Below, in pieces: positions 1 to 64,000 of a stretch of 64,000 nt of DNA. The notes below the pieces were generated by a model. The model was not told the origin of the DNA. It saw only the letters and a list, made by a program, of their open reading frames with translations, and ran no database searches. Position numbers and translations under genes: made by a program. Source of the stretch: Anolis carolinensis (lineage: Eukaryota); the NCBI RefSeq assembly GCF_035594765.1, contig NC_085844.1:237538107-237602106 (forward strand). Direction: 5' to 3'. How positions within the stretch are numbered: the stretch's first letter is position 1; each line of letters opens with the position of its first letter.

Positions 1-881
1 TATATATCACACATGCCATGCATGTACATGCTAGCAGTCAGTTGGATAATGAATACTCCTACATGCAAAAAGTAACACTGCTTAATGCTCAATGCTACTG
101 TGCACATTTGTGTCAGTGAAAAGGTAGCAAAATCAAGTCTAACAAACCTTATCCGAAGATAATAAGAACCGCTACTGTAGCAAGTAATGTATCAGTTCTC
201 CAGGCTTTAGCTTAAAATGCAGAACAGAAGGAAAATAGTGGAAGGTGCTCATTAGCAGGGACAAGGGTTCTTTCTTCTAACAACCTGCAGTGAACCAGAA
301 AGAGCTGGTGAAATCACCTCCCAGCAGAGCTCCAGGCCTATTGATAAAAGCCTGCAGAGGATGTCTGGAGCTGCTCCTTCCAGCCAAGATCTCAGTGGCA
401 CCCTGCAGATGCACCTTGTCACGCACCTGGAAAGAGATGACATCTTTTAGTACTTCTGTTCTGCACTGGAGAAGGGAGGAATAAGGCAGAATGTTGACCA
501 AAGTTCCTAAACAAAGGAATTGATTCTTCTACATTTTCAAATCATCATAATTATACCGTCCAAGTGACAAAACTCCTTTTAGTTAGTCCTTGCATGTGTT
601 CTGTTACTTCATTTTATTTAGCACTCCTGCTGTTTTCTTGTATGGATTCTGCCTTTGTTGAAATTAAAGAAAACGAGCTGACAAAATACCTACATTTGGA
701 AAATGGGGATGGGTGGGGTGGATTTTTGTGAGATCTCTATGGCATCTAAGTGCAATCAGAAAATATTTTCCATCTGTTTATATGTGTAAAAGTGTAGAAG
801 TGTATAACAAACAAGACAGATTGATAGGGATGGGGTGAGCCATCCAAAGAATAGGCAACTATAGACTTGAAGGCTCTATCC

Positions 882-981
882 CAGGCATGGGCCAACTTGG
901 GCCCTCCACGTGTTTTGGACTTCAACGCCCACAATTCCTAACAGCCTCAGGCCCCTTCCTTTCCCCCCTCAGCCACTTAAG
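882..981. mobile_element. Partial non-autonomous hAT/MITE end
   Basis: Starts caggcatgggccaactt..gtgttttggacttcaac..cacaattcctaacagcc, the same terminus as the TSD-flanked element at 4667-5206. Confidence 0.6.
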
Positions 982-1630
982 CTACCCACACTCAAACCAC
1001 TGCACCACCAAGCTGTTGTTTGACATCCCAAAGTCCTCCTTCATGTTCCCACAGGTGAGCAAGAGACAGGCAAAGGGCTTTGAACCACCATAAGAACAGT
1101 GTTGCAATGCCAGGTGAGGCTGGTTCTTTTAGGGTATGGAGGCAAAGAACACATCAATGGGTGACAGAAATAAAATATTTATTAGAGAGTAGACCAACAT
1201 TACAGATATTAAGTGAAGCAAGTCTCCATATAAAATAATTCCCTATCTGAAGCAAATCTCACAGAGTAGTCTACTTCTTCTACCAACTATTCAGAGCCCT
1301 GAGAAGCAACGGTGGAGATATTCCTGACCAGCGATATGCTCTTTTGGTCTGCACTAAGTCTGTAGGAGTTTTTATAGACAAACCCCCTCCCTGACTATGT
1401 GCAATCCTGAACTCTCATCAACCACACTTTTCCCCGATTGGACGTGTGTTTCTGAGTGGCATCACCTGTGTTGTCTAAACAAACTAATTGAAAATGGTTA
1501 TTTTGTTAACTGCTTTCCTATGTATACATTTAACTGGACATGTGCCTCAGAATGGCAGCACCTGTGTTTAAACCATCTAAAGAAACTGAGTATTATATTG
1601 CTGATGTCTTACCTATGTTTACATCTAATG

Positions 1631-1749
1631 CAGTGGTTCTCAACCTGGGGTCCCCAGATGTTTTTGGCTTTCAACAGCTGGTAAACTGGCTGGAATTTCT
1701 GGGAGTTGTAGGCCAAAAACATCTGGGGATCCCAGGTTGAGAACTACTG
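1631..1749. mobile_element. Palindromic hAT-type MITE
   Basis: TIRs cagtggttctcaacctgggg / cccaggttgagaactactg; near-perfect 8-bp TSD atctaatg/atccaatg. Confidence 0.8.
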
Positions 1750-1867
1750 ATCCAATGAAATAGGGATGCATATTCACTGGTGGTTGGTACAATATCCTTC
1801 CCACACCCACATTCCAGGGTCATACTGAACATGTCCTAATGATAGTCAGATGCCTAGCATGACTTTA

Positions 1868-2184
1868 AAAGGTAAAGGTTGTCCCCTGACATTAAGTCCA
1901 GTCGTGACCGACTCTGGGGGCTGGTGCTCATCTCCATTTCTAAGCCGAAGAGCCGGCGTTGTCCGTAGACACCTCCAAGGTCATGTGGCCGGCATGACTG
2001 CATGGAGCGCTGTTACCTTCCCGCCGGAGCGGTACCTATTGATCTACTCACATTGGCATGTTTTCGAACTGCTAGGTCGGCAGGAGATGGAGCTAACAGC
2101 TGCCGCTCCCGCCGCTCCCGGGGTTTGAACCTGGGACCTTTCGGTCTCCAGCTCAGTGCTTTAACGCACTTCACCACCAGGGCT
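1868..2184 (-). mobile_element. Sauria SINE
   Basis: (AAAGGT)n is the reverse of the (ACCTTT)n tail; tRNA-like head at the right end; flanking atgacttta direct repeat; near-identical to other copies in the window. Confidence 0.92.
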
Positions 2185-3389
2185 TTAAGTATGACTTTAG
2201 TTAAAGCAAAAACCTAACTTCTGTTGAAGATGCAAAGATTTATGGGAAAAATAAGCTAAGAACATTAGCATCATAGGCTAAGAAGTTTAGCATAATGGGA
2301 TGATTGACAGGAACATTCCTAATCTTCATACAGTGATCTTCCACTTTCCACTACAATTGTTCTCTTCTAATGTACTATAGCTGTTCACTCATATTCATGG
2401 GAAGCTTAGCTAAACTGCGTATATGCAGAGCATCTGGGAAGTATGTTGGCAAAGCTTGTTTGTAATAACACTATAGAAGAAGGAGTTTATTAAAGAGTCC
2501 TTGCCCTGTTTGCATGGGAGTGAGCCAGTGTCAGATAATTGTTGCTGTTTGGGTCAAACTATAGCTCAAACCAAACAATAATTGCTACCAATAGCCACAG
2601 ATTCCTTATACAAGAACAGATCCAACATTCCTGAATGCATCACAACTGTGAAACTTAAGTAAGCTAATATTGAAGCTAAAGTGTTGGACCACAAGGTTTG
2701 AACCCTCAGTAGGCCATGCAATTCATAGAGTGACTCTGGTCTAGTCATTCACTCTCAATCTGACTACCTCAAAGGGTTGCTGTGAGGTTAAAAATTGGGA
2801 GTAGAAGAGCCGTGTGAACCATTCCAAATTCATTGGAGGAAAGGTGGCAAGTAATAATCAAATAAACACAATGCTCAGTATGAATGGGCAGTGAAAATGT
2901 ACAGGACCCACAGTTGCAGGCATTGCTCCTGATATTAAGATGGGATCTTCTCAAATGGTAGAAATATTGGCAGCTGGTGGCTGTGAGATCAGTATGGTTG
3001 ATGAACATCGTTCCTCCCCACGCATAAGTCTTAGTCATCAGGAGCTATCCAAGGTTCTGAACACCCCCCTCCCCAAACAGGCTTGACATCTTGAATTGCT
3101 GCTTTAAAGACAGGATTAAAACCACTGATATGGCAGTTACCACCCACCATTGAATGTGGCTGCAGTTTTCTGACACAATTATAAAAACAAGACTGACTGA
3201 GTAAAACCGAGTTTGTGGCATTTCAAGTGATTATATGTTTCTGTGTGTATGGTGTTAGAATCACTACAAAGAGCTGTAATTTCTGGCAGGAGTATGATTT
3301 CCAAGCTTAGCTCTTTCCACAAGCTTTTCTGCCACTTTTCCTACCCTCCTCCTCCTTCTCCTCCTCTTCCTCCCACACCTCCAGTTTAA

Positions 3390-3832
3390 AATGGCTTAGG
3401 GATAAAAAGCTTTTGCAACAGGAGGTAAAGGAATGTGCACAAAGATATGGGAGGGGGCATTGGTGGAAATGGCACTTGGCAGCTTGTTGTTAGTGCGAGG
3501 ATGTGAAAGAACGAAGCCTGGTTCCTAAATCTGCATGAAATCATTGCGCTGCACAGATTGCAACAGACACAATCCAGGCAGCTCCCCCATAGGACCGGCA
3601 TGCGTGTTTTCGTACTGTTCCCCAGGTTAAAATAAGAAATGCATCCAGCCGTCCATCCAGTGCAAATAGAATCTGTCTAGACTCCAGAAAGAGGTCAACG
3701 AGTGGAGATTTTGAAAGGAGAAATGTGAAGAGATTTCAAGAGATTACACAACGGAAGCCCCCGAGGGAATGAACTGCCTCCCCCAACTCTTCTGCATTCG
3801 ATGTGCTCCAAATAAGAAGCAGGACTGTTGAG
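3390..3832 (+). other. Candidate non-coding (5'UTR/lncRNA) host exon
   Basis: Non-repetitive, relatively CpG-containing stretch ending in a consensus donor GAG|GTGAGT. A short ATG ORF (MNCLPQLFCIRCAPNKKQDC*) stops just before the donor. The start is uncertain. Confidence 0.3.
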
Positions 3833-4666
3833 GTGAGTATCAAGATGATATGAAGGCTATTCCAGGCAGGTTTGTGAACATTTATTCATTATTTTTGGTG
3901 GTATCTCAGCAGGCACAGGGGATCTTTGACAAACATGCTCAAAGAAGGTAGTTTCTATTTTTGGAAGCAGAGAGACAGTTGCTGCCGAAACAGCTGAAAT
4001 GTATGCACAATTTTGTTCACTTTTGTCAGGGATTTACATACTTCATTCATATGCCAACCATCCATTTCAGTGTGCCATGCGTTAATAATAGGGGCTGCTG
4101 CTAGCTCTTTACAGGCTTTTCTTGAACATTGTGAGCTTTAGATTTTGAAAGGGAACTTGTTATGGCTTGTCTGTCCCCTGCTAGTTCTCAGCAGGGGTGC
4201 ACTTTGGGATCTAGAAATGCTGCAGATAAAACACCCTGAATTACCTCTAAAAGAGGACATCTTTAATCCTACAGATTAAATTAAGCTAAAAACATTCTTA
4301 ACCTATCTTAAACCCCCCTTAGATTTTTTTTCATGTATTACTCAAGATAGATTCCTCTCCCCAAATAGACTTGATTGATATTGAGACCACCTTCACCAGG
4401 CCCATTCAGTTCTTAAGGTCACCTGGAGAACCCCTCCTGATGATATCATCCATCCCCCAAGGTCATCTCCATCATCATTTGGAGCAAGGCATTTAGCACT
4501 GTGGTACCACTGTATGTTCTAATGAATTAGAGTTTAGTGTCAGCCAATATTATGTAGGGCTTTGGGTGATGGACTAGGACTCTTGAAGCTAGAGTTGAAA
4601 TCCCTGCTCAGCTATGGAAACTCACTGAGTGACCTTGGGCAGGTCGCACACTCCAAACCTCAAGAG

Positions 4667-5206
4667 CAGGTATAGGCAAACCTCAGCCCTCCGAGTGTTT
4701 TGGACTTCAACTCCCACAATTCCTAACAGCCACAGCCACAATTCCCAAAGAGCTGGGCATGTTTAACCTGCAGAAGAGAAGGCTGAGAGGAAACATGATA
4801 GCCATGTACAAATACGTGAGAGAAAGTCATAGGGAGGAGAGAGCAAGCTTGTTTTCTGCTGCCCTACAGACTAGGACGTGGAGCAATGGCTTCAAACTAC
4901 AGGAAAGGAGATTCCACCTGAACATCAGGAAGAACTTTCTCACTGTGATAACTGTTCAGCAGTGGAACTCTCTGCCCTGGAGTGTGATGGAGGCTCCCTT
5001 TTTGGAGGCGTTTAAGCAGAGGCTGGATGGCTATCTGTCGGGGGTGCTTTGAATGAGATTTTCCTGCTTCTTGGCAGGGGGTTGGACTGGATGGCCTGTG
5101 AGGTCTCTTCCAACTCTACGATTCTGATTCTATGAGCCGTTGGCTGTTAGGGATTGTGGGAGTTGAAGTCCAAAACACCCGGAAGGCCAAAGCTTGCTCT
5201 TGCCTG
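4667..5206. mobile_element. hAT MITE containing a CR1 fragment
   Basis: TIRs caggtataggcaaac / gcttgctcttgcctg; perfect 8-bp TSD CTCAAGAG at 4659-4666 and 5207-5214. Confidence 0.85.
4748..5135 (+). mobile_element. CR1 LINE 3' fragment (end of ORF2 plus 3'UTR)
   Basis: ORF 4759-5052 (KRRLRGNMI..RFHLNIRKNFLTV..WNSLP..FKQRLD) matches the CR1 ORF2 C-terminus; attctatga tail. Confidence 0.9.
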
Positions 5207-5280
5207 CTCAAGAGTAAGGCAATGGCAACCCCACCCTGAAGAAATCTTGCCAAGAAAGCCCCGTGATAGGTTTAAATTAA

Positions 5281-5428
5281 GTATTTAATTGTTGTAATTG
5301 TGCTGTTTGATTTTATTTAATTTTGTTTTTGGGCATTGAATTTTGCAAAACCTGTAAGCCGCCTTGAGTCCCTACGGGTGAGAAAAGCGGGGTAAAAATG
5401 TTATAAATAATAAATAATAATAAATAAA
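5281..5428 (+). mobile_element. L2-type LINE 3' end
   Basis: gtaagccgccttgagtcc..gagaaaagcggggtaaaaat followed by a (TAAA/TAA)n tail. Confidence 0.65.
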
Positions 5429-6740
5429 TTTTCCACAACAACAGCTTATATGTTTGGAAAACATGTTGAAAAATTAACTGCTTTTGCAACCCTTCCTTGT
5501 CTAGCTCACCATTTTTGTGGGCAACATAGATAATGCATTCTGATTTGTGTACATTATATGCTGGACAATTATTGTGCACTTCTTTGAATCCATGTTTCAG
5601 CATAAATTTCGAATATTGCTGTGAAAACCATGATGAATTATTTTTGGACAGCATACATCATAACAGTTTTGGATTTATCTCCCTACAATTCCCTAAAAGG
5701 ACTATTAATTCCATTATTTTATAAAAATGAATTTTATATCTAGGTTTTCTTGCAAAAAAGTGATAAAAGATGTTTCCAGATGGAGGGCTTTCAGCCATAT
5801 CAGTTAAAAACAGTATTCTCTTTTTTCATCCTTAAAAGCTTTGTTTAAAAAGGGGGGAGAAACCAGAGACGAAAATTATGGGAAAATGCAGAAGGCTTAG
5901 AGGTAGAAGACAGCTGTTTTCTGCCTTCCAGCTACTCTTTTCATAACTTCGATGAATGATGCAAATTAATTTCATGGTAAAGAGCCATTTCTAGGAGCAC
6001 TGTTGAGTTAACTTTCATAATTTTCCCAAAAGAGCACAATGAAGCAATATGCTCAGCCTCACAATCAAGGTAGCCTAGGACCACTGTATGAAAAAAAAAT
6101 ACTGGAGTAGATAGGCCTCTGGTTTGATTTAGTATGGTTCTTTTAATGTTTATATAAGGTAATGCAATGTAGAAGCCATTATTTGAAACGTCTTAATACA
6201 AACCTACCTAGTGAGCTTAAAGGCTAGAGTGTAAATGTTCTCCAAAGTATAAAGAAGCCAGAACATTTTAAGAAGTTGCCTTAGCATTAGACATGCACAA
6301 TGTCAATGTGTTCCTTCCCATTGTGCAATTGAGAGACTATCTGCTGACAGGCTCCATTTCAAGGTCCCTGCTCTCCTCTATGATAGTATCTTTATCTTTA
6401 AATCAGACTTGGACTAGGTGGACTTGAGCTGGGGTGGACTTCACATGCATCTCTCATCCAGTCCCAGTGTGGACCCCAGAAATTGAGGCACACATGCCTT
6501 ACTTCTTGGTGGACATGGGATGTTCTACTTCTTCCCTCAGCACACCTCAAGTTTAAAATAGCTTAGAGATATCATAGTAGCATGGTGAGGGACTCTCACC
6601 ATGCTCTGCAAGGAACCTTTCTGCATCGTACCTGCACTCTATTTGTGCTAATATATGGGATTGATAGTCCATGTTTATTAGTGAAGCATGAATAGTTCCT
6701 GCTTTACATGGCAGTCTACCAGAGTAGTTGTCTTCTAAAG

Positions 6741-6875
6741 CAGTGTTTCTCAAACTCTTCTCCCCCAGGTGTTTTGGACTTCAGCTCCCAGAAATCTCAG
6801 CAAGCTTACCAGCTGTTAGGAATGGTGGGAACTAAAGTCCAAAACATCTGGAGGAGCAGAGTGTGAGGAACACTG
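6741..6875. mobile_element. Palindromic hAT-type MITE
   Basis: TIRs cagtgtttctcaaactc / gagtgtgaggaacactg and internal inverted arms. Confidence 0.7.
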
Positions 6876-7419
6876 AAATAAAGGAAAGGATAATACTGGG
6901 TGCCACTTCTAAGGCTAACCAATTCATTTTCAGCATAAACAACTAATAACAACTGAAGTCATTGCAACACATGTTTTTAGACTAACACAGCTTTCTCTTT
7001 GAAAGTCGGCCTCTGGTTTTCTGAACCAATTCATTTTTCCACCTGGGATGCTTATGATTTTAGCAAGAGTTTGGATAATTAGTGATTGATTCCCATCACT
7101 TGTAATAATATTTAAAAAGTAACTTGTTGCCATCATTTGATACAGTGGTAGGAAATATCTTGTTAAGTTGCTTAATGCATTGGTCATTAATTTTTCATTT
7201 TGTTTGTTAAGGATTTGGGGGGGGAGGTGAATAGTGTTAACAGAATGACATAACATTTGAAACACTCTTGTCCAGACAGATGCCCTTTAAAATGAATAAA
7301 AGCCACATTTAATATAATGTTAAAGATTTCACTAGATGTACAATAAGTAGCTTACGTCTCATTAGTTACTATTACTTTTGAAATATAACTTCACTCTTCC
7401 TCATCCCCCCCCCCCCCCA

Positions 7420-8110
7420 GGTACTTGTTACAGGTAGCTTGTTAATTATTTCTCTTGTACATATGATGTCCAAGGTCAGGCTATAGATTTGTGGTTTTAT
7501 TGGTTTAAATGAGTGGTGTTAATTATCATAATCAGTTTTGTTATGGTTGGGTACATGTATTGAGTGATATCGTTGAACAGTAGGCACATTTTGAGAAATC
7601 TGAGTAGTAATTAGATATATCTAATTACTCATTCAAACTGTTCTTGTGGACTCATTGACTTCATGTCAGATGGACGAAATTCCTATAGTTATTGATATGT
7701 CAGCAGCAGGCTCCTCCCTACTAATTTTGCTCACAAACAAGTCCAATCTCTGTTGAGGCAGATGATAAAGAGTTTCCTTAATCAATTCTGAACCTCTTGA
7801 CTTTTTAATGACTATGTTAAGATTCAAAATGAATTTGACAGGAGTCCCCCACTCCAGATACTTCAAGGATTTTGGTGTCGTAAGGATAATGTTATTTATT
7901 TTACCTCGTATATTTTTAGATTCTGATGATGATAAGCTTACAGCTGCTTGCCTTTACTGGTTTTTGCTCTAGTTCTCAAATGCCTTTGTTGCATAATACA
8001 TCTGCTTGGGTTTAGAGTGCCATAGGATTCTTGGTTGAAGCAGAATTCTAGCTGCAATATCAGGCTAATTTAGTACGTCTATTGGAATTTGTTTTTTAAG
8101 TGGGGATTTC
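7420..8110 (-). pseudogene. Degenerate L1/Tx1-like ORF2 fragment
   Basis: A-rich minus strand with a KYL(E/G)-like RT thumb motif (ORF 7666-7866) and broken frames. Confidence 0.35.
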
Positions 8111-10404
8111 GTCACTATGTAGTTTCCCTAGCCAGACGTTTTCAAAAAGAGCAACAGAAGGTGCAATGCATTGCATGATGGCTGAGGTGAAAAGAAGCCA
8201 ATCTATCACCAGAGGAATGAAATGAACATGTGATTATAGAGAGCATTCTGACATACAACATGGCACTGCGGATATCTTCCCAAAAGACTTGTTTGGTGTT
8301 TTTGCAGTACATTTTATTTCAACTGGGTATGACTTTGAGATGTGTGAATCAAAATGGAATTTGGGCCAAGTAATGAAGCCAGAAGTTCTTGACTGGATCA
8401 CAGAGAATGTAAAGATAAGGAGGAGACTGGGCAACTCAATGATAAAAATGATGCAGAAGACCATTTACACTGTCTAAACCTAGATATAAAGGCAGAAGAT
8501 AAATCAAGATTCCTTTCGAGTCTTGTTTGGCCCAGCTTTGAACATCAATTATGGGGGGAAATGTGTGGGAACAGATGAGCCCTGAGAAAATTATGTATTG
8601 GTATTTCCATTCAGAATAATAATGCTGCATGCAAGGGAGATGTCTACAAAATATTTTGATGGATTTTGTCCATAGATGTGGGATGGAAGGGCAGATGGTG
8701 GTCATTGCTAACTGTCTGTCTGCCTTTGCTTGCTTGCAGGCAATATGGTGCCTTCTAAATCTGCAAAATAAACAAAATAAATATCCAGCACATTCCTGTT
8801 TCCCTAGATCACATATGGCAGTAACGTGGCTTCAGATACAAAAGTCAGATATTCTAAATGAAGGCATTAAAGCTGTCCAATAGGATATGTAAATTTGATT
8901 GGATATCTGACACATTTTAAGTGGCTTATTCCCAGTGATCCTCATTAAGAAACAAAAGGTTGATGTGGAAAGGAGCAGCAGGAACGACTCTTGGGTACAC
9001 AAGGCAAGACTGATGAGCGGGTTTATTGTTCTTTTGTGCGGTTGCCCTTTGTCTGCTTTCATAAATGCATTATGAATAGTTTCCTAACAGTCTCAAGTGA
9101 CCCATAGAGGCATCTTAGCCTTCTTGCATAGAAATGTTTAATGGATCGATCTATACGAAGAAAGATTAACTCTTTCAGGTGGCATTGTGTTAGAGAGTCA
9201 GCTTCAAATCTGCACTGTAGATCAGAAAAGAATTAAGACATCAGTTTCATTCCATTGTTAATGTATATTAACTCTTCCTTTTCCCCTCATCTTTTGAAGT
9301 ATGCTTCTTGCATATTCTCCTGTCTCCAAACAATACATTTTATGAATTTTAAAACACTTTACTCATTTAGAGGAAAGACACTTCAGTTTGTCTATTCCAT
9401 TAAAAGCCAAGAACCATTTATTCGGTAGCCCCATCCACCAGTGACTTGCTGATGATCTGCCCTCAGTATTTCTGCAATACGTTTTTCAGATATTGTTTAT
9501 GGATGGCAAAATCTTAAGTCTAAAATGCAAATAGCATTTCTGCTCTACGTTGCTTCTGAAGTGGAGATCTCTTCCAAAGGCTGAAATGTATAGCAGACCA
9601 TTTAGAAAAATTATAGCCTCTAAGTCAGCTCTCTGTGTACAATTGTTGCTACAAAAGTAATCTAGAGTTCAAGTTATGCTTTGCTAAGACATAACACTCT
9701 TCCTTGTTTTGAAGTGGTGGGTGTGTATCTTCTTTTTTGCTCACGGTGCTGTAGCTATAGAAATGGAACAGAATGTTCTCTATATGTTCCTAGAGTACAT
9801 CTCTCTTCGATTGTCCCTGCTGTCTGGAGCTGGAAGGAATTGGACTCTAATATATTAAACACCACAGTTTCCCAGCCTTGACTTGTGTATAATTCTGTCC
9901 CATTTCTCCTTTTGTTTTTTGGGGGTTTTTTTTTTGCATGATTCTTCCTTTCTTCAGTTCCTAAGATTTTACATTAGATTGTGTCTTTCTGTGTTAGGTC
10001 TCTTAGATGTTGTTTTTCTTATGTGCTTTCCAGTTGACTCTGACCTATCATGGTGTTTTCTTGAAGAGATTTCTTCAAGGGTTCACCTTTGTCTTAGACT
10101 CTTAGAGAAAGTGACTTGCTGAAGCTCACCCAGTCATTTCTATGGATGAATGGGATGGATTGCTGCCAGCTTTTTCACATTGTGGTTACAATCTTTTGGT
10201 CAGCCACATCTTTCCCTCTAGGATCTATTCCATGCTGTAAAGCCCTTTCTAACTTCAAATACTATGGGATTTTGTCTGACCTCCATCTTACATCCCTGTC
10301 CTGTCTTGTTTTTACTGACCACAATCTAAAGCTGCTTTTCTACAATGCAAGTCAGCCTCAGAGGAATGCAGTGGTAAAGCCCCATGCCAAGATAGGTTTT
10401 CCTT

Positions 10405-10732
10405 AAAGGTAAAGGTTTCCCCTGACGTTACGTCCAGTTGTATCCGACTCTGGGTGTTGGTGCTCATCTCCATTTCTAAGCCAAAGAGCCGGTGTTGTCA
10501 GTAGGCATCTCCAAGGTCATGTGGCCAGCATGACTGCACGGAGCACCGTTACCTTCTCGCCGGAGAGGTACCTATTGATCTACTAACATTTGCATGTTTT
10601 TGAACTGCTAGGTTGGCAGAAGCTGGGGCTAACAGCGGGTGCTCATTCCGCTCCCTGGATTCAAACCTGTGACCTTTTGGTCTGTAAGTTCAGCAGCTCA
10701 GTGCTTTAACACACTGTGCCACCAGGGGCACC
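10405..10732 (-). mobile_element. Sauria SINE
   Basis: Full-length match to other copies; AAAGGT tail. Confidence 0.92.
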
Positions 10733-10989
10733 TGTGCAGCTGTGGTTTTCTTTAGGGTTGCCATAAATAGGAAATGACCTGAAAAGGCATCATAACAACA
10801 ATGGTGTTTATCACTAGCACTCTTTTTTTCCTTGTTTCAGTGTTGTTCAGTTGCTTCCATGCCAGTGGTAGAATTGAAACCAGTCTGAATTTTTGTCCAA
10901 GCTTTAAATTGCTATCAAGGTGTTGAACTGAATTCGGTACATCCTTGAAAGTATGGATTAAACTTAAAACAAATCCACACTTCTCAATA

Positions 10990-11196
10990 AATGTATCTAC
11001 ACTTTAGAATTAATGCAGTTTGACACTACTTTACCTGGTTCAATCTTATGGAATAACAGGAGTTGTAGTCTTACAAGATCTTTATCCTTCTCTGCCAGAG
11101 TGCCTCGCCAAACTATGACTCTCAGGATTCCAAAACATTGAGCCATGTCAGTGAAAGTGGTGCCAAACTGCGTTAATTCTACACTGTAGGTGCACC
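10990..11196. mobile_element. Palindromic MITE (tagaattaatgcagtttgacacc family)
   Basis: Long inverted arms tagaattaatgcagtttgacac / gtgccaaactgcgttaattcta; related copies near 48486-48626, 59590-59803 and 60905-61063. Confidence 0.7.
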
Positions 11197-13161
11197 ACTT
11201 TTCTATCAGATTTATTGTCTGTGTGCTCCATGTATTAACTCTTACATACTTTCTGAGACCTATTTTTAGTCATCAGGCAATTCAAAATGTCAATTTCTGG
11301 ACAAACTGGCACCATCCCCTCTTTTAATGAAGAAGGACGTCACACTGCTTTTGTTTCCAGAGCAACTGAACATTTCAAGTCGCCACACCAGTTCAGCCAA
11401 ACAATGTGGAAAGCTTTGGTGTCAGGAGCACAGTATATAAAATAGATGGATTCTGAAGAGATTACTTTTTATTCCTGCTGAGCTCTGTGCTGGGATGTGG
11501 CCAAAGTGTGAAGCCGCTCTCAGTTGCCCTGAGCTCTGATGCCATTGTAAAATACACTTTCAGTGTTTAAAAAACCCAACACGTCCTGATAAAACAACCC
11601 ATGCCAGTAATATTGAAGTGGGTGGCTGGGTAGAGTGCAACATAAAATACTTTGTTAGTTGTGTACCCCAAACAGCTGTGTAGTCTATCTGGATGGTATA
11701 ATGAATCCTGCACTTCTCGAGAGTTTGCTTATAAATATTTAATCATTGCCACCTACGCCCCCCTCCTTCTGCTTGCTTAAAATCAACTTTTTCCTCAGGT
11801 GAAATTCAATTACATCCAATGTTTCTTCACATAATTGATTTTTGTTTAGACATATTTACTACCTCTGTTTTTGTCTATAGATTGGGCTACTCTATGGTCT
11901 TTGGCTACCTCAGGCAAAGAACAAAATGACAATCATATCACACTGAATTTATCTGTTTCAGAAACTAGTATTTGGATGGATGATTGCTAGAGGGTCGGGA
12001 TCTCTATATGAGGCTGGGAAATAATTCTGACTAAAAACTGGAAGAGTTGCAGGAAGTCAGAACTGATGACAGTAGATCAATAATCCAACTCAATACAAGG
12101 CAACTTCCTACATTCCTGTGTGCCATATTCCACATGCATAAGTCAAAAGGACTGGCAACTGAGTATTATGGCAGTGCTGGCCATGGGACAATGGGCAGTG
12201 CTGGCACCTAGAAGCAACAAGTAAAATCAGGGTGGAGAGTCCAATCAGGTGAAATTAAGGACTCTATGTATATTCTTGCAAAAAAATACATGCTGGCAGC
12301 AATTGAGCAACAAAGGGCTATGTTTTTTTTTTTTAAACCCACCAGTAAGGATCAAGCACTATTTCCAAACTATGTATGTCACAGTTCTTCTTTGCATCTT
12401 ATTTCATCCCTCTGGGTGTTCTCATATCAGCAAAACATGGTTTAGAATGTTTTATACATGTTTCTCTTCAACATGAAATCACTATGAAAATATAAGATTT
12501 TCTCTGTTACAGCAAACCACTTTCTTCAATGTGGCTCTACCACACTTAAGCCTTATGGTCACTTTTTGCCCTTTACTGTTCAGAGCCATACCCTGTAATA
12601 CCCTCCGTCTTCCCATCTCATAGCATATTACCTAATGATGGGCCAGCTCTATACAATGACAAGAGAAGTGCAATATTTTTTCCTGTGGGTTCCATCTTGC
12701 TGTTGCACTTCTTCTGGTTGTAATAACAGCACAGTGCATATTCACTTGTCTTAAGTCAATAAAGATATATTTGACAAGAGAACAGAGGCCAGTATGAAGG
12801 CACCAGCTGGGATCTGCCACCATGGAGACTTAACAGTGTTTGGAAGAACAAACTGAAGAGGAATAGCTTCATGTTTATGGAGGCACTGCATGTTTGTGGG
12901 TCTCAGTGAGCTTATCTGGAGGTTGCAGGCAGCTGTAGTAACAACTAGATCAAGATGCTGTTTAAATTTCCAATAATAGGCAGGCATATTGCTGGTAAAA
13001 GTTTTTCACAACTTGCCTGTTGGAAGGATCACAAGACTGCCTTTTAAAGACTTTGCCAGCATGTTCTTACAATTCTACTTGAATTCTTCTGATTTCACTA
13101 ACTCCTCTTCCCCTCCCATCCCAGTTCTCCAGGAGTTACATAACTGAATGGTGGTACAGAA

Positions 13162-13795
13162 CCAACCCTGTTATATGCCAGTGAAATGAGGACCACCTAC
13201 AGACTTCAGACTCAACTTCTGGAATGATTCCACCAGTGTTGCCTCCGAAAAATCCTGCAAATATCTTGGGAAGACAGGCAGACAAATGTCAGCATTCTGG
13301 AAGAAGCAAAAACCACCAGCATTGAAGTGATGATCCTCCACCATCAACTCCTCTGGACTGGCCACATTGTCCAAATGCCCGATCACCGTCTCCCAAAGCA
13401 GTTACTCTACCCTCAACTCAAGAATGGTAAACAGAACATTGATGGTCAGCAAAGGAGATTTAAAGATGGGCTTAAAGCTAACCTTAAAAACTGTGGCATA
13501 GACACCAAGAACTGGGAAGCCCTGGCCCTTGAGCATTCAAACTGGAGGTCAGCTGTTATCAACAGTGCTGTGGAATTCAAAGTGGAACAAATGGATGGCA
13601 AAAGGGAGAAACGCGTCAAGAGGAAGCTGCACCAAGCCAACCCTTGTCAGGACCACCTTTTATCTGGAAACAATGTCCTCACTGTGGAAGAACATGTGGA
13701 TCAAAAACTGGTCAGAACGGTCACCTACAGACCCACCACCAAGATCCTAGATTTGGAAGGCAATTATGGCCATGGGTGAAAGCCTATGATGATGA
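13162..13795 (+). pseudogene. RTE-clade LINE 3' fragment (decayed ORF C-terminus)
   Basis: QLLWTGHIVQMPDHRLPKQLLY..G.QRRFKD.LK..LK matches the RTE C-terminal domain; frameshifted C2H2 finger CPHCGRTC..HLQTH; (GAT)n tail. Confidence 0.88.
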
Positions 13796-16424
13796 CAGAA
13801 GCATATCCTCCAATATTTCAGAGCTGAAAACCAGGACATATGTAGACAAGCAACATCAGAGTGAGGTTAGGATGGCAAAATAAAATAATGAGGAGGAACA
13901 GACAAGTTAAGAGAGACTACAGAAGTTTGCTTTTAACTAAGTCTACAGAGAAAGGCAAAATTCTCTGCCTTCCAGTTCTCTCTCCCAGATGTGTTAATTG
14001 AGCTCAAACTACTTTTGCACTCTGCATTCAATTTGAAATAAGCTGAGTACAAAGGAAATGAAAAAAAGTGGTGGTAGAAGTTGAAACTGAAGAAGTGGGA
14101 TGATGCAGGATTCATTAGGATGGGTCCTGCCAAACCACGACAGTTTTGTGACATGTTGATACCACTTGAATATAATGCACATATTTAAAATCATGAGCAC
14201 AATATCACTTTTCACCCCTCTGCTACCTTATCCTGCTCTGGTCCAGTGGGAATAAGCACCTCCTAAGCTGAGTGGCCTGTTCTAAACCAAGTAATATTGG
14301 AATTAATCTAAGGTTTTGAAGAAACCTCTTTATCACAAAGAAGATGGCCTTCCTTATCTCAGCCATGCTAACTTGGGCATGATGGTTGTTATAGTACCAC
14401 ACTTCTGGAAAGCTGGGAAGATCATGAAAATGGGGCTGGATCTGTGTATAAACAAAAGACCACCTTCAGCTTTTCCTTGCAGTTATTAATAACAATCCTT
14501 GCTATTTCTAGAACCATGCCAGTCTTGGCTCAGTGGTGCATATTTTATTAAACTCTTTAAAGTATTTAGCAGCTGTGATGGTGCCAGATGCCATAGTAAA
14601 TAAATGATGTCTCCTGTTGGAGGAGTAAGAAGTGTGAATCTACCATAGTTTGTATTAAATTTCTAGGACCGGGAAAACATTTTGTTTCTGTTATCTTGGA
14701 ATTCAGGTTAGGGTATGGTCTGTATCTACCCAACTTAAGTCCTGATTTGGGAGTTTTAGAGGGCATTTGAAGGGGTGGTCATTGTGCCACCCCTTCAAAA
14801 AGAAAGATGTGTTATATACCCTTGGATTTACTGTGAATTAGGAATGTTAGTCTTGAATCAGTTCATCCTTGTGCAGTGAAAAATAAAATAAAGGAACAGA
14901 TTTCTCTCTATCGCATAATGGTCGATGTTTTTCTTTTCTTTGCATATCCCTCCCCCCCCCCAGTTTATATAAAAATAGGAAATTTATAGCTGTGACACCT
15001 GGGGCCTTGTTTCATGGACCATTAAAATATAATAGCATTGTGTGGATTGCTTACATGTTTAAGAATTGTCCTTCCGTGCTTGTTGTGTATCTGTTCTTAG
15101 CTTCATAAAGGGAGAAAATATTAGTCTTGTACAGTGAGGGGTTTTGTACAAACTGCAGAAAGCATGACAAGAAAGAAACAGTCTTCATTTTTATGCTGAA
15201 GGCAAAAACTCTAGCAAGAAATAGTACCTGCTTCCTTAGGTACTATTGCTTAGGTACTATTGCTCGCATATCAGTGGAGTGATTAATCTTCTCCAGGTTG
15301 TAGTACGAACCTATCCATGGTGCTGAACCTATTCCCAACATATGTTTTGCACCATAGATAACACCTGTGAAGTCTGGACTGAAACCCAGAGCTGACCCAG
15401 TCCTTGCTACTCATGGATCTGGATAGCCAAATTCTTTCCATATGGTGATGTTTGTTTTTAAATAAATGTGCTGTCAATCAGTGACTGCATGTCTACTTGG
15501 GCTTATGTTAAAGGGCAAATGCAAACAGTGGCTATTTCATTATAACATGGTAAAGTTTATTATCTAGTTAGACCTTGAAGTTGAATTAAAGTTCAGTGGC
15601 GTTCTGGTGGAGGAGCTACACCTTTTCTTTAGGGGGTAGAGACATTTCTGTGCCCAAATACAATAAAATGCACAGGAAAAATAGAAGTTGAAGGGGTATT
15701 TGTTCTGGGCCCCCACATTTTTGGAGCTCCCCTAAGAATTGTGTTGCTTCCTTCACTTCATAGTATCCCCTAAAGGCCCCAAATTCTGTAAGATCTTGGA
15801 AGCTCTCTGGGTAGTAATTGGATGGGAGAACACCACTAGATATCAGGTGCTCTAGGCTAGATTTCAGATGAAGGAACTGGCAACACCATCCCTATTCCTT
15901 GCCTTGTTGTTGTTGTTGTTTTCATTGATACCTTCCTTTTTTTTCCTCTGGATCAAGGCCCAAATCTGTTAAGAAAACCCTATGAAATTCAAGGGGTCAC
16001 TATAAGTCAACAGATAATTTGAAGATACATGCACACACATTCCAACTCTTTGCTGTTTTGCTACTGTTTCACTTTAAAATAAATCTATAGATATCGGGTT
16101 TTAAGAAGCTGGCTTACAAATTTTTAACGTAACGATACAAAAAAGGGGGGAGTAGTTGCTACTGGTGACAGAGTGAGCTGCCATGTTCCAATTTCTCAAA
16201 ATTGAGCATTTGATTTGCGTATTATGCAAATTATTCTAATTATACAAATTACTCTAATTTGCATTCTAATTCTGCATTCTAATTAGGAACATTAATTGTT
16301 GCTTTTTCTCCTCCTATGGGCTGCCTTACTTTTTTTTGATAAAAATAGGGAAATCTAATTTGAGAATAGAGTAATGCTTAAAGTTCTGGAATTAGAACTA
16401 GTAGACTCATGGCTTCAAACCATG

Positions 16425-16685
16425 AGAACAATGGCTTCAAACTACAGAAAAGGAGATTCCACCTGAACATCAGGAAAAACTTCCTCACTGTGAGAGCTGT
16501 TCGGCAGTAGAACTCTCTCCCCTGGACTGTGGTGGAGGCTCCTTCTTTGGAGGCTTTTAAGCAGAGGCTGGATGGCCATCTGTAGGGGGTGCTTTGAATG
16601 CGATTCCTGCTTCTTGGCAGGGGGTTGGACTGGATGGCCCATGAGGTCTCTTCCAACTCTATTATTCTATGATTCTATGATTCTA
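16425..16685 (+). mobile_element. CR1 LINE 3' fragment
   Basis: Same sequence as 4880-5135; ends in an (ATTCTATG)n tail. Confidence 0.9.
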
Positions 16686-17254
16686 AGTCAACTTTTTGTT
16701 TAATCATAGAATTTATCACATGCCCTTTAGCAATAATTATCTTTTATCAAATCTATCATACAGAGTTGTTGTGTTGATTAATAACAATAAGATATCATTT
16801 CAATTTGGCCAATCCAGTGGGGCAGATGACTTTCACATATACACCTTAATGCCACTCTTGTCCTTCTCCTTTCTATAGTCTTTCCATTGTCATTATTGTT
16901 TTACTTCCCTGATAGCTTACACTATGGAAATAAATGCAAATATAAAAAATGTAACTGTAAATTCATGTTTAACAAATGCAAAGATATAAGTAAATGCCTA
17001 ATAAATGCAATTATATAAATCTCTTATGAACACTTACTCAGATTAAGGATTCATTTAATTTAGCAGAAGATACATACAAATGTTCATAGTATCCCTAAGG
17101 CAAACAAAAGTAGAGTTCTTTAAAAAGGGCTATTTTGTTTCTTCATCATTGAATCCACTTCCCTAAAATCTGAATATTCACATCAAGCACTTAATGGAGA
17201 TCTATTGACCACCTTCCTTTCTATGCTCAAGAATGCATCAGAATAGCACTCCTA

Positions 17255-17585
17255 AGTAAAGGTAAAGGTTTCCCCTGACGTTAAGTCCAGTCATGACCAA
17301 CTCTGGGGGGTTGGTGCTCATCTCCATTTCTAAGCCGAAGAGCCGGCATTGTTCGTAGACACCTCCAAGGTCATGTGGCCGGCATGACTGCATGGAGCAC
17401 CATTACCTTCCAGCCGGAGCAGTATCTATTGATCTACTCACATTGGCATGTCTTCGAACTGCTAGGTTGGCAGGAGCCGGAGCTAATAGCGGCCGCTCAT
17501 GCTGCTCCCGGGGTTTGAACCTGGGACCTTTCGGTCTGCAAGTTCAGCAGCTCAGCGCTATAACGCACTTCGCCACCGGGGCTCC
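17255..17585 (-). mobile_element. Sauria SINE
   Basis: Full-length copy; flanking actcctaa direct repeat. Confidence 0.92.
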
Positions 17586-18047
17586 TCAACTGTACTCCTA
17601 ACTTCCTCCTAATGTCCCATGTGTGAACCCATCTTCCCTTTCCTTCTTTCTATTAACTTAATTCCCCATTTCTCTTTCTTTCCTCACTTCACCTTGCATT
17701 CTTACAATGCTGCTCTCTTGATTCTTGCAATCTGCCCCTTGTACTATTTCACTCCCTTACCTCTTGCTTCCTCCCATGCCACAGCTCATGCCTCTGCAAT
17801 CACGTGCTTCTTGCTACTCACTTGCCCCTTTCTCCTATTCCCTCTTCCACTTCACCTTGCACCTGAAAGGGTGATTTGTTTCTTGTAGAATCATTGGGCA
17901 CTTCCCCCCCTTATCTTGGCTCTTGGAATAAAAGCTTAGGAACTAGACCAAGATGATGGTCCAAACTATTACAGGACCTCAAACAAAACATGGCTAAATA
18001 GAGATATGGCAACCCTAAAATTTGGGGATTCCACATTTTATGTAGTA

Positions 18048-19214
18048 CTAGCTTGGGGACCCGGCGGTGCCCGGGTCATTTGAGAAAGGCATTGTTTGCC
18101 TGTGTTCCAAGTGTAGCGTATATCCAATGTCAGGTGGGTTCAGTGGGTGCGGGTGAGCTACAACTCCCATATGCAAGTGCCATCGTCAAGTGTCCATCCC
18201 TCTCCAAACAGAGCCAGTATGTAGAGTAGGTCATGGGGGCTCCTTGTGCCATGTTTGGTCTTGATCAGTCATTTGTGTGGGTCGCGGTGCTGTCAGGAAG
18301 TGAGTGAAGGTATTGGAATTGCCATCGTCCATGGTCCATCATCCTCCAAACTGCACCTGGGTGTAGAGTGAGTCCTGGGTGTTGTCTGTGTCAAGTTTGG
18401 TCTGGGGGTGACAGTGGTCTTGGGAAGTGAGTGAACATACTGTAAGTCCCATCATGCAAGGTCCAAGCTCTTTCAAACCTCACCAAGATGTAGAGTGGGC
18501 CATGGTGGCTCTATGTGCCAAGTTTGGTCTTGATCAGTCATTGGTGGGGGTCACAGTAGTCCCAGGAAGTGAGTGAAGATAGTGGAAGTCCCATCATCCA
18601 CGGTCCCTCCTCCCCCAAACTGCACCAGGATGTAAAGTGGGCTACCCTGCACATGCGTGTCAAGTTTGATACAGTTTTGTCATTGATGGACATCACAGTG
18701 GTTTGTGGGAGGTGAATTGGATGAAGGCACTGCAAATCCCATAATCCTTGGTCCATCCTCCGTCAAACTGCTGCAGCATGTGAAGTGTGTCATTTGGGAT
18801 ATGTGTGCCTGGTTTGGTTCAGTTCTGTGATTTGTGGCAGTTGCTGTGGTCTCAAGAAGTGAGGGAAGGTACTGCAAATTCCATCATCCTTGGTCCATCC
18901 TGCCCTAATATACATCAGGGCGTAAAGGGGGCCACAGGGGTTCTGTGTGCCAAGTTTGGTCCATTTCCATCATTGGTGGGCATTGCAGTAGTCTGTGGGA
19001 GTGAAAGTGTTTGAAAGTACTGCAAATCCCATCCTCCATGGCCCATCATCCCCCAAATGGCACCAGGTCATAAAATGGGTTATAGGGGTTATGTGTGCCA
19101 AGTTTGGGCCAGGTCTGTCATTCCTGGCGGTCACAGTGGCCTGTGAAAGTGGCGGCCAATCAGAAAGCTGCCACATACTCGCAAACAAACATTGACTTTT
19201 ATTATATATATAGA
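18048..19214 (-). mobile_element. Non-autonomous Helitron with an internal ~145-bp tandem array
   Basis: The minus strand begins TCTATATATATAATAAAAG and ends in hairpin GACCCGG-gcaccg-CCGGGTC then CTAG|T. About 7 diverged units (ccaagtttgg near 18249, 18391, 18518, 18661, 18808, 18950, 19098). The right boundary may be 19224. Confidence 0.8.
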
Positions 19215-20029
19215 TAGATATAGATGTTACAGTTCTGGATTAATACTACAGATAATTTAAAAACCGCTTGATATTAACAGGTTTTGAATGGTGTAAATTC
19301 AGCTGTATAATACCTATCCAATACAAACTACAGGCTCCACACTATATTTATTATTGATATATCATATTTTTAGAGTCCCTTGTAGATTTGGAATGAAACT
19401 AGGCTAAAAGTTAGAATCCGTAGAATATGCATATAGGCCGGTGCATGTGGCAGCCACATAACAGCTAAATAATTAACAAAATTTGACTCTTGGTGTGTGT
19501 TTGTGGTGATGGTTGTGGGGAGTGGTTTCAAGTGATGGTATTCTTAGTTCAAGTACACCCCCCATCCCATATGTATTGAAATAAAAAGTTTGGTCACATG
19601 TTTAATAACTAAAACAACATTTTCAGCCATCAACAGTTAAATTTGAACAATGTATTAGACGGTTGATGTGTACTTATGAATCTGTGAAAACTGTCATTCA
19701 TTTAAAATTAAACCTCTCTCGACATTTCTTAAAAGTGTGAACAGAAGATCCACAACCTGCTTGTATTTGCAAAAGAAGACATAATCGTTATACATTGCTT
19801 AATTTGATGAGGTGGCACTTTTTAACACTCTAACTCCTAGAATTCTCCCAACCTGCATCGGAAATACAATGGAGATCAGTTGTTTTAGGGGTGGGGAACC
19901 TGTGGTTTTCCAGGTGTTTCTGAATGGGAATTCCCTATATCTTTCTGCATTGGGTATGTTGACTACACTTGAAGGGAGTTGCAGTACAACAACCTTTATG
20001 GGGTCACAAGTTCATCATCAATTAGATTA

Positions 20030-21010
20030 TTTTTTCAAAAAAATATTTTTATTTAAACATACAGAAACACAAGAAAGGAAGTCCAGACTTACAAAACAAG
20101 AAAAGATGAATTAAAAGTAACAAAAAGAGCAAAGCAAAAACTACCATCATAAAATACCAGAAACCAAAACAATTTTCCTTCTGTATAAAACAAAACTACA
20201 ACTACTAACACACCTTTATCTACAATATATAACCTATACACATTATAAAAAGATTTCTATTAAAACTACTACTAAAACTATTCTACGAGCCTCCGACCCG
20301 TTGCCTGATGATTTTAAGTATTTATTTATTACTTGCTTTAAATATAACTGTATTTCTACTCTTCTATTTTTGATATCATTTTTCTAAATAAAAAAGCCAA
20401 AAATTAAATATTGTCCCCATCTTAGCTTAAAAAAATAGGTAATACTGCAAATGGATCCCAGTCTTATTAAATTTAATCAAAGATTTCTCCTTGATCAAGA
20501 TTTTCAGATTTGTTCACGTGTCTTCCTCAGCATTTTTCTTGCATCAGGATGTTTTCCATGTCTAGGCATAAATAATCCTTGCTACAGTTTTCATATACCA
20601 CATTTCTTCAGCATCTCCAACAAATACAGTTCTGGTTTCAGTTTTTAGCCTTTGTCCATATCCATTTCCTCTTGTCGAGTTGGGTCTATATTCCTTTCAT
20701 CATCCTTTGTTGTTTCATCCTCTTGTCTTCAGTTATATTCTTGATAGGTCTCAGCTTCTATCTTCCCCTTTTCTCTTGTTTTGGAAAGAATATTGAAAAG
20801 AGTAGGTAGAAGGGTCTGATGAAAGAGCGAGTTTTAAAAGGAAATTAACTATAAGCTTATTAGCAGAAATGCTAGCAGTTTCTAAGGACAATTGTTTCTC
20901 AGACAACATCAGGAGGCTCCTTTTAGATCGAGGCACAGAGGCAGTGCCTTGTGAGTCCAATTGTAGCCCCCTTCCCTTTATTAGAACTAATGGTGGCCCC
21001 ACTCTATGGT
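20030..21010 (-). mobile_element. L1-derived fragment (ORF2 C-terminus, 3'UTR and A-rich tail)
   Basis: The minus strand encodes YMKTVARIIYA*TWK and ..KDWDPF-like L1 ORF2 terminal motifs, then a T-rich 3'UTR, AATAAA and an A-tail near 20030. Confidence 0.55.
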
Positions 21011-21095
21011 GATGCTACTCAAGGTGTTGGTCCATGGAGTGTTGGTCCATGATTCAGAAAAGAAATTGTTGCAGCTAATGGGCATGAATATGATA

Positions 21096-21213
21096 GGTAA
21101 AGGTTTTCCCCTGACATTAAGTCTAGTCATGGCCAACTCGGGGTTGGTGCTCATCTCCATTTCTAAGCTGAAGAGCCAGCAAAGGTAATGGAGTGCCGTT
21201 ACCTTACCACCAC
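21096..21213 (-). mobile_element. Truncated, internally deleted Sauria SINE-like fragment
   Basis: aggtaaaggttttcccctgacattaagtc..ggtgctcatctccatttctaagc tail portion only. Confidence 0.75.
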
Positions 21214-21256
21214 AGCTTTCCATCAATGTCAACACTTAATTTTAAAGGAGATATCC

Positions 21257-22230
21257 TGTCAGGACCCAGGCTGCAAGGCACCAATAACCATACACAGAGG
21301 CCAGAATCTATCTAATATCTTTATTGAAGGAATATATAAAGTTAATAAAAACAAGTGTAGAAAATAGTCCAGAATTAGACCTTTCAGGAAAGGTCAAAAT
21401 TAGTCCAAAAAAGCAATGTCCAATATGAAATATTAAGGTCCAAAGTTGTAATCCAATAACCGAAACACTCACTTTGCCAGGCAAAGTGAGGGGAGATGGC
21501 AAGGTCCTTTAGTCCATGAACTTGAGCAAGGCTAGGAAATAACTTGATACTTGAAACAAGGCTTGAATCGTGGAACAAGGTAGCAAGGAACAAGAACAAG
21601 GTCCGTGGAATAACTTGGTAAAATCCGTGAAACAAGGCAAGGTTTAGTCCTGGGAAACAAGGCAAGGTCCGTAGGTAAACAAAGGCTGGGAAACAGGAGC
21701 GAAGGCTGGAAACAAGGACAAGGCTTGAGCAGGAACGAGGCTTGAAACGGAGCGCGCTGTCCAGACACAACTCGCTCCGGAGGCTGACGAATTGACTCCG
21801 CAAAGTTACTTCGCGGGTAAAACACCTATATAGAGTCTAACTTTCCCGCCGAAGCAGTTCTCTGGGAACCAGAAACGAAAGCTAAACTCTGAGGCCAGAT
21901 GTTTGACTCCTTAAAGATTCTCACGAAAAGCAGGCTTAATTGGCTAAATTCTTAGCTGTTATTCTAGCACTCCTGCGCGAGGCTGCTTCCAAACCTCTCT
22001 GTTGTTTACAAAATTCATGGCGAGAGAACACAGGAGATGTAGGCTCAGGGTTTGTTTGACATACTTCTGGGACACAACTTTCTTGCAGGTGCAAGGTTCC
22101 CAGATCTGCCTGGGAAAGATCTTGCTGAGAAGATTCCAGTTCTGACTGGGAAGGTAAAAAACCCAAGTTTTCTTCTTCATCAGGCATCACAATGTCATGA
22201 GCAGGACTACAAGGCCCATGAGTCATCACA
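21257..22230 (-). repeat. 3' LTR (974 bp)
   Basis: Direct repeat of 26711-27684; minus strand TGTGATGAC...CCTGACA; preceded by the PPT. Confidence 0.98.
21320..21325 (-). terminator. LTR polyadenylation signal AATAAA
   Basis: Plus-strand tttatt about 65 nt from the LTR end, followed on the minus strand by GT-rich sequence. Confidence 0.7.
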
Positions 22231-25200
22231 CTATCCCCCTCCTCAAGCCCCCTCCCAAACTGGGACTCTCTCCCCAAGGCGCGAGGTCGTGGCTTGGCGG
22301 GATAGGTCTGATGAAAGCGACGGGTTAGATCAGGAGCATGGACTGTGGAGGCGTCTTCCCAAGAGCGTTCCTCAGGGCCAAAACCCACCCAGTCAATGAG
22401 ATATTGCAGGCGGCGGCGGTGAAAGCGAGAATCCAAAATGTCCTCAACCTCGAACTCCTCCTCCCCATTCATCAAAACAGGAGGGGGGGCCGGTTGGTCT
22501 GTATCAGGACGCACACCATCCGCCGGAAGGAGCAGGGAGCGGTGAAACACTGGGTGAATGCGCATTGAACGCGGAAGTTGGAGTTTGAAAGTCACGGGGT
22601 TTAATTGCGCCACCACAGGATAGGGGCCAATGAAACGGGCATCTAACTTCCGGCAAGGGCGATGGGAGGGCAAAAAGCGAGTGGACAGAAAAACCCGATC
22701 TCCTACCTTGATTTCGGGGCCCGGTTGGCGATGTTTGTCCGCGTGACGTTTATAGTCCTCCTTGGCTTGGTCTAGTTGTTGGAGCAAAAGTTGTTGCACC
22801 GCTGTGAGTTCCTGCAGCCAATCCTCTGCTGCGGGGACTTCTGAAGTTTCAATGACAGGGGGAAAGAAACGTGGATGGAAGCCGTAGTTTGCAAAGAACG
22901 GCGTTTCTTTTGTAGAAGCCTGGACTCCATTGTTGTAGGCAAACTCTGACAGTGGTAATAGAGAAGCCCAATTATCCTGTTGGTAGTTTACATAACAGCG
23001 AAGGTACTGTTCCAAAGTGGCATTGGTGCGCTCCGTTTGCCCATCTGTTTGAGGATGATGAGCTGAAGATAAACGAGAGTCTATGCCCAATAGTTTTTGT
23101 AGTGCCTTCCAGAAACGAGAGGTGAATTGAGATCCACGGTCTGTGACCAGACTCTTGGGCAATCCATGTAATCTGAAAACATGTTGGAGGAATAGATCTG
23201 CCGTCTCTTTGGCCGTGGGAAGGCCTTCACAGGGAATGAAATGGGCTAACTTGGTGAAAAGGTCCACCACCACTAGGATCGTGGTGAATCCACAGGAAGG
23301 TGGTAAGTCAGTGATAAAATCCGCAGAGATTATTTCCCATGGGCGAGATGGAGTAGGAAGGGGATGCAGAAGCCCTGAGGGCTTCTCCCGTCTTGTCTTG
23401 GAGCGCTGGCATACTGGGCAGGTGTTGACATATTTTTCCACATCCTTGCGGATCTTGGGCCACCAGAAATCTCTTAGGATCAAATGCATGGTTTTAAATA
23501 GTCCGAAATGCCCTGCTGGCTTGCAGTCATGACACAGACGAAGTGCTTTTTCCCTGCCCTGCCCTGGTGGGATATAAACATGATTTCTATAGCAAAGCAG
23601 TCCATCCTTAAGTGAGAAGGGAAATTGCAATCCTTGACGGAGTTGGTCTTGCGCCCAGGCATCTGCTTGCTGACTAGCCCTGATTTCTTGAGCACAGAGG
23701 GGTCCAAGAGTAGGAGAAGTTGAATCAATGAGAGTGGATTTGGTGTTCCCCACTGTGAGCGTGGCAAAGTTCTCGGGTTGTAATAGTTGGGATTCAAAGG
23801 TCTCCTTGCGTCCTGCAGCGTATTCCGGTTTACGTGACAGGGCGTCTGCTTGCTTGGTTTGAGCTGGGGTTACATAATGAATCTGGAAGTTAAAACGTTC
23901 AAAGAATAAAGCCCAACGTTGTTGCCTCTGATTTAGTTTGCGGGCGGTTCTTAGATGCTCTAGATTCCGATGATCAGTATGGACTTCAATGGGAAATTTG
24001 GCCCCTTCTAGCCAATGTCTCCAAGTTTCAAAGGCTGCCTTTATGGCCAATAGTTCCTTTTCCCAGATGGTGTAATTTCTCTCTGGTGCTGTTAGTTGAC
24101 GGGAATAAAAGGCACAAGGATGAAGGTGATCTCCCACCGGTTGTAGGAGTACAGCCCCAATTGCCACATCAGAGGCGTCTGCTTGCACAACAAAAAGGGT
24201 TTCAGGATCTGGGTGCTGAAGAATTGGCTGGGACGTGAATAATTTCTTTAGTTGCTGGAACCCTTTCTCTGCTTGATCTGTCCAGCGGAAGGGCTGTTTC
24301 CCACGGATGCAGCTGGTGATTGGGTCAGACCAGCGGGCAAAATCTGGAATGAACTTGCGGTAATAGTTCGCGAACCCCAAGAAACGCTGCACCTCTTTCT
24401 TGTTGGTTGGCGCCCGCCATTCCAATACTGCTGAAACCTTTGCCGGGTCCATGGAGAGCCCTAGAGGCGAGATGCGGTACCCCAGGAAATCTACCTCTTG
24501 TAGATCAAAAGCGCATTTTTCCAGCTTGGCATAGAGCCCATGATCCCGCAATCGTTGTAACACCATTTTGACGTGGTTCTCATGCTCTGATTGTGATCTA
24601 GAAAACACCAAAAAATCGTCGAGGTAGATTATCAAGAACCGATCTAGATAATCCTGAAAGATGTCATTGACAAAATGCTGGAACGTTGCGGGAGCTCCGC
24701 ATAATCCATAATTCATAACTCGGGACTCAAATAATCCGAATTTAGTCTGGAAGGCGGTCTTCCACTCGTCCCCTTCTCTGATGCGAACTAGATTATAAGC
24801 CCCCCGAAGATCCAGCTTGGTGTAGACCTTGGCTCCTCGGAGTCGGTCTAGAAGGTCCGAGATTAAAGGCAGGGGATAGCTGTTTCGCTTTGTGATATTG
24901 TTCAATGCTCTATAGTCCACCACCAAGCGTAAGTCTCCTGACTTCTTTTTCACAAACATCACCGGGGAGGCGGCTGGGGATTGAGAGGGTCTGATGAATC
25001 CCTTGCGAAGGTTTGTCTCTATGAACTCCCTGAGAGCTTCTTGCTCCGGTTCAGTCAGGGAGTAGAGATGCCCTCGCGGGATCGGGGCCCCCTCCACCAA
25101 GTCAATGGCACAGTCATAAGGTCTATGTGGGGGTAGTCTCTCGGCTTCTTTTTCATTGAATACATCCCAATACTCGGAGTACTTCTTTGGCAAGGTGATA

Positions 25201-25700
25201 ATGGGCTCGGTGTCTGTGGTATGGCAGACCTTGGCTACGAGGCAATGGTTTTGGCAGTACTTTGAAGCGAACTGCAGCTCCCTGTTGGACCAGGAGATGC
25301 TTGGGTCGTGAAGTGTCAGCCATGGAATCCCCAAAATCACAGGGAAATGGGGAACCTCAGTAACAAAGAAGGAAATCTCTTCCATATGTTCTCTTATCCA
25401 CATCCTGGTGGGTTCCGACCACTGGCTTACGGGGCCCGTCTTGAGGGGGCGGCCGTCAATGGCTTGCACCACACGGGCATTCTTGAAGTCATGATATTGT
25501 AATCCCAGAGAGTCGGCATACTCTCTATCAATGAAATTGTTGGTGGCTCCGGAGTCTATCATGGCGTGGATCATGACGGGTCCCTTTTTTGCTGACCATA
25601 AGGTGACCACTAGAAGGAACAGGACCCCGGTTGGCGGCTCTTGAATGGGTTTTTTGACCGGGTTGGCGAGCCTCTCTACGCCCGGTCGTTGGCTTCCCCC
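21936..25700 (-). CDS. pol: Pol polyprotein: aspartic protease, RT, RNase H, integrase, GPY/F motif, chromodomain and an LTR-encoded tail; -1 frame relative to gag
   Basis: Motifs DSGA (PR), YLDD (RT), DAS/E/TDH/DALS (RNase H), H..H..CPVC and D-D-E (IN), GPY, and chromodomain EFEVEDILDSR..YLIDWVGFGPEERSWE. The ORF track gives 21936-25610; the frame stays open upstream into the end of gag. Confidence 0.97.
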   Translation of the reverse strand, partial: GGSQRPGVERLANPVKKPIQEPPTGVLFLLVVTLWSAKKGPVMIHAMIDSGATNNFIDREYADSLGLQYHDFKNARVVQAIDGRPLKTGPVSQWSEPTRMWIREHMEEISFFVTEVPHFPVILGIPWLTLHDPSISWSNRELQFASKYCQNHCLVAKVCHTTDTEPIITLPKKYSEYWDVFNEKEAERLPPHRPYDCAIDLVEGAPIPRGHLYSLTEPEQEALREFIETNLRKGFIRPSQSPAASPVMFVKKKSGDLRLVVDYRALNNITKRNSYPLPLISDLLDRLRGAKVYTKLDLRGAYNLVRIREGDEWKTAFQTKFGLFESRVMNYGLCGAPATFQHFVNDIFQDYLDRFLIIYLDDFLVFSRSQSEHENHVKMVLQRLRDHGLYAKLEKCAFDLQEVDFLGYRISPLGLSMDPAKVSAVLEWRAPTNKKEVQRFLGFANYYRKFIPDFARWSDPITSCIRGKQPFRWTDQAEKGFQQLKKLFTSQPILQHPDPETLFVVQADASDVAIGAVLLQPVGDHLHPCAFYSRQLTAPERNYTIWEKELLAIKAAFETWRHWLEGAKFPIEVHTDHRNLEHLRTARKLNQRQQRWALFFERFNFQIHYVTPAQTKQADALSRKPEYAAGRKETFESQLLQPENFATLTVGNTKSTLIDSTSPTLGPLCAQEIRASQQADAWAQDQLRQGLQFPFSLKDGLLCYRNHVYIPPGQGREKALRLCHDCKPAGHFGLFKTMHLILRDFWWPKIRKDVEKYVNTCPVCQRSKTRREKPSGLLHPLPTPSRPWEIISADFITDLPPSCGFTTILVVVDLFTKLAHFIPCEGLPTAKETADLFLQHVFRLHGLPKSLVTDRGSQFTSRFWKALQKLLGIDSRLSSAHHPQTDGQTERTNATLEQYLRCYVNYQQDNWASLLPLSEFAYNNGVQASTKETPFFANYGFHPRFFPPVIETSEVPAAEDWLQELTAVQQLLLQQLDQAKEDYKRHADKHRQPGPEIKVGDRVFLSTRFLPSHRPCRKLDARFIGPYPVVAQLNPVTFKLQLPRSMRIHPVFHRSLLLPADGVRPDTDQPAPPPVLMNGEEEFEVEDILDSRFHRRRLQYLIDWVGFGPEERSWEDASTVHAPDLTRRFHQTYPAKPRPRALGRESQFGRGLEEGDSVMTHGPCSPAHDIVMPDEEENLGFLPSQSELESSQQDLSQADLGTLHLQESCVPEVCQTNPEPTSPVFSRHEFCKQQRGLEAASRRSARITAKNLAN
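22231..22245 (-). other. Polypurine tract (PPT)
   Basis: Minus strand TGAGGAGGGGGATAG immediately before the 3' LTR TG. Confidence 0.9.
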
Positions 25701-26668
25701 GCCGGCTGTGTGCCAGCCGCCTCAGACGCCTTCGTCTCCGTGGAGGACGCCGCCGCAAGACGGGCGGCGGGCTTCCCTTTGGCTGGGCACTCTCTGGCGA
25801 AGTGGCCCCCGTTCCCGCAGTACCAACAGAGGTTTAAGCGTTGACGACGGGCCTTCTCGGCGGCATCTAGTCTGGGACGCACGTTGCCCAACTGCATCGG
25901 TACCTCCTCGCTTCCCCTGGGGTATGGGGTTGGTGGTGGGGGTCTCCACACTGGACGTGGCTGAACGCTGGCGGGAGCGGGGGGTTTTGCCCCAGCTCTA
26001 CCGCTCTGGCCTCGAACCCACTGTTTCCTGTTGGCAATCATGACTTCAGCCCGTAAACATTGATCAATGAGTGCTTCGAGGGTCTGGGGAGGATCCACCT
26101 TGGAGATTTCCTCCAGCATTTCGATGTTGAGACCCTCCCGGAATTGTCCTCTAAGGGCTACATCATTCCAGCCGGTGTTGTGGGCCAGCACTCGGAACTC
26201 GGCTATGTACTGAGACATGGGTCTGTCTCCTTGGAAGAGGCGGCGGAGTTTGTGACCGGCTGCCTCCAAATTGTCCTCGATTCCCCAAGTCTCCTTAAGG
26301 TGGTCCAAGAAGCGTTGCGCTGATCTTAGGTGTGGAGAGGCTTGGTCGAACAGTGCCGTCGCCCAGTTGGCCGCTGGCCCGTCTAGAAGACTGTAGACCC
26401 ACGCCACTTTGATGTCTTCTTGGGGAAATTCGGCAGCACGGGCCTCTAGATAAGCTTGACATTGGCGACGGAAAACATGAACCTTAGAAGCTTCTCCAGT
26501 AAACTTGGTTGGCAACGCCATGGCCGGAAGACGGATTCCGCGTTCCTTCAAACCCTTTATTTCCCCATCCTGTGCATTGAGCTTATCACGGATTCGGTCC
26601 ACCTCATCCTTGTCGATGGTGTAGGTAATCGGCTGGCCGCCCGGTCCAGATCCGGCTCCGGTAGACAT
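25676..26668 (-). CDS. gag: Gag (capsid plus CCHC nucleocapsid), sushi/PEG10-like
   Basis: 330 aa; LPTKFTG, retrotransposon-gag core LFQG..YIAEFRVLA..WND.AL..QFREGL, EVPMQLG, zinc knuckle CWYCGNGGHFAREC. Confidence 0.97.
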   Translation of the reverse strand: MSTGAGSGPGGQPITYTIDKDEVDRIRDKLNAQDGEIKGLKERGIRLPAMALPTKFTGEASKVHVFRRQCQAYLEARAAEFPQEDIKVAWVYSLLDGPAANWATALFDQASPHLRSAQRFLDHLKETWGIEDNLEAAGHKLRRLFQGDRPMSQYIAEFRVLAHNTGWNDVALRGQFREGLNIEMLEEISKVDPPQTLEALIDQCLRAEVMIANRKQWVRGQSGRAGAKPPAPASVQPRPVWRPPPPTPYPRGSEEVPMQLGNVRPRLDAAEKARRQRLNLCWYCGNGGHFARECPAKGKPAARLAAASSTETKASEAAGTQPAGEANDRA

Positions 26669-26698
26669 ACTGGCCGAGGTTAATTGGTGCTTAGGGTG

Positions 26699-26708
26699 GC
26701 GGAGTCAA
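26699..26708 (-). other. Primer-binding site, self-priming type (not tRNA-complementary)
   Basis: TTGACTCCGC lies 2 nt after the 5' LTR, lacks TGG, and is the exact complement of LTR 27255-27246. Confidence 0.8.
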
Positions 26709-26710
26709 AC

Positions 26711-27684
26711 TGTCAGGACCCAGGCTGCAAGGCACCAATAACCATACACAGAGGCCAGAATCTATCTAATATCTTTATTGAAGGAATATATAAAGTTAAT
26801 AAAAACAAGTGTAGAAAATAGTCCAGAATTAGACCTTTCAGGAAAGGTCAAAATTAGTCCAAAAAAGCAATGTCCAATATGAAATATTAAGGTCCAAAGT
26901 TGTAATCCAATAACCGAAACACTCACTTTGCCAGGCAAAGTGAGGGGAGATGGCAAGGTCCTTTAGTCCATGAACTTGAGCAAGGCTAGGAAATAACTTG
27001 ATACTTGAAACAAGGCTTGAATCGTGGAACAAGGTAGCAAGGAACAAGAACAAGGTCCGTGGAATAACTTGGTAAAATCCGTGAAACAAGGCAAGGTTTA
27101 GTCCTGGGAAACAAGGCAAGGTCCGTAGGTAAACAAAGGCTGGGAAACAGGAGCGAAGGCTGGAAACAAGGACAAGGCTTGAGCAGGAACGAGGCTTGAA
27201 ACGGAGCGCGCTGTCCAGACACAACTCGCTCCGGAGGCTGACGAATTGACTCCGCAAAGTTACTTCGCGGGTAAAACACCTATATAGAGTCTAACTTTCC
27301 CGCCGAAGCAGTTCTCTGGGAACCAGAAACGAAAGCTAAACTCTGAGGCCAGATGTTTGACTCCTTAAAGATTCTCATGAAAAGCAGGCTTAATTGGCTA
27401 AATTCTTAGCTGTTATTCTAGCACTCCTGCACGAGGCTGCTTCCAAACCTCTCTGTTGTTTACAAAATTCATGGCGAGAGAACACAGGAGATGTAGGCTC
27501 AGGGTTTGTTTGACATACTTCTGGGACACAACTTTCTTGCAGGTGCAAGGTTCCCAGATCTGCCTGGGAAAGATCTTGCTGAGAAGATTCCAGTTCTGAC
27601 TGGGAAGGTAAAAAACCCAAGTTTTCTTCTTCATCAGGCATCACAATGTCATGAGCAGGACTACAAGGCCCATGAGTCATCACA
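26711..27684 (-). repeat. 5' LTR (974 bp)
   Basis: By eye it differs from the 3' LTR only at 27378 (t vs c) and 27431 (a vs g). Confidence 0.98.
27255..27286 (-). promoter_or_regulatory. LTR TATA box and predicted TSS
   Basis: TATATA at 27286-27281, with GCGGAGTCAA beginning 31 nt after the first T (27255). Confidence 0.7.
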
Positions 27685-27899
27685 TATCCAAAGGGCTGAC
27701 AGTTTTCCAAACTGGGTTCAACACACTTTGAATAGCTCATTTAAAGTTTGATTAAACCCTAAAGAGGATTTACTGCCCTGCTGAGATGGGAGCCAACAGC
27801 TGCAATTGCTTCTCATATTCAAAACAGTCCTGCAGTGATATCTCAGAGTGTGTATAGCTGTGGTCAGACTTTATGTTGAGTAGGGATTCCAGGGATGGA

Positions 27900-28222
27900 C
27901 AGTAGTGTCTCGCTTATCCAACGTAAACGGGCCGGCAGAATGTTGGATAAGCGAATATGTTGGATAATAAGGAGAGATTAAGGAAAAGCCTATTAAACAT
28001 CAAATTAGGTTATGATTTTACAAATTAAGCACCAAAACATCATGTTATACAACAAATTTGACAGAAAAAGTAGTTCAATACACAGTAATGCTATGTAGTA
28101 ATTACTGTATTTACGAATTTAGCACCAAAATATCCCAATGTATTGAAAACATTGACAACAAAAATGTGTTGGATAATCCATAATGTTGGATAAGCGAGTG
28201 TTGGATAAGTGAGACTCTACTG
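27900..28222. mobile_element. Tc1/mariner-type MITE
   Basis: TIRs cagtagtgtctcgcttatccaac / gttggataagtgagactctactg; TA on the right flank. Confidence 0.88.
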
Positions 28223-28357
28223 TACCTTTTTGGGGGGGGGGGGGTGAATCTTTCATCAGTCCTCAAGTTTCTAGCATTGCAAGCAGTGAGACATTAAAAT
28301 ATTCATACTTAGAACTCAGCTATTTTTGTGTTTCCATTACCTTAGTCGCTTTGCTCA

Positions 28358-28521
28358 TCCTATTGATCCACTCACATTTGCATGTATTCAAACTGCTAGG
28401 TTGGTAGAAGCTGGGGCTAACAGTGGGAGCTCACCCCGCTCCTCAGATTCGAACTACCAACCTTTCAATCAGCAAGTTCAGCAGCTCAGCAGTTTAATCC
28501 GCTGCACCATCGGGGACTCCC
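28358..28521 (-). mobile_element. Partial Sauria SINE (head half)
   Basis: cctattgatccactcacatttgcatg..aactgctaggttgg..cagcagctcagc matches the other copies. Confidence 0.8.
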
Positions 28522-30599
28522 ATAAATATGGTAGACATTAGGAAAAAACAGAGTCTCCCCACATTAGTTAGCTTGAGTTTGTGATGTTCTTCTCAGTCCT
28601 GGTTGGTGACCTCTTTGTCACATTTAGACTCTGGGAAGCTAACACAGTAAAGCTCATCTTGCTGGTTGTTGGAGAAGACTGTCAGAACTTTGTGAGTTTT
28701 TCCAGATTTGCTAACCATTCCCCAAAGGAATTAGTTCGAATATAACATATCAGTAAGAGTTTGAAAAGAGAGGTATAAAAATAGAATCCATGCAACGGGT
28801 ATAGAAATAACAAATGATAGCACAGGAACGAAAGAAAACTGGTTTAAACAGGTCAGATTGTTATGTCATTAGTATTGATGGTTTTGATTGATGCTGGCTT
28901 TCTAGTGTCTCAAGCAAGTGTTCTTCCCATGTTATGCTGTGTGTGGTCCCTTCTTTCAAACCAAAGGAGACAGAGATTGAACCCTGGGACCTTCTACGCA
29001 CCAGGCAGGTGCTCTGTCATAGAGATAGGATGAATTTCTCACTTTTTAAAATGACACTGCAGTTTCCATGGTAATATGTACAGCTGATGTAATATCAGGG
29101 CTATCCTCTCAATTACTTAAGAAAATGTTGGTGTCCTGGTTTAAATGGCTGAAGTGCAAGTTAAATTCTCTTTTAGGTGAGTTTCTTTTGGCTTAGGCTA
29201 TTGGTTACTTCTTTAAGCTTCTTAAGCTGGGAAGCAGTTTAAGAGCTAGCAATGTTTAATGGGTGGACGTGGGAGGAATTTCTGCAAGATTACACACCAC
29301 ACAGACACAAACAAATGTAAAAAAAAATCCCTGTGGTTTTAGCTTAATAAAAAAGCTATTGATAAGACTGCAAAGAAATGCCCTGGAATTCTTTTACAAC
29401 AGAGTACGATCCCATATCTGTGAAACCAACACCCATTTATCCATATGTGCCAAAAAAATCTCAAAATTCATATTGCTTCATCTTTCAAGTTAAAAATACT
29501 GAATTTGAGAGAGACTGAAATTAACAGATTTCTCCATATAGGCCGATATCTTCCCTCTGAAAAGACCGGATGTAAATTCTTATGTTATTGGCAATTGTCA
29601 ATCAGTCTTACAACCTCTTTTTCTCAGACTCATTGTCATCAAAACCCATTTGGTAGGCAGATACAACACTGTCAAATCACATCCATGTTTTGAAAATGGC
29701 TGAAGTTGACACTGAATTTTGTATTGGCTCACTTTTGAAGGATTTAACAACATTAGAAATGTTATTTATTTGGAGGATAAGAAGAACATGAGATTTTCTA
29801 ACATGAAATGTGGTGCAAAGTAAAGCTTGACATATTTTTTTCCATCCTTAGCTGCAATGTTTCTGATTTTTTGAAATGACAACAGTGTTGCTTAATGATA
29901 GAACTATTTTACCTATTTAAGAATAGCAACAATATATTGTGCTATCCAACAAAATAAACACTTCTTTCAGTAGAGAAAGGGTGGTTCTTGGTGTATACTC
30001 TCAAGTCTACCAAATAGGTCAACAACATCACCCTCACATTGTGTTCTGCTGCGGTGGCTTTGAAGCTAAAATATTGCTCCTTTTTAATGGAAATATCCTG
30101 CCAGTCAGGGTAGAGAGTACTGGGCTAGACAGAGCAATGGTCTGAATAAAAATAAAACATGCTTATTTGTTCCAGATGTTTTACAGTTTTTCCCCAGATT
30201 TATATTTCCTTATGCTTCTGCCTCAAACAACTGTCTGCATTGTTATTAATGAATCCACATTTAATTGTCATTTTGGATTAATGAATATTGCCAGGCCCAA
30301 TGAAGATGCATAGAAAATGCCTTTGATCAGTACTGTCCCCAAACTGGGGATTTGTGCAAAAGAAAATTGAGATTGATAAAGTCTTTAAATAAAACAGCTA
30401 AGTATTAATTTTTGAATCTCTCTTTGAATTTCCATTTTTGTTTTTATTCTCTGCTTGTATCTCAAGTTCTGCTTAATCAATCACTTTCATTTTTGGAGTA
30501 CTTCATCATTAGTAAATGATGGGTCGGCACCATATTTGTTGGGCTTTTGGGATGGGACTTGCGGGCATTACATTTTTAGGCAATGTTCTGGCGCTTGTA

Positions 30600-31675
30600 G
30601 TGGGCACCCAGCTCCAGGAATTACTGGACAAGATGGATTACCCAGATCCATTTAAATCTGGTATTGGATCTGTTAATCAGAAAGATAGTTTTGGTTGCCT
30701 TGGTAGATAATCTATTCCAAGAGCTGGATAGAGGGACCGTGTCCTTGTAGGTTTTGCTAGATCTCTTGGCAGCTTTTGATACCATTGACCCTTGTATTCC
30801 TCTGGGCCAACTTGCTGGGCTGGGACTTGGGAACACTCTCTGGAGGGGTGAACCTAGAATGTGTTTCTGAAGGACTTTATCTCATCCCTATGGCTGTTGA
30901 CCTATGAGGTCCCTCAGGGCTTGGCTCTGACTCAGGCTCCCATTTAGCATATATATGAATATTCTGGGAGAGATTGTCTGGCATTTTGTTGTTTAGTGCC
31001 ATCAGTATGGCAATGAAACCCAACTTTTTCCATTTCTCATTTCCATCACAAGCCAAGGGGCTGTTTTGATCTTAGACTGGAGTGGATGAGGACAAACAAA
31101 TTGAAACGCAATTCAAACAACATTGAGGTGCCCCTGGTCAGTTGAAAGGGAGATCAGAGAATAAGGATTCCATTTGTAATGATAGGACTCCCCCCCCCCC
31201 CCAATGGATGGAGGTCCATAGTTTGGGTGTGTTGCTGGATTAAATTCTAAGACTTGGAGCTTAGTTTGTAGTGGTGTCTAGGACTACATATACACAGTTA
31301 AAGCTTACAAGCCAGCTCTGCCCATTCCTGAGACATCAGATCTGGCCATGTTACATCCCGACTGGATAACTATAATTTGTTCTATATGGGGCTCTCGTTG
31401 AAGTGCATTCAGATACTTCCAATGAGCTACAGCCAGATTGCTAACTGGGGCTGACTACAGATATTACATAACTCATTTATTGCAGCAGCCTGTCGTTTTC
31501 TGGGCACAACTTAAAGTGCTGCTTTAGACCTGTAAAGTTCTATATAGATCAGGTCTGAATTATTTGAAGGACCATATCCTTCCCTAGCAAGTAGCCTATG
31601 CTTTGAGATGTGCTAGCAAGAACCTTCTGTCTATCTCACCATCCTCATAGGTACATCTGGTGGGAATATTAGAAA
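30600..31675 (+). pseudogene. Degenerate L2 LINE reverse transcriptase region
   Basis: Decayed motifs LDPFKSG, VLLDLLAAFDTID, VPQG, HQY(G/A)..TQL, RLDY.N..Y.GL; many stops and frameshifts. Confidence 0.8.
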
Positions 31676-31709
31676 GGAATCTCCAGTTTCTCACTTGTCT
31701 GTAAACAAA

Positions 31710-31877
31710 TCTATATATATAAAAGGGTAATGGAATCACGGCACTGGACAAAACTAAATGCCCCACAACCTCAAAAATTGACAGCACAACCTCTCATCTA
31801 CGCCTCTACGTTCATACAACAACAAAAAAAGAAATTTAAAGTCATAGCCACAGCAATGCGTGGCCGGGCACAGCTAG
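31710..31877 (+). mobile_element. Minimal non-autonomous Helitron (168 bp)
   Basis: A|TCTATATATATAAAA ... hairpin GCCACagcaatgcGTGGC ... CTAG|T; inserted between A and T with no TSD. Confidence 0.85.
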
Positions 31878-32954
31878 TGACTGTATAAGGCCCATCTCAA
31901 GTAAACAATTCTCTGGATCTTGTTAATTGTTATATTGTTGTATATGTGTATACACGGATGCTTAATATATGTTTTAATTGGATTGTAATTTTTTTTTTGC
32001 TCAATCTCATTTTAATTTTTGTATCTTGTGAATGTTTATGCGTTGCAAAACTTTGCTGCAAGATGCTTTTGGCCCTGCATTGGCCAAAAGCCAGAACAAA
32101 AAGAACAACACAGCAGAAACATTGCCAGACACATGTCTTCCAGATCCCTAAAGCGTTAAAACAGTTTTTTTCTGAAAAATTTAGCCACTCCAGTCTTAAA
32201 AAGGATGCTAGCATTGCCCTTGAGGCCATGGGTCCTTGCACATGCCCCACCATATCACACACTGGCGCCAAGCTTGACTGAGCTCCAAAATGAAGGAGAA
32301 ATTAGGCACATGTGTCCCCAAATTCTAAAGATATCATTTATTATATCTAATTGATTGCAGTCCTGCTGTGTTTTCATATTACAGTTTGAAGAATAAAAAG
32401 ACGAGAAAGGCAATGACAGGGGGTTGGGAGGAATTCTCCCTTGTACTTCAATATTACTTACATCTCTGGAAAGAGTCTCAGCTTCCCCTTGACAATAGAA
32501 CCATACATGATCAAGAGAGACAAAAATAGACATAATTTCTCCCTTCTTTTCATGTACTGAAATCGCCTTGGAGTTCTATTAATAGCAGACTGTCTCTTAT
32601 CTTTTCTTCCAATGCTATTTGCTGCTGTCTAAAGATATAGCTGAAGAGAATCAGAAAGACTACCTGAGCATGGATTGAAAAATGTGACTTCTGTAGTGAA
32701 ATCTGTGTAGGGGTACAAAAAAGATAGATGCCATGGATGGGAAATTAAATCCCCATATTTGACTCTAAGGATGATAAATAGCATTGGTATATAACTTGGC
32801 ATTAATTGTATTTTTTTTTTTACCCATCCGTTGTGTTTCCTTTTCAAAACTGCAGTGTAGTTTTTCAGTTCCTCTGCAAACTAGAATTAGTAACCAAGGG
32901 TTGGCTAGCTCTTATAAACTTGTTTCATCCAGAGGCTCGTTCACATTGTAAGTA

Positions 32955-33263
32955 CAGTAGAGTCTCACTTATCCAACATTCTGGATTATCCAACACAGTT
33001 TGCCTTTTAGTAGTCAATGTTTTTGTAGTCAATGTTCTCAATACATTGTGATGTTTTGGTGCTAAATTCGTAAATGCAGTAATTACTACATAATGTTACC
33101 GTGTACTGAACTGCTTTTCTCTGTCAATTTGTTGGAAAACATGATATTTTGTTGCTTAATTTGTAAAATCATAACATAATTTGATGTTTAATAGGCTTTT
33201 CCTTAATCCCTCCTTATTATCCAACATTTTCACTTATCCAACGTTCTACCAGCCCGTTTATGT
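32955..33263. mobile_element. Tc1/mariner-type MITE (inverted relative to the 27900 copy; one end truncated)
   Basis: ta|cagtagagtctcacttatccaac, then the reverse complement of the 27900-28222 body. Confidence 0.85.
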
Positions 33264-33429
33264 ATAAGCATATCTCTCTAATAAGTTGGATAATGTTCCA
33301 AACCACTGCCATAAAACAAATATTCTCTTAAAGTGAATCATGGTCTATTTTCACTTGCCAGTGCATATAAATAAAGTCTAAAAATAGATTTACATAATCA
33401 TTAATTGTGCAATAGCATTAGGTTTCGGG

Positions 33430-33620
33430 TGCCAGTTTAGTGTAGTGGTTGAGCACTAGACTTCAATTCTGGAGACCTGGGCTCAGATCCCACTGGGAGA
33501 CCTTGCACAAATCATACTTCCTCAGCCAGAGAAGAAGGTAAAGGCAAACACTCTCTGAAAAGATCTTACAAAGAAAACCCTGGTACCATGAGTCAAAACT
33601 ACTCGGAAAACAACAGCAAA
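33430..33620 (+). mobile_element. Old tRNA-derived SINE
   Basis: gccagtttagtgtagtggttgagcactagac head; similar to 4555-5275. Confidence 0.55.
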
Positions 33621-36600
33621 GTTCTTGGCCTAAAACAAAGATGCACTAATAAAAATAATTAATATTTTTGCCAGAGCATCTGAGACACAAATTGAATTGG
33701 GTGACAAAACTGAATATGGGTGACAAAACTGAATAGGGGTGACAAAATGGTACTGTACTGTATAACTGAGAAGTGCTACATTTGCAAAGTGCTATAAATG
33801 AAGTGCCTTGAGGAATGATAAACATATATGGAATTATAGTGCTCTGATTCCATGGTTTGTTCCTGTGGAATCCTGGGATGTACTCTTTAAGGAGCGCTAT
33901 GTAGAATTTCTCAAATGGAGAGCTCAGGTGTCTCATGACAATCCCAAGAAATCCATAGGATGGAGTCATGGCAGTTAAAGTGGAATTGTAGTGTTATATC
34001 TCAAAGTCCAGCTCCATCAGCCTCATCATCAGTGTTCAAACAATATGGGAGTTGAAGTACAAACAATATGAAAAACACCAGGAGGTAAAAGCTCTATTGC
34101 ATAACTCTGCTTTGTACCAGGCCAGAATCAGAGTTTAGGAAAGATTATGTTTTGGACTCCCAGCTTCCCTCAAGTTGCCACATTCTGGGTCAAACTGTTG
34201 TCCTTCTAGTTCATTGTGGTTGCATCTGGCAAGAAATAGCAATAATCTGCTTTTTAGTCCTGGAAATAGAAGATGGCAGTGCCGTGCTGGTGTGGGATTC
34301 TGGGACTTATCATCCAAAAAAAGAGTTTTTAATGCTTATAATGACAGGGGGAATGTATGTTGGAAAGACTAAAGGGTAACTTATAAACTAGTAAATAGGT
34401 CTTCTGGTATGCAAAAAATGCAATACAAATGACCAAGAAAGATAAAGAAAGGAATATGTATTCATTTTTCATGGTAGAAGACAAAACGATTAAAGGGAGA
34501 AAGGAAAATCTATGTGTCTCTCTGTTTCCATTTTGTTGTGCCTGGAATTTCTTCAAACATGATGTCAGTTGCACATACATGGATATTGTAGGCAGATCAG
34601 GGTTCATAATTTCTAGCCTCTGAGGAATACAGCGAAATATGAAATCTTTTTGACATGTCTCATGGCTCCCTGCACACAGCCTGTGGCTACTCCCAGAGTT
34701 GTTCCAGACCTTAATAGACAAGATGGGACATCTAGTTAGAGATGATATCCTGCCAACTTGTTTCATCTGTCTGCGCCCATATGTTTGGTCCTTCAGTGGC
34801 CAGTCTACAAATACACATTGAGTTACTGTGAGATCAAGACTTTGTTGTAATAAATATACTCAGCCTGCAAACTCAGCCTTTTGTGTTGTTGTGGAAGATA
34901 AGATGATGTACACATTACAGGGCTTAGTATGCGGTTACTCAGAATGATTCATTTTATATTTATAGATGGTATCTGTTCCCATGAAGGTATCTGAAGATCA
35001 TACCTGCCCAACATTTCACAGATAAAAAACATCTGTATGGCCCAGAAACATCAGAGTATGATCAAGATAGCAAACGTTGTTAATGTGGAGGAACAGATAG
35101 GCTAGGAGAAGGTACAGCTGGTAGCTTTTGCTTGATTCTACTGAGAAATGTAAGATTTTCCACTCCTTCCTCTCTCCACTGCTGAGTTAGTTGAATGCAA
35201 ACTATTTCTGCATTTTAAATTCAAAAGCAATTGCAGTAATATGAGGATAAAGAGGAAAGTGGGAGGAAGAAGAAGAAACATTTTAAAAACAGTTCAAAAA
35301 ATAGGACTGCAGAACACTAATTAGAATGAGCCCTGCAAAATGGGGATGGCTGGACAGTTTGAAAGAGAGTTTTTAGCAGGAAAACCAGGAACTACATTGG
35401 AGAGATATTTTTGTTTTGTTGATTCCTCCTCCTCCCCTGTAGAAAAGCTGCTTCAGTATGTGAAGTGGCAGCCGTTATGGGCTTACTAGGATCGCTATAA
35501 TCTTAAAATAACTTTGACATTTATAACAAGAGAATTTCTAAGGCTTCATACCCTTTCTGCTGGGAGTAAAATGCTTACTGGAGGGAAAATAAACACATAG
35601 GTTTTATAACATGGTTGGTCATAAATGACAGGGGAAGTTGATAGATAGGCAGGCCACAGTCCCCAAAGATGTGTTTCTGTGCAAGCTACGTTGGGATGAA
35701 TATGTACTGAGCAATAAAACTTGTTGATGAATGTTAAGACAACAATTCTAAGAATCATTTTTCTAAATCCCATACACATTCAACAACATCGAGTTCTTAT
35801 TTAATGATGTAGCTCACGGTATGTGAATTGGCAAGACAGTCCCTATGCATCCCCATGGCTTCCATGTTTGCATCATGGAATTCAGCTTCAGTATGTGCTT
35901 GTGAAGGTGGATGATGGTGGTGGCAGATATCGATATCATCATCAGTTTCATAGTCTACTAGAAGTTCTCATTGTCATATTGGACCATCAATGATTTGAAT
36001 TCTATCGAAGTGTTGTGGAATTTCGTTTGGACGTGGGTGAAGAAAGCAGACTGACAGCAGAAGTTGTCTTCAAGATAGTTTACTTTTGGCCAAGAGCAGG
36101 TGACAATGTTAGCTAATGCCCAAGAAAACGCAATGCCACACCTTGCCTGTAGTGGCTTTCCAATTTATACAATTTTACAGAGCATGCGCAGAAGCTAACT
36201 GACAATGGAATTTGCTGACTATTACAATCCTTTTGGACATGCGTAGTTGCCTTGTAACTTATATAACTCATTACTCATCACATCAGGTGAAGTGTCCATA
36301 GTTTGCTCCACGTATGCACTATCCTCAGGTGACATGTTCATAGTTCATTCCACGTAACTCATCCGGGCAGCCAAATCATTACTGCAGTTTGCATGACCTT
36401 ATATTGTGAGCAAAGAGCAAATGTCAGGCAGAACATGTCCTGTCAACACTTTCATGGAAAAACAAGATTTTTGAGTAAGGGTCATCTAGGTAAGGGATTA
36501 TTAGGGTCTTTAAATAAAATATTCAAGAGCTGCTACATTAGAAGAATCTTGAAATACTGTGGTCATATGATATGAGGTGTTGTCATATGATGTGGCACAT

Positions 36601-38576
36601 TCCAAGTAACATGTCTTTTTGTAATTGTGAAATAGTGTTCCATGTGTGCAATTAAATTCAGAAGTTTTGCTGTGGTGATGATGCTAGTAGCTGTTACTGT
36701 ATGTGTACCTTCAAGTGACTCTTGGCTTATGTTGAACCCATGAATTTCACACAATTTTCTCATGCAAGGAATACTCAAAGGTGGCTTTGCTAGTCCCTCC
36801 CTCTGAAATATAGCCCTACAGCACCTGGCATTCTTTGACAGTCTTCCATCCAAGTATTAAACAAGCTTAGCTTCCAAGATCAGTTAGAAGCTGGTGCCTT
36901 TTTACTGATAAGTTTCCAGGTACTTTCTTCAAAGGATTCCATGCTCTCCAGATATATGATCTATCATTCTTACAAGAACTCTATAATATTGGTAGGCATT
37001 CCATAAGGTCAATGGGAAATGGTCAGGGGCTGAGAAAGAATATGTAAGACAACCTAGAAATTTCCTGACTCCAGCCTCTTAACTTCTATGCTGCGCCAGC
37101 AGGATTAACCTCCATGCCCCAGAATACAAAAACACATGCTTTGAGTCTGTTGTGGAGGTATTTTCTGACCACATGAGAATTTCAGTGTATTGAACATTCA
37201 TGGTATGGATTTTAGGATAAGAAGAAGAGTTTAATGTATACTTATTTCATGAATCTACTTGAATTCCCATCCCAGTTCACCCTTAACTGGGCTAACATGC
37301 GTCACTTCTGCTTCTTGGCATCATTGTACAACAACAACAACAAACAAACAACAACAACTTGGGATTTCTATTGCTATTGTTGTTCCAATATACCATATTG
37401 GCTGATACAGTAAATTATCTTTCCCTCACAAAAATGAATACATTGCATGAGATGATATTTGACCCAGTCATTTTTATCTGTTGAAAAACAAACAAAAACC
37501 TGACTGAACTTTGGGGACTTCAGGCAAAAATGTCAACCTGTAAACTTGTAGGTCAATTTTCTGTGGATTCTGCATTACTGTAAAATACCATGTTCTGGTA
37601 TGTGAAGGTCAAAATTCACATTCTCCCGTTTTTGAGAAGAATATGATATACAGCAAGTATACTTTTAAAAAGCAGTCCACATATGTACAGATGTATTGTT
37701 TGGGATACATGATTTTGACAAAATATGGTTGCAATGCTTTCCCCATAACATGTGAAGGCTCTGAAAGCATACACCCTTGAATGACTACTGTGAAGGTGCC
37801 CTTGTCTTCTTCCATATCATTTCCTGCAAAGTATACTTTTGGGGAGGAACAGCATACTTTCTTTGCCAAGAGAGCTTTTTCAGCATGGAAGTAATCCAGT
37901 CTTTCAATTATGGATAGGATGCAAGGGAATACACTTGAACAGTCCTTGTGGAATTTTTTTACCATTGTATTGTGACTACAAAGCATTCAAATCCTGGATT
38001 CTCATAAGAAGGGGCAAAAAAAAAACAATGGAAAAGAAAATATAAAATTCAAAATGATGGTGAGCTGGAGAATTTAACACAGGGAAGTATAATATCATCC
38101 TTATCATCTTTTTCTGAATTCACCTTCCAGGTACATTGCAGCTCAGGCACACATTTCATTGCCTTTCCACCCTTTAATAGAAATTCATGTGTATTTTTTA
38201 GTACAATCTTCTAAATATTTGTGCTTTTTATGTTTTGAAATGTATGCATTTTTCGCCCATTGTCCATGTTGTACCAACGATGATTAAAGTGCATTTTTCA
38301 AACAGTCATATTTATCCAATGCATATTTTAGGGTTTACAATGTATGTCTCAAACACATGAATATATTAATACAAATTGTATTAGATGGGTTTGAGAAGTG
38401 CACATTGGATAACATCAGGTCAAAAAATGAGTTGAAACCAATGGTTCCCCAATTCCTTGGTTGTAATGCTAGTAACAACCAAAAGTTGAGCTGGATATTG
38501 GATCTTGACTCCAGTTTGGCACCGCTTTGTATCTGTAATGTTGTACAAGGAGAAAGAGAAAGCCCATGCTTACAGT

Positions 38577-39360
38577 CAGAGCCGGCCCTAGGTATTTTTC
38601 AAGTGTAGGAGAACAGAATTTTGGCGCCCCCCCCCCCAAACCAATCACTGAAAAATAAAAGCGTTGGATAAGCGAAAATGTTGGATAATAAGGAAGTATA
38701 AAGGAAAAGCCTATAAAACATCAAATTACATTATGATTTTAAAAATTAAGCACCAAAACATCATGTTTTACAACAAATCAATAGAAAAAGCAGTTCAATA
38801 CATGGTAATGTTATGTAGGAATTACTATATTTGCAAATTTAGCACTAAACATTGAACAGGGATATAGGGCAGTGTGGACTTAGATAACCCAAATAGCCCT
38901 CAGTATTAAAAAAAAAAACTCTAAAATCAGGACAATAAATAAAGAACAACCCTCTGAAAACAGAAGAAATCCAGACAGTAAACAATCAGGGACAGCTAAC
39001 TCCTCCCAAAAAAAGATTCTCCCAGGCAAGAAGAAGCCAGGCCTTGAAGCCACAGGGCCATTAAATGCTAATCAAGGTGATTAATTACAACATTCACACC
39101 TGCTTCAAAGAAAAGTTCTTTCTCCCACCCTGGACCTTCTACAGATATATAAACCCCACATACCTAGCTTCCAAGTTCCTACAGACCTCACAATCTCTGA
39201 AGGCCCCAAAGGTGGGCTTGCGTGGTGCGAAGGTGGGCCGCTGGAAGGCCCGAAAGAGAAGGAGGTGGAGAGTGGTGCCCTCCTCCCAGGACGATGGTGC
39301 CCCCGGGACGATGGCGCCACAGGCAAATGCCTATTTCGCCTTATGGTTGGACCGCCTCTG
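38577..39360. mobile_element. Composite non-autonomous hAT element
   Basis: TIRs cagagccggccc / ggaccgcctctg; perfect 8-bp TSD CTTACAGT (38569-38576 and 39361-39368); internal Tc1-MITE and Penelope-like pieces. Confidence 0.88.
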
Positions 39361-39942
39361 CTTACAGTTGTACCTGTAGTGACTCTTTAGATGCTGAAGA
39401 GTGTCTTTCATGTGGCATGGAATACTGTATATTTGAAATTTGCTTTAAAATAAAGGCAAGTGCATCAGTTCATCCTCAGAGGTGGTTGAAGACTGTGTTA
39501 GCGAAATGAAACAGCCTCTGCTAATCAGTTGCTAGAGACACAAATGGGATTACCATCATCTTTGTTAATTTCCTAGAGACATCCATTTCACCATTGAAAG
39601 AACTGGAATGCTGACCTTCATGGACCTTTGGTCTGATCAACATTGAAAAGCAGAAATGCTCTTATGTTCTTAACAATGTAAATGAATGTCTCGTGCCACA
39701 GTCACAGCAATTCCTATCACAATGTCACGGCAGCATATGGCACGGTTAATCCCTTTTCATTAAAACTGGCGTGGTAAACCAATTGTGAACACTTGTAAGC
39801 TCCAAACACTTCCTTTAGAGAACACTATTCTTCATGCTTGTTTCTTGATATATTGAAGTATTGTCATTGGCCAGATTATCCTGGATCAACACAGAATGTA
39901 AGGACTGTCCCTAAATGCAGAACTGCGGGCTAGACCTACATA

Positions 39943-40351
39943 CCGTGTTTCCCTGAAAATAAGACAGTGTCTTATATAAATTTTTGCTCCTAAAGATGCA
40001 CTAGGTCTTATTTTCAGGGGATGTCATATTTTTCCATGAAGAAGAATTCACATTTATTGTTGAACAAAAAAAATGAACATTTATTATATACTGTACAGTA
40101 ATTGTCATCACAAACCAACATAACCAGACAAACTGTGGATCCTGTCAAGAATTTCTTTTTACTACTATTACTTCCATCTATGGTACATACATTGACCAAT
40201 CCTGTATGCTCTTGTGTTTTGTTTGGCAGGCATGCTTCCAAACAAAAACTTTGCTAGGTCTTACTTTCAGGGGAGGCCTTGTATTTAGCAATTCAGCAAA
40301 ACCTCTACTAGGACTTATTTTCAGGGATGTCTTATTTTTGGGGAAACAGGG
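39943..40351. mobile_element. Mariner/Tc1 MITE
   Basis: TA|ccgtgtttccctgaaaataagaca ... tgtcttatttttggggaaacaggg|TA; subterminal ctaggtcttattttcaggg repeats. Confidence 0.85.
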
Positions 40352-41521
40352 TAGTGGCTGGATGGATATGGTTCTGACTAATCTGGATGCTATTATCTGC
40401 AAGGTCTTGAACATTTTACAGAGCAAAATACATACAAATTTTATAGAACCCGTATTTCGGACTACAGCTCCTATTGTCCCCCTGCAAGCATGGGCACCAG
40501 CCAAAATGGTTGGGGCATTCTAGGAATTACAATCCAAAAAGTTATTTTGTGTTACTTTTTGAAGTATAGTTTTGAATGATCTACATCTCTGCAACTAGTC
40601 TGCTACACTAATAGATAGAGAACTATTAACTATTGCAGTACTGATTGCCTTCTCATTTGAAATTGAGATGGTGCCATTGTATCCTTTGCCTCGGGCAGAA
40701 AAATGCCTTGGTCTTGCTTCTGTTTCTTTGATTCAAGCCAGATGGGCATAGAGATGTATTTTATTCCTCTCAAAAGCCAGTATCATGATTCCTGAAAGGA
40801 CTGTGTATTTACATTTCAATTATATATCAAAATACACTTTGTATTGCTCCTGTGGGTGATAGAAGCATGTTCTGCTTATTGTTGCCAGTTTCATCTCTGC
40901 AGTACTGAGCTGCATTTTGATATGGCTAGCTACGCTAAGACTTAAGGGCTGTTTCATGTATTACCCAGCAAGGATCCAAGGTTTGCTTTTAAAAAGAAAA
41001 CTCAGTCACTCCCAGCTCCCTTCTGAGTATACCTTCTATAGATGCTTGCAACCATTCACATCCTGATAGCGTGGTTCATGAGATAAATATGGAGAAAAAA
41101 CTCTTCATTGCTAAATGATAAGACTTGCCAATTCCTTTTTTTCCTCAAAGAACATATATACATTTATTTTTAGTATCTTTAGAAAACTGCAGAGTATGGG
41201 AAAATGTGATAATGGCTGCCTTCTTGGCTGCGTGGAAGAGTAGATAGCATTGCATGTATTTTGGATTGTGTGAATCTAGGGCTCATTCTATCAGAAAGTC
41301 CCAGCATGAACTCTTATTGATTGGATATTTTGTACAATCACATTTAGAGTTAGCCAAAAGAAAGGAAAACATAACAGGAAAATATACTTCATGTTTTCCA
41401 ACATTTCCTAGATGCAAACTGGGAAATATATGGTCAAGCAACCTCATAAATGATAAGTGGAGTGCTGCGGCCTGCAGGCTTCTGTCCTGGGCCCGGTTCT
41501 GTTCAACATCTTTTTTAATGA

Positions 41522-41900
41522 CTAGCTGTGCCCTGCCATGCATTACTGTGGCAAAGTGTGGTGGTATGGGAAATAACGTATTGAGGAATTGGTGGTAGTT
41601 AGTATATGTTATTTCCTAAAGCTTGTGAATATACAATATTTCTGGTTGTTCCTTTTTTTGTCTTTTGCAGGGAAGTATGAATGCAGTAATTAGCCAGAAT
41701 GATTAGCATGTAATGGCCTTTCAGCTTCAAAGCCTGGGTGCTGCTTCCCTGGGGGAATATTTTGTTGGGAAGTGTTAGCTGGCCTTGATTGTTTCATGTC
41801 TGGAATTCCCATTTTCAGAGTGTTGTTCTTTATTTACTGTTCTGGTTTTAGAGTTTTAAAATACTTGGAACCAGATTGTGTTCATTTTCTTGACAGCAAC
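41522..41900 (-). mobile_element. Helitron 3' end with an adjoining Penelope-like segment
   Basis: a|ctagctgtgccctgccatgcattactgtggc is the reverse of the Helitron terminus at 31847-31877; about 41685-41870 is the reverse complement of about 38900-39090. Confidence 0.7.
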
Positions 41901-41901
41901 A

Positions 41902-41902
41902 C

Positions 41903-41949
<47 letters not shown>

Positions 41950-41953
41950 CAAC
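41902..41953 (+). repeat. (TAA)n(CAA)n microsatellite
   Basis: Directly visible; continues as (CAA)n at 44328-44361. Confidence 0.95.
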
Positions 41954-44327
41954 TTTGGGAAAATAATAAAAACTACAACAAAAACGCTGGGTGGATAAAG
42001 GAGTTTGAAGGAAAATTCTCACAGAACAAAATGGAACTGATGGAAATAACAACTGAAATGATCAGCAAACGAGTGCAAAAAGTCAAGAACTGGACATCGC
42101 CTGGCAGTGATCAACTTCATGGATTTTGGCTCAAACATCTGATTAGTTTACATGGAAAAATGGCCCAACAATTCAATGAGATGCTGCAGAAAGGAAGTAT
42201 CAGTGAATGGCTAACAACTGGAAGAACATACCTGATACAAAAGGATCCAGCAAAAGGAGCAGCACCAGGAAACTACAGGCCAATAACGTGTCTGCCCACT
42301 ATGTTTAAACTACTGACTGGCATCATAGCTGACAGAATTCAAGACTATCTTGAAGAAAAAAACATCTTGCCAGATGAACAGAAAGGCAACAAACGGAAAA
42401 GCAGGGGCACAAAAGACCAGTTATTGATTGACAAAATGATTCTGGAGAACTGTAAGAGCCGAAAAGCTAATCTTCACATGACGTGGATTGACTACAAAAA
42501 GGCCTTTGACTCACTCCCACACAGCTGGATCATCAAGTGCCTGGACGCCATCGGGATTTGTAAAACAGTTGGCACCTTCATTGAAAACATGATGGAGCAC
42601 TGGAAAACTGAACTGTTTGTTGGAAATGAAAGCTATGGACTTGTCAACATCAGGAGACGAATTTTCCAGGGAGATTCATTGTCCCCTATGCTTTTCATTA
42701 TTGCCATGATCCCTCTGTCAACAATCTTACAAAAAACAAATCTCGGCTATCAAATATCTAAGAATTCTCACAAAATTTCACATTTGATGTACATGGATGA
42801 CCTGAAGCTATATGGGAAAACGGAAACTGAAATCCAGTCTCTGACCAACACTGTCCGAATTTTTAGCACTGATATCAACATGGAGTTTGGTTTGGACAAA
42901 TGTTCGACAGTGGCATTGAAGAAGGGAAAAATCATTGAAAGTGAGGGCATAAATATGCCCAATGGCCAAACAATAAAGTGTCACCAGCCAGGGGCCTATA
43001 AATATCTGGGCATACTACAGCTGGACAACATCAAGCATGAACATGTGAAAACTGTGGTCAGCAAAGAATACACACAAAGGGTCAGAAAAATTCTCAAAAG
43101 CAAGCTCAATGGAGGCAACACCATCAAGGCCATAAACACCTGGGCCATACCTGTCATAAGATATACTGCTGGCATTATAAATTGGACACAGGTGGAAGTG
43201 GACAATTTGGACAGAAAAACAAGAAAACACATGACCATTCATCATTCACTGCACCCTCGCAGTGATGTTGACCGGCTATATCTGCCTAGAAGATCAGGGG
43301 GCAGAGGACTCTTACAAGTAAAGCAAGCAGTCAAAGAAGAAGAACATGCCCTGGCAGAATATGTCAAGCAAAGTGAAGAACCTGCTTTGATTGAAGTCAA
43401 AAATCAGAAACTCCTCAAAACACAGCAGACAAAAAACCAGTACAAGAAAACCGCACTACAAACTAGAGCTGACAGCTGGCACAACAAAACACTGCATGAA
43501 AAGTTCCTTGACAAAATTGAAGGAAAAGCTGATAAGGAGAAGACCTGGCTCTGGCTCACGAATGGGACCCTGAAGAAGGAGACAGAAGGCCTGATCCTTG
43601 CAGCCCAGGAGCAAGCCATCAGAACAAATGCAATTAAGGCCAAGATTGAAAAATCAGCTGATGACCCAAAATGCAGACTGTGCAAGGAAACCGACGAAAC
43701 CATTGATCATATCCTCAGCTGCTGTAAGAAAATCGCACAGACAGACTACAAACAGAGGCACAACTATGTGGCCCAAATGATTCATTGGAACTTATGCCTC
43801 AAGTACCACCTCCCAGCAGCAAAGAACTGGTGGGATCACAAACCTGCAAAAGTATTGGAAAATGAACATGCAAAGATACTGTGGGACTTCCGAATCCAGA
43901 CTGACAAAGTTCTGGAACACAACACACCAGACATCACAGTTGTGGAAAAGAACAAGGTTTGGATCATTGATGTTGCCATCCCAGGTGACAGTCGCATAGA
44001 TGAAAAACAACAGGAAAAACTCAGCCGCTATCAGGACCTCAAGATTGAACTTCAAAGACTCTGGCAGAAACCAGTACAGGTGGTCCCGGTGGTGATGGGC
44101 ACACTGGGTGCTGTGCCAAAAGATCTCAGCCGGCATTTGGAAACAATAGACATTGACAAAATCACCATCTGCCAACTGCAAAAGGCCACCCTACTGGGAC
44201 CTGCACACATCATCAGAAAATACATCACACAGTCCTAGACACTTGGGAAGTGTTCGACTTGTGGTTTTGCGAAACGAAATCCAGCATATCTATCTTGTTT
44301 GCTGTGCCATACAACGTCGTTGTGTTG
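41954..44327 (+). mobile_element. 5'-truncated R4-clade (Dong/Rex6-like) non-LTR retrotransposon
   Basis: Single RT-CCHC-REL ORF, short 3'UTR, microsatellite on both sides with ataacaacaac duplicated. Confidence 0.92.
42031..44238 (+). CDS. Reverse transcriptase, CCHC zinc finger and restriction-like endonuclease (N-terminally truncated)
   Basis: Motifs NYRPITCL, DYKKAFDS, FQGDSLSP, YMDD, YKYLG, CRLC..ETIDHILSCC, RHN, PD..IIDVAIP..KLSRY; the frame is open back to about 41954. Confidence 0.93.
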   Translation: MELMEITTEMISKRVQKVKNWTSPGSDQLHGFWLKHLISLHGKMAQQFNEMLQKGSISEWLTTGRTYLIQKDPAKGAAPGNYRPITCLPTMFKLLTGIIADRIQDYLEEKNILPDEQKGNKRKSRGTKDQLLIDKMILENCKSRKANLHMTWIDYKKAFDSLPHSWIIKCLDAIGICKTVGTFIENMMEHWKTELFVGNESYGLVNIRRRIFQGDSLSPMLFIIAMIPLSTILQKTNLGYQISKNSHKISHLMYMDDLKLYGKTETEIQSLTNTVRIFSTDINMEFGLDKCSTVALKKGKIIESEGINMPNGQTIKCHQPGAYKYLGILQLDNIKHEHVKTVVSKEYTQRVRKILKSKLNGGNTIKAINTWAIPVIRYTAGIINWTQVEVDNLDRKTRKHMTIHHSLHPRSDVDRLYLPRRSGGRGLLQVKQAVKEEEHALAEYVKQSEEPALIEVKNQKLLKTQQTKNQYKKTALQTRADSWHNKTLHEKFLDKIEGKADKEKTWLWLTNGTLKKETEGLILAAQEQAIRTNAIKAKIEKSADDPKCRLCKETDETIDHILSCCKKIAQTDYKQRHNYVAQMIHWNLCLKYHLPAAKNWWDHKPAKVLENEHAKILWDFRIQTDKVLEHNTPDITVVEKNKVWIIDVAIPGDSRIDEKQQEKLSRYQDLKIELQRLWQKPVQVVPVVMGTLGAVPKDLSRHLETIDIDKITICQLQKATLLGPAHIIRKYITQS

Positions 44328-44329
44328 AT

Positions 44330-44362
<33 letters not shown>

Positions 44363-44399
44363 TCTGATAATATACAGTACATTTCTACACAATTGTATA

Positions 44400-44580
44400 A
44401 AATCCACATTGAACTGGATTATATGGCAGTGTGGACTCAACATAATCCAGTTCAAAACAGATACTGTGGATTATGTGTCTTGGCATTCTGTGTTATATAG
44501 CTGTGTGAAAGGGCCTTGAATCTACACTGCCATATAATCCAGTTCAAATCAGATAATCTGTATTTTATAGGCAGTGTGGC
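44400..44580. repeat. Inverted/tandem repeat element (ggcagtgtgg..ataatccagttcaaa)
   Basis: ttgaactggattatatggcagtgt occurs with its inverse acactgccatataatccagttcaa; the motif is also present at about 38862-38890. Confidence 0.6.
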
Positions 44581-46075
44581 TCAAATGTTACACACAAAGA
44601 GGCCTTATGCTCAGCAGAAGTTACAGCGTATAAACCCTTTTGCAATTTCAGTGTCTCTTTGTAAATGATTTGAGCAAAGAAAGAAACGTAACAAAAGAAG
44701 CTCAGCTGGGAAATATGAGAACAATGAAATTTGCTTCAAGTAGGGTGCTTAGCGTGATACGTTAATAGGCATTCTTGAGCAGCTGTGATTGACTTTTGAT
44801 ATATTCTCTTCTTTATTACTCTTCACCATCTATTTGCCTTTATTGCCACATTTTTCATATATATACCCATTTACTCTGTGTGTGAACTTTCACTTATCTT
44901 GCATGCTTGATGAACATGACCTTGATTTTCCTCCTAACATTGCCTCCGCAAAACCTTTGGCCTGTGTTCATAAATTGCTCTTGTCTAGACGAAAGACAAA
45001 GCAAACGGGGACAGGATTCTACTGCACAAAGCCAAGGCATTGAGAATGAAGGCTTGAACTCTGCTTTGTCATTCTGCCTAAATAAAATACAAAATATGGA
45101 CCAGAATGCTTCTTAAACATTATTAGACACTTTGGTTTTCATAATTATTTGCAGAATCAGCTGTTAGCTGTTGATGATTAACAGCCAGGGGAATTGTAAC
45201 TTGCATTCTACTGTGTGACCTAAGAATGGGTTTCGACTTCAGTTTTAAGTGGGAATAACTTCTCTAGATGATGTCAGTAACACCAATTACATTCCTCCAT
45301 TACCCTCAAGTTTACAAAAGGTCAGATTAGAGGGACGAAAAGATATCTGTGGGTCAGGTTGGCCATATTATATCAATGGCTTGGAGCGTTTCTCTGTTTG
45401 TCCAAATTTTGTGCAGTCAGTAAATGGTAGCCTTTATGGATTCCCCCCTCCACATATAATTAGACTCCACTCTCATAGATGTACATGAACATCTGTTTAG
45501 CTGGCTATTATTTATAGAGTATAAATAATAATATTTATTTGTTTGAAATTTATTTGGCATTTACCCCTTTTTCTATTTCTTGATCATGTCCCTTCTAAAT
45601 TGCATCTCAGTTGAAAATTCTTTAGACATCTAGCCTGATTTCTTGCTTTCATTTTCCTCCTTGTTGAAACTCTTTCAGACTGTTCCTTCAATTTCTCCTT
45701 TTTAAGAAACTCCCATTCATCATGAACTTCCATTTCTTTTAGAATCACTTAGCATAAAATCAAATTCCATGGTCATTTCCACTAAAGGAAATGACCATGG
45801 CACATCCACCCCATTAACTGGGTGATTATTGTTGGTTAGGATCAGATCTAAAACAGCTGATCCCCCTTGTTGCCTCTTTCACTTTCAATACAATGACATG
45901 GTCTTCAAAGCAAGTGAGGAATTTGTGAGACCTTATATTCTTTGTTAGAGTTTGACTGCCAACCAATTTCATAGTTGATATCTCCCATTACTACTACATC
46001 TCTCAATTCTGACTCTGGTTGTCTGTTTCAGGAAGGTATCAAGTAAGTCTGTTTTAGAGATCTGTAGTAGATCTA

Positions 46076-46403
46076 GGGGCCCCTGATGGCACAGTGTGTT
46101 AAAGCGCTGAGCTGCTGAACTTGCAGACCAAAAGGTCCCAGGTTCAAATCCCAAGAGCGGAATGAGCACCCGCTGTTAGCCCCAGCTCCTGCCAACCTAG
46201 CAGTTCGAAAACATGCAAATGTGAATAGATCAATAGGTACCGCTCCATCAGGAAGGTAACAGCGCTCCATGCAGTCATGCTGGCCACATGACCTTGGAGG
46301 TGTCTACGGACAATGCCGGCTCTTCGGCTAAGAAATGGAGATGAGCACCAACCCCCAGAGTCAGTCACGACTGGACTTAACGTCAGGGGAAACCTTTACC
46401 TTT
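46076..46403 (+). mobile_element. Sauria SINE
   Basis: tRNA-like head ggggcccctgatggcacagtgtgttaaagcg..ggttcaaatccc; ACCTTT tail; TSD tagtagatc. Confidence 0.93.
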
Positions 46404-48153
46404 TAGTAGATCCAGTGCCCAGAACGGAATTAGATTAATTCAGTAACATTGAATACAAAATGTGGTGATTCCTAACAAGCACATGTACATATTTATCCCA
46501 TAATATTAAATGGATGAGTGCAAGAAGTGGCCTTTATGAGGATGGTCCCAAACCTATGGACTGGCTTTGGAGATCAGTCAGAATCCTTGCACCTTATTTC
46601 TTTCTAGCTGTGTGCAATTTTTAGCCCTCTAATGAGCTGTAATGGGCTTTATTCTATTGCACTGATTTATTTTAGTATTTCCATTTCAATATTTTTAAGG
46701 GTTTAACTTCTACGTTATTTCATTTTACTGCTTTAAGACATTGTTAGCCATTGGGAGCAAAATAAGGCTCTACAAATAAATAATACTGATGAATTGCTTG
46801 AATGGAGAAACTCTCAAGAGACATACCAGTGAATGCTGATCATTTCATTCAAATGTGTTCAGAAAGAGGGTGAGGGTGGGGATGAATAAGAGATTCAGTC
46901 TGCATTTAGCCACTTTCAGAATGCGTCCAGAAGTGTCAGCATGAACCCCTGAAAGTCAACATTCACAAAATGCCATAGATACACTATTGACATATCTATC
47001 CTCCTCTTGTTCAGTACGTGATCATTATGCACAGTGACAGCAGAACAATAGGTTAGTTGAGCAGAATCACAGATAGGGAAGGGCTCTGGTGCTACAGCCT
47101 GCATAAAGACGTTTGCAAAAGAATGCCATTGTGTTTGCTCACTGGGGAAATCCCCACTGGAGTGTTTGAATGTTTGAGCTGGTATTATATATTCATTGGA
47201 GGTCTCTGTATGAGGCAGCAATGGTTCCTCTCGGTGCCTGCCTCTAAGAGCATCTGGAAAGGTCATTTGTTCCTTCCCACTGCTTCCTTAGAGGATTTAA
47301 TAACTCCTTGACTATGGTGTCATTTGGATAAATAAGACAGAATGCTGATTCTATGTTGAGCTGTGTGTATAGCATACTGGTCGTGACTAGGACTGCTGGC
47401 GCTCTCTCATTCACAGGGTTGCCATCAGTCAAAGCCAGTTTGACAGGAGCAGCAGCAACAACAACAGATCGTATTTCAGTGGGTGAGAGTCAAACAGTTG
47501 TCTTATTCTGGAAAGCTGGGTTCTGCGGCCTCTGCCTGTCTATTTAGTGCTAAGCTAATACTTGGTCAATGGTGTGTATTTGCATTTGAAAAGGACAATC
47601 TTGTGGCTTTAATTTAATCAAACAAGAGATTCATAATATGTTGTTAGACAAGGATAGTTGCTGACCTCATTCATACATGCATATGATAGCCAGAGCCTTC
47701 CCTGATGAGACAGGCAAGAGAACCCAAGGGGCCTGAAATGGATAGAACTGTATCTGCCATGTGATGGGCTCTGTGCCTTCCGGCTACCCTTTCTCCCTCT
47801 GGTTCAGGGTTATTTCAACACTGGTTTAAGACTGCCACTATGGTCAGTTTTTCTACATGGAATGAAGGAAGAGATGTTTTGAGCCATCCCTGGTGAAAGT
47901 TTGCCATTAGCTTAAAAGGCTTTAATAAGAAAAAAACCATTGATTTAAATTTTCATAAATCAAGGAAAGCAAACAGTAGCCTTTAGAGACATCATTGTGT
48001 ATAATTTTTATTGAAAAAAATTTGCCCTTAAGATATGGCTGATCTCACCATCTAAAACTCTGCAGAACACTATGTTGATGTAATCCAGTTCAGAGAAGCT
48101 TAGTCCATATTTAGTGGTTCCTGTGGAATTGTAGAAGGGTATCACAGAGAATT

Positions 48154-48486
48154 GGGGCCCCTGGTGGCACAGTGTGTTAAAGCGCTGAGCTGCTGAACTT
48201 GCGGACCAAAAGGTCCCAGGTTCAAATCCCGGGAGCGGAATGAGCGCCCGCTGTTAGCCCCAGCTCCTGCCAACCTAGCAGTTCGAAAACATGCCAATGT
48301 GAGTAGATCAATAGGTACCACTCTGGCGGGAAGGTAGCGGCGCTCCATGCAGTCATGCTGGCCACATGACCTGGAGATGTCTATGGACAATGCCGGCTCT
48401 TTGGCTTAGAAATGGAGATGAGCACCAACCCCCAGAGTCGGTCACAACTGAACTAAACGTCAGGGGAAACCTTTATCTTTACCTTT
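48154..48486 (+). mobile_element. Sauria SINE
   Basis: Full-length copy with ACCTTT tail, abutting a MITE half at 48486-48626. Confidence 0.93.
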
Positions 48487-51400
48487 AATGCTATGGAATC
48501 CTGGGAGTTGTATTTTTACAAGGTCTTTAGCCTTTTCTGCCCAAGAGAGCTGGTGCCTCATCAAAGTACATATCCTAGTAATCCTTAGGATTGAGCCATA
48601 GCAGTCAAAGGGGTGTAGATGCACCCTGAGTTTCCAGGGACTATATGACTCTGTCACCATAACGGGAGTTGTATACACATGCACACAGTTCCTTTTATTC
48701 TGATGAATCACTTCTTGGGAAAAGGCCACCATGAATCACCAATGGATGGAACTGTGGGGATAGCCCTCACGTTGAAGTGTCCACATGCAACAGAGATCTC
48801 CACAGAACTTTCCTCCCACACAGTTAAGCCACAAGTGATCATGTAGTGGAAACAAAATACGTAGTTCTTGTTAGAAATTCTAGTCTTCACTTATTTCATT
48901 TGAATGTTTCATTTTCTGACATGAAAAATACAAGTTGTTTTCTCCCTGTTGGATGTTATTACAATTCCTGGGATGATTTTTCATATTTCTGCAAAAAGCT
49001 CACAAAGTGTTTTTTAAAAGCAAAATCCTTTCCTATTCAGATAAAAACCATGTTAAATTTTTATGATGGTTGATAGTGTTTTTTAAATGGTTTGTTGACA
49101 TTTCAACATATTTTCTTATTGAGGACAAAAAGGGTTTTTAAAGATTTTTTTTCATTTCTAGTTCCTGACTAGAGATGAATAAAGCTGGGTGACTAGTGAC
49201 TATCTTTCAGCTTAACCTACCACAGAGGACTATTGTGATGATAAAATAAACACAAGGTAGGCAACTCTGACATCTTCAGGGGAAGAGCAGATCAAATATA
49301 TTTCTGGATTTGCCAACACATTTAGACTCAACAAAATGCTCCAGGGAGCTGGTGAATGGATTTGGAAATGGCCTCCAAAATAGGAATGGGTGACTCCAAA
49401 CCTTGTCTTGGTACATCACTAACTAGTACTACATGTTGGGAATGAATGTTATGCTTTCAAACAGCCAATTTTAAAAAGCAGCTTCGTACTTCTATAGGCC
49501 CCCATTTGTGGCAGTTTATACGTTTTGTTTCACTTCACTCGTTATTCTTGTTATTTCACATTCAGCTGCTATTTCTACTCACAAAATTACTATGCTCTGT
49601 TCCAGCTTTTCTTATTGTTTTCCTGCAGCAGCACTGCCTTAATGAACTTTTTTCTGTTGCAGATAATAACCAGCTATTGAGAATTCAAAAGAAAGATATT
49701 TCTCTGTGCTTATCAAGTTTTATATGTTATTTCTGTAGCAGTAGACATTTCATAGGAATAATGGTTTGCCCCCTCCCTTAGCCACATACACCTTAAATGT
49801 TAAGCCTCATTGCCAAAGCAACAAATGTATATGCCTTGATAATAACCACATGGCTCACAGGATTGGTGTTTCTTTTGCCCAAATGGGTTAAATAAATCCA
49901 GACCCAAAAGCAAACGCCTGATGCTTTTCTGCAGAGGACTACTGATTTGCATACTTTGCCATACTTACTCAAGACAACTTTTATCTAAATGTCAAAATAT
50001 GTATTAGGCTCATAAATTCAGTGAGCTAAAGTGCATGGCAGAAACGCTTTAATATGTGCTTTGGAGGCATGGGGGGATTCTCAGCGGGTGGTGACTAAGC
50101 AGGAAATATATTGCAGGACATGATGGATAACTCAGTAAAAACATTGACTCTTCATGGTTTTCATCCCCAAGATATTCCAGGTTTCCAGCTAGTTAACATA
50201 TCCAGTCAACATCTTCACTAAGGATGGAGGGAATTGTGTAAGCCCATTTAAATCTTATAGAAGTTGTTTTAGAGGTAAACTGTTGGTGGAAATGGAAATT
50301 TTGGGTTCAGTAGATGTATCAAATTCAAGCCCTGGGGTCCAAACCCATCCCGCCATGTCATTTTATGTGGCTCTCCAGATGCTGGACTACAACTCTTGTA
50401 TTCCTCATCATTGGACATCATGGCTATCGCTGATGGGCATAGAGATGCAGCAACATCTGGAAGGCTGCAGTTTGTTCTGTTTGGTCAGGATAATGGGGTT
50501 TTAATTTAGATAAGGCTTCTGAATATGATGTTTGACTTTAATGTTCACTAAAGCCTTCAGAAGGGACCTAACTGGGTTTATACAAATCCATATATATGCA
50601 TGGTTTAAAACTATTTTAACAAGTTTTCTTTTAACTTGTCAAATGCATTTTAACCTTTAGCCTTTAAATTCATTGTATTGTTAACCTTGTTCAAGCTGTG
50701 ATTTTTTAAATATATATATATACTCCCCCAAGAGCATTAGATATAAGGTGGGCTATAAACATTTTAATCAGTGGATAAATAAATATGTATACTCTTCAAA
50801 CAAATCCAACCCCAATGTGAGTCTAAAAAAGGTCAAGTACTGATAAAGACTTGATGGGATAACAGCAAAGAATCGTAGGGATTTTCAGGTAGGTCTAGGA
50901 AAGAATTCTATCTGAAATTATGTAGAGTTTCTGAAGTCCAAACTGGCAATTCTACATCTCGAGTGTTCCTTACCTAAGAAAACAGTATGGAAGGTTAGGA
51001 TTGAAAGAAGTCAGTAGGCAACTAGAAGACCCTGGCAACCATATCCACACTCATAACCATCCACAATAATTGTACAGCAGTGTGAATGAACAGGCAGTGA
51101 ATAGCAAACCAATGTGAAATGGTTTGAACAGACGCCCATCCTCCCACATACCCTGAAAGCAGACTTATGGCAAGGAGATTGTAGCAGCCTGGGGAAAGAG
51201 AGGATTCTGGAACTCAAAGCTATCAAGTCCCATGCAATTTTCATGAGTATATGCACAGGCGGATGAAAAGTGTTTTAAAAATTGAATTAGGATGCAATGC
51301 TTTCTAGCACCAGGGCAATAAATTAATAAAAGCCTGTCCCCTCAGTGCTCTGTCTCCCTGGTGTAGTGCCCAATTTGCATACATTATATTTCCACCTCAT

Positions 51401-52062
51401 GGAATCATCCTTGCAGGAGCTTGGTTCTTGGGTTTGCATTATATTCTCTGGCTTTTTGTCTCTAGCTAAGAGCTATGCAGTCTGGCTGCACTGAGTGGGT
51501 AAACTGGAGTTCTGCAGCCAATCAAACAGTGCTGATATTAATTGTTATAAAACATTTTTTTTTCTTTTAACAAAAACAGAGTAATAAAATTACCACGTCA
51601 AATTCTGTCTTGTGCTTTTCTACCCAATAGGTTTGCCAGTTCATAAGGTTACTGTAATGATAGAATCCCATTTTGGGAGAAAGGCAGAGTATACATTCAA
51701 TAAATAAGTAAAATGCAAAAAGCCACAATGGTAACATTTCCCTACTATGTGATTCCTAAAGGAACACCAGTTTGTCAGTGTCTTAACTGGGGGCTGCACA
51801 AAGTGCAGTCTCAGGGTTGCATGTTCCCTCCCCAGCCCTCCCTTGTTAATTTCTGTTCTTGAACTTCTGAACTTGTTCAAGAGATAATTAAACTTTTAAA
51901 ATAGGTTGCAGAGCTCTCCCCCTGTCAGCAATATCTAAAAGCAAAGTTTTGTTTGCATTTAGCAGTCATGGCAATTTGCATGGTGTCCAGTGGACACCAA
52001 GGGCAGAAGAATGCCCACCGGGGTCTAGACTCCTGGTACAGCTTGTGCTCCTTGTCTCTCAA

Positions 52063-52218
52063 TTACAGGAAAAGAGATTCCACCTAAGATCAGGAAGAAC
52101 TTCCTGAAGGTAGAAGCTGTTTGACAATGGGATATGCTGCCTCGGAGTGTAGTGGACTCTCCTTCTCTGGATGTTTGCAAACAGAGGTTGGATAACTAGC
52201 TACACATTGGGAGTGCTA
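52063..52218 (+). mobile_element. Old CR1 3' fragment
   Basis: ttacaggaaaagagattccacctaagatcaggaagaacttcctga, similar to 4898-5050. Confidence 0.7.
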
Positions 52219-53197
52219 TGGGGAACAACTAACTATAGAAAAACTCCACATAGAGCCTTTCTTCACAAAATGGAAAACATCAGCAGTTCCTCTTTGTCTC
52301 TTGGAACATTGAAAGAAATGGATGATGATTGCTTTTCTTGTTTTCTCTTCAACTGTCTCTACTTAGCCTTGATGAGAAAAGATTACACTCTCGATTATCG
52401 CTCTAAGGATCACTAACTCATCACATGGTGCAGTTGATGATTTCTTTGGATGGCTTGCTCTTGAGAAATGACAATGTGTTGTGGCTGCATAAAGATATGT
52501 TTCACCCCATGGTCACGATATTCCAAATAGGCAGAAGGACCAATGGTAGTCTGTCATCATCCCGCTTTATGTTGGCATCATGTGATAAGGAGTTATGTTT
52601 AGCACAGGACAGAAGGCCATCTCTCTGAACTAAAGATAAACATTTGGCTATTTTATCTTTGCAGGTACAGATGAATACTTTCTGCAGTGTTCTCCCATTG
52701 CAGGGGATGGAAAATGCTGAGAACAGGATGTCTTGCATTTTCTAGATGTAAAGTTTTCATTGTTACAGGAGAAGAAAGGCCCAATCATTATAATACTATT
52801 TTTATTTCTTTTTAAAAACATACTCTCATCTTATTCCCAGTCTTTATCTGAGAAAGAATCCAAGAGCAACTTGGAAAGATCAATAATAAGACAGTCTATT
52901 TCCTAAATGTCACTATCTAATAGGAATGACACAAAAGGAAAAGGAATTAGGAACAGAAGGAAAGAGTCAAAATAACCTCAGCTACTTTTTTAGCTTCAAG
53001 ATGGACTCCTCTCCCCATGTCAGATGCTGTATATATTTATTAGATCTTGGGAATTTATCTTTGAAAAAAATGAATCCAATGGCCTCTGGACGCCAACTAT
53101 ATTTGAGCCATGGTTGGTGAACCTCTTGCAACCGCAGTGACTTCAGCATGTTTTTCTAATAATTCTTCTTATAAGTAACTGCCCAAAATCTGGAATA

Positions 53198-53382
53198 CAG
53201 TCAGCCCTCCATATCCATGGATTCAACCATCTGTAGCTTAAAGAAATATTTTCTAAAAATAAAAAGTAGGCCTTTTATACAAGACGAACAATTTTACTAT
53301 GCCATTGTATATAATATTACCTGATTTTGGTATCCATAGGCAGTCCTGGAACAAAACTCCAGCAGATACCAAGGGTGCAATG
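53198..53382. mobile_element. Tigger/pogo-like MITE
   Basis: TA|cagtcagccctccatatcc ... gataccaagggtgcaatg|TA. Confidence 0.55.
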
Positions 53383-54486
53383 TATTTATATTTAAACATA
53401 CATAATGGAAAATGAGGTTGGGATTCTATTGTTAGTTCATACTAGATTAGACAACTTGAATAAATGGGATTTACTTCTGTGTTTACTAACTAAGAATTGG
53501 TTTAGTGGGTTTATACTTGTTGAGAATAACAAATTGGATTAAGGCTGGAATACTGAGTGTGAAAGCTCTCTGCTCCAGACATATGCATTCTTAGGGCAAC
53601 CCAAGGCATGTGTTTCTTTTTGTATCAGAGAACAATCTTCTATTAGCAACACTGGAGACTTTTTTCTATTACCATTCATTGAAAGCTTTTGGAAGTTGTT
53701 TTGTTCTGGACTAAGGCAGGCAGGGAGTTAACAACAACATCTCTGAGCCTAATCATCCTTGCAGTCTTGGACTTTACAATGTTTTCATATTGAGAAGTCT
53801 GAGAAAATAAAAGGAGCTTCATCTGAACTCCATTTGTTGGGGAACATCTCAGAAGGACCTTTAGAAATTGTAAAATAGGATGTGGCATTGTCATCAGTGC
53901 TAACTGGCATGGCTCATATGCCACTTTAACAATGGGCATTACTTCGAGGGAGATTGGAATTAGAGTTAATATCTTGTCCCTTCTCCCTCATTTTCCATCT
54001 ACCACTTACTAGTAAGTTAAAAACAAAACAAAATCTAGTGACAACCACAAAAGTATTAACCTTTGCAGGTGAGGGGAAAGAAAAGGATGCTTAGGAAAAC
54101 CCAACATTAGTGGCATCTCTGGGCTATGTTTCTTCATTTCACTGTGGATATTAGATAGATCTGCTTATACCCTGCAGTTCTTTGTGTATTTCTGATGAAA
54201 GCTGATTATGATTTATTGCCCTGCTTATCTTATGCTCCCTTTCAGCAAACTTGTCACTGTGGATTATGCTTGTTGGTTCCTCTTGTGCGATACATGTAAT
54301 GAAGAGTGAAATTAGGCTAGGTATATCCATGTTCAATAGAAGGCACGAGGGAGGGGATATCCTTGGGGTTTGCGTCTTATACGTATGATCACAAATCTCT
54401 GCACCCTACATTTTAGACTTGGAGCTAAATATATATGGTATTACATTGCCCTTAGCACCAGACCTTAGGACTAAGCTATAAAGGTA

Positions 54487-55112
54487 CTGGTTGAGTATCC
54501 CTTATCCAAAATGTTTGGGACCAGAGGTGGTTTGATTTTGGATTTTTTCCCCACATTTTGGATTACCTGTATTTACATATACAGTAGAGTCTCACTTATC
54601 CAGCATAAATGGGCTGGCAGAATGTTGGATAAGCAAATATGTTGGATAATAAGGAGGGATTAAGGAAAAGCCTATTAAACAAATTAGGTTATGATTTTAC
54701 AAATTAGGCACCAAAACATCATGTTATACAACAAATTTGACAGAAAAAGTAGTTCAATACGCAGTAATGCTATATAGTAATTACTGTATTTACAAATTTA
54801 GCACCAAAATATCATGATGTATTGAAAACACTGACTACAAAAATGCGTTGGATAATCCAGACATTGGATAAGTGAGACTCTACTGTATAAACATAATGAG
54901 AAATTTTGAAAATAAGAACCAAGGCTAAACATGAAATTCACCTTATAAACATAACCTGGATATCATTTTAGACCATTTAAATAATTTTGGGCATGAAACA
55001 AAGTTTGCATATAAATAATCAGAAAACAAAGATTTCTGTACCTCAGTCACCCATGTGGACAATCTTCAATTTTGGAGTATTTTGGAATTTCCAGTAACGT
55101 ATGTTCAATCTG
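54487..55112. mobile_element. Older Tc1/pogo-type MITE hosting a nested MITE
   Basis: TA|ctggttgagtatcccttatccaaaat ... atttccagtaacgtatgttcaatctg|TA degenerate TIRs. Confidence 0.65.
54582..54885. mobile_element. Tc1/mariner-type MITE
   Basis: TA|cagtagagtctcacttatcc ... ggataagtgagactctactg|TA. Confidence 0.9.
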
Positions 55113-55904
55113 TACTATAAATATGTTGCTTGAAATGGTACCCACTTGTGAACTGGAAAGATCAGATGTATGTGGCTGAAGGGAGTAATCTAGACTGGGA
55201 CAGAGGCACACAAGCAAGAAGGAGGCTAAATATTTTTTCTCCTTGCAGTACTAATTACCAATAAACATATAAAAATCTTTCCCTTTCAAGATGGCATTTG
55301 GCTGGAGAGAGAAACATCTGTTGACATAAGTACAGGTAGATATTTATAACAAATATATTTCCAGAATGTAAAGCAATTTACTACAAAAACCAAGAGCAAA
55401 GTAAGTAGAATAGCTTTGTGCTACAGTGTTGCTGTGAAAATGTTGCTAAGGGTTTTGTGTCTGAGTACGTGAAACAATAACCCTTTCCCCAATAGCCTTG
55501 AAACTGTCATCTTTAGAGGTCCTCATTTGAGTGCTTCTGATAAATAAGTTGAGGTGGGAGGCTATGCTGGAGAAGGCCGTTTCACCTTGGGTTGCACCTT
55601 GACTGGAGAACGCTCTACCCACAAGAGTTTGCCCCATACAGTGTGAGATGAAGTCTTCTTATTTTTCCAGATCTTTTTTAGATTTTTTTTAAATTCAAAG
55701 AACTAACAAAACATCTTATTACTGCTAGATGACTTCATTTTGACTTTGTTTCTCCTCTGTTAGATTTTTCATTTTCTTTTTGTTATTTATTTTGTTTCAT
55801 GATTTTTGCATTGTGTGGTTTGAAGCTTTATTTTGTGGATCAGCCAGAGAGTTCTGGCTTTTCGGGAGGAAGAAAAGTGTAGTAAAGTGCCATTGTTGTT
55901 TTGT

Positions 55905-56125
55905 TGTTGTTGTTCATCTTCATGTCATTTCTGACTTACGGTGATGCTAAGGTGACCCCGTTGCAGGGATTTTTTTTGGTAAGATTTGTACAGGTTTGCC
56001 TTTGCCTTCCTCTGAAGCTGAGGAGTGAGACTTTTCCAAGGTCACCCAGTGGGTTTCATAACTCGGTGGGGATTCACATCCTGGTCTCCAGACTTGTAGC
56101 CCCATGCTCAGACCACTGTAACATG
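55905..56125 (-). mobile_element. Old tRNA-derived SINE
   Basis: Reverse copy of the 33430 family with a (CAA)n-like tail. Confidence 0.55.
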
Positions 56126-59100
56126 TGAGCTCCATTCATAAATAATCTCTATATTAAAGATAAGGAATGAGGAGGAGATTGAAGTCAAGACAAATGTAAA
56201 TGTGCCTTACATAATACCCATTAGAAAATTGACATCTAAATTGGGGGTATTGCAACTCACACTGTTACCACTAAGCTGCAACAAGAGTATCCCAAAAATT
56301 GTGCATTAGAGAAAAATGTGTGATTGGATAAAGTGCAAAGATACAGAAACAGACAAAGTTTCCCCCCCTCCTTTCTTGTTAACCCATGTTAAGAGCTACC
56401 GGTTGCTTGCTCCATTGAGCTGTCACATTAATAATATTTCTTCATGTCCTGTTTGAACACTTGGAATGAAATAACACATGCAGGAATTGGGGTGGGAAAA
56501 GAAAAACTCTTTGTCCAAATCCTTTCAGTTTCTTTATTTCTTGCTTTTTATTACAATTCCATTTGGTAGAAGCATTGATGGCACTTCAAAAAAAAACCCC
56601 CAAAACAACCAACCATTACTTACTTTACTAGCTCTACATTATTTATCACATAATCATGCAGTGCTTACTGTATTCAGGATGTGTTTGCCACTGTGACCAT
56701 GATAGGAAAGTGTAGAAAAGCAATGAAGTTGAGGAAATAAGAGCAACCTATGTGAAATAACAACAACAGGATATTGTGAGGCAGAGATTTCACTGCTGAG
56801 GTTGCCATAATACCACCAATTTCCCAGATTATGCAGAGATAAATTCAGATGACATAGTGAAGGTACTCATACCTGGGAGCTGCAGCCAGTTACGACCAGA
56901 GTTTGGAAACTGAACTTTGCTCAAGCACTAGATAGAGTATTCATTAACAAATCCAGTGAGGATATAACTGCTATCTATCTGATTAACTAGTCCCATTCTT
57001 GAACTGTTCGTGTCACTATATATTTCCAGGGAGCTTGAAATATTCTAAAATAGTTTCATCATTCTCTCTTCTTTCAGTGGGAGGGTGAAAACTTTGCCTT
57101 ATTTTCAGAACCCAGTTTTGGATTGATCCTAGAGTTGTTTGTGTATCATTAAATTTTACCAAATGTCGGCTGAAGAGTGTATGAACTGGGAATGTACAAA
57201 GCTTTCCTGTCCCATAGTGCATTTCTAGAAGTTGCTTAGCACATGATATAGGCCATTTGATAGAAGAAACACAGTCTGAAAAAGAACTGTGGTTTTCTTA
57301 TATTCAAGTGATGGAAGTTCCTTGACTGACAGCTGACATTGAAGCTAATGACTGATGAACTTGACCACGCTCCCTTTCCGAACTCATCACTTCAGTGCAC
57401 ATGCAGCTGCCAATGCTTCATGTCCATTGTACCATTTCAGGAATATCAGGAATAGAACAGTTTTTGGCAGTGTCCCCAATTGCCCATCAACCACAGTATG
57501 GGTGTATGGACAGATATTTTGACAATTGCCCTGTGAAGTTATGAAGAGTAGGCAGTGTTGTTTCCTTCATACTGTTGTATTGCACAAAGTAGCAGCTGGA
57601 GGTTTCTGCTTTGGGTTTTGATAAGAATATCAATGTAGCTTTCCAGGATGCTGAGCCCTGCCCACAAAATAGGTTCAGCTTCTTGGATCGGGCATAGTAG
57701 AGTCAAGGCTGGCAGGCTTGAAATGCTGTGCTTTCTGTTTCTTTGTTTGCTTAGCGAGGACAATGAGATCATCTACCATTCAAGCTTCATAGTACGGACA
57801 GACTATACCTTAGTCAGGGCCTGACAAATTATTGTTTTGGATGGTGTTCTCAGAATCCCCCAGTCAACATGACCAACATGCCTTGATGACTAGGGAATTT
57901 TAGTGTCATCTAAAAAAGCAACACATCCAGGCTTGGAGCTCAATGGGAGATCACATAACTTGCATGTAGACTATCCCAGAACAACATTTGGAGGTATTTC
58001 TGCTTGAAAACCTGGAGAATACCTGTCAATCTTACACTGGCAATACAGGATGAGATCAACCAATGCTCTGACTCAATCTAAGGTCACTTCTAATGTTTTA
58101 TTCCCTCTAGGATTACTTGGAGTCATAGTGAGGAAACTAGGAGAATGACATTTTCCATAAATTTGTCCATGGTGTGGTGCAACATATTTTGAGGTTTTAC
58201 TAAAAAACTACTCCAGATAGAGATGAAAGCTGGTAGAAATGGTTTGTTATGGGATTAGAACAGTTGCCTACCTGTTTGGATTGTACTTGGCTTTGAGAAT
58301 TTTCGTTGTCAGCGTTTGCTGTTCAAAAATTATATTGCACCACAATGCAAGAATAAGCAAAGGGAATGCTGGTCCAACTTTAAATTGTAAGTTACACCCA
58401 AAATAGACCCATTGAATCAATCTGACTTACATTAACATTGATTTGTCACTTAGCAGTCGTTTCAAATCCAGATTGGGGCTAACAGTTAGATTAGGCCATA
58501 GTGAGGAAGAAGAATGAAATGTAAGGCTTAATACTTCTATAAAGTACTGTAAGTTTCTAAGATTATCTCTATATGGGAATTGGCTGAAACGTAGGGAGAA
58601 ACCATTTGCTTGTGTCCCCTTAGTGAGTTTACTGCTAAAGGAAAATGTAAACCAGGTACATTATGTTTCAGAGTTCATGCTTTGTTACAACAATGAGCAT
58701 CGTGAAAAATCTGCATGAGAAATTTCACTAGTATTCTTATCAAATGATAACAAAATAAAGAGATTCTGTTCAGACAGGAAGATCCAAATCCACTTTGACA
58801 TTTTGCTTCATCAGTGGCAACTCTGATATGAACAATTGCTCTCCCAAGACACGCTGCCCCAACCCCAAGAAGTATCGCAGATGTATTTGCTTCTCCTTAA
58901 ATTTCTCATGTTTGGTATGAACACTACATTCTGAATTCACCTCAAAGTTTCACTTAGATAACATTAGACCGTGATTTTAGCCACGGCACAAAATTACATT
59001 GATACCAATATTAACATCAATAATAGTAATTTGCTCATTTATATTCTCCTCTTTTCCCAATAATGGGCCTCAAGACAGCTTGTAACATATTAAAAAAGCA

Positions 59101-59589
59101 GTTCAGATTGAAAACAGAAACTACAATAAAATTATAAATATAAAAATTATTTAAAAGACAATTTATAAAATTAAACATAAAAATAATTTAAAAGCAACAA
59201 ACTACTGTAACCACAATTATGTGATCAAATGTGAGGACTTTTTATATCAGAAGTTCCCAATCTTTGGTCTTCTAAATATTTGAGACTAATTTCGAGAATT
59301 CCTGAATACTGGCCAAGCTGGCCAGAGCTTCTGAGAGTTGAAGTCCAAAAGAACTGGAGAATCAAAGTTAGGGAATCACTCTTTTAGATGCTTATGTTCT
59401 AGACACTTTATTTACCTATGAGTACAATGTTGAATAACTGCTTTTATCATAGATACCACAAGTCTGAACTCAAAATGTTCAATTGCCCTTATATTGCATT
59501 TTCAGAGGTGCAACAGTATAATATAAAAGGATTCATTAAACAGAAGATTATTTACTTAATCTAAATCCTGGCTGACTCTAACTTAAGGA

Positions 59590-59803
59590 GCACCCACAAT
59601 GTAGAATTAATGCAATTTGACACCATTTTAACTGCCATGGCTCAATGCTATACAATTATAGAGGTTGTAGTTTAGTGAGACACTGGCATTCTTTGACATA
59701 TTAAGCTAAAGACCTTGTAAAACTAAGACTCCCATAATTCCATTGCATTGAGCCATGTTTAAGTGATGCCAAACTGCATTAATTCTACAATGCAGATGTA
59801 CCC
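59590..59803. mobile_element. Palindromic MITE (same family as 10990-11196)
   Basis: tgtagaattaatgcaatttgacacc / gccaaactgcattaattctaca inverted arms. Confidence 0.72.
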
Positions 59804-60435
59804 TAACTCCCTCCAACTCACATCCCGCTGTCATATTCCCAACATTGAGGTTTATCAACTCCTACAATCTGTTGTGTGAATCTGTATGAAAGCTGAGGAA
59901 TGGCTCTCTCTAACTTAAATCTAGATTCCCACTTTGACCTTCATCTAAACTTTTTGACATTCTTTCAAACACTCAGCCAAAAGCCAGTCCTTCCCATCTT
60001 TCCATCCTCTCACAAAGTCCTAGCAGATCACTTACTTTATTGCCTTTACAATGCATTACTTAGACAGCTATACCTTACCTTAATTTATCTAATAATAACA
60101 GCAACATTTTTACATAACACCAGAACATCCAGACACACAAACTCACACAGTACTTGACAGAATCTGACAGCAGCTGGTGTCATTTAAATTCAGTGCTTGC
60201 CAGGGGTTTTTTTTAAAGGCCAAAATAAAAATCACAATATGCAAGGAAATCTGAAGTCCTCCCATTTCGAATGCTGAAAAAAAATTGCTACAAAGGCAGG
60301 AGTTGCAACTCAAATTCATGTTCAAAGCTTAAAAAGCAGGATCAAAGGTCTTGAAACAGACACTTCAGCTCCGTGGTGCAGGTGTCATGGGTGATCAAAA
60401 AAGACAAATAAATAGATCAATAAATAGGAAATAAT

Positions 60436-60772
60436 AAGGTAAGGTAAAGGTAAAGGTTTCCCCTGACGTTAAGTCCAGTCATGTCTGACTCTGGGGGTTG
60501 GTGCTCATCTCCATTTCTAAGCCGAAGAGCCGGCGTTGTCCGTAGACACCTCCAAGGTCATGTGGCCAGCATGACTGCATGGAGCGCTGTTATCTTCACA
60601 CCGGAGCGGTACCTATTGATCTACTCACATTTGCACGTTTTCGAACTGCTAGGTTGGCAGAAGCTGGAGCTAATAGCGGACGCTCACCCCGCTCCCGGGA
60701 TTTGAACCTGGGACCTTTCAGTCTGCAAGTTCAGCAACTCAATGCGTTAACACACTTTGGCACCGGGGCTCC
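60436..60772 (-). mobile_element. Sauria SINE
   Basis: Full-length copy; TSD taggaaataata. Confidence 0.93.
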
Positions 60773-61844
60773 TAGGAAATAATAATAGATAAATAAATAG
60801 GAAATCAAGGCTGAACACTCCCTAGATGCCAAGATAACTAATGTGAGACTGTCATACTTTGGTCATATCTTGAGAAGACATGACTTTTTAGAAAAGATAA
60901 TGTGTGCATCTGTACCTTAGAATTAATACAGTTGGATGCCACTTTAACTGTCAGGGCAAAATACTAACTTTCTCTGCCAAAGAATGCTAGTGCCGCATCA
61001 AACTACAAATCCCATGATTCCATAGCATTGAGCCATGGCAGGTAGTGGCATTAATTCTACAGTCATGACTGGTAAGATAGAAGGCAATGGGAAAATAGAA
61101 AGACCCCATTATAAGTAGATAAGCCTAAGGAAGGAATCCACCAGCCAGAGTTTGCAAGAACTGAGCAGGACTTTTGATAAGAGGCCAGCTTGGAGGTTTC
61201 TCATTCACAGGGCCACCATAAGTTGATATCAAATTGATGGCAGCCTACAATAACATAATTTCAGCTCTAGGAAACTGCTGCTACCAACTATTTTGGGCAA
61301 GTGAGATGAGCCAGTGATGTGGGGTAGAAAATGATCAGGGTGGTTACTGGACAAAAGAATTCTGGGCTAAAAGGAGCATCCTTAGCCAAAAAGCTAAGGA
61401 TGAGGCTTGATCCAGCATGGAAGTCCTCATGTTTCAATGCAGATCTCAAGAGCTGTGGGATATTACAGTTCTATTAGCGATATGCTTTTGAACTCTGATT
61501 TAAGCCTCATCGTGCTGCCAAGATGGAGAGTAAAAAAAAAATGGTGAACTGTTTCATGAATTATGACAGCTCAGCTCTTGCAGCAAATCCTTTGAGACTC
61601 TGCTTGGTCTTGTCATTGTTCTTACTCTGCCTTATCCTTGGCTTTTTGGCTGTGCTCCTTCATTATATCCTGAAGAACATTTCCCAAACATTTAGCTATA
61701 ATTGCTTTTTGGGGTGGGGATGTGGAGATAATAAAGATCATGAAGAAGTCTTTACCATGAAGTACTTTTTGACTGTTCTGAGACCGTGCTGACTTTGCCT
61801 TGTTCCTTCAGCTGTCTTGGTAATATCTTAGGATGATAGTGACC

Positions 61845-62328
61845 GAGTTGTGGTGCAGCTGGTTAGTAACCAGCTGCAATAAATCACTACTGACCAAGAG
61901 GTCATGAGTTTGAAGCCTGGGTCAGATTGAGTGCCTGACCATTAAATAGCCCCAGCTCGTTGTTTACCTAAGCAACCCGAAAGACAGTTGCATAGGGACC
62001 GCTTATGAGGGGAGGCTAATTTAACAAATTTACATCACCATAAAAATGTTCAGCAGTGTGTGTGCCATAAGATGAGGAAGTACTCCATCAAGGACTCAGT
62101 GTCACAGTGGATGATGAAGCAGCAGCTCCTCCTGTGGCCGGAATCGAGCATACTCTCAGGAAGCTGGAAGCTGGGAATATTAAATAGCCTCTGTGTCTTT
62201 GTCTGTGTGTGTTGTACGTCTAATGGCATTGAATGTTTGCCATGCATATGTACATTATGATCCACCTTAAGTCCCCTTCCGGGTGAGAAAGGCAGAATAT
62301 AAATACTGTAAATAAATAAATAAATAAA
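61845..62328 (+). mobile_element. tRNA-headed SINE with an L2-like tail (Anolis SINE2-like)
   Basis: A-box-like tggtgcagctgg and B-box-like gagtttgaagcc; the 3' end gatccaccttaagtcc..gagaaaggcagaatataaat(aaat)n resembles the L2 tail at 5350-5428. Confidence 0.65.
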
Positions 62329-64000
62329 CAATTGTTGTGGAGCTGGATGAAGGTCCAAATGACAATCAAAATCATCAAGGGCATCTTCAATCTGAAAAAC
62401 AGTTACCACCTTACAGTCTTTTTAGGTTAGAACAATGGAAAGTAAGGTAGCACATGGTTGGGGTATATAAAAAATTAAGGGGAGAATCCTCCCCCCTTTC
62501 ATAATATTAGGACCTGAACACAATGAACATAAAGAGTGGGTGATTCGGGGCAGAAAAAAGGAAGCTCTTCACAGAGCATATAATTACGCTGTGGAATGTC
62601 CACTATCCCAAAATGTAGGGATGGCCACCAATTTTGATAGCTTTAGAAACAATTGGACAAATATATAGGGCAGAGTATTACCCTTAATGGCTATATGTCA
62701 CATCCAGTATCCGAGAACTTGGAAAAGTTGTTTTTTTCCAGTACGACCTCAAGAATTCACCATATTGCATGGGCAGTTTCCAAGAGATGTGCCTGGAAGT
62801 AACTGTTTGATGTATATATTTGTATATATTTGTGCACTAGTTGTGTATACCTGCAAAAGGATGGACTATATATAGTCTCTGTGGCAACTTCAAATTCTAT
62901 GTGTTGGTGCTTCATATTGGCATCTACAATTGCATAACCCTCAACCTTCTGCACATTCTATTAATTCTCAATAGCCTATTTAAACAAAAAGGTCATCAGG
63001 AGAGCAGAGAGAACATCAAGCTGGTCTCATATAAGAGGGAAATTCCTCAGAAGGAATCCTAAAACTTGTGAACAGCCACGAGGAAGGCCCTCTTCCAAGG
63101 AAGAAACCCACCATTTCTATTATCTACTTCAACATTTTCCTTCTTGATAGATCGTTAAAAGCTTTTGTGCTGCAGCGCTTGCTTGTAGGCAAAAAATGAC
63201 ACCATAAACTTAAGGAAAATATTTACCTGTATTTAAGAATATTTATTTTTATATAATCTTGTTATTAATATTATTAATATTATTTGTTCTTTTCTACTTG
63301 TTTATCTGATCTGTTGATCATAATAAATTTATTCATTCATGTGAAATCCATGAAAGAGAAATAATTTGTTCATCTGAGCTGGAGTTTCTGAGCTCACTTA
63401 TCAATGAGAATTGCTTTTCTATTGTTACAAATACATGTCAGCCGGACAAGAGTAAATAAGCACATGCACACTAATAATCCAATTGAGACAAAAATATGAT
63501 CTATCTGAAGATATTTTAGAATGGCTTAGTGCAGCTGAAAACCCCCACATAATGACTCAAGGAATTGAATATTTCTTCTCTTTGCTAGAATGAAAACTAA
63601 GAATTGATCATATGTTTGGGTTCTCACTGGCAAGGATGAAAGAAGTAATACAAAGCAGATGGGCTTTCAAAAGATGAATTTCTTTCCTTTCTGAAAAGCA
63701 AAATGATTTTGGCCCTAGAGCCCTTGTTGTCTGACTCTTTGTTGTTTGGTTCTTTGATCAACAGTGAACTCAGTCTTTTGTTTCTGCTTTATGACATCCT
63801 GGTCAGAGGCACATGACACTGATGGCCACAGCATTTTGGATAATCTCGCTGTGCCACCTCACTCTTTCTTCAAATAGCACCAGGGCTCAGATTTCTACTG
63901 GTTTGGCTGAACCAGAACTCGTCCAATATATTTTGCTTCTTCTATTGCTATGTGCCATCAACCTGATTCCGACTCGTCTTATAGGCAAGATTTAGTCAGA

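What the first reader, a model, noticed from the sequence alone, without database searches (positions are those of the whole stretch)
26699..27286. Self-priming LTR retrotransposon: the PBS is complementary to its own predicted mRNA 5' end
Seen in sequence: after the 5' LTR (..CCTGACA) the minus strand reads GT-TTGACTCCGC, without the TGG that would pair with a tRNA CCA end. Within the LTR, 31 nt after the start of TATATA (27286-27281), the transcript would begin GCGGAGTCAA (27255-27246), the exact 10-nt complement. Established: fission-yeast Tf1 primes reverse transcription with the first ~11 nt of its own mRNA, released by RNase H, and this has been proposed for vertebrate Tf1/sushi elements. 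Inference: this is an intact amniote element using tRNA-independent priming across a ~545-nt R-U5 loop.
Basis: partly seen in the sequence, partly recalled or inferred. Interest (0 to 1): 0.8.

Follow-up and report, generated by a model that had tools for sequence, protein, structure and literature searches.

The report
Self-priming sushi-type retrotransposon in anole
This is a young, apparently intact Ty3/gypsy retrotransposon of the Tf1/sushi group in a lizard genome, and it seems to start reverse transcription with the first 10 bases of its own RNA instead of a tRNA; the trick is already known for this group, so this is a well-supported but ordinary case.

Summary
A 6,428-bp LTR element lies on the minus strand (27684-21257). 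Its LTRs are 974 bp with 2 differences, and it has a 5-bp target duplication, GGATA. Two bases after the 5' LTR sits TTGACTCCGC, with no TGG. Its exact complement, GCGGAGTCAA, lies in the LTR 31 nt after the start of TATATA.

The decisive test was comparative. Eight elements from seven lineages were checked: two Anolis subfamilies, Gekko, three fishes, a frog and one metagenome contig. All have a 9-12-nt exact complement between a site 1-2 nt after the LTR and a site 28-33 nt after a TATA box. The sequences differ, and all nine helix positions covary.

Self-priming of the Tf1 kind is therefore well supported. The transcription start and the RNase H cut remain unmapped, because the public runs gave only short contigs.

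The kind is known. Self-priming was shown for Tf1 and proposed for vertebrate Tf1/sushi elements (Butler 2001), and active chromoviruses in Anolis are described. First-stage readers of this scan flagged the same feature on other DNA of this genome.

Verdict: a real new member of a known kind, of modest interest.

The parts
21257..27684 (-). Whole LTR retrotransposon, 6,428 bp
   Evidence: LTR pair found by self-alignment. It is the only copy in the window.
27685..27689 (.). Target-site duplication GGATA, upstream copy
   Evidence: The flanks were read. The same 5 bases follow the 3' LTR.
21252..21256 (.). Target-site duplication GGATA, downstream copy
   Evidence: The related Anolis copy L001 also has a 5-bp duplication, GCATG.
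26711..27684 (-). 5' LTR, 974 bp, TGTGATG...CCTGACA
   Evidence: It is 99.8% identical to the 3' LTR, with 2 differences at 27431 and 27378. Both are CpG to TpG/CpA changes in the 5' LTR.
21257..22230 (-). 3' LTR, 974 bp
27281..27286 (-). TATA box (TATATA) of the LTR promoter
   Evidence: Read. It is kept at the same distance in L001. TATA boxes lie 28-33 nt upstream of the primer-like site in all eight elements.
27246..27255 (-). Predicted transcription start and 10-nt self-primer, GCGGAGTCAA (start of R)
   Evidence: Exact complement of the PBS. Covaries with the PBS across lineages. Pairs with the PBS in the minimum-energy and centroid folds. The TSS itself is not mapped.
26699..26708 (-). 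Primer-binding site TTGACTCCGC, 2 nt after the LTR end
   Evidence: There is no TGG for a tRNA CCA end.
26774..26779 (-). AATAAA polyadenylation signal 68 nt before the LTR end, implying R of about 500 nt and U5 of about 45 nt
   Evidence: A late AATAAA is described as typical of Sushi LTRs (PMC3601003). The R/U5 border is inferred.
26662..26764 (-). Predicted U5-leader hairpin that encloses the PBS and has the gag AUG at its base
   Evidence: Consensus fold of the two Anolis subfamilies gave 30 pairs, one of them compensatory (C-G to U-A). Duplex versus shuffles gave p=0.06 and 0.008. This is weak evidence from only two sequences.
25676..26668 (-). gag, 330 aa: RTL/PEG10-type capsid (DUF4939, Retrotrans_gag) and CCHC knuckle
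21936..25721 (-). pol frame (-1 relative to gag, 46-nt overlap): protease, RT, RNase H, integrase, chromodomain. Its last 98 codons lie inside the 3' LTR.
   Evidence: The catalytic motifs DSG, YLDD, HHCC and D,D,E were read in the translation.
22231..22256 (-). Purine-rich tract directly upstream of the 3' LTR (plus-strand primer site)
   Evidence: Read.
27355..27364 (-). Second 10-nt complement to the post-LTR sequence (GGAGTCAAAC) in U3, probably not the primer
   Evidence: It has no TATA box upstream and is changed to GGAGTCATGC in L001.

Best explanation
This is a recently inserted chromovirus of the vertebrate Tf1/sushi lineage in Anolis, with its coding capacity intact. It most likely primes minus-strand DNA synthesis with its own RNA. 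RNA polymerase II starts about 31 nt after the LTR TATA box, so the transcript begins GCGGAGUCAA. These 10 bases fold back over a 537-nt R-U5 loop onto the complementary site 2 nt after U5. The element's RNase H then cuts after the duplex and leaves a 10-nt RNA primer, from which reverse transcriptase copies U5 and R. What is shown here: the anatomy, the exact complementarity, its fixed distance from a TATA box and its covariation in relatives. What is inferred by analogy with Tf1: the start site, the cut and the priming.
For: - **Anatomy:** exact coordinates and the 10-nt complement are confirmed, with 2/500 shuffles as good.
- **Family features:** PR-RT-RNase H-IN-chromodomain, Tf2-type SH3 and RTL/PEG10-type gag, plus a 5-bp TSD.
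- **Comparative test:** eight elements from seven lineages have a 9-12-nt exact complement between a PBS 1-2 nt after the LTR and a site 28-33 nt after a TATA box.
- **Covariation:** the sequences differ, 9 of 9 helix positions show two or more Watson-Crick pair types, cognate pairs match 9/9 and non-cognate pairs match 3.7/9 on average.
- **Conservation:** the Anolis subfamily with 81% gag identity keeps primer, PBS and the 31-nt spacing inside an otherwise diverged LTR.
- **Folding:** the 5' end pairs with the PBS in the MFE and centroid folds of the window RNA and in 5 of 7 MFE folds of the elements checked.
- **Duplex limits:** in all but one lineage no pair is possible on either side of the duplex; Astyanax allows one G-U at its inner end.
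- **Literature:** the Tf1 mechanism uses the first 11 bases and an RNase H cut between bases 11 and 12 (PMC7175516). Self-priming is 'implicated from fungi to vertebrates' (PMC4600332) and Butler et al. 2001 is cited for vertebrates (PMC6317226).
Against: There is no direct evidence for the start site. All public runs were held as roughly 90-nt contigs, which cannot show RNA ends. No host tRNA set was available to exclude a complementary tRNA fragment. The whole 601-nt leader folds no better than shuffles (z = -0.04), so only the closing helix is special. A second complementary site in U3 exists in this copy. Two of seven MFE folds do not use the 5'-PBS pairing.
Confidence: 0.85

Rival explanations
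1. The 5'-end/PBS pairing is real and selected, but it serves another purpose, such as circularising the leader for packaging, dimerisation or control of gag translation. On this reading, priming uses some other primer.
For: The PBS lies inside a predicted U5-leader hairpin whose base includes the gag AUG.
Against: The paired site sits 1-2 nt after U5 in every lineage, which is where a minus-strand primer must anneal to make a correct LTR end. No other candidate primer site was seen. The same layout is the proven primer in Tf1 (PMC7175516).
Confidence: 0.07
2. The element is primed by a host tRNA or an internal tRNA fragment, as copia-type elements use tRNA halves. On this reading the match to the LTR is incidental.
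For: Host tRNAs could not be searched. No tRNA genes occur in the window or in the fetched loci.
Against: No TGG follows the LTR in any of the eight elements. The PBS differs between lineages although vertebrate tRNAs are conserved, and it changes together with the LTR site.
Confidence: 0.04
3. The match is a chance 10-nt complement with no function.
For: A 10-mer can match somewhere in a 974-nt LTR. 2 of 500 shuffles did as well, and a second 10-nt match exists in U3.
Against: The same result appears in seven independent lineages, always about 30 nt after a TATA box and always 1-2 nt after the LTR. Shuffles reached the observed length in 0-5 of 500 for each element.
Confidence: 0.01

Closest known systems
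Tf1 and Tf2 of Schizosaccharomyces pombe (and Tj1 of S. japonicus)
   Same: These are Ty3/gypsy elements with a chromodomain integrase. Their PBS is complementary to the first bases of their own mRNA rather than to a tRNA. They make a 5-bp target duplication. The Tf2-type SH3 domain is also found here.
   Different: The primer here is 10 nt, against 11 in Tf1 (PMC7175516). The loop between primer and PBS is much longer (537 nt), and R is about 500 nt. gag and pol lie in two frames with a 46-nt overlap, whereas Tf1 has a single frame and Tj1 a gag stop codon (PMC4600332 for Tj1; Tf1 from my own knowledge). Here the host is an amniote. RT identity to a Tf2-named protein is only about 39%.
Vertebrate Tf1/sushi elements (sushi-ichi of pufferfish; amn-san and its relatives; the GyDB 'V-clade')
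   Same: They belong to the same clade by best hits and by the RT-RNase H tree. They share the RTL/PEG10-type gag, an AATAAA close to the LTR end (PMC3601003), and self-priming as proposed by Butler et al. 2001 (cited in PMC6317226 and PMC4600332).
   Different: This family belongs to a squamate-specific branch (SH-aLRT 99). I could not read Butler et al. 2001, so I cannot say whether reptile elements were covered there. No open paper in the library links self-priming and Anolis.
PEG10, RTL1 and other mammalian RTL/SIRH genes
   Same: gag carries the same RTL1-8/LDOC-type capsid domain (PF16297) and a CCHC knuckle. Reptile chromoviruses are regarded as living relatives of the progenitors of these genes (PMC3670739).
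   Different: Those are single-copy host genes without LTRs or a PBS. This is a multicopy mobile element. The cluster of a 99% identical pol protein has 366 member sequences, and thousands of contigs match the element.
tRNA-primed retroviruses and Ty3
   Same: The PBS position is 2 nt after U5, a purine-rich tract precedes the 3' LTR, and a U5-leader stem surrounds the PBS.
   Different: There is no TGG and no tRNA complementarity. The primer comes from the element's own RNA.

Membership tests
Tf1/sushi group of self-priming Ty3/gypsy chromoviruses | pol order protease-RT-RNase H-integrase with a C-terminal chromodomain | tested here: met
   Pfam hits RVT_1, RT_RNaseH, Integrase_H2C2, rve, SH3_Tf2-1 and Chromo, in that order, plus weak aspartyl protease hits. 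DSG, YLDD and the D,D,E motifs were read.
Tf1/sushi group of self-priming Ty3/gypsy chromoviruses | RT phylogeny groups the element with vertebrate sushi-like and fungal Tf-like elements | tested here: met
   In the RT-RNase H tree of 31 rows, the window element falls in a squamate clade (99) within a vertebrate clade (96), opposite the fungal, protist and Tf2-named rows. Limits: a quick search, no non-chromoviral outgroup, and no sequences of Tf1 or sushi-ichi themselves.
Tf1/sushi group of self-priming Ty3/gypsy chromoviruses | The sequence after the 5' LTR is not complementary to a tRNA 3' end | tested here: met
   No TGG follows the LTR here or in the seven other elements. Complementarity to internal tRNA fragments could not be tested, because no tRNA set was available.
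Tf1/sushi group of self-priming Ty3/gypsy chromoviruses | The PBS is complementary to a short stretch of the element's own LTR | tested here: met
   The match is 10 nt and exact. It is 9-12 nt in all eight elements and covaries. Shuffle controls reached it in 0-5 of 500.
Tf1/sushi group of self-priming Ty3/gypsy chromoviruses | That stretch is the 5' end of the mRNA | not testable with these tools
   The support is indirect only. The stretch lies 28-33 nt after a TATA box in all elements, and the pairing stops at the predicted first base. The runs available were contigs without RNA ends.
Tf1/sushi group of self-priming Ty3/gypsy chromoviruses | RNase H cleavage of the duplexed RNA releases the primer, which stays on strong-stop DNA | not testable with these tools
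   An RNase H domain is present. The biochemistry is known only for Tf1 (PMC7175516).
Tf1/sushi group of self-priming Ty3/gypsy chromoviruses | 5-bp target-site duplication | tested here: met
   GGATA here and GCATG in L001.
Tf1/sushi group of self-priming Ty3/gypsy chromoviruses | Extra helix next to the primer-PBS duplex (the U5-IR-like stem required in Tf1, as I recall from Lin and Levin 1998; that paper was not readable here) | tested here: inconclusive
   GUCAG at +14 to +18 can pair with CUGAC at the LTR end. Across the eight elements, however, such pairing is not better than shuffles (p 0.05-0.9).

The most novel reading that the evidence does not exclude
This squamate family is still active and is the first amniote system in which tRNA-independent self-priming could be studied. 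It has features not described for Tf1: a 10-nt primer acting across a loop of more than 500 nt, and a PBS held in a U5-leader hairpin whose base contains the gag start codon. That layout could couple priming to translation. It would also be a living model of the ancestors of PEG10 and the RTL genes.
Probability: 0.25. Interest if true: 0.45.

Novelty: new member of a known kind. Interest (0 to 1): 0.3.

Why it matters
The finding confirms, with covariation across fishes, frogs and squamates, that the self-priming layout of Tf1 persists in a living amniote lineage. The Anolis copies are young: the LTRs differ at 2 of 974 positions. Mammals lost active elements of this clade and kept only domesticated genes such as PEG10 and RTL1. 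A well-described active relative in a lizard is therefore a useful reference for that history and for annotating LTR elements that lack a tRNA-type PBS. It does not change what is known about the mechanism.

Tried and rejected
1. **TSS from public reads.** All 24 runs were held as contigs and none is on record as RNA. Laying four of them gave thousands of roughly 90-nt unitigs and no ends. The flank at 27685-27900 appears in only two runs. This gives no evidence either way on expression.
2. **Helix next to the primer.** The pairing GUCAG:CUGAC is not above chance across the eight elements.
3. **U3 site at 27364-27355 as an alternative primer.** I rejected it as the main primer because it has no TATA box and is not conserved in L001.
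4. **tRNA complementarity.** No tRNA genes occur in the window or in seven loci, so there is no host tRNA test.
5. **Loci that gave no usable LTR.** L004 (a Tf2-named protein from an unidentified assembly) had no LTR pair within the fetched DNA, and its only 9-nt match is unconvincing. P0060 returned no DNA.
6. **Papers not held.** Butler et al. 2001, Lin and Levin 1997 and 1998, and Esnault and Levin 2015 were unavailable. What I say about them comes from citing papers or from memory, and is marked as such.
7. **Global folding.** The leader as a whole is not unusually stable (z = -0.04).

Full report
**What is there.** A complete LTR retrotransposon lies on the minus strand from 27684 to 21257 (6,428 bp).
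- Its LTRs are 974 bp, running TGTGATG...CCTGACA: the 5' LTR is 27684-26711 and the 3' LTR is 22230-21257.
- The LTRs differ at only two positions, 27431 and 27378. Both are CpG to TpG/CpA changes in the 5' LTR.
- The element is flanked by a 5-bp duplication, GGATA.
- A purine-rich tract abuts the 3' LTR.
- gag (26668-25676, 330 aa) has the RTL1-8/LDOC-type capsid domain, Retrotrans_gag and a CCHC knuckle.
- pol is 1,224 aa from 25610, and its frame is open from 25721. It carries protease, RT, RNase H, integrase, a Tf2-type SH3 and a chromodomain.
- pol is in the -1 frame and overlaps gag by 46 nt. Its last 98 codons run into the 3' LTR.
- This is the only copy in the window.

**Host.** Proteins 99% identical to pol are named Anolis carolinensis, and one cluster holds 366 member sequences. 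A gag 81% identical lies on an Anolis carolinensis chromosome. Contigs of every run examined hold thousands of variant pieces of the element, so the family is abundant.

**The observation.**
- TATATA is at 27286-27281.
- GCGGAGTCAA is at 27255-27246, 31 nt after the first T of TATATA.
- The LTR ends at 26711, followed by GT and then TTGACTCCGC at 26708-26699.
- There is no TGG.
- The 10-mer occurs nowhere else in the window apart from the 3' LTR copy.
- Two of 500 dinucleotide shuffles of the LTR gave an equally long complement to the first 16 nt after the LTR.
- A second 10-nt complement, in a register shifted by 2, lies in U3 at 27364-27355. It has no TATA box upstream and is altered in the related subfamily, so I do not take it for the primer.

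**The decisive test: relatives.** I fetched loci through gag and pol homologues and defined LTR pairs by self-alignment. For each element I then searched the LTR for the complement of what follows it. In each row below, the LTR site and the PBS are exact complements.

| Element | Site in the LTR | PBS after the LTR |
|---|---|---|
| Anolis, window and L001 | GCGGAGTCAA | TTGACTCCGC |
| Gekko | GTGCTGGCAA | TTGCCAGCAC |
| Pungitius | GTGAGGTATT | AATACCTCAC |
| Astyanax | GCGAGGTATT | AATACCTCGC |
| Labeo | GTCCGGGCT | AGCCCGGAC |
| Ranitomeya | GCCTGATTGT | ACAATCAGGC |
| ENA metagenome contig (L008) | ATTCCGGTTCAA | TTGAACCGGAAT |

- In every case the PBS begins 1 or 2 nt after the LTR.
- In every case the LTR site begins 28-33 nt after a TATA box.
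- All nine aligned helix positions show two or more Watson-Crick pair types. Cognate pairs match at 9 of 9 positions; non-cognate pairs match at 3.7 on average.
- Shuffles reached the observed length in 0-5 of 500 per element.
- In all but one lineage no pair is possible on either side of the duplex; Astyanax allows one G-U at its inner end.
- The Anolis subfamily with 81% gag identity keeps primer, PBS and the 31-nt spacing while the rest of U3 and R has diverged.

This pattern is what self-priming predicts. It is hard to reconcile with a tRNA primer, whose PBS should be conserved rather than changing together with an LTR site.

**Structure.**
- Folding the predicted RNA from 27255 to 26655 pairs the first 10 bases with the PBS in both the minimum-energy and the centroid structure.
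- The same pairing appears in the MFE folds of 5 of 7 elements.
- The leader as a whole is not unusually stable (z = -0.04).
- A short helix next to the duplex (GUCAG with CUGAC at the LTR end) resembles the extra stem required in Tf1, as I recall it. Across the eight elements it is no better than shuffles.
- In the two Anolis subfamilies, U5 and the leader can form a long hairpin (26764-26662) that encloses the PBS and ends at the gag AUG. It has one compensatory change. With only two sequences this is a lead, not a finding.
- AATAAA at 26779-26774, 68 nt before the LTR end, implies R of about 500 nt and a short U5. A late AATAAA is described for Sushi LTRs (PMC3601003).

**Placement.** In an RT-RNase H tree of 31 proteins, the window element groups with other Anolis, Gekko, Podarcis and snake proteins (SH-aLRT 99). 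That group sits inside a vertebrate clade with tuatara, frogs and fishes (96), opposite fungal, chytrid, algal and Tf2-named proteins. The metagenome element L008 falls on the non-vertebrate side and still has the self-priming layout. The tree was a quick search without a non-chromoviral outgroup and without Tf1 or sushi-ichi themselves.

**Mechanism proposed.** Transcription starts at about 27255. The first 10 bases anneal to 26708-26699. The element's RNase H cuts after the duplex, and the 10-nt RNA primes synthesis of U5-R strong-stop DNA. That DNA then transfers to the 3' R. The two bases between PBS and U5 give the usual two extra terminal bases for integrase processing. Only the anatomy and its covariation are shown here. 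The remaining steps follow from the Tf1 work, in which the first 11 bases pair with the PBS and RNase H cuts between bases 11 and 12 (PMC7175516).

**What could not be done.** No run is on record as RNA, and all were held as contigs. The laid contigs are roughly 90-nt unitigs that show no starts or ends. No tRNA genes were available for a complementarity test.

**Known or new.**
- Self-priming is established for Tf1/Tf2. [quoted passage not shown]
- Butler et al. 2001 is the reference cited for vertebrates (PMC6317226). I could not read it.
- Full-length chromoviruses in Anolis and other reptiles are described as active (PMC3670739).
- No open paper in the library links self-priming with Anolis.
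- First-stage readers of this scan noted the same feature at several other places in this genome. Those notes are unchecked.

The finding is therefore a correct and well-supported new member of a known kind.

**Limits I kept to.** I compared natural copies only. One functional test is referred.

Noticed in passing
window 21936-22230 (-); L002 12909-13033: The pol frame runs 98 codons past the purine-rich tract into the 3' LTR. The Gekko relative's pol also extends into its 3' LTR.
   Followed up: partly
window 25649-25721 (-): gag and pol overlap by 46 nt in the -1 arrangement. The gag stop codon and the GGGGGAA run before it are kept in the Anolis subfamily L001. The A_AAA_AAC heptamer lies after the gag stop and is not kept in L001. 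How pol is reached from gag remains open.
   Followed up: partly
window 27431 and 27378: The only two LTR differences are CpG to TpG/CpA changes in the 5' LTR. At 27431, all other copies in four runs carry the 3' LTR base. This fits methylation-driven decay of this copy's promoter LTR.
   Followed up: partly
window 27257 joined to 27647: One contig in each of three runs (X1, X3, X10) joins base 27647, 38 nt into U3, to 27257, 2 nt before the predicted start of R, skipping 389 nt. The run X15 does not show this joint. It may be an LTR variant lacking most of U3. It is unexplained.
   Followed up: no
window 27673-27679 (-): A perfect AP-1-type heptamer, TGACTCA, sits at positions 6-12 of the LTR. 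The related motif GGAGTCAA recurs in U3 here (27362-27355) and in U3 of the stickleback element.
   Followed up: no
window about 26980-27200 (-): Much of R consists of degenerate pyrimidine-rich repeats of the type CCTTGYYTTGTTTC.
   Followed up: no
L008 2616-2768: A metagenome contig carries a relative that groups with chytrid and fungal elements. It has a 12-nt primer/PBS pair and only 129 nt between them.
   Followed up: partly
window 18172-19151: A tandem array with a period of about 145 nt (alternating spacings of 142 and 148), with copies 69-77% alike, lies outside the element.
   Followed up: no
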